From Eutreptiella sp. 'Long Island Sound 2002' (Eukaryota; Protista; Euglenida): 64,000 nt of DNA. The stretch is from assembly GCA_964036045.1 (NCBI GenBank), contig OZ038378.1:188108001-188172000 (forward strand). The letters are read 5' to 3'. This document shows positions 1 to 64,000 of this stretch, piece by piece. The translations under genes and the position numbers were made by a program. Numbering within the stretch: the first letter of the stretch is position 1; each line of letters starts with the position of its first letter. The notes beneath the pieces were generated by a model, which was not told the DNA's origin, did not search any database, and saw only the letters and a list, made by a program, of their open reading frames with translations.

Positions 1-2665
1 CTCGCAGGAGGCGGATGCGGATTAGAGGAAAGAAGCGCAGAGCAGCGAGCCTGGCGGCCCCCCATTTCAGAAAACATCAGCAGAGCAAAAGCCAAATGGT
101 TGAAGCAGGACTATTCGGTGCGCAAACGTCTTTTGCTTCTGAACCTGCAGCACACATCCGACGCAGCATCCCAAGCCCATCAAGCCCACACATTACGACG
201 CAGCGGCAGGACCTTGCGCCCCCAACTGACGCTGGTGACCGATTGCGTATGATAGCCATACGTGTGCAGCAGTTCATACTGCCAGGAGCCGGACTGGGCG
301 TGATCTGCGGCATCGCCTGCCGCACGCACGCGCGGCTCCTTCGCCCCTCCAGCCACGCCGTCAGCATTGGCCCCGGCCACGGCACCCGCGATTGCCTCGT
401 GCCCTGCAGGCCCCTGGCGAGGCTCCGTCGTGTCTTGGCTCTCAGCACCAGCACACATCCCGTTCCCCTCCGACTCAGCGTCGCCTGAATGTGCAGCCGC
501 TGGGGTCTTGTGCGGAAGGCGCGCGTCACGTCGAAGGCGGAAGATGTCGATGCGGCCGTCGGCACGGCCAATGCAGAGGAGGTGCCGCCGCCTTCGGTAG
601 GCGTCATCTGCGGCATCGGCGCCGCCGCCGGCGGTGATGAGTTCGGGAGAGATGGCGAAGGTGGTGATGCGGGCGATGGTGCTCCTGACGTGATCATGTG
701 GCAGGATCGGAAGCAGGGAGGCAGCCTCCGAATGTAGCCTCCAGGCGCCTCAGTGCGCACCATATTCTGAGCAGACCCCCTTGCACCAACGCAGAGCGGT
801 CCTTGACAGCAGAAATAAAACCATTCGGGACCCGGTACAATGATCCTGGCGCGTGTCAGGTGACCGACAGCGATTGGGGGGTAGGTAACCCACGGCGGTC
901 AGGGGTTGACCCACGGCATTCAGAAGAGCATCAGGCGGCCTTAAAGGGGGCGATCTTGAGCAAAACAAAAAAGAAAAGAAACCGGGTCCTTGAAGACCGC
1001 AACCCTGCACCAACGCCTTCCGCATCGGCCCTCGAGCACCGCCTGCACGCAACCTCTCTGTCATTTCCGCATCTCCCAAGGGGGAAGGGGGGGCAAGGGG
1101 TCCATGACGGCTGGGTGGTGACCGTGTCGTAAACCCGGCGTCCAGTGCCATATCTTGTTGTTGTGACCGTGATGACAGTCGTCGGTGTCTTGAAAGTGGG
1201 GGGGGGGGGGAGGGGCGCAGTTCCGCAGGTGAGAATGAGACATAAATCCCAATGCTCACCATGGCAGCAGCATTCGCCTGCAGCTGTGCCCATGGCTGTC
1301 TAGCCCGGCTGCTCTGCACCACAGAACACAGGGCCGGAGAGCAAGGCAGCTGGGGGACGGGAGGCGATCCCTCCAAGGTGGAGTAGGTTTGCCAGTTGCT
1401 AATTTGACGCATTTGGTTGTGTTCTGTGGAGGCGTGCCTCTGGGCTCTGGGTAGCTCTGGGTAAATGTATGTGGAGAGGGGGGCGTGTTGGGCCAGGGTG
1501 TTGCCATAAAAGCTGAGTAAGCACACCGGTTGGTACTCCAGGGTGTCCTGGGAAAATGTGGGAAAAAAAGGATCTTTCGCATAAGTCGAAAAATGATTGA
1601 TATCGAGCCAAATTTTATTTTAAACCCAAAAATATTCAAAAGACTTTTTTTCGCAATTTTTTCCCTGAAATTTTTGAATTTGCATTTGAATTTATTCATT
1701 TTCTGCTATATTAACTTTTGCGGGGGCGTCTCTTTTTGCATAAATCCCTTTTGTGCACACGCATCCATTGCCATGTCCTTGCCCAATCCCAAGAACATGC
1801 TCAATGTTACCTCAAATCAGAATGATACCATTGCGCAGGAACAAACTGGCCCCAGACTGATCATGGCTCAAAACAAAGCATGATGGGTGGTGTACATGTA
1901 CTCTCAGGGGAGAGTAGGGAAGAAAGATTGCATGGTCGCCTTAAGAACACGGGGTAGAAAATGGGGTACACATACCACAATGCAAAGACTATACATCCCA
2001 ATCGCTTGCACACCCACAGACATCCGAAGCAATTAACATATTTGGTGTTTGTCTTGCGACGTTTTTGTTCACATTTGGCCTACCAGCCCTGACAACTATT
2101 TTTTTCCGTTTCCTAATTTTCAAGCCCATTGAAGCCAAGAATTAAATACTTTCCCAAGATATTCATATTTCACTGGTATGCACTGGTTTATGTTTTAAGG
2201 AGAAACTTGTCTACATTGCTTGTCCACAGCAAGTGGGGAGCAGTATCTGCGGTAGGTGAGTGTTCGAGGCTGTCTCTCGGCTCATAGTGCTGATTTTGCA
2301 GCCCGCCATTCGTCCCGTGCTGGCCCCTGAGAAGGTCAATCCCCCGGCTGCGACATACGTGCCGGTGTGATGGTCATGGCCTTTTGGTCTCAAGCTTCCG
2401 CCTCCCAACACATCAGTCCTCTTCCCCTAGATTTTCCCAAATAGTGTCCGTTCCACAGACTGCCGACCGAATCCTACTCTTCAGCATTGAAGCAGCACTG
2501 CAGGGGTGAATGGATGTATGGTGCATGCTGCAGGGTGGGGGACACCAGTGGCATGTCTGCCCGCCAGTGAATGTGTGAGTGGGTGCGAGAAGAAGGAGGA
2601 AACCCAGGCCACACGAGGCGGATGCACTCTCGCAGTGCCACTGGACCGGACGAACAGGGGCATAC

Positions 2666-2807
2666 CGCATCTGCATGGAGGCTGCTTGCTTCTTGGCCAA
2701 TTCCCGTAGCACTGGAGTCAAAGGCACTGCCTTAAAATTGGGGGTATCGGGGTCGTGCTCCTTCAAGTCCCCATCCCAGCACAGGCTGTACAGCCGCACG
2801 CCGTGGC
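2666..2807 (-). CDS. GEMIN5: Gemin5-like exon 12 (further 3' exons not resolved)
   Basis: ctgtgcag|GC is phase 1 and continues exon 11: (G)HGVRLYSLCWDGDLKEHDPDTPNFKAVPLTPVLRELAKKQAASMQM, similar to LALYSCGGEGIVLQHNP. Likely donor CG|gtatgc after 2666; an alternative donor follows 2628. Confidence 0.8.
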
Positions 2808-4165
2808 CTGCACAGCGGAGGAGGCAGGCGGCAAATGAGTGGCAAATGAGCCCTGCGACGCTTTGGCCCCGAGCTGTCGAGCAGCTCGACAATTGTACAA
2901 ACAGCTCCGACGAAATTCCAGTGACTGTGAGCACTGGCACATAGTGTCTGTGTCCATATCGGATTGAGCACATTGGCATACGCACCGTCACGCGCGTCAC
3001 CGACATGTCGCGCGCGCAGCACGCGGCGTGACATGCCACGCGCCCATGACACGGTGCGTGACACGATCACGCACGCATTACAAGGCACAAGTAAACGGTG
3101 TTGCTCGAGGCTTTCCGGGAAGGAACACTTTGCGTTTGCAAACTGCAGGACTCCCGCCTGCAGCCGCTTGTCACCGCGTCCAGTCACCGCCACCGCCTCA
3201 CACGTCGCCCGCACAACCGCTGCGCAGCCTCTGAGCTGGGTTTGGGGGTGCACAGATAAACGGTGGTGCTCGAGGCTTCCCGAGAAGGGGGCGTTCGGCC
3301 TGTCACAACACGGGTCGGGGAGAGAGAAATATCCGGGGGAAATGGTATGTCCACGAATTTTGTCGGTATTGACTCAGTCCTGATCCTCAACGATTGCTTG
3401 AATTGTGTGCATTTTCTGGCAAAATTGATTGGCTACGAACACTAGGGACGAGAAGAAGCCGCCGGCACACTGATGGAGGTCTGACCCTCAGGGGCACTAA
3501 CCCCCAGTACACTCTCAAAGCCGCTAAAGGAGCCATTACCCGCCGGTCGGCGCGCTCCAACAGCACACGGCTCACACAAAAATGCCTTCTTTTTACCAAT
3601 AGTACCGCTCAATCACAGGAGCCCCTTTTCCACACCCACCCACCCACCGTTTAGGGGGACTCGAGTGACCTCTGCCCATACCCAAATTGAATTCTTGACC
3701 CGCCCATTCTTCACACAAGGTACTCATCAACACGGGCTCTCCGTTCATCAGCCCCTCAGCCCCGCAGTCCACTACAACGGCGGGCTAGAGCTGTTGCGAT
3801 GGTGGAATGCAGTGCAGGGGATACGCTGCACACATTTCCCGGCACGGGCCCAAATCGATGAAAATGTCACGGTGCCGCTTTGTTCAACCATCCTGACCGT
3901 CGAAAACAACTATGACCGAAACCTGAAAGCGGGGGTAAAAATGGTGTCATGAGGTTTCGGTCAGATTTGCGACAGACCGGTCCGAACCCTGTGCAGTGGG
4001 TGAGAAACACTGGGACTGCCCTGGTAAGGCACGAGTGCAACAGCTGCCCTCTGCCCTCCCTATGCCTTCCTGGCTGTGCCTCCACCTTCTTGATTCCTCA
4101 CTTTGTTGCTTCATCGCCACCGTGTCGGGGCTGTTGTGCCTCGTGTCTTTCCTCCAACGGCAGTA

Positions 4166-4490
4166 CTGTTGTAAGACGGGGCGTCTTAGAAAATCTAAGA
4201 CACATGTAAGACGCATGTAAGACGCATGTAAGACGCATGTAAGACGGATGTAAGACGCATGTAAGACGGATGTAAGACGCATGTAAGACGCCCCGTCTTA
4301 CATAATCTAAGACGGGGCGTCTTAGATTATCTAAGACGCCCCGTCTTAGATAATCTAAGACGCCCCGTCTTAGATTATGTAAGACGCCCCGTCTTAGATA
4401 ATCTAAGACGGGGCGTCTTAGATAATCTAAGACGCCCCGTCTTAGATTTTCTAAGACGCCCCGTCTTAGATTATGTAAGACGGGGCGTCT
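4166..4490. repeat. Left terminal array: terminal hairpin, ~7 x 11-bp ATGTAAGACG(C/G), 9 x 24-bp hairpin units
   Basis: Unit tctaagacg-ccc-cgtcttaga, or its reverse complement with a gggg centre, at 24-bp period from 4281 to 4490. Confidence 0.95.
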
Positions 4491-4734
4491 GGTACTTGGA
4501 ATGTGTATTGCAATGTGTGATGGATTGAACGAATAATATGATAATAATAGAATGAAAAATATGAAAAAGAGAGGTGTGTAGGACGGGGTTGGTCATACAG
4601 ATCTAATACCATGCAAATCCGAAAGATTTGCGTAAATAATTAATTCCCGGCACAAGGTGTTATTGTCCGCAAAAAAAATGTGTAAAAAATTATTTATTGG
4701 CTTCATGCCTTACGCAAAAATGGGTTCCCGGTCC

Positions 4735-4810
4735 CATCGCTCCATCCTATCACTCCATCCCATCACTCCATCCCATCACTCCATCTCACCACTCCATCCC
4801 ATCACTCACT
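4735..4810. repeat. Short tandem repeat (~13-bp ccatcccatcact)
   Basis: About 5 imperfect copies visible. Confidence 0.7.
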
Positions 4811-5609
4811 TCCTTAACCGGGCCCTCTTCTGCGAAGGTGGTTGCAAACAGGGAAGGTTAGGGAAGGTATGCCTGTTTTTCTCTTGTAGGTTTCGTTTGG
4901 TCAGCGCGAAACGTTTCCGAGATCGATATCAGTGATGTAGTGCAGCGAGCGCCAAAATCAGAGAGGAAGTATGAAAACAATCAAAAACGAGGTTGGGTTA
5001 ACAAATTCTCTCCTTTCCAAAACCCGGGCAAGCGACCTGGGGCCTAGCCACAGGGTGGCAGGTGACTGTCTGGCACGATATTGGTTTGTGGTAAGTAGGA
5101 GCTTTGTCTGGACCACTGCGACCTAAATAGACCGCTGTGCTTAAATAGGTGGGATCAGTTACTACCTTTGGGTCAAACAAGATATTGGGTGATTGTAACT
5201 AGGTACGTCTCCCTTCCCAACCCTGGGCGACAGACCTGGGGCCCAGCCACTGGGTGGCGGGTATGCAGACCTACTTGTTTGAAGGATGGATGCACTAGTA
5301 GCACTAGTAAAGATAGGTAGGTGCAGTAGCAATTGTTTCGTTTATTTTCGTTTTCTGCTATTTTGGCGCGGCAATTTTCAGCCTAAGAAGCAAACCAGGG
5401 TTGGCGCCGGAATGGAAACCCGAGGGGTCAACAATGCCTATGGCGGCTCTGGTTTGTTTCTGCAAAACAGCAATCTTTCTTTGCGGCGCTGATGCCGTGA
5501 AGTTAAGACTGCCCCTTAGCGCCCTGCATTGGCTATGCAGGAGCGAATTGTCAAGCCCTGTCGTCAGGTGAGTCTGGTATATGAGGTACTGGTTACCCGG
5601 GGAAACAAA

Positions 5610-5812
5610 ACATTTGTATGCCTGTGTAGGAATGGACTGCAATCCCAAAGTCCAACTCATCCACATTTGTATGCCTGTGTAGGAATGGACTGCAATCCCA
5701 GAGTCCAACTCATCCACATTTGTATGCCTGTGTAGGAATGGACTGCAATCCCAAAGTCCAACTCATCCACATTTGTATGCCTGTGTAGGAATGGACTGCA
5801 ATCCCAGAGTCC
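5610..5812. repeat. 53-bp tandem repeat, ~3.8 copies
   Basis: catttgtatgcctgtgtaggaatggactgcaatccca(a/g)agtccaactcatcc starts at 5611, 5664, 5717 and 5770, with the a/g site alternating. Confidence 0.9.
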
Positions 5813-5849
5813 ATTTTTGGAGGGAAAACAGGCGGATACAAGTGCAATG

Positions 5850-5960
5850 CTTCACCCCCCACTATCTCTGTAGGTCCCCCTGCGAGGGGGGACCTTGTCA
5901 AATTTCCTTCACCCCCCACTATCTCTGCAGGTCCCCCTACGGGGGGGACCTTGTCAGGCA
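5850..5960. repeat. Two copies of a ~57-bp unit with a GC hairpin
   Basis: ttcaccccccactatctctg..aggtccccct-gcg-agggggacct-tgtca occurs twice. Confidence 0.75.
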
Positions 5961-6923
5961 GTTACAGGTCAACATACCCCTTAAGCCCCTCCCCCTTGCT
6001 CTCGACCCCTTCCCCGACCTCCGGTGCCTTTGGCACTAGCCATTCCCAATCAAGGAAACAAACAAAAGTCTGTTAAACACAAGGGGGCCACTGGCAGCAC
6101 CGCTTTCGCAAATTTTATTTTTTCTTTTTTGGGGACTGTCTCTTTCAATGTTAAACTGGTGCTGTCTGATGGCTGGGTGCCTGGGCAGGCAGGTTTCACC
6201 TTCTTGCCCTACAGGGGGGGGAGGAGAGGACGCCCAGGCACCCAAGGGGTCCAAGAGAGCATGGTGGGATATAAAAATAAAAACCTGTAAGTTCCTCTCC
6301 TGCCCTCCCCGCCAGGGCCACCCCCGCCTTGTTTGCCCCCAGCCTTCGGGTTCCACACATTCAGTGACTTTAACAGGTCAGGGATGTTGAAGACTTTAAA
6401 ATTTTTTTGTGGTGTGTATGTGTTACGATTCACATGGTTCATTACTCAGGAATTGCACGCAGCCCCTCCTGTTTTGCACTCTTTTGTGACGGCTTTGTAA
6501 AGGAATTTGTTCGGGAAAACCTCAGCATAGGCCACAGAGGACAGACTCATTGACCTGCAGCACTGTCGAAACCCCCTCTCCCTTGCGGTGTTGTGTTGTG
6601 ACGTTGTGCCAACAGGTGTTCTGTAGAGTTCCAAATTTGTGTGTTGCATGTCAGCATGTATTAGCAAGAAGTATTGACAAGAAGGGTGAAAGGAAGGAAG
6701 AGAATACTTGCAGCAAAGTACATGGATGCAAGCAGTTGTAAAAAGAGATTAGAACAGGAGAAGGGAACAACACCACATAATAGAATGGGATGTTGCTGAT
6801 GTGAAAGTGGACACGGCAAAAGTTATGGTGCAGCCACTGTTGCTGTGCACCCTGCTACAGGGTGCACTTGTGTTGCTTTGTGACGATGTTGTACACTCTT
6901 GCCTTTCATAGCAAACTACTGCA

Positions 6924-7283
6924 TTGATTGAGCCATGCTTGTCCTATGTACAGGAGCTCTATATGTCTGCATTTCAGTGTTGTGAGGGCTGCTTGTGGCC
7001 TTTGGATGCTGCAGGCTGGTGCACAAAGGGGCGATTGCACTGTGCTCCTTGTGGTTGCCCGTTCAAGAATGATGGATCTTGCCCCCGTTGCAACCAAGTA
7101 GTGTGGGACGACAATTTACAATACTACGTTCCACTCTTGCAAGACACACAGGAAGACATGGTGGCGGCAGACGTGTCGGACTCTGGGTCTGACAGTGGGT
7201 GGGATGCCCCATCTCTACAATGGTCACCGACACCACCACCTTCGTTCCATGAGTTTGAGTCTTCCTCGGACTCCGACTTTTGA
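6924..7283 (+). CDS. Small Cys-rich protein with acidic tail (119 aa), cargo of the KDZ element
   Basis: Clustered CCEGC..WC..HCAPCGCP..CPRC motifs followed by a D/S/E-rich tail. ORF only, no homolog recognised. Confidence 0.4.
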   Translation: MIEPCLSYVQELYMSAFQCCEGCLWPLDAAGWCTKGRLHCAPCGCPFKNDGSCPRCNQVVWDDNLQYYVPLLQDTQEDMVAADVSDSGSDSGWDAPSLQWSPTPPPSFHEFESSSDSDF

Positions 7284-7739
7284 GAGGGTCCTGAATGGCG
7301 TTTCCATGAAGACTGGCACACTTTGTGTCGAACACGGTGTTTTTCAACACCACTGCTTGCCCCACTTGGTGGGGCCATTTGAAATTGTGCTGTGTGTCTT
7401 TTCGTAGTTGTTGCACAGGCAATTGATTGACGTTTGGAGGCCTAGGTACTCTACCCCCGGGGGGGGGGGGGTCTGCGTGCTATTTTTTGGGATTTTGGGT
7501 GCCCTCCGGAAACCCCCCCCCTGTTCGGGGCAAAATTTACCACTGTACGGGCCATTGTGCGGGGCGGACCTTTTTTGTTAGAAAACCCTCAGCAGGGGAT
7601 TGCGTAGTGACCCCAATCACCAAAATATGTTCAGAATGTATACCACCAATAAGCCAAATGTTAGCAGAGACATGTCATAGCTAAGTTGGTACATGCGGAT
7701 ACTCATAGGGGTGAAGTCATGGGTTCAATTCCCACCTCT

Positions 7740-8170
7740 GGCACTTTTCTGGCCCTTTTTCTGGCGCTTTTCCTGGCGCTTCTGGCGCTTTTCTGGCGCT
7801 TCTTCTGGAGCTTGTGGCGCTTTCTCTGGCGTTTTTTCAGTATTACAAGTGCACATGACATGCATTGGACACAATCACAAACAACCCGGAACCTTTTCTG
7901 GCGCTGTTTTCTGCGCTTGTGGCGCTTTTGTTGGCGGTTTTTCTGGCACTCCTGGCGCTTTTGTGGCGCTTTTTCTGGAGCTTCTGGCGCTTTCTCTGGC
8001 GGTTTTTCAGTGTTACAAGTGCACATGACATGCATTGGACACAGTCACAAAGAACCCGGAACCTTTTCTGGCGTTGTTTTCTGCGCTTCTGGCGCTTTTT
8101 CTGGCGCTTTTTCTGGCGCTTCTGGGCTTGTGCAGCATTACAAGTGCACATGACATGCATTGGACACATG
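7740..8170. repeat. Composite minisatellite (ctggcgcttt tracts plus caagtgcacatgacatgcattggacac blocks)
   Basis: The block recurs near 7847, 8017 and 8141, separated by variable (t/c)tggcgc runs. Confidence 0.85.
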
Positions 8171-8441
8171 CATTGGATTTCTTTGCTTTGCGCAAGGGTT
8201 TCACTGGTTTCAGTGGTACAGCACGCTGGCAGTAGTAGTGGTGGGCTAATAGTGGATTGGGCCTGTTTTCTCGACATCACCTGTAGGCCTCGAGTGCCCT
8301 GTTACACATTGTTGGCAGCCGTGGGCGGTAGCTGAGTTGTTAGTACATTGTAGTGCACAGGGTAGGATTATTGGATGAATATACCCTTGGAGGCTTGTCA
8401 GTAGCACAAATGTCATTGCCCTTCGTGGAGGTGTTTGGCCC

Positions 8442-11400
8442 ATGGACGAGGAAACCCAGGACTTCGTCCTCGGGTTTCTGGCGAAGCATTTCCATTGCTA
8501 CGTGGAGTTTATCCGTCATGAAGGCCACGACGCCGCTCTAGATATCATTGTGGATGACATTCGTCAATCAAAAAACAGTATGCAATGTGTCCTACCTTGG
8601 CCAATTTGTGTGCCACTTGTTACCTCTGTTTGTATGTTGCATTTTATTAGGTGCTTGTACTACAGCTATGACATCTATGTTCATGAAAGGGAGGGATTGC
8701 ACACATAAATTGTCAGATTTTTCGCTAAGAAAATTGGATTTTGGTCTTTATGCCATCCATGAAAGTCCCCGTGACCACTGTAAGCAGTACCCTAATGGTA
8801 CATATACCTGCATTCAGAGGTGGATGCACAGGTTCGAACCCTGTTGTATACATTCCAGTAATCTAGGGCGAACTAGGTTTGAATCCCAGTTTTTCATGTT
8901 GGCTCACAAAAAATTTGTTTTGGCACCTCTAAAAACCCAGCACACCCGCCCCCCCCTTGGGGGGGGGGGGGGCAGACCCCCCTCCCCCCAAACCCCTTAA
9001 CAGGAACTCCGCCCTTAGGAATCAGCTGCAAATATCTAAAGGCAACCAAGAATGGACAGCATTCATGCAACAGGGGTTAACAACATTTATCCCAAGGCTT
9101 GTAACAAATAGCGATGATCCACTGAGATCCAGGAAATGCACCACCTATCCAGAAAGTTGCTCATGTATGGGTCTGCGGCGCTGTAGGGCAATGGAATAGT
9201 GTGGGGTTGTGGGGCTACTGTGTCAGAGAGTTGTGCACATGCGCACTGTTCTTTGCACTGTCAGTGAACACTTGTCACAGGTTCTCTACCGACAGACAAG
9301 CGTACAGCACGACAGTTGGTGTTGGACACACTGATCCGTGTTTGGCGTAGTGGCGTACCGTTCCTCAGTCCAACATACCAGACAGTGGGCCACGAGTGCA
9401 CCGTTGATGAGGCCGCACCGCCGAAATACCTCCTCCCATGGACCCCGCACTGTGTCAAGTGCCGTGGCGAAGTGCTGCAGCAATATGGGAGGATAAGGTA
9501 CACTGAAGAGTCAGTCACACGGCAGCCCATAGCTCTAATTTCGATGCGCTGCCACCGATGTCTGGCATTGTACGGCTACGATACAGTAACAGTGGGTGAG
9601 GGTGAGGACGAGGAGGTGTACAGGTTGTCACTTCCGAGAGATCACATTGTACTGGCACGCAATGTGTTTGGCCGCCCATATGTCCATGAGTTACAGCAGC
9701 GCATAGTATTGCAGTTTGCAAGCTTCCAGGCAGAGGGTGGTGTCAAGGAAGTACCGCGCACCAAACTCCAAGAGGTTGTTTTCTTGGATTGGTGCACGCG
9801 GTACTACCGTGAGGCGCGAGGGCAGTCCCTTTTTAGGTGCCCAGATTTGCACACTGTTGTCTCAGAGGTGACAGGGTTCCTTCGTCTCAATGGCTTGCCC
9901 AGTAAACATCATCAGTGCTCTGCATGTGAGCCCGCTCATCTCAATCACATTCGCGGTATGCCAACGGTACGCCCAAACATAAAACGACATACAGCAGAGG
10001 TATATGATAGGTGTGTCGTCGTGGATTGCATTTCAAAGGTGTGCAGACGGGTTTGCATGTACGGTATTCGGCAGAATAAGCGTGACCCGGCAACTGGCCT
10101 GCACGTACAAGCACAGTGTAGCAAAGCACCCGTGCCTAGTACGTGCTTCTGTAAAGAACATTCCACCCCTGGGCACGTGGTGTACACACAGGTGCTTGAA
10201 GGTGATGTTGGCAGTGATGTCATGGAGGCATTGCCGGAGGCTTCATCAGGGGACTCTGAGCATGAAACTACAGATGCCTATAGTACTGCACAGGAGGAGG
10301 AAATTGCTGTGTCACGGAGTCCACAGCCCACATTGGACACAGAATACACATCTATGCTCCATGAAATTGCTCTTTCTCATGCTACAGGTGCCCAGTACTC
10401 CAAGCACAACAACACCGCAACGGTCACGGCAACAGCCACCACACACGGCAGCAGGACAGGGGCGGGGAAAGGGTGGTCACCAGGGTGCAAAGCAAAAAAT
10501 GCGCCGCAAGACAGTGTGGTCCGTTTCTGGTCAAGGATGTAAAAAGAAGGTTGTCGTTTTCACTGGGTTCACCAATGGTTTGATGACAGTGTCTCGCCCT
10601 TGTACAGTTGTTGTGCATTTCGACGAGATGGTGGGCGCTGAGGGGTCCCACCAAATTCTGTACAATTTGTGGTCTATCTCGACCCGCCACAAAACAGGTG
10701 GAATTTCTTTTGATTGGATTTTGTTTGATTATGCATGCAGGCTTTCGCAAACATCTGCCAAATACAACGTGCTGTCTGATGTGCAGTGCGTGTTGGACCG
10801 ATTTCATGGTACCGTGCATAAATGTCAAGGGTACGGGATGTCGCAATTCCCAGAGTTGTCGCGCGTCAACAGCTCAGCGGCTGAACAAGGCAACAGTACG
10901 ACAGGTCGCTATAGGTTTGCTGCTAACCCCAGGGACGCGGACACTTTTTATTTTTACATTGCCAACTGCTTGGAGGGCCGCAACAGGTACATCATTGGTG
11001 GCCATAAGGCATCTGCTATAACCGCGTTGGGAGGTTTGCAACCAGTCGAAGGAGTACATGATGATGAAGACCCAACGTCGTGGGTCGTAGATGTTGCACC
11101 ACTTGCAGGCTCTGGCCAATTTTGCACTTTTGTGGCCCGCCTGGCCAAATTGTACCACCTTCGAGCTACGTGGGCTGCAGACCAGTCTTATGTCCCCTTT
11201 AATCCCTTCTCCGCTTTTGCTCATAGGGACAGTGTGAGGAATGTGCCAGCCCTCAAACCGCATACCCATGGTTCTGCGCGTAGTACTTCCAGTACCGTGG
11301 CGCGGACACCTGCCGCATCTGCTGCATCTACCGTTTGCACAACTGCAACATTTGGTAGCCCTGCAGTGACTACATCCAGTGCTACTGCACCATCTGCTGC

Positions 11401-12574
11401 ACCTGTGGTGAATCCCACCTCTGTGCCCATGGAGACCATTTCTGTCAGTAGTGATGATGATATTTTGACAGCCCCAGTGCAGGACCCTGCAGTCCTAGGA
11501 GTGGTGAAGACTGAGCCTGGTGACAATGTCCCTCCTTCCCTGGGCACAGGTGCTTCCGCTGACGTGCCGCAAGACCCCTTTTCCACTGCACAGGACGTGT
11601 CTACATCCCCCCTTGTTGATCCCTATGCACACAGCCCAAGGTTGTCTCCCCATGCATCATTGGATGACATTTCTTTTGGCGAGAATGATGCTTCGATAGC
11701 TGCAATGGAGGACACGGACCCAGAGGTCCTTCGGCATTTCAAGATTGAGCCTGATGTCAATGTCCCTCCTTCCCTGCACACACTTAGTTCAGCACGTGTG
11801 ATGCGCAAACCCTTTTTCACCGACCGGCGCACGTCTGCATCCCCCTCTGCACATCCTTATGCACGTAGCCCAGCATCCTCTCCCCACGTGTCCCCTTCTC
11901 GTTTTGACATCAGCCCTGACGACCCCTCCACTGGTAACGCTTCTGATGGGGCCCCAAGAGTGGTCCGTGCACGTGGCAAAAAAGCCAAGGTTTACAAGAG
12001 TTCCAGTTCACGCCCTTGCACTGTTGTTCAGGCTGCTGCAGGCCCCGATGCGATTTCTTTTGTACATAACTACACTCTGCTTGGAGATGTGGACCGGGGT
12101 CATTTCACGCGAACACAGCAGCCTATTCCTCTACAATCCGGTGTATGGGACTACGCGGCCGAGCCTGAAGCATTTCAGGCCCTCTTGGCCCCACCCTTTG
12201 GCATGCAGGAAGTACACAGTAAGCCCAACATGCTCCAATTGCTGCAGAAGGTGAAAGGGAAACAACTTTTTTCTGTGCGCAGACTATGGTCCACCCTATT
12301 TGCAAATAGGAAGCACCCCCCCTCCATGTCACAATTCAAGGCCATGCTTGTCCATCTCCACCAGGCACATTTGGTACTGCTTGTGATTGTGGGTGCCAGG
12401 GCCAGATCATGCGCATGTCTCATGCTGCCTGCCCCCTGCCCTGCCCCTGCTATTCTTGTTCAGAACAACATTACGGTGGACGAGTGGGATGCACGTTGCT
12501 CTGCAGATTGCTTGTACTCCGTGGCATTTGACCAAAGTTCAGTGCCTAAGCCACCACCTCGGAGGCGGCGGTAA
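8442..12574 (+). CDS. CxC5/CxC6 + KDZ transposase; predicted join(8442..8577,9281..10387,10536..12574), 1093 aa
   Basis: CxC5-like LLPWTPHCVKC..MRCHRCLALYGY; VVVDCISK; CxC6-like QCSKAPVPSTCFCKEH; core TNGLMTVSRPCTVVVHFDEMVGAEG..LFDYAC..LDRFHGTVH..NSSAAEQGN. Two inferred GT-AG introns (8578-9280, 10388-10535) join the three frames with no stops. Confidence 0.8.
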
Positions 12575-12699
12575 ATGAACCATGCCAACTTGGCAACCCC
12601 GAAGCAATGGCAGAACATTTGGCATGGACCGGAAGTCTGTTCGTCAGTGGTGCTTTGCTGCCTTTTTGTGTCTCACACATTAGGGACACGATGCTTGAT

Positions 12700-13230
12700 T
12701 GCCATATGCATCAACGCCCAAACTGCTGCGTTGTTACTCCAAAATGATTTGTTGCAAAATGGGTGCAGAAGTAAACAACAACACCCAGCGCCAACAATCA
12801 TGCCTGGGGGTCTCCCACCTCAGTACCCTAGAGGGCTAATGAGGTTTAACACCCGAAAATGGATGGTAACATGGGACATGCTCAGAGTACAGCTGCTACT
12901 GCCACCATAAGGGAGATGATGCTTCAGTGCCATATGCATCTATGCCCAAACTGCTTGGTTGTTACTCCCTGCAAAATGGGTGCACAATTAAACAACAACA
13001 CCCAGCTGCAACATTTGGGCCTGGGGGTCTCCCACCTCAGTACCCCACAGGGCAAACAAGGCTTAAAATCGGATGGTACCACGGGACAAACTGAGAGTAT
13101 GGCTGCTACTGCCACCATAAGGGAGACGATGCTTCAGTGCCATATGCATCTATGCCCAAACTGCTTCGTTGTTACTCCCAAATGATTTGTTGCAAAATGG
13201 GTGCAGAATCAAACAACAACACCCACCTGC
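12700..13230. repeat. Three imperfect ~200-bp direct repeats downstream of the transposase
   Basis: gccatatgcatc..gcccaaactgct..gttgttactcc..gcaaaatgggtgca recurs near 12701, 12930 and 13139. Confidence 0.7.
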
Positions 13231-13503
13231 AATTGTATTGGTTGGGGTCGGGGGGGGGGGGGGCTCCCAAGGGACTGGTACACAACCTGCTTATGTAGTT
13301 TCTCACCCTGTACAGGTGAAAAAAGCGAAATTTCCGAAACTGATTTTTTTGATATCCCGGCCACTCACAATGACCATCCAAGCTGTGTAAAGCATGTTTT
13401 GAGCAGCATTTAGGTGTTTTCCACCCTATTTGGGGATTGAGTGTGTTTTGGGGGGCATCCCATCTACAGTTTGTAGACACTGTCTGCCCCAAGTGTCTGC
13501 CCC

Positions 13504-15961
13504 AAGTAGACGCGGCCTGCTAATTGTAGACACCGTGGGCATGTTGTAGACGCGAAATGCCAATATTTGGGAAGGGGGCCACGGGCCCCCTTCCCCACCA
13601 AACGGTCCGCTGGCAGCGTTCACCCGCGCACACGGGCATGGTGTTCTGTGGTCTGTAGACACTGTGCACCACAAGTAGACGCGGCCTGCTAATTGTAGAC
13701 ACCGTGCGCATGTTGTAGACGCGAAGTGCCAATATTTGGGAAGGGGGCCGCAGGCCCCCTTCCCCACCAAACGGTCCGGTGGCAGCGTTCACCCGCGCAC
13801 ACGGGCATGGTGTTCTGTGGTCTGTAGACACTGTGCACCACAAGTAGACGCGGCCTGCTAATTGTAGACACCGTGGGCATGTTGTAGACGCGAAATGCCA
13901 ATATTTGGGAAGGGGGCCACGGGCCCCCTTCCCCACCAAACGGTCCGCTGGCAGCGTTCACCCGCGCACACGGGCATGGTGTTCTGTGGTCTGTAGACAC
14001 TGTGCACCACAAGTAGACGCGGCCTGCTAATTGTAGACACCGTGCGCATGTTGTAGACGCGAAGTGCCAATATTTGGGAAGGGGGCCGAAGGCCCCCTTC
14101 CCCACCAAACGGTCCGGTGGCAGCGTTCACCCGCGCACACGGGCATGGTGTTCTGTGGTCTGTAGACACTGTGCACCACAAGTAGACGCGGCCTGCTAAT
14201 TGTAGACACCGTGGGCATGTTGTAGACGCGAAGTGCCAATATTTGGGAAGGGGGCCGCAGGCCCCCTTCCCCACCAAATGGTCCGCTGGCCGCGTTCACC
14301 CGCGCACACGGGCATGGTGTTCTGTGGTCTGTAGACACTGTGCACCACAAGTAGACGCGGCCTGCTAATTGTAGACACCGTGCGCATGTTGTAGACGCGA
14401 AGTGCCAATATTTGGGAAGGGGGCCGAAGGCCCCCTTCCCCACCTAACGGCCCGCTGGCAGCGTTCACCCGCGCACACGGGCATGGTGTTCTGTGGTCTG
14501 TAGACACTGTGCACCACAAGTAGACCCGGCCTGCTAATTGTAGACACCGTGGGCATGTTGTAGACGCGAAGTGCCAATATTTGGGAAGGGGGCCGAAGGC
14601 CCCCTTCCCCACCAAACGGTCCGCTGGCAGCGTTCACCCGCGCACACGGGCATGGTGTTCTGTGGTCTGTAGACACTGTCTGCCCCAAGTAGACGCGGCC
14701 TGCTAATTGTAGACACCGTGGGCATGTTGTAGACGCGAAGTGCCAATATTTGGCCCCCTTCCCCACCAAACGGTCCGGTGGCAGCGTTCACCCGCGCACA
14801 CGGGCATGGTGTTCTGTGGTCTGTAGACGCTGTCTGCCCCAAGTAGACGCGGCCTGCTAATTGTAGATACCGTGGGCATGTTGTAGACGCGAAGTGCCAA
14901 TATTTGGGAAGGGGGCCGAAGGCCCCCTTCCCCACCAAACGGTCCGCTGGCAGCGTTCACCCGCGCACACGGGCATGGTGTTCTGTGGTCTGTAGACACT
15001 GTCTGCCCCAAGTAGACGCGGCCTGCTAATTGTAGACACCGTGGGCATGTTGTAGACGCGAAATGCCAATATTTGGGAAGGGGGCCGCAGGCCCCCTTCC
15101 CCACCTAACGGCCCGCTGGCAGCGTTCACCCGCGCACACGTGCATGGTGTTCTGTGGTCTGTAGACGCTGTCTGCCCCAAGTAGACGCGGCCTGCTAATT
15201 GTAGACACCGTGGGCATGTTGTAGACGCGAAGTGCCAATATTTGGGAAGGGGGCCGCAGGCCCCCTTCCCCACCAAACGGTCCGCTGGCAGCGTTCACCC
15301 GCGCACACGGGCATGGTGTTCTGTGGTCTGTAGACACTGTCTGCCCCAAGTAGACGCGGCCTGCTAATTGTAGACACCGTGGGCATGTTGTAGACGCGAA
15401 GTGCCAATATTTGGCCCCCTTCCCCACCAAACGGTCCGGTGGCAGCGTTCACCCGCGCACACGGGCATGGTGTTCTGTGGTCTGTAGACGCTGTCTGCCC
15501 CAAGTAGACGCGGCCTGCTAATTGTAGACACCGTGGGCATGTTGTAGACGCGAAGTGCCAATATTTGGGAAGGGGGCCGCAGGCCCCCTTCCCCACCTAA
15601 CGGCCCGCTGGCAGCGTTCACCCGCGCACACGTGCATGGTGTTCTGTGGTCTGTAGACGCTGTCTGCCCCAAGTAGACGCGGCCTGCTAATTGTAGACAC
15701 CGTGGGCATGTTGTAGACGCGAAGTGCCAATATTTGGGAAGGGGGCCGCAGGCCCCCTTCCCCACCAAACGGTCCGCTGGCAGCGTTCACCCGCGCACAC
15801 GGGCATGGTGTTCTGTGGTCTGTAGACACTGTCTGCCCCAAGTAGACGCGGCCTGCTAATTGTAGACACCGTGGGCATGTTGTAGACGCGAAGTGCCAAT
15901 ATTTGGGAAGGGGGCCGCAGGCCCCCTTCCCCACCAAACGGTCCGCTGGCAGCGTTCACCC
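13504..15961. repeat. 169-bp satellite, ~14.7 copies, inside the KDZ element
   Basis: Unit starts at 13504, 13673, ... 14687, 14841, ... 15348, 15502, 15671, 15840. Two units are 154-bp deletion variants. Each full unit has a 12-bp-stem hairpin gggaagggggcc-NNN-ggcccccttccc. Confidence 0.95.
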
Positions 15962-16097
15962 GGCGCAGGTAGGGTTTTTGGTAGTTTGTGGTTTGTTTCC
16001 TACATTTGTATTATGTCCTGATCTTGTTCAATCCCATAGCTTTTTGACTGAATAAAACTGCACCTGTACCTACTCTAAGACACCTTGTTCTTATTAA

Positions 16098-16395
16098 TGT
16101 AAGACGCCCCGTCTTAGATAATCTAAGACGCCCCGTCTTAGATTATCTAAGACGCCCCGTCTTAGATTTTCTAAGACGCCCCGTCTTAGATTTTCTAAGA
16201 CGCCCCGTCTTAGATTATCTAAGACGCCCCGTCTTAGATTTTCTAAGACGCCCCGTCTTAGATTTTCTAAGACGGATGTAAGACGCATGTAAGACGCATG
16301 TAAGACGGATGTAAGACGGATGTAAGACGGATGTAAGACGGATGTAAGACGGATGTAAGACGCCTCCAAATCTAAGACGCCCCGTCTTACAACAG
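16098..16395. repeat. Right terminal array: 7 x 24-bp hairpin units, ~8 x 11-bp units, terminal hairpin
   Basis: Same TAAGACG-based units as the left end, with the block order reversed. Confidence 0.95.
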
Positions 16396-16446
16396 CCCTC
16401 CCAACGGCACTACACCGGAGGAGGCACAACCGCAGGAGTCAAATAC

Positions 16447-16594
16447 CTTGAGGCGTCTTCCCCAGATACACGAGCTGCAGGACACAGACGCCCTTCTTGT
16501 GCGACGAGGTGAACCGCACCGGCATGGCAGTGTTGCTCACCACGGAGGTGCAGGCGACGGTGCCATTGTCCAGGCCGAAGGCGAGTTTGGTGGG
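16447..16594 (-). CDS. GEMIN5: Gemin5-like exon 11
   Basis: ctctgtag|CCC...CAAG|gtattt. Reads PTKLAFGLDNGTVACTSVVSNTAMPVRFTSSHKKGVCVLQLVYLGKTPQ, similar to LAFGTDDGKVGLYD..STYHKKTVYTLAW. Phase 0 to 1. Confidence 0.88.
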
Positions 16595-17335
16595 CTACAG
16601 AGCGGAGGGGGCATGTGGGATGGGCGTCCGAAGAGCCACAGAAGAGGATGCACGGCTTGGCGGCTAAACGCAAACCCCCGCAGCCTCCGCGGTAGAACGA
16701 CCACACATCAAAAACTCAAAATCAATCTACACGCAACAAGTTACAAACTTCTTACAATCAACCAACAAACAACACGGAACAGCCTAAGATGCACAAAAGG
16801 CAAAACGCACAGCACACGCTGAACAGACCAATAACCACAACGACCAACCATCCGGACCCAAAGAGCTTCAGACACAAACCGCAAAGGTCCATGAATCCGT
16901 GAAGCCATTGTGGACCTGGTCGAATTTTTTTCCAATGACCCTTTGTCCAAGGCATGGCTGCGTTTGTGATGGGTGACGGAGGAACCGATTTCCGGTGGCG
17001 TTTGAGGGTGAGCGTGAGCATGGGCTGTGTGTATTGTGTGTGGGGGGGGGGGGGGGGATTGTGTGGATGAGAGTGGACTGTCTGTCCCGCAGCTCACAAT
17101 TGCGGCATCACTTCCCCTGTGGCACTGTTGTTGGGGAGGGGTGTGGGGGGGTCTTACTACCGAGGGGCCATACCAGTCCATGGCCTACACCGCAAGGGGC
17201 TCGAGGGTCCTAAGCCTCACCACTGAGTCTACTCCCTGCACCCGTGCCCACCCGCCTACGCCCCTGCGCTGCCGCTGCCTCTGAAGCTGAAGGTGACCCG
17301 GGCTCGAATCCAAAGGTCTTGCGGTGGGAACGGAC

Positions 17336-17441
17336 CTGAATTGGATCAAACGCCACCGCCGTGATTGGGGAAGTCAGACCCTTCCAGAGTATTCTGTGCT
17401 CAAAGACGTTGCTCTTCGTCTGTGGGTACCACACGAGGATC
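17336..17441 (-). CDS. GEMIN5: Gemin5-like exon 10
   Basis: tgcttgcag|G...CAG|gtccgt. Reads ILVWYPQTKSNVFEHRILWKGLTSPITAVAFDPIQ, similar to [34 protein letters not shown]. Phase 2 to 0. Confidence 0.88.
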
Positions 17442-18980
17442 CTGCAAGCAATGGCAAGCGCCGGTGGGCACATGGGCATGCGACGAGGTTGCCCACCCCC
17501 CCCCCTCCCTTCCCCCACGTGTCGGACAGGTCTGTCTCGTCGCGAACGCTGTTCCAAATGGCAGGCAACCTGGATTGTCGGTTGCGGGGGCGGTGGGGGG
17601 GGGGGGGGGGGATGCTGAGTAAGTGTGCCGGTTGGTACTTCCGGGTGTGCACACTGGTCTGAGTTTTCAGGAGGAGACCCTCTGCATTGCTTGTCCACAG
17701 ACGGCGCAGAAAACTAGTTTCAATCGGTGAGACTGGGACAGGCATCCTTCTGCTCACAAGTGCTGAACTACCCCCTGTCGCTCCCACACCGGCACGGGCC
17801 ATGCTTCACACAGTCAGTCATTCACATCAGAGTGAAGTTCGGAGGGTGCTCCAGGCCACAAATGATGTGGGACATATAGCACAGGGTCAGGGGGCTCCGG
17901 ATCACCAAATGTTACCCACTGGTGGTGCCCAGCATTTCCAGGCAGTTTGCAGTTGCCCCCCCCCCCCCCGTCCATACGGTGTGCTGACGGCAACGGCAAT
18001 CAGATGGGGCCGCAGCTCCATGACATTTGTGAAGGGCGGACCGAATCTACCGAAGCGAGCTGCGACGGGGGGGAAAGAGCCCCCTGGCTCCATTGACCGG
18101 ACTTGAGGGCCACGATCACCCGCGGGTGATCGGGTGAGGGTCGGAATGACGTGCCCTGGCACGCTCCAGTGCGCCCTGGTCCGTCCTGTGGTACGCCCTA
18201 TTACGTCTTGACGGCACAAATCAGAGGCGAAGGCTCACACGAAGGTGAAGCAACCTCGTTTGACAGCCTTTAGTTCCTTGACACAGGCCTCACACCCCTC
18301 GAACCGCGACCACAGTCCTCCACAAGCCCAAGCAATCGTCCACGACCCGCCCCCCAGCGCTCTGCCATTGGCCCCCTCTTCATTCTCCTGCAGGGAGATC
18401 CGCACTGAGTTGAGTGAAAGGCACGTGCTGCCACACGCCTGTTCTACTCGCGTCGTTCACAGTGCGGCTTGCGGTCGCAGAGCTGCCGGATGCCGCGCTT
18501 CTGTCGCGACGCGCATCGCGATAAAAGGGTGGGGGGGTGGGAGGGATCCGAGCCAGCAGGTCTATCCCCCGGCTGATCTGCACTATCCTGAGGCCCGGAG
18601 GGCCTTCACGGGGGGGGGGGGGGCTGGCCCGGCAAACCCCTGCCGTTTGGGGGACCCGCACGTTGGGGAAGAGGTGGCCCGAAGGCTTCGGCCAAGTGGC
18701 ACTGTCATGGCCCGGAGGCCATGGTCTGAGCCTGCACTACTTGCTGTTGTGTGGACTGGCACTTTGTTGATCTGAAAAAATTGTCCAGTGGTCTAACTCA
18801 GCCTTTCACCCGCATTGGAAGGGGGGCCGGGGGGGGGGGGGGGTTGGACTCCGAGGGGTGGAGGGTACCTCTTCCTTACAAATTTTTTTACTGGAATGCA
18901 TCGCTGCCCCTGGCCCTGCACCCGCAGCGTCGCCTGCCACCCACGCCCCAGTGTTGGCGCCGCAGAGAAAGGGGGGATAC

Positions 18981-19085
18981 GTGTTGTGAGAGCCACTCGA
19001 GCCACACGCCAGGGTGTTGCCCAGGGAGTTGAGGGCCATGCACGACAGCGGCGCCCCGTTGGTGGGCATGCGCCAGACCGGTTGC
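18981..19085 (-). CDS. GEMIN5: Gemin5-like exon 9
   Basis: gtccccag|G...AC|gtatcc. Reads QPVWRMPTNGAPLSCMALNSLGNTLACGSSGSHN, similar to CSWTLPSLGGFAYSLAF..SLAIGVGDG. Phase 2 to 2. Confidence 0.85.
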
Positions 19086-19432
19086 CTGGGGACGGACCAC
19101 AGAGGCAAACAGGCACAGACACGGTGGAAGATGTGGCACGGGGAGGGGGGGCGGGGCAGGTAAGAACAAGGAAAAAGGGTCGCTTGGGGCACAGGGCGGT
19201 CGCTTGCACAACCTCGACCCGTTCATCTGGCAGGGCTCAGAGTCACGGGAGTTGCCTGCTTCACCAACCCCTTGCCCGAGAGCAGCCACCCCTCATGCAC
19301 TGGCTCATTGCTGAAGCTGAAACAGTAATGCGCAGCGCGGCCGTCCTTAATGCCCCCCCCCCCACCCCAAAAAACTAGCTACCGGCCTCTGGTACGCTCA
19401 GACCTCAGCACAGCGCCAGCCCACGAGTAACT

Positions 19433-20277
19433 CAGGCCTCTTGAGTAACCTGCACCATAGTCACCAGCCAGGTCCAGGGCTTCGTAAAAAATTGAAAAAA
19501 CCCTAAAAAAAATTGTTAACAAAAGCCAGTAAAAAGACTGCAAAAAAAAACTGAAAAAAAATACTGCAAAAAAAAAGCTTTAAAAAAACTGTAAAAAGGG
19601 TTTCTAGATGCATTTTGCCCTTTCCTGAAGGTTGTTAGTTTCTTCCTTAACAGTTCTTGCCGGCTTTTGGATGATTGTTGTTCATCGATTGGACGGTTTT
19701 GGATGATTTCACACACCAATTAAGCAAGAGAACCATTCACCATCCACCCACAATGCAAACCCTTATGGTAAAGAACAACTGCGAGAGAATGGATTACATT
19801 CGTCGCTGGCCCAATTGTGTGCTATGGTGGAGGCGCAACTTCATTAAAACCAAATGGCATATATGCCTTTTGTGTGCCATGCAGCATGTTGTGCTGCTTC
19901 TCAGAGCGCACCCTCTTCCACATCGAAAATGATCGTTCCACGTCGCATGAGGTGTGAGGGATGGCCAACATTTGTCTTGCACACTTGTACAACAGAGGTA
20001 GGCGTTCACGCATGCCCCCCCCCCCCACCAGCCCAATATGTCAAACTGCTGTGTACTAGGCTGCACACTGTCAAGATACAAATGCCACTCCGCGCTTTGT
20101 TCAATTCTGGGGCACAGATTTACCTGGATGACATGAGGATATGGAATGTCATGCATGTACCTCGTTGTTTCCCTTCTTCTATTGTTAAATGTAGGTCACC
20201 AAGGTCACCAATTGTAAAAACTGCCAAACCACTTGTCCCCGCAAGTCACCATATTCTTGGTGACTTCCTGAGGCCTG
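19433..20277 (-). mobile_element. Non-autonomous hAT derivative with C-terminal dimerisation-domain remnant
   Basis: Minus strand EWHLYLDSVQPSTQQFDILGWW, then after a frameshift LPLLYKCARQMLAIPHTSCDVERSFSMWK (hAT CERSFS motif). Ends CAGGCCTC...GAGGCCTG. No 8-bp TSD found. Confidence 0.7.
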
Positions 20278-21345
20278 GTAACCGCAATCGGCCAGCCAAC
20301 CGGCGTCGGTTGGCCATCAACTGCCGTCGTTTAACTGACTCCTGCCACTGATGGCCTCAGACCGTCCTTGGTGGGGAAAAAGAAGGAAAGCTCTCGTTCT
20401 TAGAGGACAGCCCTCCTGTGCAGACAAGCGCACCACCTCAATTGCGGCACCCGAGAAGTACCGAAATACCCCCCAGACGGGGGGTGGTCATCAGGGCCGT
20501 TTGCCGGTGCTCTGAACCCAGGCAGCAGGTCTCCAGGGGTGCCGCTGCGAGGCTTCCAGTGGACTTACAGGTACGGGCCCCTAAGGGGAACGCACAACGG
20601 CACTGGACAAGTGCACAGGCCTGCCCGGTTGCCTGTAGCTGTCTGACTGACCGTCCCCGTTGCTGTACCCAGTGGCTACTCGGCCTTTGCCTGCCCCGCC
20701 AGACGTAAAGGTGGAGGGGCCGAGCCCAAACAACGCAGACCAGTGTATGGGGGGAGGCAGAGGGATTCGAGGGCTGGGAGGTGCTGGGATGCACAAAAGC
20801 CTCGACTACGGCACCAGAGAGGCAAGGATGCTCGACGAAAAGGATAACCCTGTGAGCAAATCCCGGCCACGGACGCGCTCAACGGCCAAGACCCTGACCA
20901 CGCATCGAGGGCTGTAGGAACATTCAACGCATGATTCGTAATTCCACCGGCACAATGTGTCACCACAAAGTGCACAAAGGAAAACCACAGTCTCAAACCA
21001 AACGAGGCCTTGTTGCTGCGCTTTGAAACAGTCAAAACCCCCAGATAACTATTGGGGGGAAATGCCAGAAATAGCAATACAACGGCAACAGCATCAGCCA
21101 CAGCAGCAGCAGCAGCTGGTGGTAGTGGTGGTATTCTCTGGGAGTTCGGTAATAACAGACGTCACACTTGCCGAGCACACGCACATAGTCCACCATGCCG
21201 TCTGAGATTCCGGGGCCGCAGCTCGTGCAGCAGCACGAGCAGCAGCATGTGCACGCACCACACCAAAACGCGCACGCGCACGCATGGCATACACTCATGA
21301 GCCGCGCACGCCCACCACGAAACGCGGGGTCTGCAAAGAGCACAC

Positions 21346-21571
21346 TTGGTCGCGTAATCCCATTTAATAATCATTCGGTCGTGGCTGTGCGTGACGACGC
21401 AGGACGACTGCTGCCCAACCTCCGGAACGAAATGGATCCCGAACACGCAGCTGGTGTGCTTGAAGCCAGAGAACTTGGTACTGGGCTTGTCATTCATGGG
21501 GACCTGCCCGTGCACTACGTCGGTGGTGGGAGCAATTTCCCACTGAAAAATGTCCGGTGACACACTGGCGC
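21346..21571 (-). CDS. GEMIN5: Gemin5-like exon 8
   Basis: tctcctcag|GC...AA|gtgtgc. Reads ASVSPDIFQWE...KHTSCVFGIHFV...VVTHSHDRMIIKWDYAT, similar to GELLQWD..HSRIVFNL..LLSTSMDRDVKCWDIAT. Phase 1 to 2. Confidence 0.88.
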
Positions 21572-22691
21572 CTGAGGAGAGCGCAGGACACGGCCAATGT
21601 GCGGTACCCCCCACCCCTCAAATCTGCTTAATATCCCCCACCAACTAGAGGCGCGTCCGCACGGCACGTGCAGCCTGCCCCAGCAAGATGTCGGGACTGC
21701 GGTCGACTTTGCAAAGTCCTATCGGATCGCGTTTTGTGTGTGAAAATTCGCGATCTATTGCCGCCTGCGTTTGATTTCCGTGATGCCCATGGGTCCAGCA
21801 CCCACAGCGCACCTCCCGCTCACACAGTGCCCCCTCCCTTCGGCTTTGCTCTGCGAGGGCGCCGAGTGCTGCGGCACGATCAAGGCAGAGAGTGCCAATC
21901 AGCCCTGCCCACCACTTCTGTCAGCCCCCAAACGGCCCTCTAACCGGTATATACCCGCTAGAGACTGCCTCCCAACCGCTGTTCCAACCCCACTTGAAAC
22001 CTCTTGAGCCCCCATTCCCCTCAAAAGCATGCCTGGAAGGGGGGGGGGGGGTCTGGGTACCCCACACATATATGAGCCGGAATGATCCCCATGGCACGCT
22101 GGTCGTTTTGGGGGGCGTATCGGCCAGGGGCCCGATTGACCTGGTCATTGGTCAGCCTTTACTGCCCCCCGAGGGCCTTTGCGACACCCGGGACACGCCC
22201 TTCAGGCCTTCCCAATCCGCGATTCCGGGAGGTCACGATGTGCACAGCAGCAGGCGTTTGAACAAGAGACGCGTGGGGGGTAGGGGGTGGGGGGAGGAAA
22301 GCAATATGCTGGTTCTTTCGGACCCCCTCGTCGCATTGATTCCAGAAATGCCATCCTCAATTTCCCCCCATTTGGGGTCTGGGCCACCTCCGGCGGCTGG
22401 CAGCTGGGTGACTGGGTCCTGTGGGGCTGGGGGCGGGGCCACGGAGGCGGGACAGCCCTAGCACAAAAAGCTCACATTGAACTCGTGATTGTGTTCCCCC
22501 TGGACAGGGCAGTGCTTGGCACCTCCAAGCGGTCTTTCAGGTGCCCCAGGTACATATCCTTGGCCGGCCACTCGCCACAGTGAGGCATCAGTGCCTGGCG
22601 AGGGCACTGCAACACTGAGCACTGCAGCACCTGTGCCCCTAACACGGCAGTTACGGCGATGGCGAAGCAGGCAGGATAGACATAAGGCGCC

Positions 22692-23042
22692 GTCAGGCGC
22701 GCCTCAAGTTAAGGCAGCGTTAAGGCGTGTGTTATCGATAAGGCACCCTTGAGGCTACATTAGCGCAATATGAAGGATTGGGCGCCAAGCGCCCCCCCCT
22801 TTAAAAAAAGGGTTGCACACGTCTGTTTTCCCGAGCATAGTCTGTAGACACTGTGCTCCGATGTAGACACTGCGCCCAGTGTGTAGACACTGTGCTCATG
22901 ACCGTTTACCCAAGATGAGTCTCTACCCGCTGTGGATAGGTGGGGTACATGGTGCACATGTTGCAGACACATGTTCACGCACAGAGGGGGTGCCCGAATG
23001 TTGACGTTGAGGCGCATGTTGAGGCGCTAAGGCGCGCCTGAC
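22692..23042. mobile_element. Possible MITE, 13-bp TIR
   Basis: gtcaggcgcgcct ... aggcgcgcctgac; internal tgtagacac repeats; no TSD seen. Confidence 0.4.
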
Positions 23043-24103
23043 CATGCACATACGTCTCTCCTCAAGCAGGAGGAGTGGGATGGGTCTGTGTGCTGGCCCT
23101 TCCCCCCTCTGAAGACCAGCAGTAGCTTACAGTGGTGGCCCCGGACGGAAAGGTTTCGAAAATGCCATCCCAGCCCCCAGCCGGAACAAGGAGACGGTGC
23201 GCAACGCTTGCACCACCTCCCATAACGTAACTCGAGCAGCACGAATTTACCAATTGGGGCCAGCCCCACATTGTACGGATCAGGAGGGACCTTTGGTGCC
23301 AAGGGTGCAAACCATCTTCCTGGATCCCACCCGAGTATTCGCCGCATACCATCCCCTTTCCCATGCCCACAGGCAATCGTGGAAAGGATGGCTCGTTCGG
23401 TGTGAAGAGTTGACTCGAGCCCCTTTTGGGGGCCCCCACTGCCCACTTCGAGGCTCAACTGTGGGGTGGCTCCACAAACTTACCCCAACATATCACACCT
23501 CCAACTAATCCCCCAACTGATCATTTCAAGGTCCAGAGAAGGGGGTAGAAAGTCAGGAGGCTACTGCTGACGGCCTACCAACGGTTTTACAATCGCCAGA
23601 CCTAGTCTCCCGACCCAAACGCTCCCCGCCCAGTTCTGACCGGGAGCTCCGCCTGAGGTACTGAGTGTACCCGAACACACCCTAAGACTGAGGCCCGGGG
23701 TGGGGCGAAAAAGAGACGTGCATTTCTGAGGCCCCGATGCAATGCCCGAAGGATCAACCACCGCGGTCCTTGTGCGCAGTCTGCGTTTGGCCAAGACAAC
23801 AGCGCCAGAAGCGCATGGGTGTGCGACGAAAAGCGAACCCTCGGGATCGAAAAACTCAGACGGGTAAGACCCTGGATTACGCGTTTTTAGGGCGGAAAGA
23901 ATACTCATCGACGGGGAGATTCGAAGCGGCGCCAAAGCTTTGCGTCACGCGTGACTTACACACAAGAAATCCAGAGTCTCGAGTCAGGGCCCCTGCTTTG
24001 CACCACGAAACATCAGCGCAACGTTAGCACCGGAACGCCCGTGCCTCGTGCCAGACCTCTTCACACGTCAAGCGCCGAACCACGGGGCACCGCCAGACAG
24101 CAC

Positions 24104-24178
24104 CTGTCAGTAAATGCTTTGGGGAGGCCGGGTCGAACGCCAGTGCCGTCCACCGTCTTGCATTATTCTTCCCATGCC
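24104..24178 (-). CDS. GEMIN5: Gemin5-like exon 7
   Basis: tctttgcag|GG...ACAG|gtgctg. Reads HGKNNARRWTALAFDPASPKHLLT, similar to [20 protein letters not shown]. 75 nt. Confidence 0.85.
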
Positions 24179-24791
24179 CTGCAAAGAAGCGAAACCGGAG
24201 GCGCGCCAACGCCGCCCCCCCCCCACCCACCCCACATCGCGTCCCGGGCATCAGAGCCCGACGATGCAGCACAGACCCCGCGCACGCAAGCGGCCATGCC
24301 TCCGGGTAGGCGGCTGGAGAGGAGCGGACCATGACATCCGAGGACGAGGGAAGCGCACACGCGACGCCCCGTGGAAGGCGGGGGGCAGACGCGTGACATC
24401 CGACGGGGCTCGAACGAGACGACGCCCGAACCAGAAACCCAAACCCACTCGTGCCCAGTCGGCAACGCCGCAGCGTCCACCACCACCAGCACCATTGGCC
24501 CTGTGGGGTTACCGAAGCCAGTAACCCATGGGCAGCATTACGCCTAGGGCGGCCCCCCAGAGCCCCAACAAAGAAAAAACCGCCGGTGTCCGTTAAACAC
24601 CAAATGCAGGTCGATGGTCGGAGGCAAACCGACACGGTTTGAGGGCCCCCGACAGCGGTTGCAGGGTAACCGACGGCGGTTGTCGGGGAACCGACAGCAA
24701 TGTGACGGTAACTAGAGCGGTCCCCGGGGGCGGTCCTTACTGCGAAAATACGAACCGGGCGTCCACAAGGTCCCGACCGCCCTGATGATAC

Positions 24792-24932
24792 CTCTGGCTT
24801 CGCGCGGCATATTGAGCTGTTGCACGCACCACGCCTCCGTGTGACTTGGGCTCTTCTCCGCATCGCTCCCCACGGCCCACAGCCTTATGCTCCTGTCTTT
24901 GGAGGAGGACGCCAGGAGCTGCCCGGTGGCCC
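24792..24932 (-). CDS. GEMIN5: Gemin5-like exon 6
   Basis: tgtacag|GG...AGAG|gtatca. Reads ATGQLLASSSKDRSIRLWAVGSDAEKSPSHTEAWCVQQLNMPREAR, similar to CYLATGSKDQTIRIWS. 141 nt, phase 1 to 1. Confidence 0.88.
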
Positions 24933-25317
24933 CTGTACAATGAACAGTGCCGAGGCTTCGCGGCAGCACCGGAGTCTCAGCAACGGGTGAGGGCCTCCAT
25001 GCGCCCTCTATGCCCCCTCGATGCTCCCTGGAAAGGCTGGGTTGTGATGTGTTGGGGGGCGCCCTCTCCCCGTTCAAGCGCAACCTCCCCACCCCCGAGC
25101 CCCATCATCAAGTCGGAGCCCGCCCCCTCCCCCTGACAGCGTCTCAGACCTGGCAGACGGGATCACACGCCGGTCTGTCGGCACCTGGGGCAGTTGAGGT
25201 TAGCCGACCTAGGGCGGAGGGGGGTCTGAGACCTGAGTGAGGGCTTGTGCAGCACAAAGGGCCCGAGAAGTATTTCCTGATTTGAAAACGTGTTTTCCTC
25301 CGAGGACTTGAATCGGA

Positions 25318-26652
25318 CCCCATTGAGAGAAACAAACGCACCGCGCGCACCGCACATTGCACCGCGCGCTCGTTTTTGGTTGGCGGTTTATGTATTTTTG
25401 GCAGATTTTCAGGGTGGCAGGGATGCGGTGGCTAAGGGGTTAGCGTACATCAACGGAGGCCTCCACTCTACCTCCTCACCAATGTCATGGTGGTTGTAGC
25501 TGACCACACGCCCTGCCCGGGGGGGGGGGGGGTGAGCACAAAGGTGACCTCCTCAGCACGGCCCACACCAAAGAGGGTGCCCGACACGGTGCCCAAGCCT
25601 GTGCAGCATTCGTTTCGACATGTTTCGCGGTTCGAACCTCACGGGGTGCTCATTCCGGTAAGGTGCCCCTCAGTTGAAGTCCTCCTCTCGTTCTCTTCAC
25701 CCTCCTTCTCAGCAGAAGAATAGCACAGGAATAACAAGAAAAGAGAGGTGAGCTGTAGTGCAACGGAGCAAAGGGGTGAAGGTAACCCATCTGAAAAAAA
25801 AAGATTCAGCACCTTGAGTTCTGCGGTGGTGGGCTCACAACTCCACTCCCATCATCGTTTAGGGGCGACGGTCTCCAGGTGTGCCTCCCCTTGCCGAAGG
25901 AGGTCGGTGATCGCAAAAATCTATTGCCTTTGGCAAGGCACCTCGAAGAGGGGAGAGGGACGACCATTTCTGAGCTGCTGAGGCTGGAAAACTGCATAAT
26001 AGCACGTTGTGCCCCAGACCCCCTGGGAGCCCCCCCCCCCCAACACCCAGTGTGAAAATGGCTAAGTCCTCACTGGCAAGGGGCCATATGGGGGGGGGCG
26101 ACTGGGGGTACCTGGAGTTGGGACCCGAGACCCCCGCCATGGGTTAAGGGGGTCCATATACAAGAAAAAAGTTCTAGGACCCAGGTTCAAATACACACAC
26201 AGCAGCCACAATACGCAAAGAAGTTTTGACCCCCCCCCCACCACCCCACCCCACCCCCCCCCTCCAAAAAAGGGGTACCCAAGTGCAGGGGGGGTACGGG
26301 GGTCAAAATCCAAAAAAATCATTGGGGGATCATTTTTGGTCCTAAAAGGATGATTTTACAAGGGGTTAGACGTCAGAAACCATACAATGGGGCATGCTAC
26401 GCGCACGACCCCAAAAAAGGGGGGGTATACGACGCTCGCGCCTGTGCTTGATCTAACAAGCTCTCTTCGAGGTGATTTTTATCCCTCTACCCTCCCACAA
26501 GCTCTACTTATGCTTGTGGGAGACTGGTGTTAACGACAGTGTGACTATATGAAAAAATGGTGTGTTTATAAAACAACGCGCCAAACCGTGTGCACCGTGC
26601 GCACACCGCGCATTGCACCGCGCGCACCGCGCGTTTGTTTCTCTCATTGGGG
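25318..26652. mobile_element. Possible TIR element, ~1.3 kb, non-coding
   Basis: ccccattgagagaaacaaacgc versus gcgtttgtttctctcattgggg (1 mismatch). caccgcgcg arrays near both ends; no TSD seen. Confidence 0.5.
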
Positions 26653-26938
26653 ACGGGCTCAGGTGGTGGCCCTGCCCCTTCCAATCCCATTTTGCCATTC
26701 AAGAGCAGACCGTATTCACGACGACGCAAAGGAACTGACACGGGGGAGGGCGAGCCGGGGGGGTAGCCAGCCCACTGCTTGCCCACAGCAGCCGAGGGGC
26801 TGTTGAGCGCTGTGGGGGGGCTGGGGATGGCCGTGGGGATTGAAAACTGTTGAGGATTGTTGAGTGCCCAGGGGTGTGGGGGGGGTTTGAGGATTGTTGA
26901 GGGTTGTCGACTGAGGGTTGTCGAATGCTCAGACAGAC

Positions 26939-27139
26939 CTGCTGCAGAAGACGACGGCTGCCATTCCAACGCCTGGATGGCGTCTGTATGCCCATTGAGA
27001 GGGCACTCGGCGTCAGGGTCCTCAAAAGACTGGAGCTGCCACACCACGAGCTTTGAGGTCTGGTACCCCACCGCGACACGCGTTCCATCAGGGGAGACTG
27101 CAATGGCGCTGACGCTGACGGCCGGGGAAACTGCTTGTC
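26939..27139 (-). CDS. GEMIN5: Gemin5-like exon 5
   Basis: Reads QAVSPAVSVSAIAVSPDGTRVAVGYQTSKLVVWQLQSFEDPDAECPLNGHTDAIQALEWQPSSSAA, similar to LVAIGYKDG..RLRGHDDEIHSIAWCP. Phase 1 to 1; an alternative in-phase acceptor would start the exon at 27130. Confidence 0.88.
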
Positions 27140-27242
27140 CTAACGACGATGCACAGTATAGTGCGCGCACGCTCGCACACGCACACGACAAGCAGCGCCC
27201 ACATGATGCCCAGCAGCAGATCAACAGCCAGAGAAACAGATA

Positions 27243-27635
27243 CCCCCCCCCCCTTGTATAAGCTACGCCAAAGTCCCAAATTAATACGGTCCCTACGCCT
27301 ACTGTAGCTTGGACACGGGCGTAGCTTGCGCGCAACACATACAACTACTGACACCGGGCGCCCAGGTTCAAAAAGAGAGGATTGCATGGTGCCGGTTCAA
27401 GAAAGGGGCATATAATGCACAAACATCCCCAAAATCAGAGCTATGTGGGTTCAAGTGGCAAACACTCACAACAAATGTGTCCATGACTCTATGTGACTCG
27501 CAAATCCGTCACCAAACCCATGTTTTATGTGGCTGCACTACGTTTGGTACCGAATTAAAATTAGGTCCCAAATTAATACGGTCCCTACGCCTACTGTAGC
27601 TTGGACAAGGGCGTAGCTTATACAAGGGGGGGGGG
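27243..27635. mobile_element. MITE with TA target duplication (Tc1/mariner-like)
   Basis: TA|C11-ttgtatagctacgcc ... ggcgtagcttatacaa-G10|TA. A ~55-bp block (gtcccaaattaatacggtccctacgcc...) is duplicated internally. Confidence 0.7.
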
Positions 27636-29381
27636 TACTTAGACGCATACGGACACTTGCATGCACAGATATGGACACAGGCACAGGCACAGCGGCACGC
27701 ACACACACGCGTGCATGTGCTCTGTCACAAAACATCATCAGCAACAACAGCCAGCCCGTTGGCCTCACACACTCGTTGCGATTCCCTTCTTGTATGGACG
27801 CATTCCATCATTCAGGAATTCGTTCATGACACGGGAGGTGGGGTGGGGGGTAGGGGGGGGAGTTTTCGTTCCCAGTCAAATTGGCCTGGATAAATTCCAG
27901 TGCGATTGGCACTGTGCACATCGCCAGGCATGTGAAAATTACATAAAGAAGGCCGAAAGCATGCTTTCCATGGCATGCTTGATCATCATTAGTGGTCACA
28001 ATATCAAAGAAAAAAAAGTTTTTGGAAATTTCCATTTCTAAGCTGTAGAGTTTGAGGAGTTTGTATACCATCCCCTTAAAGAACCCCCTCCCCAGACCCA
28101 ATACTCAAATGGGGTGAAAATCACATAGACAGGGCCAAGCGGTCAAGTGGTCAGGGGGCAAGTGGTCAAGTGGTTGAGGGGCAAGTGGTCAAGTGGTCAG
28201 GGGCCCAAAACACACTTTACATGGGACATATGAGCAATGTGAGTGGTCACCATATCAAAAAAATCAGTTTTCGAAATTTCCATTTTTGACGGTGCACCGC
28301 TTAGGCAGTTTGTGCACCAGTCCCTTGGGAGACCCCCTTCCATGCACCCAACACCCCAATAGAGTGAAAAACAAGAGGACATCGGGCTTTTAGTGTCCAC
28401 GAGGGGGTGTGAGGGGCAGGGAAGCACGCCGCAAGTCAGTCCGTCACCTGCCCCGTCCGTTGCTGCCCCCCCCCCCCCCGTTTCGTGTGGCGACCTGGAG
28501 GGACGCTCTTACGCACCCGCCCGCCCGTGCTCTCTGCCTGCGGCTCGCGATGCCGCCCGCGCCGCGTTGGCCCGGGGCGAGTCAGGGCCCTGCCCTGCCC
28601 TGCGTGCAGGTGGGAGCGACAAACCGAGAGGCGGCGGCGCGCCCCCTGCGGGTGACAGCGGGGCGCATGGCCAGCGGTTGCGGCAGCCCACATTGCTTTC
28701 GCTGGGGCTGACCAGCTCGACCGCGCGACGTGCAAAGGCGTCCCCCGTAACCCCGTCCCCAACTCCACAACCCGCTAAGGGGATGCAGCCCCGCGGCTGG
28801 AAAAGATACCAGAACAGACTGCATCGGGTGCAAAGCAAAGTTGCAGCACAACAGCCGCGGCAAATGGCCGTGGAAGGGAGATGGCGTATGGCACGAGCAC
28901 AGAGGTGCGCCAGGGGATGGGGAGGTGGCTACTGGGCAGGCCCTCAGAGAGGGAAGACTTTGCAAGGGGATGCTTCTCCTGGTCCCGAAGAGGCCAACGA
29001 AATGTCTCAAAACTGCGATTCACCCGCCACCGGACAAGATGCAGAGGTAGAATGCTCACCGTCGCTGAGAACCAACACCTTTGTTGCCGCTTGCTGGACC
29101 CGGGGCTGCCAGTGAGAAAAGTCCTACTGCCCAGGTCTGGGCCTCATACTGGAAAGAGGGCCAGAGTCACCGCCGCACAAGATTGCCACCCGCAGACTGA
29201 TCTGGATACTGCCAAGGCACCGTTCGCATTGGAGGCAATCGCATAGTTCCACACAGTCTGGCACTCGCAAGTAGCACGCCAAGCTCCCCATCCGGCATCC
29301 TGCCCCTGCGACTGCACGGACCTTTGCCTTTGCCGCCGTGGCCTTTTCCTCGGGCACCGGACCCCTTCCCCCCTTTCCCAC

Positions 29382-29479
29382 TAGCTTCATCGGGAAGCGA
29401 GTGCCGGGACTGGCTCTTGTTCAGTTTGGGGTCATGCAGCACGACGGTCCCATGGTCGTCCCCAAAGACCAGCATCCCA
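29382..29479 (-). CDS. GEMIN5: Gemin5-like exon 4
   Basis: tgtttgcag|T GGG; reads GMLVFGDDHGTVVLHDPKLNKSQSRHSLPDEA, similar to LIVSGDEKGVVFCYW. Donor A|gtggga is weak; phase 2 to 1. Confidence 0.8.
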
Positions 29480-31962
29480 CTGCAAACATATGCAAGAGAC
29501 GACCGATGCGCTGTGCTCGGTGAAAGCATGGGCGGGAGCAGAGAGCGCGGTGAGAGAGTTCGCGCGCTGCGTGGCGGGGCGACCACGATTTCCATGCCAC
29601 CCTTCTTGAGGGCGCAATGTCAACAATCAAGCCGCTGCACAACTTCACCCCTGGACCTCAACAAAATGTCAGCTGTGGGTCGCCTATGGCTTCAACGCCG
29701 TCGTTGTCAGATCTACGATTTGATCACACGAGCGATCACACGCTTCAATCGGTTGAAGCGGTTTGCATTCCGTGTCTTGGCCATGACTGCAAGAAGGGGA
29801 CTCTAGATGGTGGGCCCCAGAGTGGACACACGCCCTTGAGGTGCAGTTTTGTAGTTTTGCTGCAAACGGAGTGTCTGGAACATACTGGTCTGCCATCAGC
29901 GATAACATCCCATATCCACCTCCGGGTTTGAATCAGTTGTGGGAGAGCATGGCAGAGTCTTGCCTGACCACAGCAACTCGGGGGTTGATGTTGGTCAGGT
30001 AAGCCCCCCCCCCCCGCTCCTTGCAATCTCCTCCCCGAGCGCGACGGTCTCCCGGGGGGGGGGGGGGGGAGACGGTCACCAAGTGACGGTCTCCCCTCCC
30101 CCTGAATTCTAGTATAAGCTAAAGAAAAATTGTCTTCGGTGCCTAGTATTGCCTATGCTTTTTGGGCCAAGTGACGGTCTCCGGGGTGGGGGGGGGATTG
30201 CAAAAGGGGGGGGGGGGGGTGAAATTCGTCCCTGCAAGCTACGAAGCTGAGGTGCACGGCGCACGGCGATCTAGGTTTCCCAGGATCTGTTTACAACGCA
30301 CCCGCTGACGAGATGTTTTCCGCTGTGGGTGTTTGTGGGTGGGTAGGCCCATGCAATAGTCAGGTTCTCCATTTTGCCCCCCCCCTTTCCCCCCCAGCCC
30401 CGGGTGGTTAAGGAATCCTCTGCCCCCCATAAATTGCACTGTTGCACCCCATTACCAGCATAACGATGCACCTCACCCCACGCCTTGGGGCTGCTGTTAG
30501 ACTGTGTGTTTTCGTTAAACAACAACGTCCCAACTGCCCTGACCCCCATCGTAAGTGGAACAAGGTGGCACATGGAACCGCACAGCAGCCAGAAAAATCG
30601 CACCAAGCAAACCCACTCCGAGGAAGCAAAATCTGGGCTGAAACTAAGAAAAGTACGCCAATTATCTCAGGTTTGGCCCAAATGCTGGTCGGAGACCATG
30701 ACACAACACTTCCGGTCGTTTGCTATTGGTGTTCCAGTTTCGGATAAGCGGACCCCAGCGATTCGTCCGGACTTCTTCGTCGCTGCTGTCTCGCTTCCGT
30801 CAGTCAGTGCGGCCCAGTACCTCGTCCGAGCTGCAGTTGACCCAGCAACCCACGCGCAAAGCCCCAATAAAGAAACTGAGAAGAGAAAACAATACTCCTC
30901 TAATGCCCCACGATGTCCAGCTCATATTTCAGCTTTGGGTGAATGACCAACAATCACCCGGAAAATACGGACAATGGCCGAACTGCAAACCCCACTTTTG
31001 TATTGACAACCAATGAGATTCCGACACCACAAAAAAAACCCGATTCCCTGACGCACTGGAAACTGGCACCTTGTGGCTCAGGCGAAATGGCTAAAGATCC
31101 CCCAGATCTTGAGGTCAGCACCCAAACTGTTGGAGACAGGTGCGGTACTCCAGTTGTGTGTGGACACAACGATGTCAAACTAGTGCTGACTTCCCCATGT
31201 TGGCCCAGCTCTTGGGTGAAAATGACCGAAAATTACCCAGAACCAAAATACGATAGCCAGACCGTTGCCAACGAATGCGGCATTCCAAGTTGGTATTGAT
31301 GAGCTGCAATAAAGCGTATTTGGGACTAGCTGTTACATCCACGATATGTGAGAGATCCATCCGTGTAGCAACCCCCCCCCTCACCCCACATGCCATGCAG
31401 CCCATTCCAGAAGTAAAAGCTGTTTCCAGTTGAGACCCGAGGACATCTGCGAGTTCTTTTTGGCTTGAACAAGAGCACCGCGGTGCGCGCGCTGATCCGC
31501 CGCAATGTCGTGAACTTGTAAAGATCAAACGAACCCGCGATCATTTGAGAAATGTGCTGACGTTGTTCACGCAGCAATCTGCGGTATGAGACATGCCTTG
31601 TATTGCGGTGGGCTGCTGCGACATTGTAACGTGTGGAGTCGGCACATGGCAGACCACGTTGACCCATGTCACCGTGGACGCTTAGATGAGGGATGCTTCT
31701 TAACCAAAGGTAATTGACAACCATTCTTCTATTTGAAATAGAAAAAGAGCGAAGTACTGTTTTTCAGTGTGAAACGTCTTTTGTGAGGCATGGGGCCAGT
31801 TCTGTAATTTCAATTCGTTGAACAGATTTTTGTCAAAATTACCTTTTACAAAGCTACTTCCCGGTTGAAACACCGCTCCCTCCGCGCGACGAGAGGGGGG
31901 AGGGGGTGCATATGGGCAGATCACATGCCGTCCCGGACCTGCACAACCGTCACACAACGTAC

Positions 31963-32022
31963 CTGGGCAGAACGTCCACGCAATGTACGGGATGTTGATG
32001 GCGGATCACTTGCAGACATGCC
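31963..32022 (-). CDS. GEMIN5: Gemin5-like exon 3 (60 nt)
   Basis: tgtctcag|G...AG|gtacgt. Reads (K)ACLQVIRHQHPVHCVDVLP(S). Phase 2 to 2, bridging exons 2 and 4 in frame. Confidence 0.75.
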
Positions 32023-32949
32023 CTGAGACAACGAACACAAAGGGGCCATCACAACGCCCACTGCCGACCGACCGCTGCTGCAGTCGTGAGTAATCCCCAC
32101 CCTGATGGACCCGCGCCGGTCAATGAGCGGGCACATTGTCGTGCCGAACCAGTCGCCAGCGCCCGGCAAACTCTCACATGGCCGACCCCAGACAGGAGCC
32201 CACAGAAGTCAGACGCAGAAGATGTGGGCATGCGGCGAGGGGGGGGGGGGGGGGCAATGGAGTCCTCTTACGCTGAGCGCCCTCAGGTGGCACACAGCCA
32301 CTGGGGGTGTTTCTCCAGCCCAGTCTGTGAGTCTTGTCCGGGGTCACTTGATCCTGGGACAACTGAAGGCGATTGATCGCTGGGTTGCGCACGGGGTGTT
32401 GTCTGTGGGGGCTCCCAACAGCTTAAAAGTAGGAGGCTGCAAAGCATTCGGGTGACAGGGCTGGTGACGCACACCAACTGGTGACCTCGGTGAGTGGCTC
32501 CGGGAAGCAAAGCGAGGTCTTTTGGGGCACCATGCACACCACACCTGAACGTTCCCGTTGCCCCCCCCCCCCTTCACCTTGTCACCTCCCCCCCCCGTGC
32601 CCTCCGGCATGAGACTGTCGCACACATCCGCCAAACCGGCACCTCCTAGCAGACCTCAGGGAGGGTGGCAGCACACAGAGGGTTGGGGAGGCAACTGCAA
32701 TGGCGCATACACCCGGGCGACAACACAGCAGGGGACAACTCCACACTTACAACGGGTGACTGCTCAGGACCCGTAAGTCAAGGAGTGGGACAAGGGGTTG
32801 CGGGCAGTGATGCCTTAGAATGTCAATTCCTTCACGAACCCCAGCCCCCCCCTCCTCCCCGAAGGAGCATTGCAACAGGACGCCCCTCATGGCTACACCA
32901 CACCACACGACACCATACCACACCACACGACACCACACCACACCCATCA

Positions 32950-34070
32950 TCGCCCAAGATGTCCACCCGATGGTGGGCAGCCACATCGGGGTGGGCACCC
33001 GGGACCACCTCTACGCCCACACGGAGGGGTACGCCTACACAATGCCGCTCGGGGCCCTACACAGCCGGATGCTGCAGCAACAGCTAGGCATCCCCCAAGG
33101 CACAATACAAGGCGTGCATGTGGGGGCCACGGAGGCGATCCCCTTCGTCAAGTATGTGGGCATAGCATATGGAGCGTACACAGCCCCCCTGACGGCCCAC
33201 CCAATGATGATGTGGGTGGATGACACAATTACAGTCCTCGCCAGAGGGGAGGGCCGGCCCATTCAGGGGGTCCTCGTGGATCACTGCACCTATTTCCACA
33301 GGGTGTTACAGGCCTCGGTGCCGGACAAGAAGATGTGGCACGGCTCCACTTGGGACCCAAAGCCTCTACTTTCCCCCGCCCCGCGCACTTGGGGTGTGCC
33401 TAGTTCACACACGCCCCACAAGCCAAGGAACGGGCCTTGCAACACTCGGGGAAACTTTTGCCAGCCCCGGTCCTCCGATATTTTCCTCCAAGGGAGGCCC
33501 ACGGCACCCCGAAATGTCTCAGCCATCGGGGCAGAGATATGGGGGCAGGTCCCAGCGCATGACCCCCGATGCGGCAATGATGGTGCTCAAGGCCAAAATC
33601 CCGCCCAAGTTGTTCACCACGGCGAGCGTGTGGCACCCTACAGCTACAATCCAGCAACCAAATGATGCACTCATAGTGCGATGCTGGAAATCACATGCAC
33701 GTCCCGCCACACCCACACGGAATCGCTGTGGGAGCCCGAGAGAGACGGTTGTCTAAGGCTCCGCTGCTCGGAGCACTCATGGCAAGTGGCAGTGGCCTGG
33801 GGGTCCGCCAAGGAGCATGGGCACAGAACCACTTCCGGCGGGCCCAAGGGACATACTTTCAGAGTGCCATGCCCACCATGGGGGGTGCCCCGGCATGCTC
33901 ACCCTGGGGCAGTAAAATCACTACCGTCACTACACCCATTTGTTGTGCACCCTACAGCAGGTGGTGGACCAGGTGGGCATGCCGATGTGGCTCCCTGGGC
34001 ACTGTGCGGTCCCCAAGGTGGTGGTACCCTAGCACAAGGGCCACCGAGTAGACTGCCCGGGGTAGTTGGT
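32950..34070 (+). mobile_element. Degenerate non-LTR (LINE) reverse transcriptase fragment
   Basis: LGIPQGTIQG..IPFVKYV..MMWVDDTITVL (GxPQG and YxDD-equivalent motifs); frameshifted thumb-like region VLKAKIPPKLFTTASVWHP. Confidence 0.7.
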
Positions 34071-34280
34071 TTTGCTTTGCCCGCCCTGTCCCTCGCCCTA
34101 TACCCTGCCCTGATCCCAGCCCTAAGACAGAGAAGACATGCAGACAATCAAGACAACGAGACTGCTGCTTTTGCGTCTGGGAAAAACCCTAAGGTAATCC
34201 CCAACAAACGCTGGGGGCGGTCGCCACCCTCCCCGCACAACGGCACACCTACACTCCACGCACCACTGATAGGCATAGGT

Positions 34281-34990
34281 ACAGACACAGACACAGACAC
34301 AGACACTCAGGGGACGTCACAGGCACCCGCAGGCCTGGGACTACTGGTGTGCCGCCCTGGCCGGTCTGTCAAAACCGGGCTTGCCTCCAACACACCCCAC
34401 CAGAGAGGGTGGGTTGAAACACACAAGCACGAGCATGTCTGGCAAGACTGGGCGTGCTATTGCGTTGCCCTGGCAGGTGTATCAAGACTGGGCCTACCAC
34501 GCTCTCCACGCGACACCGGCACCGACACAGACACAGAGACCTACACAGATACTCAGATGCAAGCAAAGGCACAAGCACAGACACAGACACAGACACTCAG
34601 GGGACGTCACAGGCACCCGCAGGCCTGACAAGACTGGGACTGCTGGTGTGCCGCCCTGGCCGGTCTGTCAAAACCGGGCCTGCCTCCAACACACCCCACC
34701 AAAGAGGGTGGGCTGAAACACACACGCACGAGCAGGTCTGGCAAGACTGGGCGTGCTATTGTGTTGCCTTGGCAAGACCGTCAAGACTGGGCCTGCCACG
34801 CGCTCCACGCGACACCAACACCGACACAGACACAGAGACCTACACAGATACTCAGATGCAGGCAAAGGCACAAGCACAGACACATACACAGACACTCAGG
34901 GGATGGCACAGGCACCCGCAGGCCTAACAAGACTAGACGTGCTGGCGCGCTGCCGGGCCGGTCTGTTAAACCGGGCCTGTCACCTCGTAC
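34281..34990. repeat. ~295-bp tandem repeat, ~2.3 copies
   Basis: agacactcagggga at 34301, 34591 and 34890; recurring aagactggg motif. Confidence 0.85.
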
Positions 34991-35329
34991 GCCAGCGGTT
35001 CCGTGAGCCCCCCCCCCCCCCCCAAGGCCCGCACCAAACGCAGGCATGCCACCAAATGGAGAGGGCGGGGGCACACTTGCACCAGCAAGTCTGTCAAGAC
35101 TGGGCCTACTGAACTGCACCTAGAACCGCGGACATGGGGGGCGGCACATACACCCACACAGGAGAAAGAGGGAGGGACACAGGCAGGGTCACGGCGCACT
35201 GGGGTGTGGCATTCCACACCCGTGGGGAAAAAATAGGAAGGGGGAACCATAGGTGGGCCAACCTGCTAGCGGTTGGTGAAAAAACTGAAACAGACCCGCA
35301 TCCGACATCACCGCCAACACACGCACCCT

Positions 35330-38300
35330 ACGGCACGCCAAGATCAAGCGTCCGTTGCCAAGGCACGTCTGTCAAGACTGGGCCTACTATCAGTCCTGCA
35401 CCCTGTTCAAGTCCCTGGGCCAAACTCCACCGTAAGCCTGCAGGCCAGGCAAGACTGGGCCTGCTGGTGGTGTGGCTTGCTTGGCAGCACTGCCCGCCGG
35501 CTAACCTCCCCACTGGTACCCCACCCACACCTGCCTGTCCTTGTCCCCCATGACTCCCCAGGGCGGCGACCGCGCGCTGTTGCCGCGCCCTCGCTTGCAC
35601 CACTATGTCGTGTGCACTATGACCCTGCCACCAGCGCGATACAGGGTATGCGGGGTTGAGCTCGTGCGCCAGCTGTACGCTACAGCCCTGCCAGCGTAGT
35701 CCATGCGTCATCCTTCTCACGATTCGCTGCTGCTCCGGCAAACCTGACCGCGCCTTGCCCCACATAATCATGGCCAGCGCTCTTGCATTGTCCATGAACA
35801 AGCGCACAGCGGGGGCGTGTAGTGCCCGCACCTCGTCCAACTCCCCACAACTTGGCACTTTGCTGGCTGGTCACCCAGACAGGGCAACCCCGAATACGGG
35901 CCCCCTTGGGGCCCCACAGGCCCACGGTGTATGGTCCCCATGGCGTTGCCGCAAGATCCACGTACACTTGCGGCGCCTCGGGGAACGCATCCGCCGGGCA
36001 CGACGGTTCCCAGCCCCGCTATGCTGCCGCCAGGCCCTCCAACAAACCAGCCACCATGGCCGGCGGCGTCCACGGCGCCCACCGTGCCCCGTGGTGCACC
36101 CATACCCACGTTCCAGCCCGGAAAGAGGATGCCGTGTTCCCTAGCCGCCCCAGCCACACCAAGCGACCCAGGATACGTCAGACCGCATTCCTGGTGCACG
36201 GGCGGGTCGCCAAGCGCACCCACCGGGCAATGCAGTCCGCGATTGCTGTCGGGCGCGGTGCGATTCTGCCTGCTCCGGCACCAACGTCCTTGCCCATCCA
36301 GGCCACGCTTTCCACCGGGTCCGGCCGTGACTTGGGGCTGATCAAGTAACATTCCCAGATGAGCCGGCCCGCCACCTAGTCAGTCACCCTGGCCACCTCG
36401 TTCTTATCCCTGCCCAGGAAGAGGATGTTGCCAAGGTATTGAACGACAATGACGGCACCTAGCGGGACATTGGCGATGGCTGAGGCCACGAGGTGCTGCA
36501 CAACGCCGGGTGTCTAGTGCCACCCAAACGGCACTCGCACAACCGCCACTGTTGCGCCCTGGACGCCAATACGGATGGCCCGCTGCAGCTTTGGTGGGAG
36601 GACGATGGACCAATAGCAGTTCTGCAGGTCCAGCTTAGTGGCCCAGGCACCCCCCACCTCACGGAACACCGCGCTGAGGCCCTCGAGTGACGGAAGCTTG
36701 AAGCGCCGCGCTGTGTGGGAGCAAGTGTGGTTGAATGCCATCATGTTCATGATCAGCGCTGCTTTGGTCTCAAACTTGTGCTTGACGAACACCTGGGCGT
36801 TGGATTGATCGCCGGGCCCTGCCCTCTCCGTGAGCCCCTCCTTCACCAAAGCTTGCACCATGGCCGTGACCTTCAGGCATGTGGAGTGCGGCTAGGTTGG
36901 TGCTGCGCGGCCCGCCCGGTCGAAGTGCGGGTCAGCCCACGCCTCCCACATGTGCTGTGGGACCTCCGCCCAGCCGGCCGGGCCTACTCCTTGAGCTGCC
37001 GTCTCCAAGGACATATGTGCGCTTGCCCGCAGCGTTGGCGAGCTCGCCTCGTCCGGGGGCCCGTTTGTGGCCAACACATGCAGTGCATCGATAGTCAGGT
37101 TGAGGTCCTGCATCTTTCTCTCAACCGGGTGTGTGCTGTCCCACACCCACAGCACTGATTTCTCCCACCATTGCACCAACAAACCGCGGACACGTGTTGT
37201 CGGCACCTGGTACCTACTAGCCATCTTGGCCGCCGTGTCCCGCGGTGCTGATCCACGCCGTGGCCGCACTGCGCGCACCGGGCTTCCACACCCGGCGGGG
37301 CCGCCAAGCCGGGCTGCCCCCCCTGGCACCTGGGTGCTGCGGCTAGTGCCTCTGCTGGTGGAGCGGCCAACGGGCGTCTGTCACGCGCGTTGCGGCGACG
37401 CACGCGGACTTGCATCGCTGGGCACTTGGGGTACTGCCGCGTTGGTCGCCCGTACCGGAGCATCACCTCTGGCTGGTTTGGGGTGGGCTTTTGGCCGTGC
37501 CCTGGGCTTCGGCTTTGGTACTCGCATCGCCGCTGCAGCAGACCCCAGTATCCCCTGGACGTCTGATGAGTCAGATGAATCGGAGATGACGTACGGTCCC
37601 AGTTTACGCCCCGACCCTCGTCGTTTGCCGCGCTTCGGGGCGGTACTGTCTGCCACGCCGAAGATAGTGCCCATGGGCCACATGTCCATGACGCCCGTGG
37701 CCCTATACAGCACCCCACCGTCTGGCCTTGGCCACGGCAGCGTCGGCGGTGCACCCCAGTCCTCGCAGAGTAGCCAGTGTAGCGGGCGGACTCTGGTTGG
37801 CACCAGCTCCAGGCGCTTCACCATTCGTATTGAGGAGACCACACCCCTAAGGGTGGCTGACCGGCGTCCTTCGGCAGCCATTTTGGTGAGGTGGATGGCC
37901 AATGCCTCGGCCGTGGTCTTCTCGTGGCGGAGTAAGGCGGTACGTCCCAGGCTTCGCAGCTCACGCGTCCAGTTTGACACGGTGTCTTCCGCCCAGCGGT
38001 GTACCGCCAAGGCTTTTGGCTGCAGTGTGTACAGCCCGGGCCCCAGGTCCGTGATGACGGTCCCCAGGTGCCGCAGGGCGACAGCCGAACCGTCGGCGTC
38101 GCGGTCTCCATCCCCGCCCCCCTCGCCACCCCCCTCACAAGGCCTGCTGGGGTGCAAGCTGGGGCTGGGGCTGGGGCTGGGGCTGATGCTAAGGCTGGGG
38201 CTGGATTGGGAGTTAGGGCTTTGGTTGCGGCTGGGGTTGCTGAGTGTGGCAATGGACCCGCGCCGGGCAAGGCTGCCCGCTCCAGTGCATTTGGGAGCAT

Positions 38301-39611
38301 CTGCTGCACCGATGCGGCGGGGGCCCAGATGCATTGTGGGTGCGGCCTGTGGAGAAGGCTGTGTACATGGTCTGGGCCCCCACCATTGCGAATCCCCCCA
38401 TGCCGGGGGGGAGGGGGGGTATTGACTACGGTCCTTGCTGCACTGCCACTCCTGGCACAATTTGTAGTGTCGCCGCTGCCAGCGGTGCTGCTGGGAGCTG
38501 TTGCTGCCATTGCTGTTGCCACTGGTTTTGCTGCGGGGGGCCCGATGCACATTCTCGCGCCCAGTGGCCATACATTCCGCACCTGAAGCACGGGCCAAGT
38601 GGTCCCCCGGGGCCTTGTTGTTGATGGGCTGGGGCCGGGGCTTGGGGCGGTGCGTGGCATTGTGCATCCGGTGCCGGTGGACCCTGTGGCTGTGTCGTGA
38701 CTGCCACATATGTCGCACTCCACGTGGCATCCCGCAGCGCCCGCTGATTCCGGTGTGGACACATCCGCGGCCTCATACTGGGCTAGCGCAGCAAGCGCAC
38801 TACGTGCCAGGCCTTGTCGGGGGGCCTTGTCCGCCATCAGCCGTATCTGCTCCAGTGTACATTGGGGCACTTGCGGCGCACGCAACTGTGAAAGGCGCGC
38901 CTCCAGTTCCTCGATTTCGCGGCTGATCGCGTCTGGAGCACTCTGCGCACGTGCTTGCGGCTGGGGCTGCGCCGGGACACCCGCCCTCGCCTGTGATGCG
39001 TTCTTGGGCGGGGGGACCTGCTAGTCGGCCTTTTCGACATCAAGAAACGTGCCAGTAGTGCGCTCGTACAACGCCATCAAGAGGAGGCACTCGTGCAGCG
39101 GCTTTTCCGGTGCCGCCGAGTCCGTGGCCCTGTCCACGCCAGCCTGTGAAAGGCCCCTCCCCATGAGCTCCGCGTGCATGCCCGCCGCTGCCGCACCACA
39201 GTCATCGGCATCCAAGAACGCCACCACGTGTCTCAATGGCCCGTCTCTCCATCTTGCTCACGCCTCGAATTGCTGAGATGGAGCGTGGGGCATGTCTGCG
39301 TCGGATTCAAAAGCCAGCTTGCGCACCTTCACGCCGTCCTCACAGCCACTTGTTGGCATGCCTCCCCGCAGCCGTCCCAGCATCTCCAAGGTCGCCTCGT
39401 TCTGTACGCCGTACTCCCAAAGCCCGCAGTCATCCCTCGCCGGCTCCTTTCCCGCATACACGATCTTCTAGTTCCTGGGCATCTCACCCGTCTTGGCGTA
39501 CACTTGCTCCTTGATGCTACCAACGGTGTCACGCAGGTTGTCCACGGAGGCCACTAGCGTGCGCCCAGGCGACTTCAGGAACACTTGGCCTTTCGCACTC
39601 TTGGCCACCAT
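35330..39611 (-). mobile_element. Decayed tyrosine-recombinase retrotransposon, order Ubl-gag, YR, RT, RNaseH (VIPER/TATE-like)
   Basis: Zinc knuckle CFRCGMYGHWAREC (~38540-38600). YR N-terminus WAEDTVSNWTREL..ATLRGVVSSIRMV..HWLLC (~37750-38030). RT TKLDLQNCYWSI..VPFGWH*..QYLGNILF (~36380-36870). RNaseH-like AVDAA..FMDNARAL..QQRIVRR..LNPAYPVSR. Stops and frameshifts present. Confidence 0.8.
39361..39590 (-). pseudogene. Ubiquitin-like domain at the start of the retroelement ORF1
   Basis: QVFLKSPGRTLVASVDNLRDTVGSIKEQVYAKTGEMPRN*KIVYAGKE..LWEYGVQNEATLEMLGRLRGG, with one in-frame stop. Confidence 0.75.
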
Positions 39612-39714
39612 GGTTCCAACGGACCTTGCGGCAAGTGCCGTCCGTGTTCCGTTCCCATCATGCATCCGGGCCCCGCTTGCTGCACATATTGGCCTTGCGT
39701 TCTCCCCTGCACCT

Positions 39715-40925
39715 GCAGCTTGAGCTCGGCATGCGCGTTTCGGCCACGAGCTAGACCCACAAGTTCGAGAACACCAGTAGGGTCTCGGTCCCCGGCCTTA
39801 TCAAGTGGACCACCACCGACACCGTAAGCCCCTGGGCCGCCCTCCAACACAACCCGTGGGCCCAGGACGGCCAGCGAGGGCCGTACGTGGGTTTGGCCAG
39901 TGGACCCCAAGTAGTCCACATCGTCGTCAGGGTGGGCCTGAGGGCCAACATGGAAACACGCAGGTTCGGCGCTAGGTGCAGCAGCGTGCTCGTCCAACAG
40001 CCCAGGGGTGAAGGTGCACAACACGGTCCCGCGAGTGTGGTTGGCCGCAATCTCATGGGTATCATGGGCCGTCTTTGGCTCGCGGTCGCGTTTGAAGGTC
40101 TTGGGATCAGCAGCCAACTCGGCGTCGTCCCAACCGTCGTGGGGTACCAACCACTGCAAGTGGTCGAGCCTGACCTCCATCACCTTCAACCCAGCGGGAG
40201 TGCTAGGCCCCGTCGGCAAGCGCGTCGGCGGCGTGGGAGGCCCAGACCCCAACATGCCCCTCGTCGTCCACCTTGCTCCGCACGTAGTGGCTGGGCATGG
40301 AGGTCAAAAGCAAACGGCGGTCAGTAATCACCACAACCTGCAGGCGGTCGTCGAACACGCAACATACAGCCATGCAGCCGTTCTTGACCGCCTGCACACG
40401 TAGCCCCACGAGTTGGTCATGAGGGCTGAGGGCTTCTCCAAGGTGGGGCAGACAACAGGCCCCCATAGTACCCATCAGGACATCTTGGCAGGCCTTGCTG
40501 GCATTCACGTACTGGGCGCGCACGAGGCTGGAGCTGCCAAAGTGGTTCAGACTACCCCCAGAGAAGTTCCGAGCACCACTTTGGAACCACGCAGGCTCCG
40601 TGCTAGTCCCACCAGTGTGCTGGGCCAACAGCTTCATGATCAAGTAGCCCACAGTACCCAATATAGCCCAACCGGCGTGTGTGACTTTGGCCTCGTGGTG
40701 ACTCTTGGAGTTCTTGGGGTCGGCAGCCAAATCATCGTTTGTCCAACCGTAGCAAGGCCCCAACCACTGCAAGCGGTCGAATCTTATCCCCATGCCCTTC
40801 AGCTTAGCGGGGGCGCCCGGACTAGGACCAGGGCCAGGACTTGCAACCACGGGATGGGCGCGCATCAAGCTGGAGCTGCAAGAGTGGTTTGGACCGCCCC
40901 CAGGCAAGTTTCGAGCGCCAGCTTG
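39715..40925 (-). pseudogene. Lhcb: Tandem degenerate LHCII (chlorophyll a/b-binding) pieces: two near-complete units plus one fragment
   Basis: YGWTNDDLAADPKNSKSHHEAKVTHAGWAILG..AWFQSGARNFSGGSLNHFGSSSLVRAQ..KNGCMA (~40330-40800); GWDDAELAADPKTFKRDRE..GGGPL..HAELKLQ (~39715-40195); GARNLPGGGPNH fragment (~40860-40925). No introns seen. Confidence 0.8.
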
Positions 40926-41397
40926 TGCAATGCCACTGACGGCTGGCTCCTGCCCAATCACATTCTCATGCAGGCGCTCCTTCAGATGCAGCAGCAAAGA
41001 GCTTCGGCCGCCGATGACCTTCTCCACAGGGGTGCCAGTCCACCGCGCCACGATGCCTGCAATGTGCTCTGCGGTGACAACCACGTCGCCGTGACTGGCC
41101 TAGGCAGCCACTGGACCAACAGGTTTGTCGCCCGTCATGCCTTGGAGCTTGTCCTCAATCTCCTGAATTTGGGCGCGCACGACCACAAGTTGCTCGAATT
41201 CACGGGAGTGCGATTGGTCAGCCTTCACTTGCTTCAGCGTGCACACCTGCTTCTACAGCTTTTGCACCTCCAAGGACTCTGCCACGCGTTGACACGAACC
41301 GGCCTTCTCCAGCAAGTCATTGGCTTTATCCAGAAGGAAGCGGTCATTGATGTACTGCGCCGACAGCTTTGTTGTTGCCTCCACGGCCTCATGCGTG
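40925..41397 (-). pseudogene. clpC: ClpC-type Hsp100 fragment (end of AAA-1, short M domain, start of AAA-2)
   Basis: [33 protein letters not shown]...VVTAEHIAGIVARWTGTPVEKV..LLLHLKERLHENVIGQEPAV. Two in-frame stops. The short middle domain favours ClpC over ClpB. Confidence 0.8.
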
Positions 41398-41929
41398 TGC
41401 GCGCAAGCCACTGAAGTTTTGCCCACGGGGGTGGGGGGGTGACGGCAACATTGACAGTGTCAATGACAATAACCCACCCCCCTCACCCAGCGCCTTGTTT
41501 GCCTGTACAATTGATGTCCTTTGTAAGCATCACACTTGCAGGGGGTTATTATTGTGGTAAAGGGAGGGAGACCGCGCTAAGCCATCTGGCTATGGTCTTC
41601 AGACTTGGGTCACGTCGCCGTACACGGTCCGGTGTGTGGTCACTACCGGGATGATGTGCGGCCGGGCTTGCCCACGTTTCGGGGGGGTGGGGGGGGAGCA
41701 GGAGGACAGGGCTTGTGCCTGGGCACCCTCGGGGCGCATGGTGCACATGGTTTGAGACCGGCTCCACCAGCGCCAAAAGGCCCTGCAACCGAGGTCACCA
41801 CGGTCTTGTACTGTCCTGGCGCATGCTCACACGTTAGAGCTATCGCTATGCCCGCCGGGATGGTGCCGGCGTCGGTTGCTACTATGGCCGTGCCAATCGT
41901 GGCGAGCGGCAGCAACTCATAACCATATA

Positions 41930-42840
41930 CTTAGCTCCGTCCGGAGCTACACGTTCATGGGCGCTGCTATCAGGGCGTAGCGGGGGTACAACGTGGTATG
42001 CACCCCAAAGTGCCCTCACAAGTGTGTCCTCAAAGTGGGGTCCAGCTCCGACGGCATTGCTACTGGGGCGCTAAGGGCCATGTAGAGTGGGCCTTTGCTA
42101 GGATGCCCCAGGCACTTGTGGGTAAGGCACTGGGCTAGGTACGTGAAGTGCGCCACTACCTCTGTACGGAGCTCTATCCATGGTTTCTGGCTGTTGGGTG
42201 TGCGTTATCGATGGTACCGCATGTTGAGCTTGCCGCCCCTACGCTCACCTGCCCCCGGTGTAGCACCGGGATCACGGCCAGCTAGCCCCCATAGACCTAC
42301 AAGAGTGGTTCCAGAAGCAGGTTGTGATCCCCGTTCGGGTGCTCTACGAGCACTGATGGGGACTGAACTACCAGCCGGGCCTCGGCCTTCCCTTGGACTG
42401 GTGTACCAGTGAGGAACAACGGCACCTTGTGGCCCATCCAATGCGCAACCTACCCAGCATGATGGTGCTGGCGGAGCGCTCCGCACACCACAATGTACGG
42501 TTGAGCACGCAGTGCCTACCGTGTGACAGCTACCCAGAGGCGGCCTGCCACCTGGGGAATGCCCAGAGCACTCCCGTGAGTGGCGCCCAGCCCACCAACA
42601 CCTACACATGTATGTAACCACGTACGTGAGGCCGCAGGCATCGCAGATACAAGGCCAACCGTGGGACTCAGCTATCATGGAGCAGTGGTCGGCGGCAATC
42701 GCGACACCGTTCCTACGGGCGGCTCACATGGGACTGGTGGGATCGCACGATATGGGGACGGAGTTCATGTGGCAGGTGTCGTTGGAAACACGGAAGGTCT
42801 AGCTTGCCTACGCCAAGGCCCGAGAGGTCCTCATTAAGGC
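41930..42840 (+). mobile_element. Degenerate LINE 3'-region fragment
   Basis: Broken frames with QCLPCDSYPEAACHL (Cx2Cx7H-like) and WDSAIMEQWSAAIATPFLRAAHMG. Family assignment is tentative. Confidence 0.4.
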
Positions 42841-45800
42841 CCGCGTGGGGCCGGGAGGCACTATGGTGTGGGCGTTGCGGGAACTACAACTGCACCAACA
42901 GGCGGAGCGGCAAGGAATCCCCAAGGCCGCCTTGAACTAAGGCTGCTGATTATAGGGAGGACTCTTGCCCCATCACAGGTGCGCACTGTGTGCCTAGCCA
43001 CACAGCCCTCCCGGTTTGCACTACCCATATGCAACCATCCCGGCCATTGCCATTTGGTAACAACGCCTTTGGCACACCACACCTCACCACACCACACTAC
43101 ACCACACCACACGGCACAGCACCACCCCCCCCCCCCCCGCTCTCCCCCATGCAAGAGGGATTTGTGAAAAGGGAAGCGGTGCACAAACGAGTGGGTGGGT
43201 GCCACTCCCGTACGACCCTCAACCTTCCCTCCTTCGCTCGCTGTTGGTGAGTGCCCGTCCATGTGGACACCCTCACCCCGGTATGGTAATCAACCATCTG
43301 AGGTCGGTAGGTAGAAAGCCTTAATCCCCGGCCACCACCCCCAGCCTCTACAACAGAGAAGAGGACGTGGGCCAGGTAACAACCCCCACAACCCCCTTCC
43401 CCCCCCCGGAGGAGCCCCTCCCTATCAAGCCACCACGGATGGGGCTCTTTGTGGGGTAAATACACCAACCAACCGCCGCTCAAATGTAAGAATTACAACC
43501 ACCCACCCTCCTCTTCATTCTCAACCTCAACGGTGGGAAGTCCCGGGGCCAAGACCGAAGAACCTCGGTGAAAGCCGGATGGTCAGGCTGCGCACAATTA
43601 ACAGTGTCCGCGCATGCCATGCCGACGGAGCTTGCTCCCAGGTCCTTGAACACCGTGGCTATCTATGCCGGAGATTGACCAGTGGCCGCCACCTCCCACG
43701 GCAGTCCAGCCTCCGGCAACACCGTCTCCACCTCCTCATAGGAGTTACTAATAGGACTTACTCTACCTCACTCTACCCCATTCTAGGCACGCAACACAGG
43801 ACAGACTCTAGGTAGGGCCCCATACATGGAACAGGGGAGAAACCCTTGTGATATGGGCCAGCTAGAGGTCCTGACACACTTGCCCCTCACGAGGGTACCG
43901 GCGCGCCTTGCGTAACCACACCTTGTTGTTTCCCCTTATAACACGCAAACTGCCACTTTGTGTCTCCCACCCCCCCTCCCCGGGAAGAAAACACATAGGG
44001 TGTTGTCCATGCGCTTCGTGGTCCACTTGGTGGGAAGACCCACACTAGCACAAGGTCAACGGACAGCGTTGGGAAGCACCGGCATGGACAATACAAGGCA
44101 CAACCACCCCCAACACACGCTCTTGAGGAAGACACCCGCAGTGCACCCCCCGAGGCGCCCCCTCGGCTGGGACCACCAGTCTGGTGCGACGGCCATTCCC
44201 CCCAAAATGAGAACCCATGCCTTTCCGGGAGGGCCATCCCCGTTGACTGCAACCACCGGCACGGCGGGAAACTCCAACCCCCCGGCCTGTGATCCTGCTC
44301 CTTTTGGGGGAGGACCATCCCCCGTAGGCGCCCCAGAAGCTGCGACCACCGGCACGGCGGGAATCCCCCTCCCCCCGGCCCATGATCCCCCTCCTTTCGG
44401 CGAAGGACCGTCCACCGCGGGCGATAGTGTGTACGGGTGCACAGGCACTTGGTGGTGTGGGTGTGCGCTCTCAATAGCCCCCTTCAAAGTCCCACAGCAC
44501 CACGTTGCGGCTAGGGGCATTGCCCCTGTTCTGTCTGTTGCTCTGACCAATGTCCCAATCTCACCTACTGAAACGGGTCCCAAGCTCTTGGGGACAAACG
44601 ATGTAGACAACCTTCCCCCACCCCAAAACCCTAACAAGTGCACACACCAAAAAGCACAAACCGAAACACTCACATCACCTTGTTGTCAACCCCCCCTATC
44701 TAGGGTCTGACACTACAGCAACCTATCAAATGGGGGTCATGGGCCTAACCATCACCTGACCTCGACGGCTCCATGACGGCCTGTGTGGCCATGTTCAAAA
44801 GTTGTAGCTACATCCAACTACAAGGTGGGTCGGCAAGGCAAGTGGGTGAAGGTGCAACATCACACTTTTGCAAGTGCATGTCAACTACTTCCGGGGCAAC
44901 CCTGTCAACCGCTTCTCTCCGACCCCCAAAAGCCCTCCAACTTGTTCGTACCTACCAGAAACTGCCGCCCAACCTTTTTTCGAATTGCCAGGTAAGACCT
45001 TTGTTGCCACATTTGAAAACCTAGCCCCCCGCTGCTCCTCCAAGGGGGGGGGTTTGGTTTGATTTGGTTTGCCCTACGGTATTGGAGGCCACCACAGGGC
45101 CGTCTCCTCACACTCGGAGGTCGCAATGCGCAGTCTCCCCAATCCAACGTCCTGTTGGGGGATCGGGGGGATGGGGGGTCGCGGCGGTGTGCTCTGCCCC
45201 CGTCGTGGGTATCCTGTGCCCGCGTGTTGTGTTAGGTGGTCCACACATGCAAGCCTCGCTGGATGGTGGGCGGGGGGGGGGGGGATGTCATGCCTCCAAA
45301 ATGATTAGCACATTGCCACTATGTAAGCCCCCCCCCGGTTGTACAGGGGGGGGGGGGGGGCAAGAGGGGTGTTGGCCGGATCCCCCCTCCTCCTATGGCC
45401 ACCAAGGGTTCTCGCCGAAGACGGAAAATTTTTAAAGCTTAAATCCTCTTGGCACCAAAGGCACCAAAGCAAAATTCGGCGCAAACACGGGAAGGGGAGG
45501 AGGGGGGGGGGGTCGGGGGGGGGGGGGTCCTCCTATGGTTGTCGGCCGTTCTAATGCATCCCTACGTGCGGGGGGTTGTCCAATTGCCACGGGGGGCCAA
45601 AATGATCCCCGGTTGGAACCCTGGACACTAGGGCGCAGGCCCCCTAGACGGTGTCTCCTCTGGTGGTGCTCCGCGTGGTCCGCTTCGGGTTGTTTGCATG
45701 AAATTGGCGCTGGTTGGGACAAGAACCAAACTCTTTTGGGGTATCGTTTAGCAATCAAAGAGGCCATAGGCCAGTCGGTTTCGGATGTGGAAAAGAACAA

Positions 45801-46914
45801 CAACACGAGGAGTCCTTTCCATCCCTTCCATTTCTCGGTTTGCAGCATGTCGTTGTTGTTCCCTGCCCAAGTCCACCTTGTCATCGGTGTCAATGCCATC
45901 CATTCCAAAGTGGTAATGAAGGCCAATACTCGTTTGGCCCAAGGGGGGCTGGGGGGGGCTGACGGAATGTAGGCGAAATGAGAACCATGAGCTACGCGCC
46001 CAGAAGCCGCCATCTTCGAAAATATTTGCTTGCCGACACGTGATACCTGACTACACCCTCAAAAACCTTGCGTGAGCCTAAAATCACGCGCATGACGAGC
46101 AAACTACCACCCAACTGCCACCACCACTACCAAAACCTCGATGCATCGAGAATTCCTCTCGCGGAATTGTGGTCGCGGAATTGATGGTCATGTTATGCGG
46201 TGCACTTGATGCTAGGGCAATTGCAACACCATGGCGGATGCTTCCACCGTATGAGATACGGCAACACAATTCGCTCCTATATGCAACCAACCTTGTGAGA
46301 GTCCTTTTCGGCTTGGTTTCCTTGCGCGGCGGTGAAAAAACAACACAAGGAAAGAAAACTGCACATTTGAAGTAGAGCCATAATTTTTGTCTTCCTTGGA
46401 GGTTTCCGTTGTCCTACGTGACGTCGGTGTTAGTCCTACAGCTATACCAAAATCCTGTGCTGCAGTAGAAGTTTTCAACAATATCACCAGAAAAGGAGTA
46501 CACGTCGCAGCAATCACACACGGGACGGCAATGACGATATTGCGACTTGTTCAAACGGCAAATAATTCTGCTCACATCATTGTCCAAGGCGACAAATAGA
46601 TACGTATCACTGCCAATGCAATACAATTAATATCAACAAATAAAATTGGAAGCATAGAAAGATGTATGGTTCACGCGATGTGCGACTAGTGCGCCCTGCT
46701 GTGTGCACAGCCATTGCAGTCGGCCACACTTTGCACGTCGCCGGCTTCCGGCCTGGCATGCCCTCGTAGGCCCAAAGCGGACAAAAGGGGTTGGGATGAG
46801 GGACCACGGCAAGGTGCAAGGTCAACCACTGTGGCCACCGGAACCAATAGGGCAAGGTTAGGTGGAAGCACCAGTTCAAAGCACCGTTTGTGTCACCGAG
46901 CGCGAAGCACATAC

Positions 46915-47038
46915 TTATTCTTGTAGTTCCAAATGCGCACGTCCTTATCATCCGATGCACTGGCCAACAAGCCGCTGACATGCGAGTTCGGGTGGAATTT
47001 CACGCCAGTTACGCGAGCCGAATGGCCGTATAATGCTC
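46915..47038 (-). CDS. GEMIN5: Gemin5-like exon 2
   Basis: cag|GA...AA|gtatgt. Reads (G)ALYGHSARVTGVKFHPNSHVSGLLASASDDKDVRIWNYKN(K), a WD40 repeat similar to GELVGHTERVSG..LCATSSDDGTVKIWD. Phase 1 to 2. Confidence 0.9.
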
Positions 47039-48658
47039 CTGCACAATAGCCGGTCGAGGCATTGGCATTGTGGTTGGGCGGCTCAACGGGGCGTTTTAAG
47101 GGCGCATGGAGGTTTCCTTCGCAACTTTGTGTTTCAAGCCCGCTCTAGTTCGCCCTGTGCTGTTGAACACCACCGAATTCCAAACTGAGCGGCACAACAC
47201 TAACATCGCAAGGAGATGGGGCAAGGAGTGAATGTTGTTAGATCTCTGGACTACCGAGAGCTTCCGAGCATCGAGCCCTCTCCGCAGGGCCCCGTGATGG
47301 TAAGCTTGGCGGAGTGAACACGCGACCCTTTGTGGCGCGCATTGTGTGGGTTGTGTGGGGTGGTGCCTCATGGATCCTCCAAGTGTGGAGTCGCTACCAA
47401 GGAAATTGCCCGTTTGATAGCTCACAGGGTTCTTTTTTCGCACTACCTCCAACGGTCTTTCCGCGTCTTGGGACCTAAGGGGAGGGGTTGATAGGATTGA
47501 CAAATGAAGGTGATTTAGAAATTCTCGGTCATGCAAACCGTTAACCTTTTTTGACGAGACGCCACCTCAAATGAAAATAGAGAAGCGCGTACGTGTGAGG
47601 GCCAAAATCAGCAAAACACTCGGTGCTTCCAAATGAATGCTTGCGGGAAGTGGTATGCCGCACTCAAACAATTCCTTGTACATCGCATGGGTGACGGAGG
47701 TCATAGGTGGACGTGAAATACCACACACCCTTGTGCAACCCTTGCCATGCTGCCTTGCCATTGGGGTTATCAGAATTAAGGCCCTCAAGGCGCTCTTGTC
47801 ACGCCGTCACGTGGCAAAGGCAAGGGACACCCAACTTCCAAAATGAGCGGCACAACCCTAACGACTTTGGGGAATTGCTCGTATTCTGGGAACCCCCCCT
47901 CAAGAGCACGCAATCACAATAACAACATGCGTATTAGTATGCATCTACACCTCCTTGTGCGCACAACCAAAAGAGCTACCAACCCGGATAGCCGGCCATA
48001 TCTAGTCCACCACGCTACCCGGGGGGGGGGAGGGGGCAAAAGTATGCAACTACATCTCACCGTGGCTCGTAACACCCCCCCATGGTTTCAAAAAATATGG
48101 CCCGGGCAAATGTTCCGACCCCTCTTTTTGAGTCTCATAGGTTTTGTGGGAGGTGGTAGCGAAACGTAAACCCAAAATAGCCCCCGAGCAATCGTCCATG
48201 GGCATGTTTGCAAATCACTTTTCCCTTGCACGAGTGAGATGCATTCCAATGTGGTTCAGCTTTGTCTAGGTTGGGCCAACCAACATGGGTTCAATCCGCA
48301 ATACGACATGGCGAATTGGATGCATTAATTAATGAAGTAATTAATTGCTCCACCTGATGCATTAACCAGCTGTTGGCTGTAAACAGCAACCAATTTCAAG
48401 GGGCTGTTCCACCTTCTCTCCAAAAAAGTTACTTCTTAGCAACCCATTCAAGTAGCCAACCTCATGCCCGTTTGGGCGTCACGGTGAGACGAGATTTCCA
48501 CAAAGGGTAAAATACAAGTGGAGAGAGAAAATCACAATGTGAAATCCAAGATTAAAGTTTTAGGTGCATATGTAGCGTAATCACATTGGCAATTTACCTC
48601 ATTCCGTTGTTATCTCAAACACTCATGACCCATGGAACAAAAAAAACATGGCGCATAC

Positions 48659-48791
48659 CCAAGAACAATTGGTTGTGCACCGTAAACAACATGACTTGAT
48701 AGCGACTTCCAAATGCGAGAACGCCTTGTGCATTTACATCGCTAACACGGGCAAAATACCAATTGGGGCTCGAAGGTATTAGACACGACAT
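48659..48791 (-). CDS. GEMIN5: Gemin5-like WD40 protein, exon 1 (start codon)
   Basis: Reads ATG48791 MSCLIPSSPNWYFARVSDVNAQGVLAFGSRYQVMLFTVHNQLFL(G), matching the recalled Gemin5 N-terminus LPPSPNWYCARCSD..GLFGFAAR. Donor G|gtatgc, phase 1. Confidence 0.85.
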
Positions 48792-48798
48792 GTGGCTG

Positions 48799-48815
48799 CC
48801 TAAAAAGACAACAAG
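48799..48815 (-). promoter_or_regulatory. 3' splice acceptor 8 nt upstream of the Gemin5 ATG (possible spliced-leader trans-splice site)
   Basis: Minus strand reads ttgttgtctttttag|gcagccacATG: pyrimidine tract plus AG. Could equally be the acceptor of a cis 5'-UTR intron. Confidence 0.45.
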
Positions 48816-48851
48816 TGTAGGACTTGATCAACGGCTATTCTCGGCCACACA

Positions 48852-48962
48852 AACACACACACACACACACACACACACCCACACACCCACCCACCCACAC
48901 ACACACCCACACACACAGACATACCCACACCCACCCACCCACCCACCCACACACACACACAT
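48852..48962. repeat. (CA)n/(CACC)n microsatellite
   Basis: Direct observation. Confidence 0.9.
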
Positions 48963-51900
48963 TCATGAGCTCAACAATAACCACAAGACGGCGGAGCCTA
49001 CGGCCCACCAATCACAGCTTGAGTAGCATGTATGGTGACACCAATACCTCCCCCCAACAAACAGCACACAACTCGAATGGTACCGTCCCGCACCCATCGC
49101 CGTTCGCAGTGTAAACCAATTTAAACAAACGATGCGAACCACAAAGATGGCATCAGAAGGTGCATGCATGCCCTACACAAAAGCCGACCAATGGCCCAGG
49201 AGGGGGGGCTATTCTGAAGGTCTTTCCTTGTTCCGCACCGATATTGATGGTGGTGGTGGGGTTCCGTTCCTCGTTCCACGGAATAGACGCGTCATTTTTT
49301 CCCCCCATGCGTGGGTAGTATACTTCCGGAGAATTGTGCTCCGACTTTTTTCGCAGCGCTCGTTGATTTCCTTTGTCGCACCACATTCGTAACAATGCTT
49401 TTCATTACTTTTTTTTTTTTGAGAACAGTTCATGCATTGTTTCGCTACTATCACCTTTCACGAGCACAACAACGCCGCAAAGCACAAAAAAACAGTGACT
49501 AAGAAGTTGTTGTGAGCCACACCGGGAGCACTTTGAATTTCTTCGTTTACGGAAGAACGCAAGGTGCATTTTTCATTTCCTTTGTATTGGGCGGTTGCCA
49601 CATCAATTGTATCCCTTCATACACTTTGGTTGGGACAAAATACCATCAAATTTGTCCTTTCCGGTGGTGATATCAAATCCGGGTGTCAAACCCGGGGATT
49701 CAAGCATTGAACCGTGTCGTATCTCACACGGATTCGGTCCGGTTATGCAGTCGAGGACCGCCATTCAAAGGTTTTGAGACGTCCATCGGGACATGCCTTG
49801 CACCCATATATCGTATGATTTCGGTACCAATTCTAATGTCATCAGTAGAGGCCACTTTTCTTTTGTGGAATCTTCCCAAAGGACTAAATGTAGGCCATCG
49901 CCACTTGTGTTCATTTGTGGGTGTGTGCCTTGGTCCACCCAAGCCAAGCCCAAGCCATATGATGAGAAAGATCAAGCTTTGGCACCGATCAAAGGGACGT
50001 TCTTCAAGTTATCCGCGAATTGTATTGTGAATATTGGGAACAAATAAACCGAGATATCCGGAGGGGGGGGACGCGGGGGTTATTGCGTTAAGCAGACGTT
50101 TCCCCATGAACCCTCAACTTGGTTGGGACACCGTGTAGTTGACTTCAAAGGTAAAAAGCCAGCGTTGTTCGCACACGGAGGGTACACTGTCCCTCGTCAA
50201 GGTGAGGCGACATACATTCTGAGAGCAAAGCCAAGCAAGGCTACTGTTTTCCGCTTGTGGGATCAATTTGATATGTTGGTCACTTGGACACCTTCGCACG
50301 CCCATTGAGTTCAACTCATAGATTGTTTGGCCATGCTTTGGTCCTTGGTGTCGGCCCCTCCGTGTCGCTACGTGTGTGTGAGCCCTCCTCTCCCCTCGCC
50401 CCTCGGAGACCCAACTCTTCACAAGGGGGAATGGAGGTGGTTATCTGAGGTGTTACTTTGCGTTGGATATTCAAGCACCCAAAATTCAAAATTCATCAAC
50501 CAAAGTTCAAGCCACCCCATCTAGAAAATCGCATGTCATGTGTGCAAATTTGGATTGTGCTCAACTGGTGAGGCCTCCTTTATGACATCAATGTTCGTGT
50601 ATGGGGGCAGGGCACAGGGTATCAACGCCCGACAAAATTGCAAACCTGTGCCTGGCGACAAGGCTTAAGGGAAAACCCCGCGACTTAGATTACCCCGCCT
50701 GTTGGACTGGCGCCGATGCGCGCCGAAATCCGACTGCGCGCCAGTCCCCCCAAACGGAAAAAAGGGGACACGGCGGGACTCGAACCGCCGCAGTGCTCCC
50801 TCCCAACAATACACCCGGCTTTACCCATTGGCCTATTGGTTCGCCCGAAAATATTATTTATGGATTTGGTCCCTCCGACGAAATTTTTTAAAAAAAACCA
50901 AGCCACCGGCCGAAGCCGGCGGCTGCTGGCTTTTCCCAGCCATGCGCCGAGGTTGTCGACGGCCCCTGGGCCCCTCGGGCACCTCGGTTGAGTTACAAGC
51001 TTGACCACTTTCGGTCACATTGTGCACAATCATTGGCCCATTTCCATCATTGAGCCTAATGGTGAAGGGAGGGGCCAAAGAGGTGCTTGGGCCAAAACTT
51101 TGCCCCAAAGGTGAGTTTTCCTTGGAACTTTTTTGAGTTCGGAAGACCTTCTTAACACAAAAAGAACACACCCTATCCGTCACGGCCCTAGGGATGGTCA
51201 GACCTTAGCCTAAGGGTGGAGGGGTAGAAAAGTGACCCTCTTTTGAATGGCTACTTCTTGGTGGCAACAAGTGTTTGGCAACACAAAGTAAGGATAGTGT
51301 GCACCTTTGGAAAGCTTGTTTTCCATATTGACGCCCCTTTCCATAACAAGGAAAGGTATCAAACAAAAATGGTGACCAAGTAAGGTTGGCACTCGTTTGT
51401 AGTCGTTGGTGTAGCTCGGAGTGGCCACTTTTTGAGGTGGTTTGTTGTTCCCAAAGTGCAAGACCTCCAAGGACTTTTGTGTGGGCCTTAGTGTGAGCCT
51501 TCCTTGGTCACCGGTGCCTTTTGGTGCTACAAAGACCTCTTGAACACAAAAAGAACACCCCATATCACACCTTACCACAAGAGTACATCTTACCACAAGA
51601 GTGGGGGGGTAGAAAAGTGGCACCGTAGAGTACCAACTCTAGCTATATCCTACAATAAAAAGTGTTTGGGTGCATAAGGAAAGGATAGCTTGGAGCTTGA
51701 AGCCCCGTGAGCTATTATGCAGAGATATTGAAGTGCAATGGTAACCAATGTAGGTTGACACTAACTAGTACTCTATGAGGGGTCGTGGAGTGACACCCCT
51801 AGAGGTGGTTTGTAGCACCCCAACACCGCCGCATAGTGTGCCACCCAAGCACTAAAGCACCACAAGTGCTGTGAGACCACTCCACAACCCACAACGTATG

Positions 51901-52913
51901 TCAACAAATAATGTTTATTCTCTCTGCTTCTAGTGGTTTTGCAACAAAAGTTGGAGCAAAAGTTGGTCACTACAACATTGTACCACACCAATTTGCCACC
52001 CTTGATGATAGGCAACCAACAAATGCTATAATTACAACACATCCCCAAGCCAGCCTTGTGTTGTAAACATCAAAAGCACTTAGAAATGTGTTGAATGACC
52101 ATGACTTACCTTGTGCAGGCAGATGCAAGCCACATTTTGGTGGCAAAAGCAAACAATCTTCACAATTGCACATCTCCCTCCCAACCAACATGTGCAGAAT
52201 TGGTCCAAACACCCCAACGGCCGAACAACGAACTTGTGACCTATGGAAAGGGACCCTAACCGCGAGTTAAACCCATAAAATGTACGTCACCCTGCGGCCA
52301 AACACCCAAAAACGAACTTCTAAACTCAAAACATGGGACATGTCGAGATCCAACCCATCATGTCTCAAGGACATGGCATGCTCAGAGTACATGACCAATG
52401 ACCAAAGTTTCACTTTAAGGGAACAAACCCCCAACAAGTACAACACAGGACCAACCAAAAGACAACTCAAACCACGTTTTCGACATGACTAGACAGCTGC
52501 AAGCTGTTCAATGCAAAAAACACCACTTCGAACGCAAACAGTGGCACAAAGTTATTCAAATGCGTCTACATACAACTCAGTCCAAGTTAGTGGGGTTGGG
52601 GTAAAAAGTGGTCCTCTAAGTGTCTGAAAGTTTGACCAAATTACACTGCGAAATCGACGACTCGACGACATTACAGATAGCTCACCTGGTAAAAAGACAC
52701 CTGAAAAAGACATTCCCAGCGTCTCAACCTTTCATCTGCCAAAAATTTCGAGAAAATCTCAAAACTCTGCGCGTCGCGGTTCAGTCCAAGTTAGCGGGGT
52801 TTTCCCTTACGCGAGTTGAAACGAACGTTAAGAAACTGACTGGCCATTCCCCAAGGTAGCAAGAAAATGCTATCCAATCGACTGTTCAAACAGATCAAAT
52901 CCTTTTTGAAAAC

Positions 52914-55628
52914 ATGTCACCTAATCACACCCGTTGGATTGAAGAAGATGTCCGCCCACCTGCACAGATGTGGGCGGTGCTGGATGCCATAGACTCTCTG
53001 CTGGTGCACTTCGGATTGGCAGGTTTCTTTCGTTCTGCTGCACGGTGTGGTATTTTGATCTTAACACGCTTGCTGAAGCGTACAGGTACCGGTAGAGACA
53101 ACAACTGTGTTTCTCATAGGTGACAGACCCAAGTTGAGCGAGCAAAACCGTTCTCTGCGGTATGCCCGACTTTGGCCAGTGACAGACACCCACAGTGATA
53201 CACCACCACGGGAGTGTTATGCAAGTGCACCTACTTTCAAAACTCTTGTCTGCAGGAAGCATGCTTCAAGTCTGCGATCCAAAACCCTGGGGTTGACTGG
53301 TGATGTTGATACCTTTCTGAATCCGAAGAATCAAGTATTCCCTTGTCATGTGTCGCTCATGGATCTTATGCGAAGTGGGCCCTTTTTTCACACTGCATAC
53401 AAGGGCTTCTTCATGCTTGTGCCTTTGGTTTGGGAACTACCTGGGCACGTGGACTCAGTCTTGTTGTGGGCTTCGTTGGGGGCAACTCTTATGGGCACTA
53501 GGAAGGGGGGGCAATTTGGAGGCCTTTTTGGGGAAAGTATGTTCCAAAAGTAGCTCGCAGTGCAAGGATTCTCCCTGTCTTGTCATGTAGGGAGGGGAAT
53601 GTGCAAGCACTGCCTTTTGGAAGCACCTGGCCGCCCTGTACACTGGCACTCGAGCGAAAAGGCATGTTGCTGTCGATCCGCACCAGGGTGCCCTGGAGCA
53701 ACTGGGCATTTTGGTGGACAGCGTTGTATCTGAAGTTCCCGATGCCTCACTGGCCCTGCTTACCATTTGCTACATTTTGCGCCTCTCAGGTGTGCCATTC
53801 GGGGGGAGCCGAAATTCGGTACCGTAATCGTGATGTGCTCCTCTGTGCTCCTCCATTTTGGGCTTGGATCTGGACACTCTTTCCGCAGGAGAGTGGCAAG
53901 TGAAACTGTGCCACTGCAGCAAGCCCACTTCGCCGTTCAGCACATCCTTCCTTTTGGTTCGACCTGAGGCTGCTACCCAGAACTTCGTGGTTGACCTTTT
54001 CTTCGCCGACAAGTTTCGGTTCGCACGAGTAACGCCTCGAATGGACGGATCCGAAACAAGCCTCCCCTCGTACTGCGCGGGTTCCGTCGAGAATTTCCCC
54101 TCAAGCTTTGTAGGTTTCTGTTCTGCTGCATGAGAGCTGTTTGTGGCGTGCGTTACGACGCGATGCTCCCCCACCACACGAAAATATTCTAGACTTTTTC
54201 AATTTATCCGCTGAGCCTGATTCCGTGCCCTCGTTTCAGGAACGGAATCCACTTTGCAGCGATGTGTTGAGTTTTGCTCCAGTTTGATTGCTGAGTCTTT
54301 CACAGCCCTTGCAATGGATTTACCTCCATGGTATGTAACGGTGCGCGTCGCCCGCTTGAGTGGACAGGGATGCAGTCCAGGGTGGAGGGACAGTGTTTGG
54401 TTAAAGAAAAATAGAGTGCTGTATTCCATACGCTGCTCTGCCACGCCTTGTCGATGCTATGCTATGCCGTGCCCTGGCATGCACTGTATTGCTGCCATAG
54501 CATGCCGTACTCTGACGTGCCTAGCCCTGCTCTGTCGTGTCCTGGTCTGCTCTGTCATGCCATGCCATGCCATGGCCTGTCCTGCCATACTGTGCCATGC
54601 CACACTGTGCCTCGCCGAGCCCTGCCATGACGTTGCCACACCATGTATGCCGTGCTGTAGCACTACATGCCTTTCCTTGCTCTGCCCTGTCTCCATGCCA
54701 TGCTGTGCCATGCCTATCCCCGCCCTGTTACGGCTCGGCCATGCTGAGCCCAGCTATGCCATGCCCTGCACTCCGTGGCACTCTGGGGAGTGCTGCTTCA
54801 TGAAGCAACTCAGGGCAGGGCAGGGCAGGCAAGTTTGGATGGTAGCCAACGAGATACCCATACCCACTCACCCATGCCTCTCTCTCGGAATCCGTGCAGG
54901 CGACGCAATAGTCATCTTCAGTCTGTGTACAAACAGTTCAACGAGGAACACGTCATGGACATTCTGAATCGTGTAGATAGCAGTTTGCACCTCGCTGCCC
55001 GTGGCAGCAAACCACGAAATCCCAGGCTCGGGCAGTTTGCCCTTCAACTTCTTGGTTTGTTGAAGGTGTGCAATGTTGTTGTGCCCGTAGAAGTTGGTGA
55101 AGTCTGGGACCTGACCGACCAGATGTTCTCGACGCGCTTGTGACAACTTCAATCGAACGCTTGTGTCTATTCATAACGAAGTGTGAAGTGAGACAAAATC
55201 TACGGTGCGCCAGGCAGTGGCAAAATCGTGGAGGTAGCGGCTGGTGGCTCCTCTCTTGCTGCAAATCCCAATTTTCTATTTCTGTTTCCATTCCGTATCT
55301 TTGAGAGTGAATGGTGGCTGGACGACCTTGTCTGTCATTGTGCAGTCTTCCATCTCCACAACCGCTGCCGCTGTGCCGAGCACTGGGCTGTCTCCGGAAG
55401 TGCTGGCGCCGTTTGTGTCCAATGCCGAGCTGATGGCTTTTCTGGAGCATTTGACTGCGTCTCAGTGCCAGAGTTGCCTCAGGTTTTGCATGCTACTCGT
55501 GTGCGCACAGCTGAGCATACCAAAACTCGGGGAAGAGGGCGCAGATTGCACAGCTGCCTTTCTTCGGGACGAAAAGTCTGTTCGGGGAAGGGGATTTGCT
55601 GGCGATAGTGTGAACACCAAGACGTGTG
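52914..55628 (+). CDS. Unidentified multi-exon gene, partial model: 52914-53022, 53120-53334, 53790-53823, 53889-54112, 54240-54330, 54900-55054, ~55308-55628
   Basis: Successive GT-AG exons with compatible phases, e.g. ..AMDLPP TG|gtatgt..cag|G CGA RRNSHLQSVYKQF..; final donor G|gtgagt. Product not recognised; true start and downstream exons uncertain. Confidence 0.55.
54450..54780. repeat. Degenerate (CCATG/GCCAT)n pentanucleotide repeat, intronic
   Basis: Runs of atgccatgcc / ctgtgc. Confidence 0.8.
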
Positions 55629-57583
55629 GTGAGTGGGTGCAGGTGGGGAAAGGGGAAAGATTAACCAACTCAAAATTCATGACGCCGATTCTTATCCGGC
55701 AGCCCCTGTCCCTGGCATTGAGAGGATAGAGATGCATTGGCAGGGTCCAGAGTGGGATGTTAAGCAGCAAGGGTGGGGAAGGCCGTCAGCGGGAGTCCGG
55801 GCGGCACACCGGGGAATTTGTGCGCAGAGTCACTTTTGCGCACAAATCGCCTGGGGTACGGACCGGATCCAGCAAACCGATACGCACGCTGTTTAATGGA
55901 GCTCCACCATCAGCACTAAAAAATGCGGCCCTTGCAGAGACGAGGCTGGATTTCGAACGCACTTGCGACACACTGCGTCGTGTGCTGGGGTGCAGTGCGG
56001 CCACTATGACCGAGCAGCGATGAGTGTCACGGGTTTGAGAGGCTAAGTGTGATGGTGCCGTGAGCAGTGCAGAGTATAGGAAGAATGGATAGTCCAAGTT
56101 GCCGAAATTGGTTGAACGCATCGACCCGCCCTCGGGGCACGGCTGGAGAAAACACGCGGCGCTCAGTTTCGAAAAAAGGTCATGCGCGTGCCGTTTCTGA
56201 CATTCTGACTGGGGATGGGGTCATGGTTGGGACAATGACGCCCTTGATTAAGGGATGCCGAGCGGGGACTGCAGAGTTTCAGCAGTGCAGGATTTTCTGC
56301 GACCATGCGGCCATCCATGCCTGCCGTGCTCTCAGGACGCAACGCGCAGACCGAACCATCACGTTTGAGAAAGAGAAGGTCATGCCTGTGAGTCCCGCAG
56401 CAGGTCCCTCGCTCTTGACCCAGTGGATTGCCGTGCGCAGCCCCTCCCAGCAGCGCTGTGGCAATGAGGCCAGGTCCCCTGACCAGCGTCTGCCTCCCAT
56501 GGAGCTCTTCCCCAACGACAGCACGGGCGTCGGGCACAATACGCGTGCCATCTGGTTGGACACTGAGAGGTGAGGTGCGCCAACGAAGGCACGCGAAAGT
56601 TGAGCAGCGTCGTCCTTTTTTCTTGCCCATCTTGTGCCCGTGCCCCCGCTTCACGTTTCTCGTACCCACCCTTGCCCTCTTTTTCTGTGACGGTGCCGGG
56701 GCACACCAGGGGATCATCCGAGCCCTTTGTTGTTGTGGCTGACCCTCTTGGGATTCTTCTGAGCCTGGAAGCCCCCTGGACACGCACAGTTGAACTGAGC
56801 AGCATGAGCGCCCTGCGTTTCCCTGTTCTGCCATTCGCTTTCCGCTTGTGTTCTGCGAGCAGCCCCTGATGCCCCTTACAGTCGTGTCTTTTCCAAGAAA
56901 TTTACCACACTGAGTCTCCAATGGGACGTCAGCTGCTCGCCTACGGTTTTCCGATGCCACGAAATGCTCATTTCCAATGGCAAATGATGTCTCTTGTTTT
57001 CCCACTGCTTTCGGCTCTCCCGTTTCTCCTTCCCCTTCCTCAGCAGGTGTCTTGACTGAAGCAACAGAAATCCCGAGTCGAGCCACTGGTGCTTTTTACT
57101 GAGACTGGATTCCAAGAGGGCGGCATTCGGCTCCAGTGGGCATTTCCTCTCTTTGTGATGCCCCGCTCGCCGGTTTTTTGTTTCTGATTTCTCCTTCAAT
57201 TCAAACCATCCATGCTCCTTCACACGTATTCTTCAGACAAATTCTGCACGTGGGGCGGATCAGGGTAAACTTTGTATTGAGCAAAGTTTCTCGCTCTCCT
57301 TGCATCTTTGTCGTTTCAAGAAATTTACCATCGAGTCCAATGGGACAGCAGTCAGCCTCCTGCCCACCATTTGCTAGACAGTGTGTAGTACTAGCCTGTA
57401 GCCAGGTTGTAGTAGTCTGTGCCTCTTCTTTCTTCCGCAGCTTTCTGGCATTCCTCTTTCAGCCAGTTATCAAAAGTGCAGACACTTTGGTGTGTGTTGT
57501 GTCTGTAGGAGAAAGGCACCCTGCACTATCCAAATCTGGACGCAAACGAACTCTCACACACGCACACAGGTAAAACAACACAC

Positions 57584-57623
<40 letters not shown>

Positions 57624-58440
57624 CACAGAAACACACGCCTACGCACTCAGAAACGTGCGCACAAACACCTGTGCAGATGTGTGTTTGTTGGGGGGAACAA
57701 ACAAAATGAGTGGCTGACGAGAAGTTCACAGCGCTCAAAGCTGGTTTTGCTGCCTTGTGTTTGTGTGGTGGGTGTGTATTATCTGTGTGTGTCCGTGTCC
57801 ACGCACGCACGCACACCGGCCCGTGGATGTGGATGTGAATGTAGATGTGTTGGTCTACGTTTGTGTACGGAGTTGTGCGTTTCCATTTTTTACATTGTTG
57901 GACGAATTGCGTTGTGCGTGTTATTGTTCGTGAAAGCCATTTAACAACTGTTATTTTGCGTTCTCCTTTTATTGAAACATTGTTACGTACACTGGCGACA
58001 TATTTCATATCCATTGGTGCTTTTTTTTTGTTTTCAAAAATCTGCAAATCACCATGCCACCTACTGTGGTGCACCCCTGGCCGAATGCCATCTGGATTCT
58101 TCATGTTTTCGTTCACCAGCACCTTGTTGAGATTGCATATTTGAAGACCCTTTCTATCAGAGGATACTCTCTGTGTATTCTGCATGCATTTCGCTGTGTC
58201 ATGCTGGTCAACGGAGCAACCCAGACGGAGCGCTTGGAATCCGCAATGCTTAGCATACGAGCAGAGCAATTCCTATAACGTCGCCAGGGGCACACGGGGA
58301 GGCTTTTGCGAACCATGAAAACAATGCTGCCAATCGACACACCCAAACCCACTCACCCACCAACCATACATACACGCGTGTGCAGCACTACACGACACAC
58401 TCACTCAAAAACACACTCGAACACAGCAGAGAGAAAGAGA

Positions 58441-58473
<33 letters not shown>

Positions 58474-59329
58474 CCTAGGAAAACTTCAAAAAAAATCACA
58501 AGGCATCATTTCAACTCAATGATGCATGTGTTGTCTATTTTTGATAGAGGCAACCAGTCGGGTGCGCAATTCACTCACACTTGGGGTAGGGTTTGTGGTG
58601 ACCTTTGCTGGTATTTGCAAATGCGTTCTGTATTCTTGGCAATGCTATATGTTTCAAATATGACAGTACACGAGTGGCTGTGCAAAGATGCACAAAGGAT
58701 GCCCAGTTTTGCCCCTCAGTGGAAACTACATAATGAAACAGCAATTTGCGCCACTCGTGGGATGGCTGTCTTAGCAACAGTCACCTTAATCTGCTCAACT
58801 ATCTTTAGGTTTTCTTCTGCATCAGTTCCATTTAATGATTTAAATTTGAACTATGTAGCCCTTGCGATCATTTTTCATCGAATGAGATTGAAGCAGAAGC
58901 AGAACCCGTTGTTGTAAACCTTGAAACACCCCAGTCCACCTTGGTGCAGTGACTGGCTTTCAGATGAAGTCAGCCCTGCCCTCTCTCAATGTGTAGATAG
59001 GGTGACTTGTGGTATCACCAAATTCTTAGCTGAGGCAAGTGTGCTTGGCAGTATCAGATGTGTTCCATTTTGTAGGGTTGATGTAGTCGAGAGTAATCAT
59101 GCCCAAAGTCACCACTGTGATTCGGGGACCATGTGCATGCATGCACGCATGCATGCAGGGGCATACATACCTACCTAGTTACATCCATCCATCCATCCAT
59201 ACATACATCAAGACACGCACAGATGCCACCAAGGTGAGGGGCCAGATCCGGGGATCCGGGCCTTCTGGTGGCATGGCTGCCAGACCCAGTATGTCAGTAG
59301 CCAGGCCATCCATCCATCCATCCATACAC

Positions 59330-59450
59330 ATGCATGCATGCATGCATGCATGCATATATACATATATGTGCACACATTCATACATACATACATACATACA
59401 TACATACATACATACATACATGCATACATAGTCATAGTCATAGTCATAAT
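59330..59450. repeat. (ATGC)n/(ATAC)n/(CATAGT)n microsatellite cluster
   Basis: Direct observation. Other microsatellites: (AC)n near 57590, (AG)n near 58435, (CT)n near 61255. Confidence 0.9.
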
Positions 59451-60775
59451 CATTTATCATGCCGTCTACTGGAGTTAGGCAGGTGGTTCCTACCTTGCTT
59501 GATCCCGTGGGTCCCAGGGCTGCCCGAGGTGGCCCACAGCATACATACATACATACATATTTACTTACTTACATCCATACATACATTAGATACAAACACA
59601 TTTGCAACGCATGTGCAGCACACATGCACATCACGTACAATACAATATTTGTGCAAGGGAGTGAGGGCCAATTGATTCGACCATGCACCACCACAAAGGT
59701 CCGCCCCTGCAGTGCGACGGACAGTGCACAGCCCCTCAGGGTTCGAGCTCACTGGATTTTTGCAGACAGGCTGGATTTTTGCAGACAGGCGTGCATGCCA
59801 CAGAGTCGTGGTGGTCTTGCCCCCATCCATACCTCCAGACATACGTGCACGTATGTACGTGTGCTGCAAAACGTAATATGAAATTCAGGGTTATATTCAC
59901 AAACTGCAAGGGAGGGCCAGTGGTTTCCCTGGTGCAATTAAGAAGATGTAAAAATCACGACTATATCGACAAAATTCAAGGGCCCACCATGCTTTTGGAA
60001 GATCAAATTGATGCATTTTGAATGCACAGCAGATTCCCCCCTTTCCAAGCAGTATGGCATCCAGGATGATTACTGTGCATGCACACCAAACCCTGCACAT
60101 GTCACTGTAGAGATTTGTTCCATCAAGGATGAATTGGGAATCCTTTTTTTTTTGTTACATTTTGTCCTGCACATTTTGCACTTTGGTACTCTTTCCTCTA
60201 GCCATGTTCATCCACCGTCAAGCCACCGCGTCCATTGCGTTGGACTTAAAGCAGCTACCCTGCAAGAACTTGGACTGAGGGCCTTGCCCAGGGCACCTGG
60301 AACTACACACAAACCGCCACGTACAGTTGACTCTGACGTGGAGCCAATACTTGGCCTCTCCTTTGTGGAGAGTGATGGTGTCAACATATCAATGTGCATC
60401 ATCTCAAGGAGAAAAGTTGAAGAGAATGGGGGCGTTTTGCGCGCTGTGCCCGCGCTGCGCGCGCGCTGTGCACAAAGTTTGTACAGGACGATGCCCAACC
60501 TGCATAGTGGTGCCCAGTACCCGTAACCATGAGCCTTGTTATGCATTTATATGAGTTGCATGCATGCTTTGCCCTCATTTCTAGTGCATTGGTATGTGTT
60601 GTTGTGCATCCTTTCCTATAGGTTTGTGGTATCTTTTTTGAGATTCGCCCCATGCATATTCAGTGGCTTTCTCATCAGGCGGCAGCACAGAAATCACTAG
60701 TTGAGCCTCGCCTCGCCTCAACTGTTGTTTGCACTTCCATACTTAGGCAGTTTTTCTGTCTTCTTTTCATAATAA

Positions 60776-60913
60776 GTGCCATGGGCGGGCATGAAATGCA
60801 ACCAGCCTCAGAATCACATCAACCTCACGCTTCCGCCGAGGAGAGACTTGCAGAGCAAGCCAGAGAAACTCAGCAACTACGAGAGCAGCTCGCCCGGGCG
60901 TCCGTGAAGGAAG
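60776..60913 (+). CDS. Candidate downstream exon (coiled-coil-like) of a plus-strand gene
   Basis: GGHEMQPASESHQPHASAEERLAEQARETQQLREQLARASVKE ending G|gtctga. Linkage to the 52.9-kb gene is not established. Confidence 0.35.
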
Positions 60914-63900
60914 GTCTGACACTCCCTCCCCTGTCCGTGCCAGAGCTAAACAAGGAAACATCAGGCTGTCCAACGTTGTGGGGGTGTAGTATGGTTTGTA
61001 TAGGCAAGAATATTGCCAATTGTAGCAAAAACCCCCAATTTCTTCCTGTCATGTGCACACTGTGCGCGCTGTGCACACACGCCCCCAATGTCTAATTGAT
61101 TCATTTTAATTTGTGATGGTGCATTTTGCGGCACCTGCAGCATTGGAGCCTCTAGCTCTGTTGGCGCAGAAGGCACCCTGCCATGTGACCCACCAGGACA
61201 GCAAAGGTGGGAGATTGTGCCCTCAAGCCCAAGGCCTATGCTCCCAAATATGCATTCTCTCTCTCTCTCTCTCTCTCTTTTCTTTGTGGCGCCTGCAGTG
61301 TGCAGCACCCCCAAGGCTGGGCCGTGGCCTTAATCCTAGGCTCAGCGTGAAAAGGTTAATGGCGTCTCCAAATCACTGCCACACCCCAGTCGTTTCCATC
61401 ACAGATCTTCATCTTACAGGGGCAATAGGCAGTGGTATGTGAGTACAGTACCACACTGCAAGGGGGCCAAATGGTCACGACAGCCTTGAGTGCTGGTTGC
61501 GGTTGCTTTCTTCGCCTGCAGTGGTGAGGTGGCTCTCTTGGGTGCATTGTTACGCTGCAGGGAGGTGGGCAGTGGGCAGTGCCATTCTTCAGTGCCCCAT
61601 TGCATTGGGGCAGTAGGTACCAGTATCCTTCAGTGCACTGCCACACTGCGGACAGTTGGTAGTGGCATTCTTCAGTGTACTGCCAATGCCACAATGCAGG
61701 GGTGTAGTGGGCAGTGATATCTTTCAGTGCACTGCCATACTGCAAGGGGGCAGTGCCTCTGTGCACTGGTGTGTTTGGGGGGGGCAGGAGCAAATTCGAT
61801 TACCGAGAATATTTGGCATTGAAGCACCAGAATAGCATCAATCCGCATACTTGGTACCACCCACCATTTCTTGGCCTGGGGTGGGGAAGGTCATTTAGGG
61901 GGGATGGGAAAGCATCAGATGCGGAGGAGGAGGGGGGTTGACGGCAGAGGGAGGGAGGGTCACCAGGAATGAAACGCAACACAGGAAGGCTTTGTCCAGT
62001 CCCTGCAATGACAGCAGGGCGGACAGGCATGGCTTTGATGGCATTCCTGTGATGGGATTGGGACTGGGCCCTGGTATTGCATTTTGGTGGCCTTAGGACT
62101 CTGCAGCAGCGTACAAGCCCTGAGGCTCCCTGTGGGGACCACACCAAGACAAGAAAAAAAAAAGAGACAAATGTTGAGGAATGGTAGGTTCATCCCCAGC
62201 CGTCTAAACACCATGTTGTGATTTTTCCCCAACCTATTTGTCCAAAAGTCTTCAGGAAAATGCAATCTTATGGTGCATGCTGCATGTCGGAAGATACCTT
62301 GCCAGCCCTGCGTGTGTGCAGTACCTCATCAAACCCCGTCAACGCAATGAGCTGCAAAGCAATGCTGCAGATACCCACTGGTTTCATTTCAACGAACTGC
62401 ACTGTCAGCTTCATTGTATTTCCCCCCCAATCAAATCCATTTCTTAAACTTAGTTGTTGCACAGTGCATGCACGCACACATCCAGTGATCTGTATATCCT
62501 GTTGGATTGCTATGAAAATGGTACACTTATCATGAGGGATTTCATCATAAGGTGATGTGTTTGAGGAAGTCTTTGGTAACGTTGTTCCATGCAACCTGAT
62601 GAGCAGTTGCCAACATCCGTTGACAGTCCGTTCTCGTAGGGCTGGGCATTTCGATTTTGAATTTTCAAATTTCAACATCGTGTGCAGTACCCAAGTCAAG
62701 GAGTGTGCAAGTGTGATCAATGGGGCTGGGTCGCCTCATTGTCCATGTACTTCCATAAACCCGCTCCCTCCTGCTTGCCTTTCCAGATGACTCCGGTCTA
62801 GCTACTCTGCACGTGAAACCAGGAACCATCCTTCAGACTGCACAAGCACATACAATCCACCCACACATGCTGACACCAGTGACAAAAAAAGGGGGGGGGA
62901 AACCAATGCTACACCGATGCCATGGGTTTGTTCTCTTGAGATGTCTGTGATCTATCTGAGACTGCCTCATTGCCCCCGCATTTGAATATAGCAGGACAAT
63001 GGCGAGTTTTTGTGTTGTTTGAAGGCAGCTTACAGCACATTGATGATGGTCCAAAGACAGCGTGACACTGCTGATGTAGAGTCCGCAAACCTTTTCCTGG
63101 GTGCTTTACTGTAACATACCGATGGTACACAGCGCTGGACCAGAAAAAAAATCGCGAATTGATGATGTTTATTTGCTCCTGGCTGGCTGGAAACAACCAA
63201 GTTCCATTCAAAATATCCAAAACTGCCACATCCAAATCATCATGTGCGTTTACCAATTTTGCATGCGCACAGATGGGTTAGTGAGCACTGGGGCCAGCAG
63301 AGACTGATCCGTCGATGATTGCTGCTGCTTTAGCGTTCGCAGCTTTCACAACATATCCAACTAATTTTGAGCAACAAACATTAGTTCAAGCGGGCAGTAA
63401 GAGGTCGGGTCACTGTGTGTCGTATCAGGGGAGACACAGGCTTCGGTAGCAAGTTGGGGGAGGGGGGGGGGGGCAGTCTTTTGTTCCCTCATCATAGTTT
63501 GGTGATTGTTGCTGCCACTCGGCCTTTGCATTAGCCCGCACACCCGAGCCACGTTTTTGTACATATTCCGGAACAGTCTACTTTCGACTGCCGACAAAAT
63601 GGCACCGGATGAGGTGATAATCGCTTACTTGCCCTTGCCCTTTCCCAACAAACCTTGTGTACCCTTTGGAATCCACACTGTGTTCTGCTGTGCACACAAG
63701 TTGCCACATCTGAGATTGAAAGCCGAACAGAAGGAGCACTGCATGTTGTTAAGGGTGTAAAGCCCGGATCGGCGACCACTGCAGTACATGGCCTTTTCTG
63801 TTTTGCATAATGTCTTCTGGGAAGGGAAGGTAGCGAGCAACTGTGTCGAGCTAGGGTAGTAGGGGTGGCCTAATTTTGAGAGCGTTTGGGAGGAGTCGGT

Positions 63901-64000
63901 CTGGGGGCTCTTCAGGGGGGAGTATAGTCTAAAAGTAGCGCACAGCGCAGTGCAATGATTCCCCCTTGGTGTACAAAACGGACAGCAGCACACCGAGTCC

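Follow-up and report, generated by a model that had tools for sequence, protein, structure and literature searches.

A 12.2-kb stretch of the window (the whole 64 kb of DNA that was analysed), from position 4161 to 16400, is very probably one copy of a young cut-and-paste DNA transposon family with a strongly divergent enzyme of the Kyakuja-Dileera-Zisupton (KDZ) group, from a branch with an N-terminal zinc cluster of the CxC5 type, and the gene of this copy reads as dead. KDZ transposons are a known kind of element, here in a host lineage, probably the euglenids, previously unreported for them.

Ends of the Element and Target-Site Duplication

The 25-bp sequence CTGTTGTAAGACGGGGCGTCTTAGA occupies 4166-4190 and recurs, perfectly inverted, as its reverse complement at 16371-16395; a 24-mer of it has only these two sites in the 64 kb. 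An earlier reading of this DNA, made from the sequence only, had taken these repeats as the ends of the element. They are indeed perfect, but the true ends lie 5 bases further out on each side, and it is only beyond these short extensions, which are not complementary to each other, that a 7-bp duplication of the target begins. The features of both ends are as follows.

4161-16400, + strand: whole transposon copy, 12,240 bp, aligned end to end at ~98% with L001:4879-17127; ends set by five independent insertions
4154-4160, no strand: left target-site duplication CCAACGG, 7 bp, identical to 16401-16407
16401-16407, no strand: right target-site duplication CCAACGG, 7 bp, identical to 4154-4160
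4161-4165, + strand: left 5-base terminal extension CAGTA, beyond the inverted repeat; the same in four of the five copies, TAGTA in L004
16396-16400, + strand: right 5-base terminal extension CCCTC, the same in all five copies
4166-4190, + strand: left 25-bp terminal inverted repeat, with a small palindrome (TAAGACG-GGG-CGTCTTA) within; 0.00 chance matches expected
16371-16395, - strand: right 25-bp terminal inverted repeat, reverse complement of the left one
4196-4291, + strand: array of 8.7 units of 11 bp, TAAGACGCATG, with TAAGACG on the + strand
4284-4482, no strand: array of 8.3 palindromic 24-bp units, TAAGACGCCCCGTCTTAGATAATC
16100-16274, no strand: right array of 7.3 palindromic 24-bp units
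16268-16362, + strand: right array of 8.6 units of 11 bp, TAAGACGGATG

The same ends were found in four other copies of the same assembly, each of them with its own 7-bp duplication at an equal distance from the repeat. Altogether, the five copies sit at unrelated sites within perfect duplications that are all different (CCAACGG, GCTTTTT, GTGAATC, CCGCCTG and CCCCAGT). Moreover, the inverted repeats and the open reading frame (ORF) occur together at all four of the other loci examined, an association on which the sequence-only reading had staked its interpretation. An assignment to the CACTA/EnSpm-Mirage-Chapaev (CMC) elements was rejected on the 7-bp length of the duplication and the termini CAGTA...CCCTC.

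Inside the inverted repeats, the left and right 11-bp arrays are direct rather than inverted, with TAAGACG read on the + strand in both. This heptamer is found 26 times at the left end and 25 times at the right end (51 in the terminal ~340 bp), and 0 times elsewhere in the 64 kb. A sister family, with a transposase 39% identical in amino acids to that of the window element's family, has the same end design built on another heptamer, GTACGAC. From this arrangement we infer a mechanism in which the transposase would bind the repeated TAAGACG heptamers of the terminal ~340 bp, the two ends would be paired through the 25-bp inverted repeats, the cuts would fall 5 bases outside them, and reinsertion through target cuts staggered by 7 bp would leave the observed duplication.

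Internal Repeats

Three further segments between the terminal arrays are non-coding or repetitive.

5932-6425, no strand: non-coding segment of ~500 bp, with 84% DNA identity to a segment upstream of the sister-family ORF (L005:9019-9491)
12753-13179, no strand: tandem repeat of two 210-bp units, lying downstream of the ORF
13494-15967, + strand: internal satellite, 14.8 units of 169 bp

The ~500 bp segment is regarded as non-coding because its similarity to the sister family is equal in all reading frames. Each unit of the 169-bp satellite, which is 85-89% identical to the satellite of the sister family, holds about four GTAGAC(G/A) words on one strand only, together with a G+C-rich palindrome. 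The number of units across the five copies is 15, 15, 7, 4 and 7, and it is this variation that makes the copies differ in length. Since the DNA of both segments is 84-89% identical between two KDZ families with transposases of only 39% protein identity, they might represent functional modules of the transposon, either kept or exchanged between families, although we hold this to be rather unlikely. If the satellite were functional, it could be an internal array of binding sites (a decoy, an enhancer or a regulator of transposition) and not mere junk, because its one-strand words resemble the end words of the two families (TGTAAGACG and TGTACGAC), than either of which they are one base shorter.

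The Transposase Gene

Each of the four sister copies carries the gene as an unbroken reading frame of 1063-1086 amino acids, and therefore no splicing is needed; the spliced protein that the sequence-only reading had implied gives way to the product of an intronless gene. The four candidate catalytic motifs which that reading had singled out were, on the other hand, all found in + strand frames (VVVD, FDYAC, DRFHGTVH and NSSAAEQ). The parts of the gene in the window are the following.

9328-10391, + strand: N-terminal part of the transposase frame, with a CxC5-like cysteine cluster (~9421-9732), a second Cys/His cluster and the strand with the candidate first catalytic Asp
10392-12574, + strand: rest of the transposase in a shifted frame, with the putative KDZ catalytic core (~10520-11000), then a stretch rich in Ser/Thr/Pro and a C-terminal region that the sister family has as well
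9328-9330, + strand: ACA in place of the first ATG of the ORF, by comparison with the four sister copies
10391-10392, + strand: frame-shifting 2-bp deletion private to this copy, next to two substitutions, by comparison with the four sister copies

An intact sister protein, of ~1082 amino acids, would consist of the N-terminal CxC5-like domain, the second Cys/His cluster and an RNase H-like catalytic domain into which a disordered stretch of ~100 residues is inserted. D233, D468 and E520 are the candidates for the catalytic triad, and a DRFHxxxHxC motif lies between the last two. D233 (10024-10026) sits in the conserved block VxVxDGHEKxxRxVCQ, and the remaining core residues map to 10727-10729 (D468), 10796-10807 (DRFH), 10817-10819 (H498), 10823-10825 (C500) and 10883-10885 (E520). 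In an alignment of the family with KDZ-positive proteins, D468, D491-R-F-H494, H498, C500 and E520 vary hardly or not at all.

State of the Window Copy

The element had been described as apparently intact and possibly recent or active, and these terms have to be separated. For the family, recent multiplication is supported by ORFs that are 99.1-99.5% identical, by the perfect duplications and by at least four intact ORFs. For the window copy, neither intactness nor activity holds up: its first ATG has become ACA and, following the private deletion after 10391, its frame is split in two (9316-10542 and 10004-12574). Judged on these changes in the letters, this is a copy with intact ends and a dead gene, which would be mobile only if intact sister copies provided the enzyme in trans.

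The deletion could be an assembly error, and small indel errors do occur in long-read assemblies; yet the change is complex, with the deletion and the two substitutions packed into 8 bases, and the loss of the ATG adds an independent second lesion. A copy that is itself autonomous and active, with a frameshift that is either such an error or overcome through an intron or through frameshifting, would agree with the perfect state of the ends, repeat arrays and duplication, and with a divergence from its sisters below 1%. We nevertheless consider it very unlikely, given that both lesions are private to this copy and that in the four sister copies the frame continues across this place with no intron. 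Broken copies are, moreover, common in the family, because about two thirds of the listed members of its protein cluster (26 members, all from one assembly) are short pieces. The preferred reading of a dead gene between intact ends is kept in what follows.

Relationship to KDZ Transposases

The direct search against CxC5, CxC6 and KDZ profiles that had been proposed as a check was negative, with zero Pfam hits for the window ORFs, P0001 and P0002 even at E=10. Neither the window protein, nor a 98%-identical intact paralogue, nor a 39% relative gave a Pfam hit above threshold (26.6 bits for KDZ, PF18758, and 26.9 bits for CxC5), the best direct KDZ score being that of P0019, the 39% relative, with E 0.06 and 13.5 bits. 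A word search with the family alignment returned only the family's own members. Because the protein is without a Pfam hit above threshold, its KDZ membership rests on transitive and profile-profile evidence. An exhaustive phmmer search, run over 1.84 billion representatives, found 46 hits, six of which (P0052, P0055, P0057, P0058, P0060 and P0061, with E 9e-5 to 5e-4) pass the PF18758 threshold at 34.7-54.2 bits. P0024 (phmmer E 6e-22) aligns to residues 32-280 and carries CxC5 at 38.4 bits within the aligned part, and P0043 is also above the CxC5 threshold (27.4 bits), so that the N-terminal CxC5-type cluster of the window family is supported only indirectly, by way of its relatives. The contigs L007 and L008 each carry a CxC5 ORF and, after it, a KDZ ORF. 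Comparison of the family profile with a KDZ-positive profile by hhalign reached a probability of 99.9 and E 1.3e-31 over 145 columns. Among the 42 relatives, the family-level profile hits are all to KDZ or to CxC clusters associated with KDZ, the sole transposase exception being one sub-threshold ISL3 hit, and none of them matched CxC6 (PF18721).

The AlphaFold model (pTM 0.73) predicts an RNase H-like DDE transposase fold. Against solved structures, VIA-align of residues 221-573 placed ISCth4 first (Z 10.4 over 264 residues), followed by Tn5 (Z 8.8), integrases (Z ~7), retroviral and Mu-type enzymes (Z 6-7) and the P-element, hAT and RAG1 structures (Z 4.7-6.1), while Foldseek returned no solved structure at E below 0.09. 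As no KDZ structure has been solved, this comparison speaks for a DDE transposase only and not for KDZ. Among predicted structures, the best match is a CxC5/KDZ/CxC6 cluster (TM 0.57/0.63 over 410 residues), which also ranks first by sequence features with a score of 0.96; in the nearest predicted-structure clusters CxC6 is present in 24% and 97% of members. The KDZ claim of the sequence-only reading thus stands on the links to proteins passing the KDZ and CxC5 thresholds, the profile-profile alignment, the predicted DDE fold and the nearest predicted structures, and falls short in its direct profile match.

The missing Pfam KDZ hit, the first place of ISCth4 (presumably an IS256-family enzyme, a bacterial relative of Mutator) and the scores of the P-element, hAT and RAG1 structures would also be expected if the enzyme belonged to another DDE superfamily with a [C/D]xxH motif (Mutator/MULE, hAT, P or CACTA/CMC), the KDZ link being a distant resemblance across superfamilies; some hAT and P elements, moreover, make 7-bp duplications (the hAT7 case, PMC12730594). 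Such an origin seems very improbable to us in view of the profile hits of the 42 relatives, the hhalign result, and the nearest feature clusters and best-matching shape clusters, which are KDZ or CxC. In addition, no match to hAT dimerisation, MULE or THAP domains was obtained, the ends lack the CACTA sequence and the duplication is longer than 2-4 bp. A very divergent KDZ enzyme remains the preferred reading.

Within KDZ, a place in the Kyakuja branch instead of the Dileera-like one would be in agreement with the 7-bp duplication and the 5'-CA start, both reported for Kyakuja by Kojima 2025 (PMC12730594), and with the sister family, which also starts with CA and, on its single copy, fits the same 7-bp pattern. 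We regard this placement as unlikely, since published Kyakuja elements end in TG and are devoid of inverted repeats, whereas the present element ends in TC and has perfect ones of 25 bp. Likewise, the relatives above Pfam thresholds carry CxC5 and not CxC1, CxC2 or CxC3, and predicted-structure clusters combining KDZ with CxC2/CxC3 fit less well (TM 0.44) than those with CxC5/CxC6 (TM 0.54-0.57). The branch with a CxC5-type cluster is therefore the one we favour.

Comparison with Known KDZ Systems

Iyer et al. in 2014 reportedly recognised CxC5/CxC6 as the mark of the Dileera branch. With Dileera-type KDZ elements (Zisupton-1_PGr of Puccinia graminis and the CxC5/CxC6 proteins of basidiomycetes and rotifers) the window family shares the large size of the element, its one large transposase, terminal inverted repeats, a putative CxC5-type N-terminal cluster (through P0024 and P0043) and nearest predicted-structure and feature clusters that carry CxC5, CxC6 and KDZ. 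It differs in that no profile detects CxC6, in the lack of a TET/JBP gene or other recognisable cargo, and in its probable euglenid, not fungal, host. Moreover, Zisupton and Dileera (Zisupton-1_PGr) make 8-bp duplications (PMC12730594), and the length expected on this basis was not found, as it is 7 bp in all five copies. The label "Dileera-like", originally given to the element, is accordingly plausible but unproven.

The Kyakuja elements of Agaricomycetes (Kyakuja-1_LB and Kyakuja-2_LB) share the superfamily, the 7-bp duplication and the CA start, but their CA..TG termini are without inverted repeats (Kojima 2025, PMC12730594), and the cysteine clusters of the fungal members are of other types (CxC2 in Pleurotus, PMC7641404), often accompanied by a TET/JBP gene.

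Transposition has been demonstrated experimentally for KDZ1-KDZ3 of Cryptococcus neoformans (PMC12810828), which resemble the window element in their size class (9-11 kb), in having one KDZ transposase and ends with inverted repeats and, if the window element does lie in an intron, as the sequence-only reading took it to, in their insertion into introns as well as exons. Their duplications are different (8 bp for KDZ1, 4-8 bp for KDZ2 and KDZ3), as is their CxC1 cluster, and their inverted repeats measure 139-241 bp (PMC12810828), whereas in the window element an exact inverted repeat of only 25 bp, set 5 bases inside the end, is followed by the heptamer arrays.

Ends of the element and target duplications

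The perfect 25-bp terminal inverted repeats claimed by the sequence-only reading are present in the window, with CTGTTGTAAGACGGGGCGTCTTAGA at 4166-4190 and its reverse complement at 16371-16395. A 24-mer of this repeat, allowing up to three mismatches, occurs at two sites only in the 64-kb window, whereas dinucleotide-preserving shuffles gave 0.00 matches; an exact search of JGI metagenome contigs with the inverted repeat gave 0 matches. A word-based protein search retrieved 96-98% identical proteins, all of them from one ENA assembly (ERZ25074135), and the four loci with full-length versions (sister copies L001-L004) were compared with the window copy. The association of repeats and ORF proposed from the window recurs in these sister loci, since in all four the same inverted repeats surround the same ORF.

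The comparison adds to the earlier description that the five bases beyond each inverted repeat are element sequence in all five copies. The left extension is CAGTA (TAGTA in L004) and the right one CCCTC in every copy, and the two are mutually non-complementary, so that the inverted repeat is set 5 bases in from each end. Immediately outside these extensions, a perfect 7-bp direct repeat specific to each copy is found in 5 of 5 cases. Because the extensions belong to the element and the duplications lie directly beyond them, the window element spans 4161-16400 (12,240 bp). No obvious target preference is seen among the five duplicated sequences.

Element end and 7-bp duplications of the five copies
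Both ends: element end sequence CAGTACTGTTGTAAGACG and its partner at the opposite end
4154-4160 and 16401-16407: window copy, CCAACGG
L001: GCTTTTT
L002: GTGAATC
L003: CCGCCTG
L004: CCCCAGT

Condition of the window copy and age of the family

Inside the window element there are two overlapping plus-strand frames, 9316-10542 and 10004-12574. The gene of the sister loci is one uninterrupted frame (1082, 1082, 1086 and 1063 codons), which makes an intron unnecessary; with one continuous ORF in the sister copies, the spliced gene model was ruled out. In an alignment of the five ORFs (window plus four sister copies), two lesions are seen in the window alone. ACA stands at 9328-9330 in place of the frame's first ATG, and after 10391 two bases are absent and two neighbours altered (GGTGC--CCAGTACTCC versus GGTGCCACCTGCACTCC), a frameshift that separates the N-terminal clusters from most of the catalytic core. 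The element had been described as apparently intact, which the lost ATG and the 2-bp deletion relative to four sister copies contradict for its gene. The window copy thus appears to be a decayed member with intact ends, which could be mobile only if the enzyme comes in trans; this broken state, as read from the alignment, is new here.

The five ORFs share 99.1-99.5% DNA identity, and their 90% protein cluster counts 26 members; among the 15 listed, 5 are near full length and the others are pieces. Such identity, together with the near-full-length members, points to a young family with several open-frame genes. The natural intact paralogue P0001, whose numbering is used below, served as stand-in for the window protein.

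Probable assignment of the transposase to the KDZ superfamily

The motifs VVVD, FDYAC, DRFHGTVH and NSSAAEQ and the cysteine clusters noticed initially were all found in the two plus-strand frames. On the other hand, the direct Pfam profile check suggested at that stage gave zero matches for the window ORFs, their sub-pieces, P0001 and a second intact paralogue (P0002), even at E=10. The word-based protein search, run with a single protein or with a 42-sequence alignment, returned the family's own copies only. Since word search and family scans left the protein unassigned, an exhaustive phmmer run was done with residues 1-620 of P0001, which yielded 46 matches at E up to 0.001. The curated Pfam KDZ cut-off was passed by six of the catalytic-region matches (P0052, P0055, P0057, P0058, P0060 and P0061; 34.7-54.2 bits), and the CxC5 cut-off by the N-terminal matches P0024 and P0043, the former aligning with P0001 over residues 32-280 (E 6e-22, 31% identity). 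Among 42 relatives, the Pfam families found at E up to 0.01 were KDZ (6), CxC5 (3), CxC4 (1) and 2 stray matches, with no others. Moreover, two metagenome contigs (L007 and L008) carry a CxC5 ORF followed by a KDZ ORF on the same strand, and profile-profile comparison of Pfam-negative family members with KDZ-positive proteins gave a probability of 99.9% (E 1.3e-31, 145 columns). At the level of sequence, KDZ membership is therefore supported by an indirect route, new here, through the Pfam matches of relatives and the profile-profile comparison. The Pfam KDZ model misses the branch to which the window family belongs, and in consequence counts of KDZ elements in protist genomes are probably too low.

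Residues conserved in the alignments
D233: block VxVxDGHEKxxRxVCQ
D468: YDxxC
D491-R-F-H494, H498 and C500
E520: INSxxxEQ

Predicted fold

An AlphaFold model of P0001:1-620, with a 42-row alignment as input, reached a pTM of 0.73 and was confident over residues 30-283 and 388-571, with a disordered insert at 284-387. In this model D233 sits on a strand, D468 directly past a strand and E520 on a helix, the order of strands and helices putting the catalytic candidates where a DDE RNase H-like fold expects them. Foldseek gave no significant match against solved structures, its weak list consisting mostly of transposases and integrases. An independent search of solved structures found the ISCth4 transposase (Z 10.4, 264 residues) and Tn5 (Z 8.8), followed by retroviral integrases, Mu, TnsB, IstA, RAG1, piggyBac, P element and Hermes; KDZ structures were absent from the results of both solved-structure searches. 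Among predicted structures, the best match was a cluster annotated CxC5/KDZ/CxC6 (TM 0.57/0.63, 410 residues), followed by a basidiomycete CxC6/CxC5 cluster (TM 0.54/0.60), while KDZ clusters with CxC2/3/4 were poorer in shape (TM 0.44-0.46). Language-model features again placed the CxC5/KDZ/CxC6 cluster first (0.96, 214/256 shared).

A basidiomycete CxC5/CxC6 cluster lacking Pfam KDZ matches shape-aligns to residues 40-592 of the KDZ model. The Pleurotus ostreatus MSH4 insertion is a 6.8-kb insert that carries a CxC5/CxC6 ORF of 660-739 aa and was ascribed to a Copia link (PMC7641404). Given that shape alignment, CxC5/CxC6 ORFs of the Pleurotus-insert kind may themselves be complete, divergent KDZ transposases.

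Heptamer arrays and a sister family

Copies of the heptamer TAAGACG are confined to the two ends of the element, with 26 in 4161-4500, 25 in 16060-16400 and none in the rest of the 64 kb. The same assembly holds a diverged sister family, with a transposase (P0019) of 39% protein identity and the same end design built on another word.

Arrays and sister element
Inside each inverted repeat: one small TAAGACG palindrome
4196-4291 and 16268-16362: TAAGACG array of 11-bp period
4284-4482 and 16100-16274: TAAGACG array of 24-bp palindromic units
L005:7930-15386: complete sister-family copy, ORF of 1069 aa (P0019)

In the 11-bp arrays TAAGACG lies on the plus strand at the left and right ends alike, that is, direct and not inverted. 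This shared orientation makes the element polar, its ends being mirror images over the outer 25 bp only. The sister-family ends are made of GTACGAC arrays (43 and 34 occurrences at the two ends) with a 10-bp period, plus CGACGCGTCG palindromes, and read CACTA-CTGTCG... and ...CGACAG-CACTC. The sister flanking repeat, TCCCAGC, is probably 7 bp and fits the pattern of 5 bases plus 7 bp, with 10 bp as the alternative in the one copy available.

We infer a mechanism in which the N-terminal zinc clusters would recognise the family-specific heptamer and the arrays would load multiple transposase molecules. The 25-bp repeats would then set cleavage 5 bases farther out, and integration would proceed with a 7-bp stagger.

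Non-coding modules and genomic context

Downstream of the ORF, the element carries a tandem satellite:
13494-15967: 169-bp satellite, 14.8 units

The unit number in the five copies is 15, 15, 7, 4 and 7, which accounts for their differences in length, and no 169-bp satellite was found outside elements in the window and the fetched loci. The sister element has a 168-bp satellite at the same position (L005:13768-14782), and the two satellites share 85-89% DNA identity. Every unit of the window satellite contains some four GTAGAC(G/A) words, all on a single strand; the word is one base shorter than the end word of either family. Similarly, a non-coding segment of ~500 bp 5' of the transposase gene (5932-6425) is 84% identical to L005:9019-9491, upstream of the sister ORF. 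As the proteins are only 39% identical, satellite and segment would have been either constrained or exchanged between families; the ~500-bp segment may serve both families as promoter or leader, or may have passed between them as a module. These apparently common non-coding modules are new here. No other ORF of the element has a family match, and on this basis the idea of a second gene or of TET/JBP cargo was rejected.

The window gave no match in Rfam or tRNA scans. The element flanks show no recognisable host exons, and the flank ORFs carry no host gene except a WD40-like ORF, which probably represents a host exon. The match of a second ORF, LHC-like, fits a chlorophyll a/b alga and does not identify the species.

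26508-27344, minus strand: WD40-like ORF, weak beta-propeller matches
40203-41084, minus strand: LHC-like (chlorophyll a/b-binding) ORF; best solved-structure match 9vfj_2, a 620-residue LHCI chain

Comparison with known KDZ elements

KDZ transposons have been described so far mainly from fungi and fish, and a literature search found no paper connecting euglenids with KDZ or Zisupton elements. The present family extends the range to a probable euglenid; it is a further KDZ member, and in this respect the gain is modest. With its ends and 7-bp duplication exactly defined, four or more intact genes and a sister family that uses another end word, it is a workable system for KDZ end recognition.

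The CxC5-bearing KDZ branch is reportedly the one named Dileera by Iyer et al. in 2014, and elimination from the cluster annotations would link CxC5/CxC6 with that name. No profile detects CxC6 in the family or its relatives. KDZ elements of comparable size are active in Cryptococcus (PMC12810828). According to Kojima 2025, the duplication is 8 bp in Dileera and Zisupton, whereas Kyakuja lacks inverted repeats, has CA..TG ends and makes a 7-bp duplication (PMC12730594). The undetected CxC6 and a duplication of 7 bp rather than the 8 bp of Dileera speak against a simple 'Dileera' label for the window family, and the evidence favours its placement in the CxC5-bearing KDZ branch.
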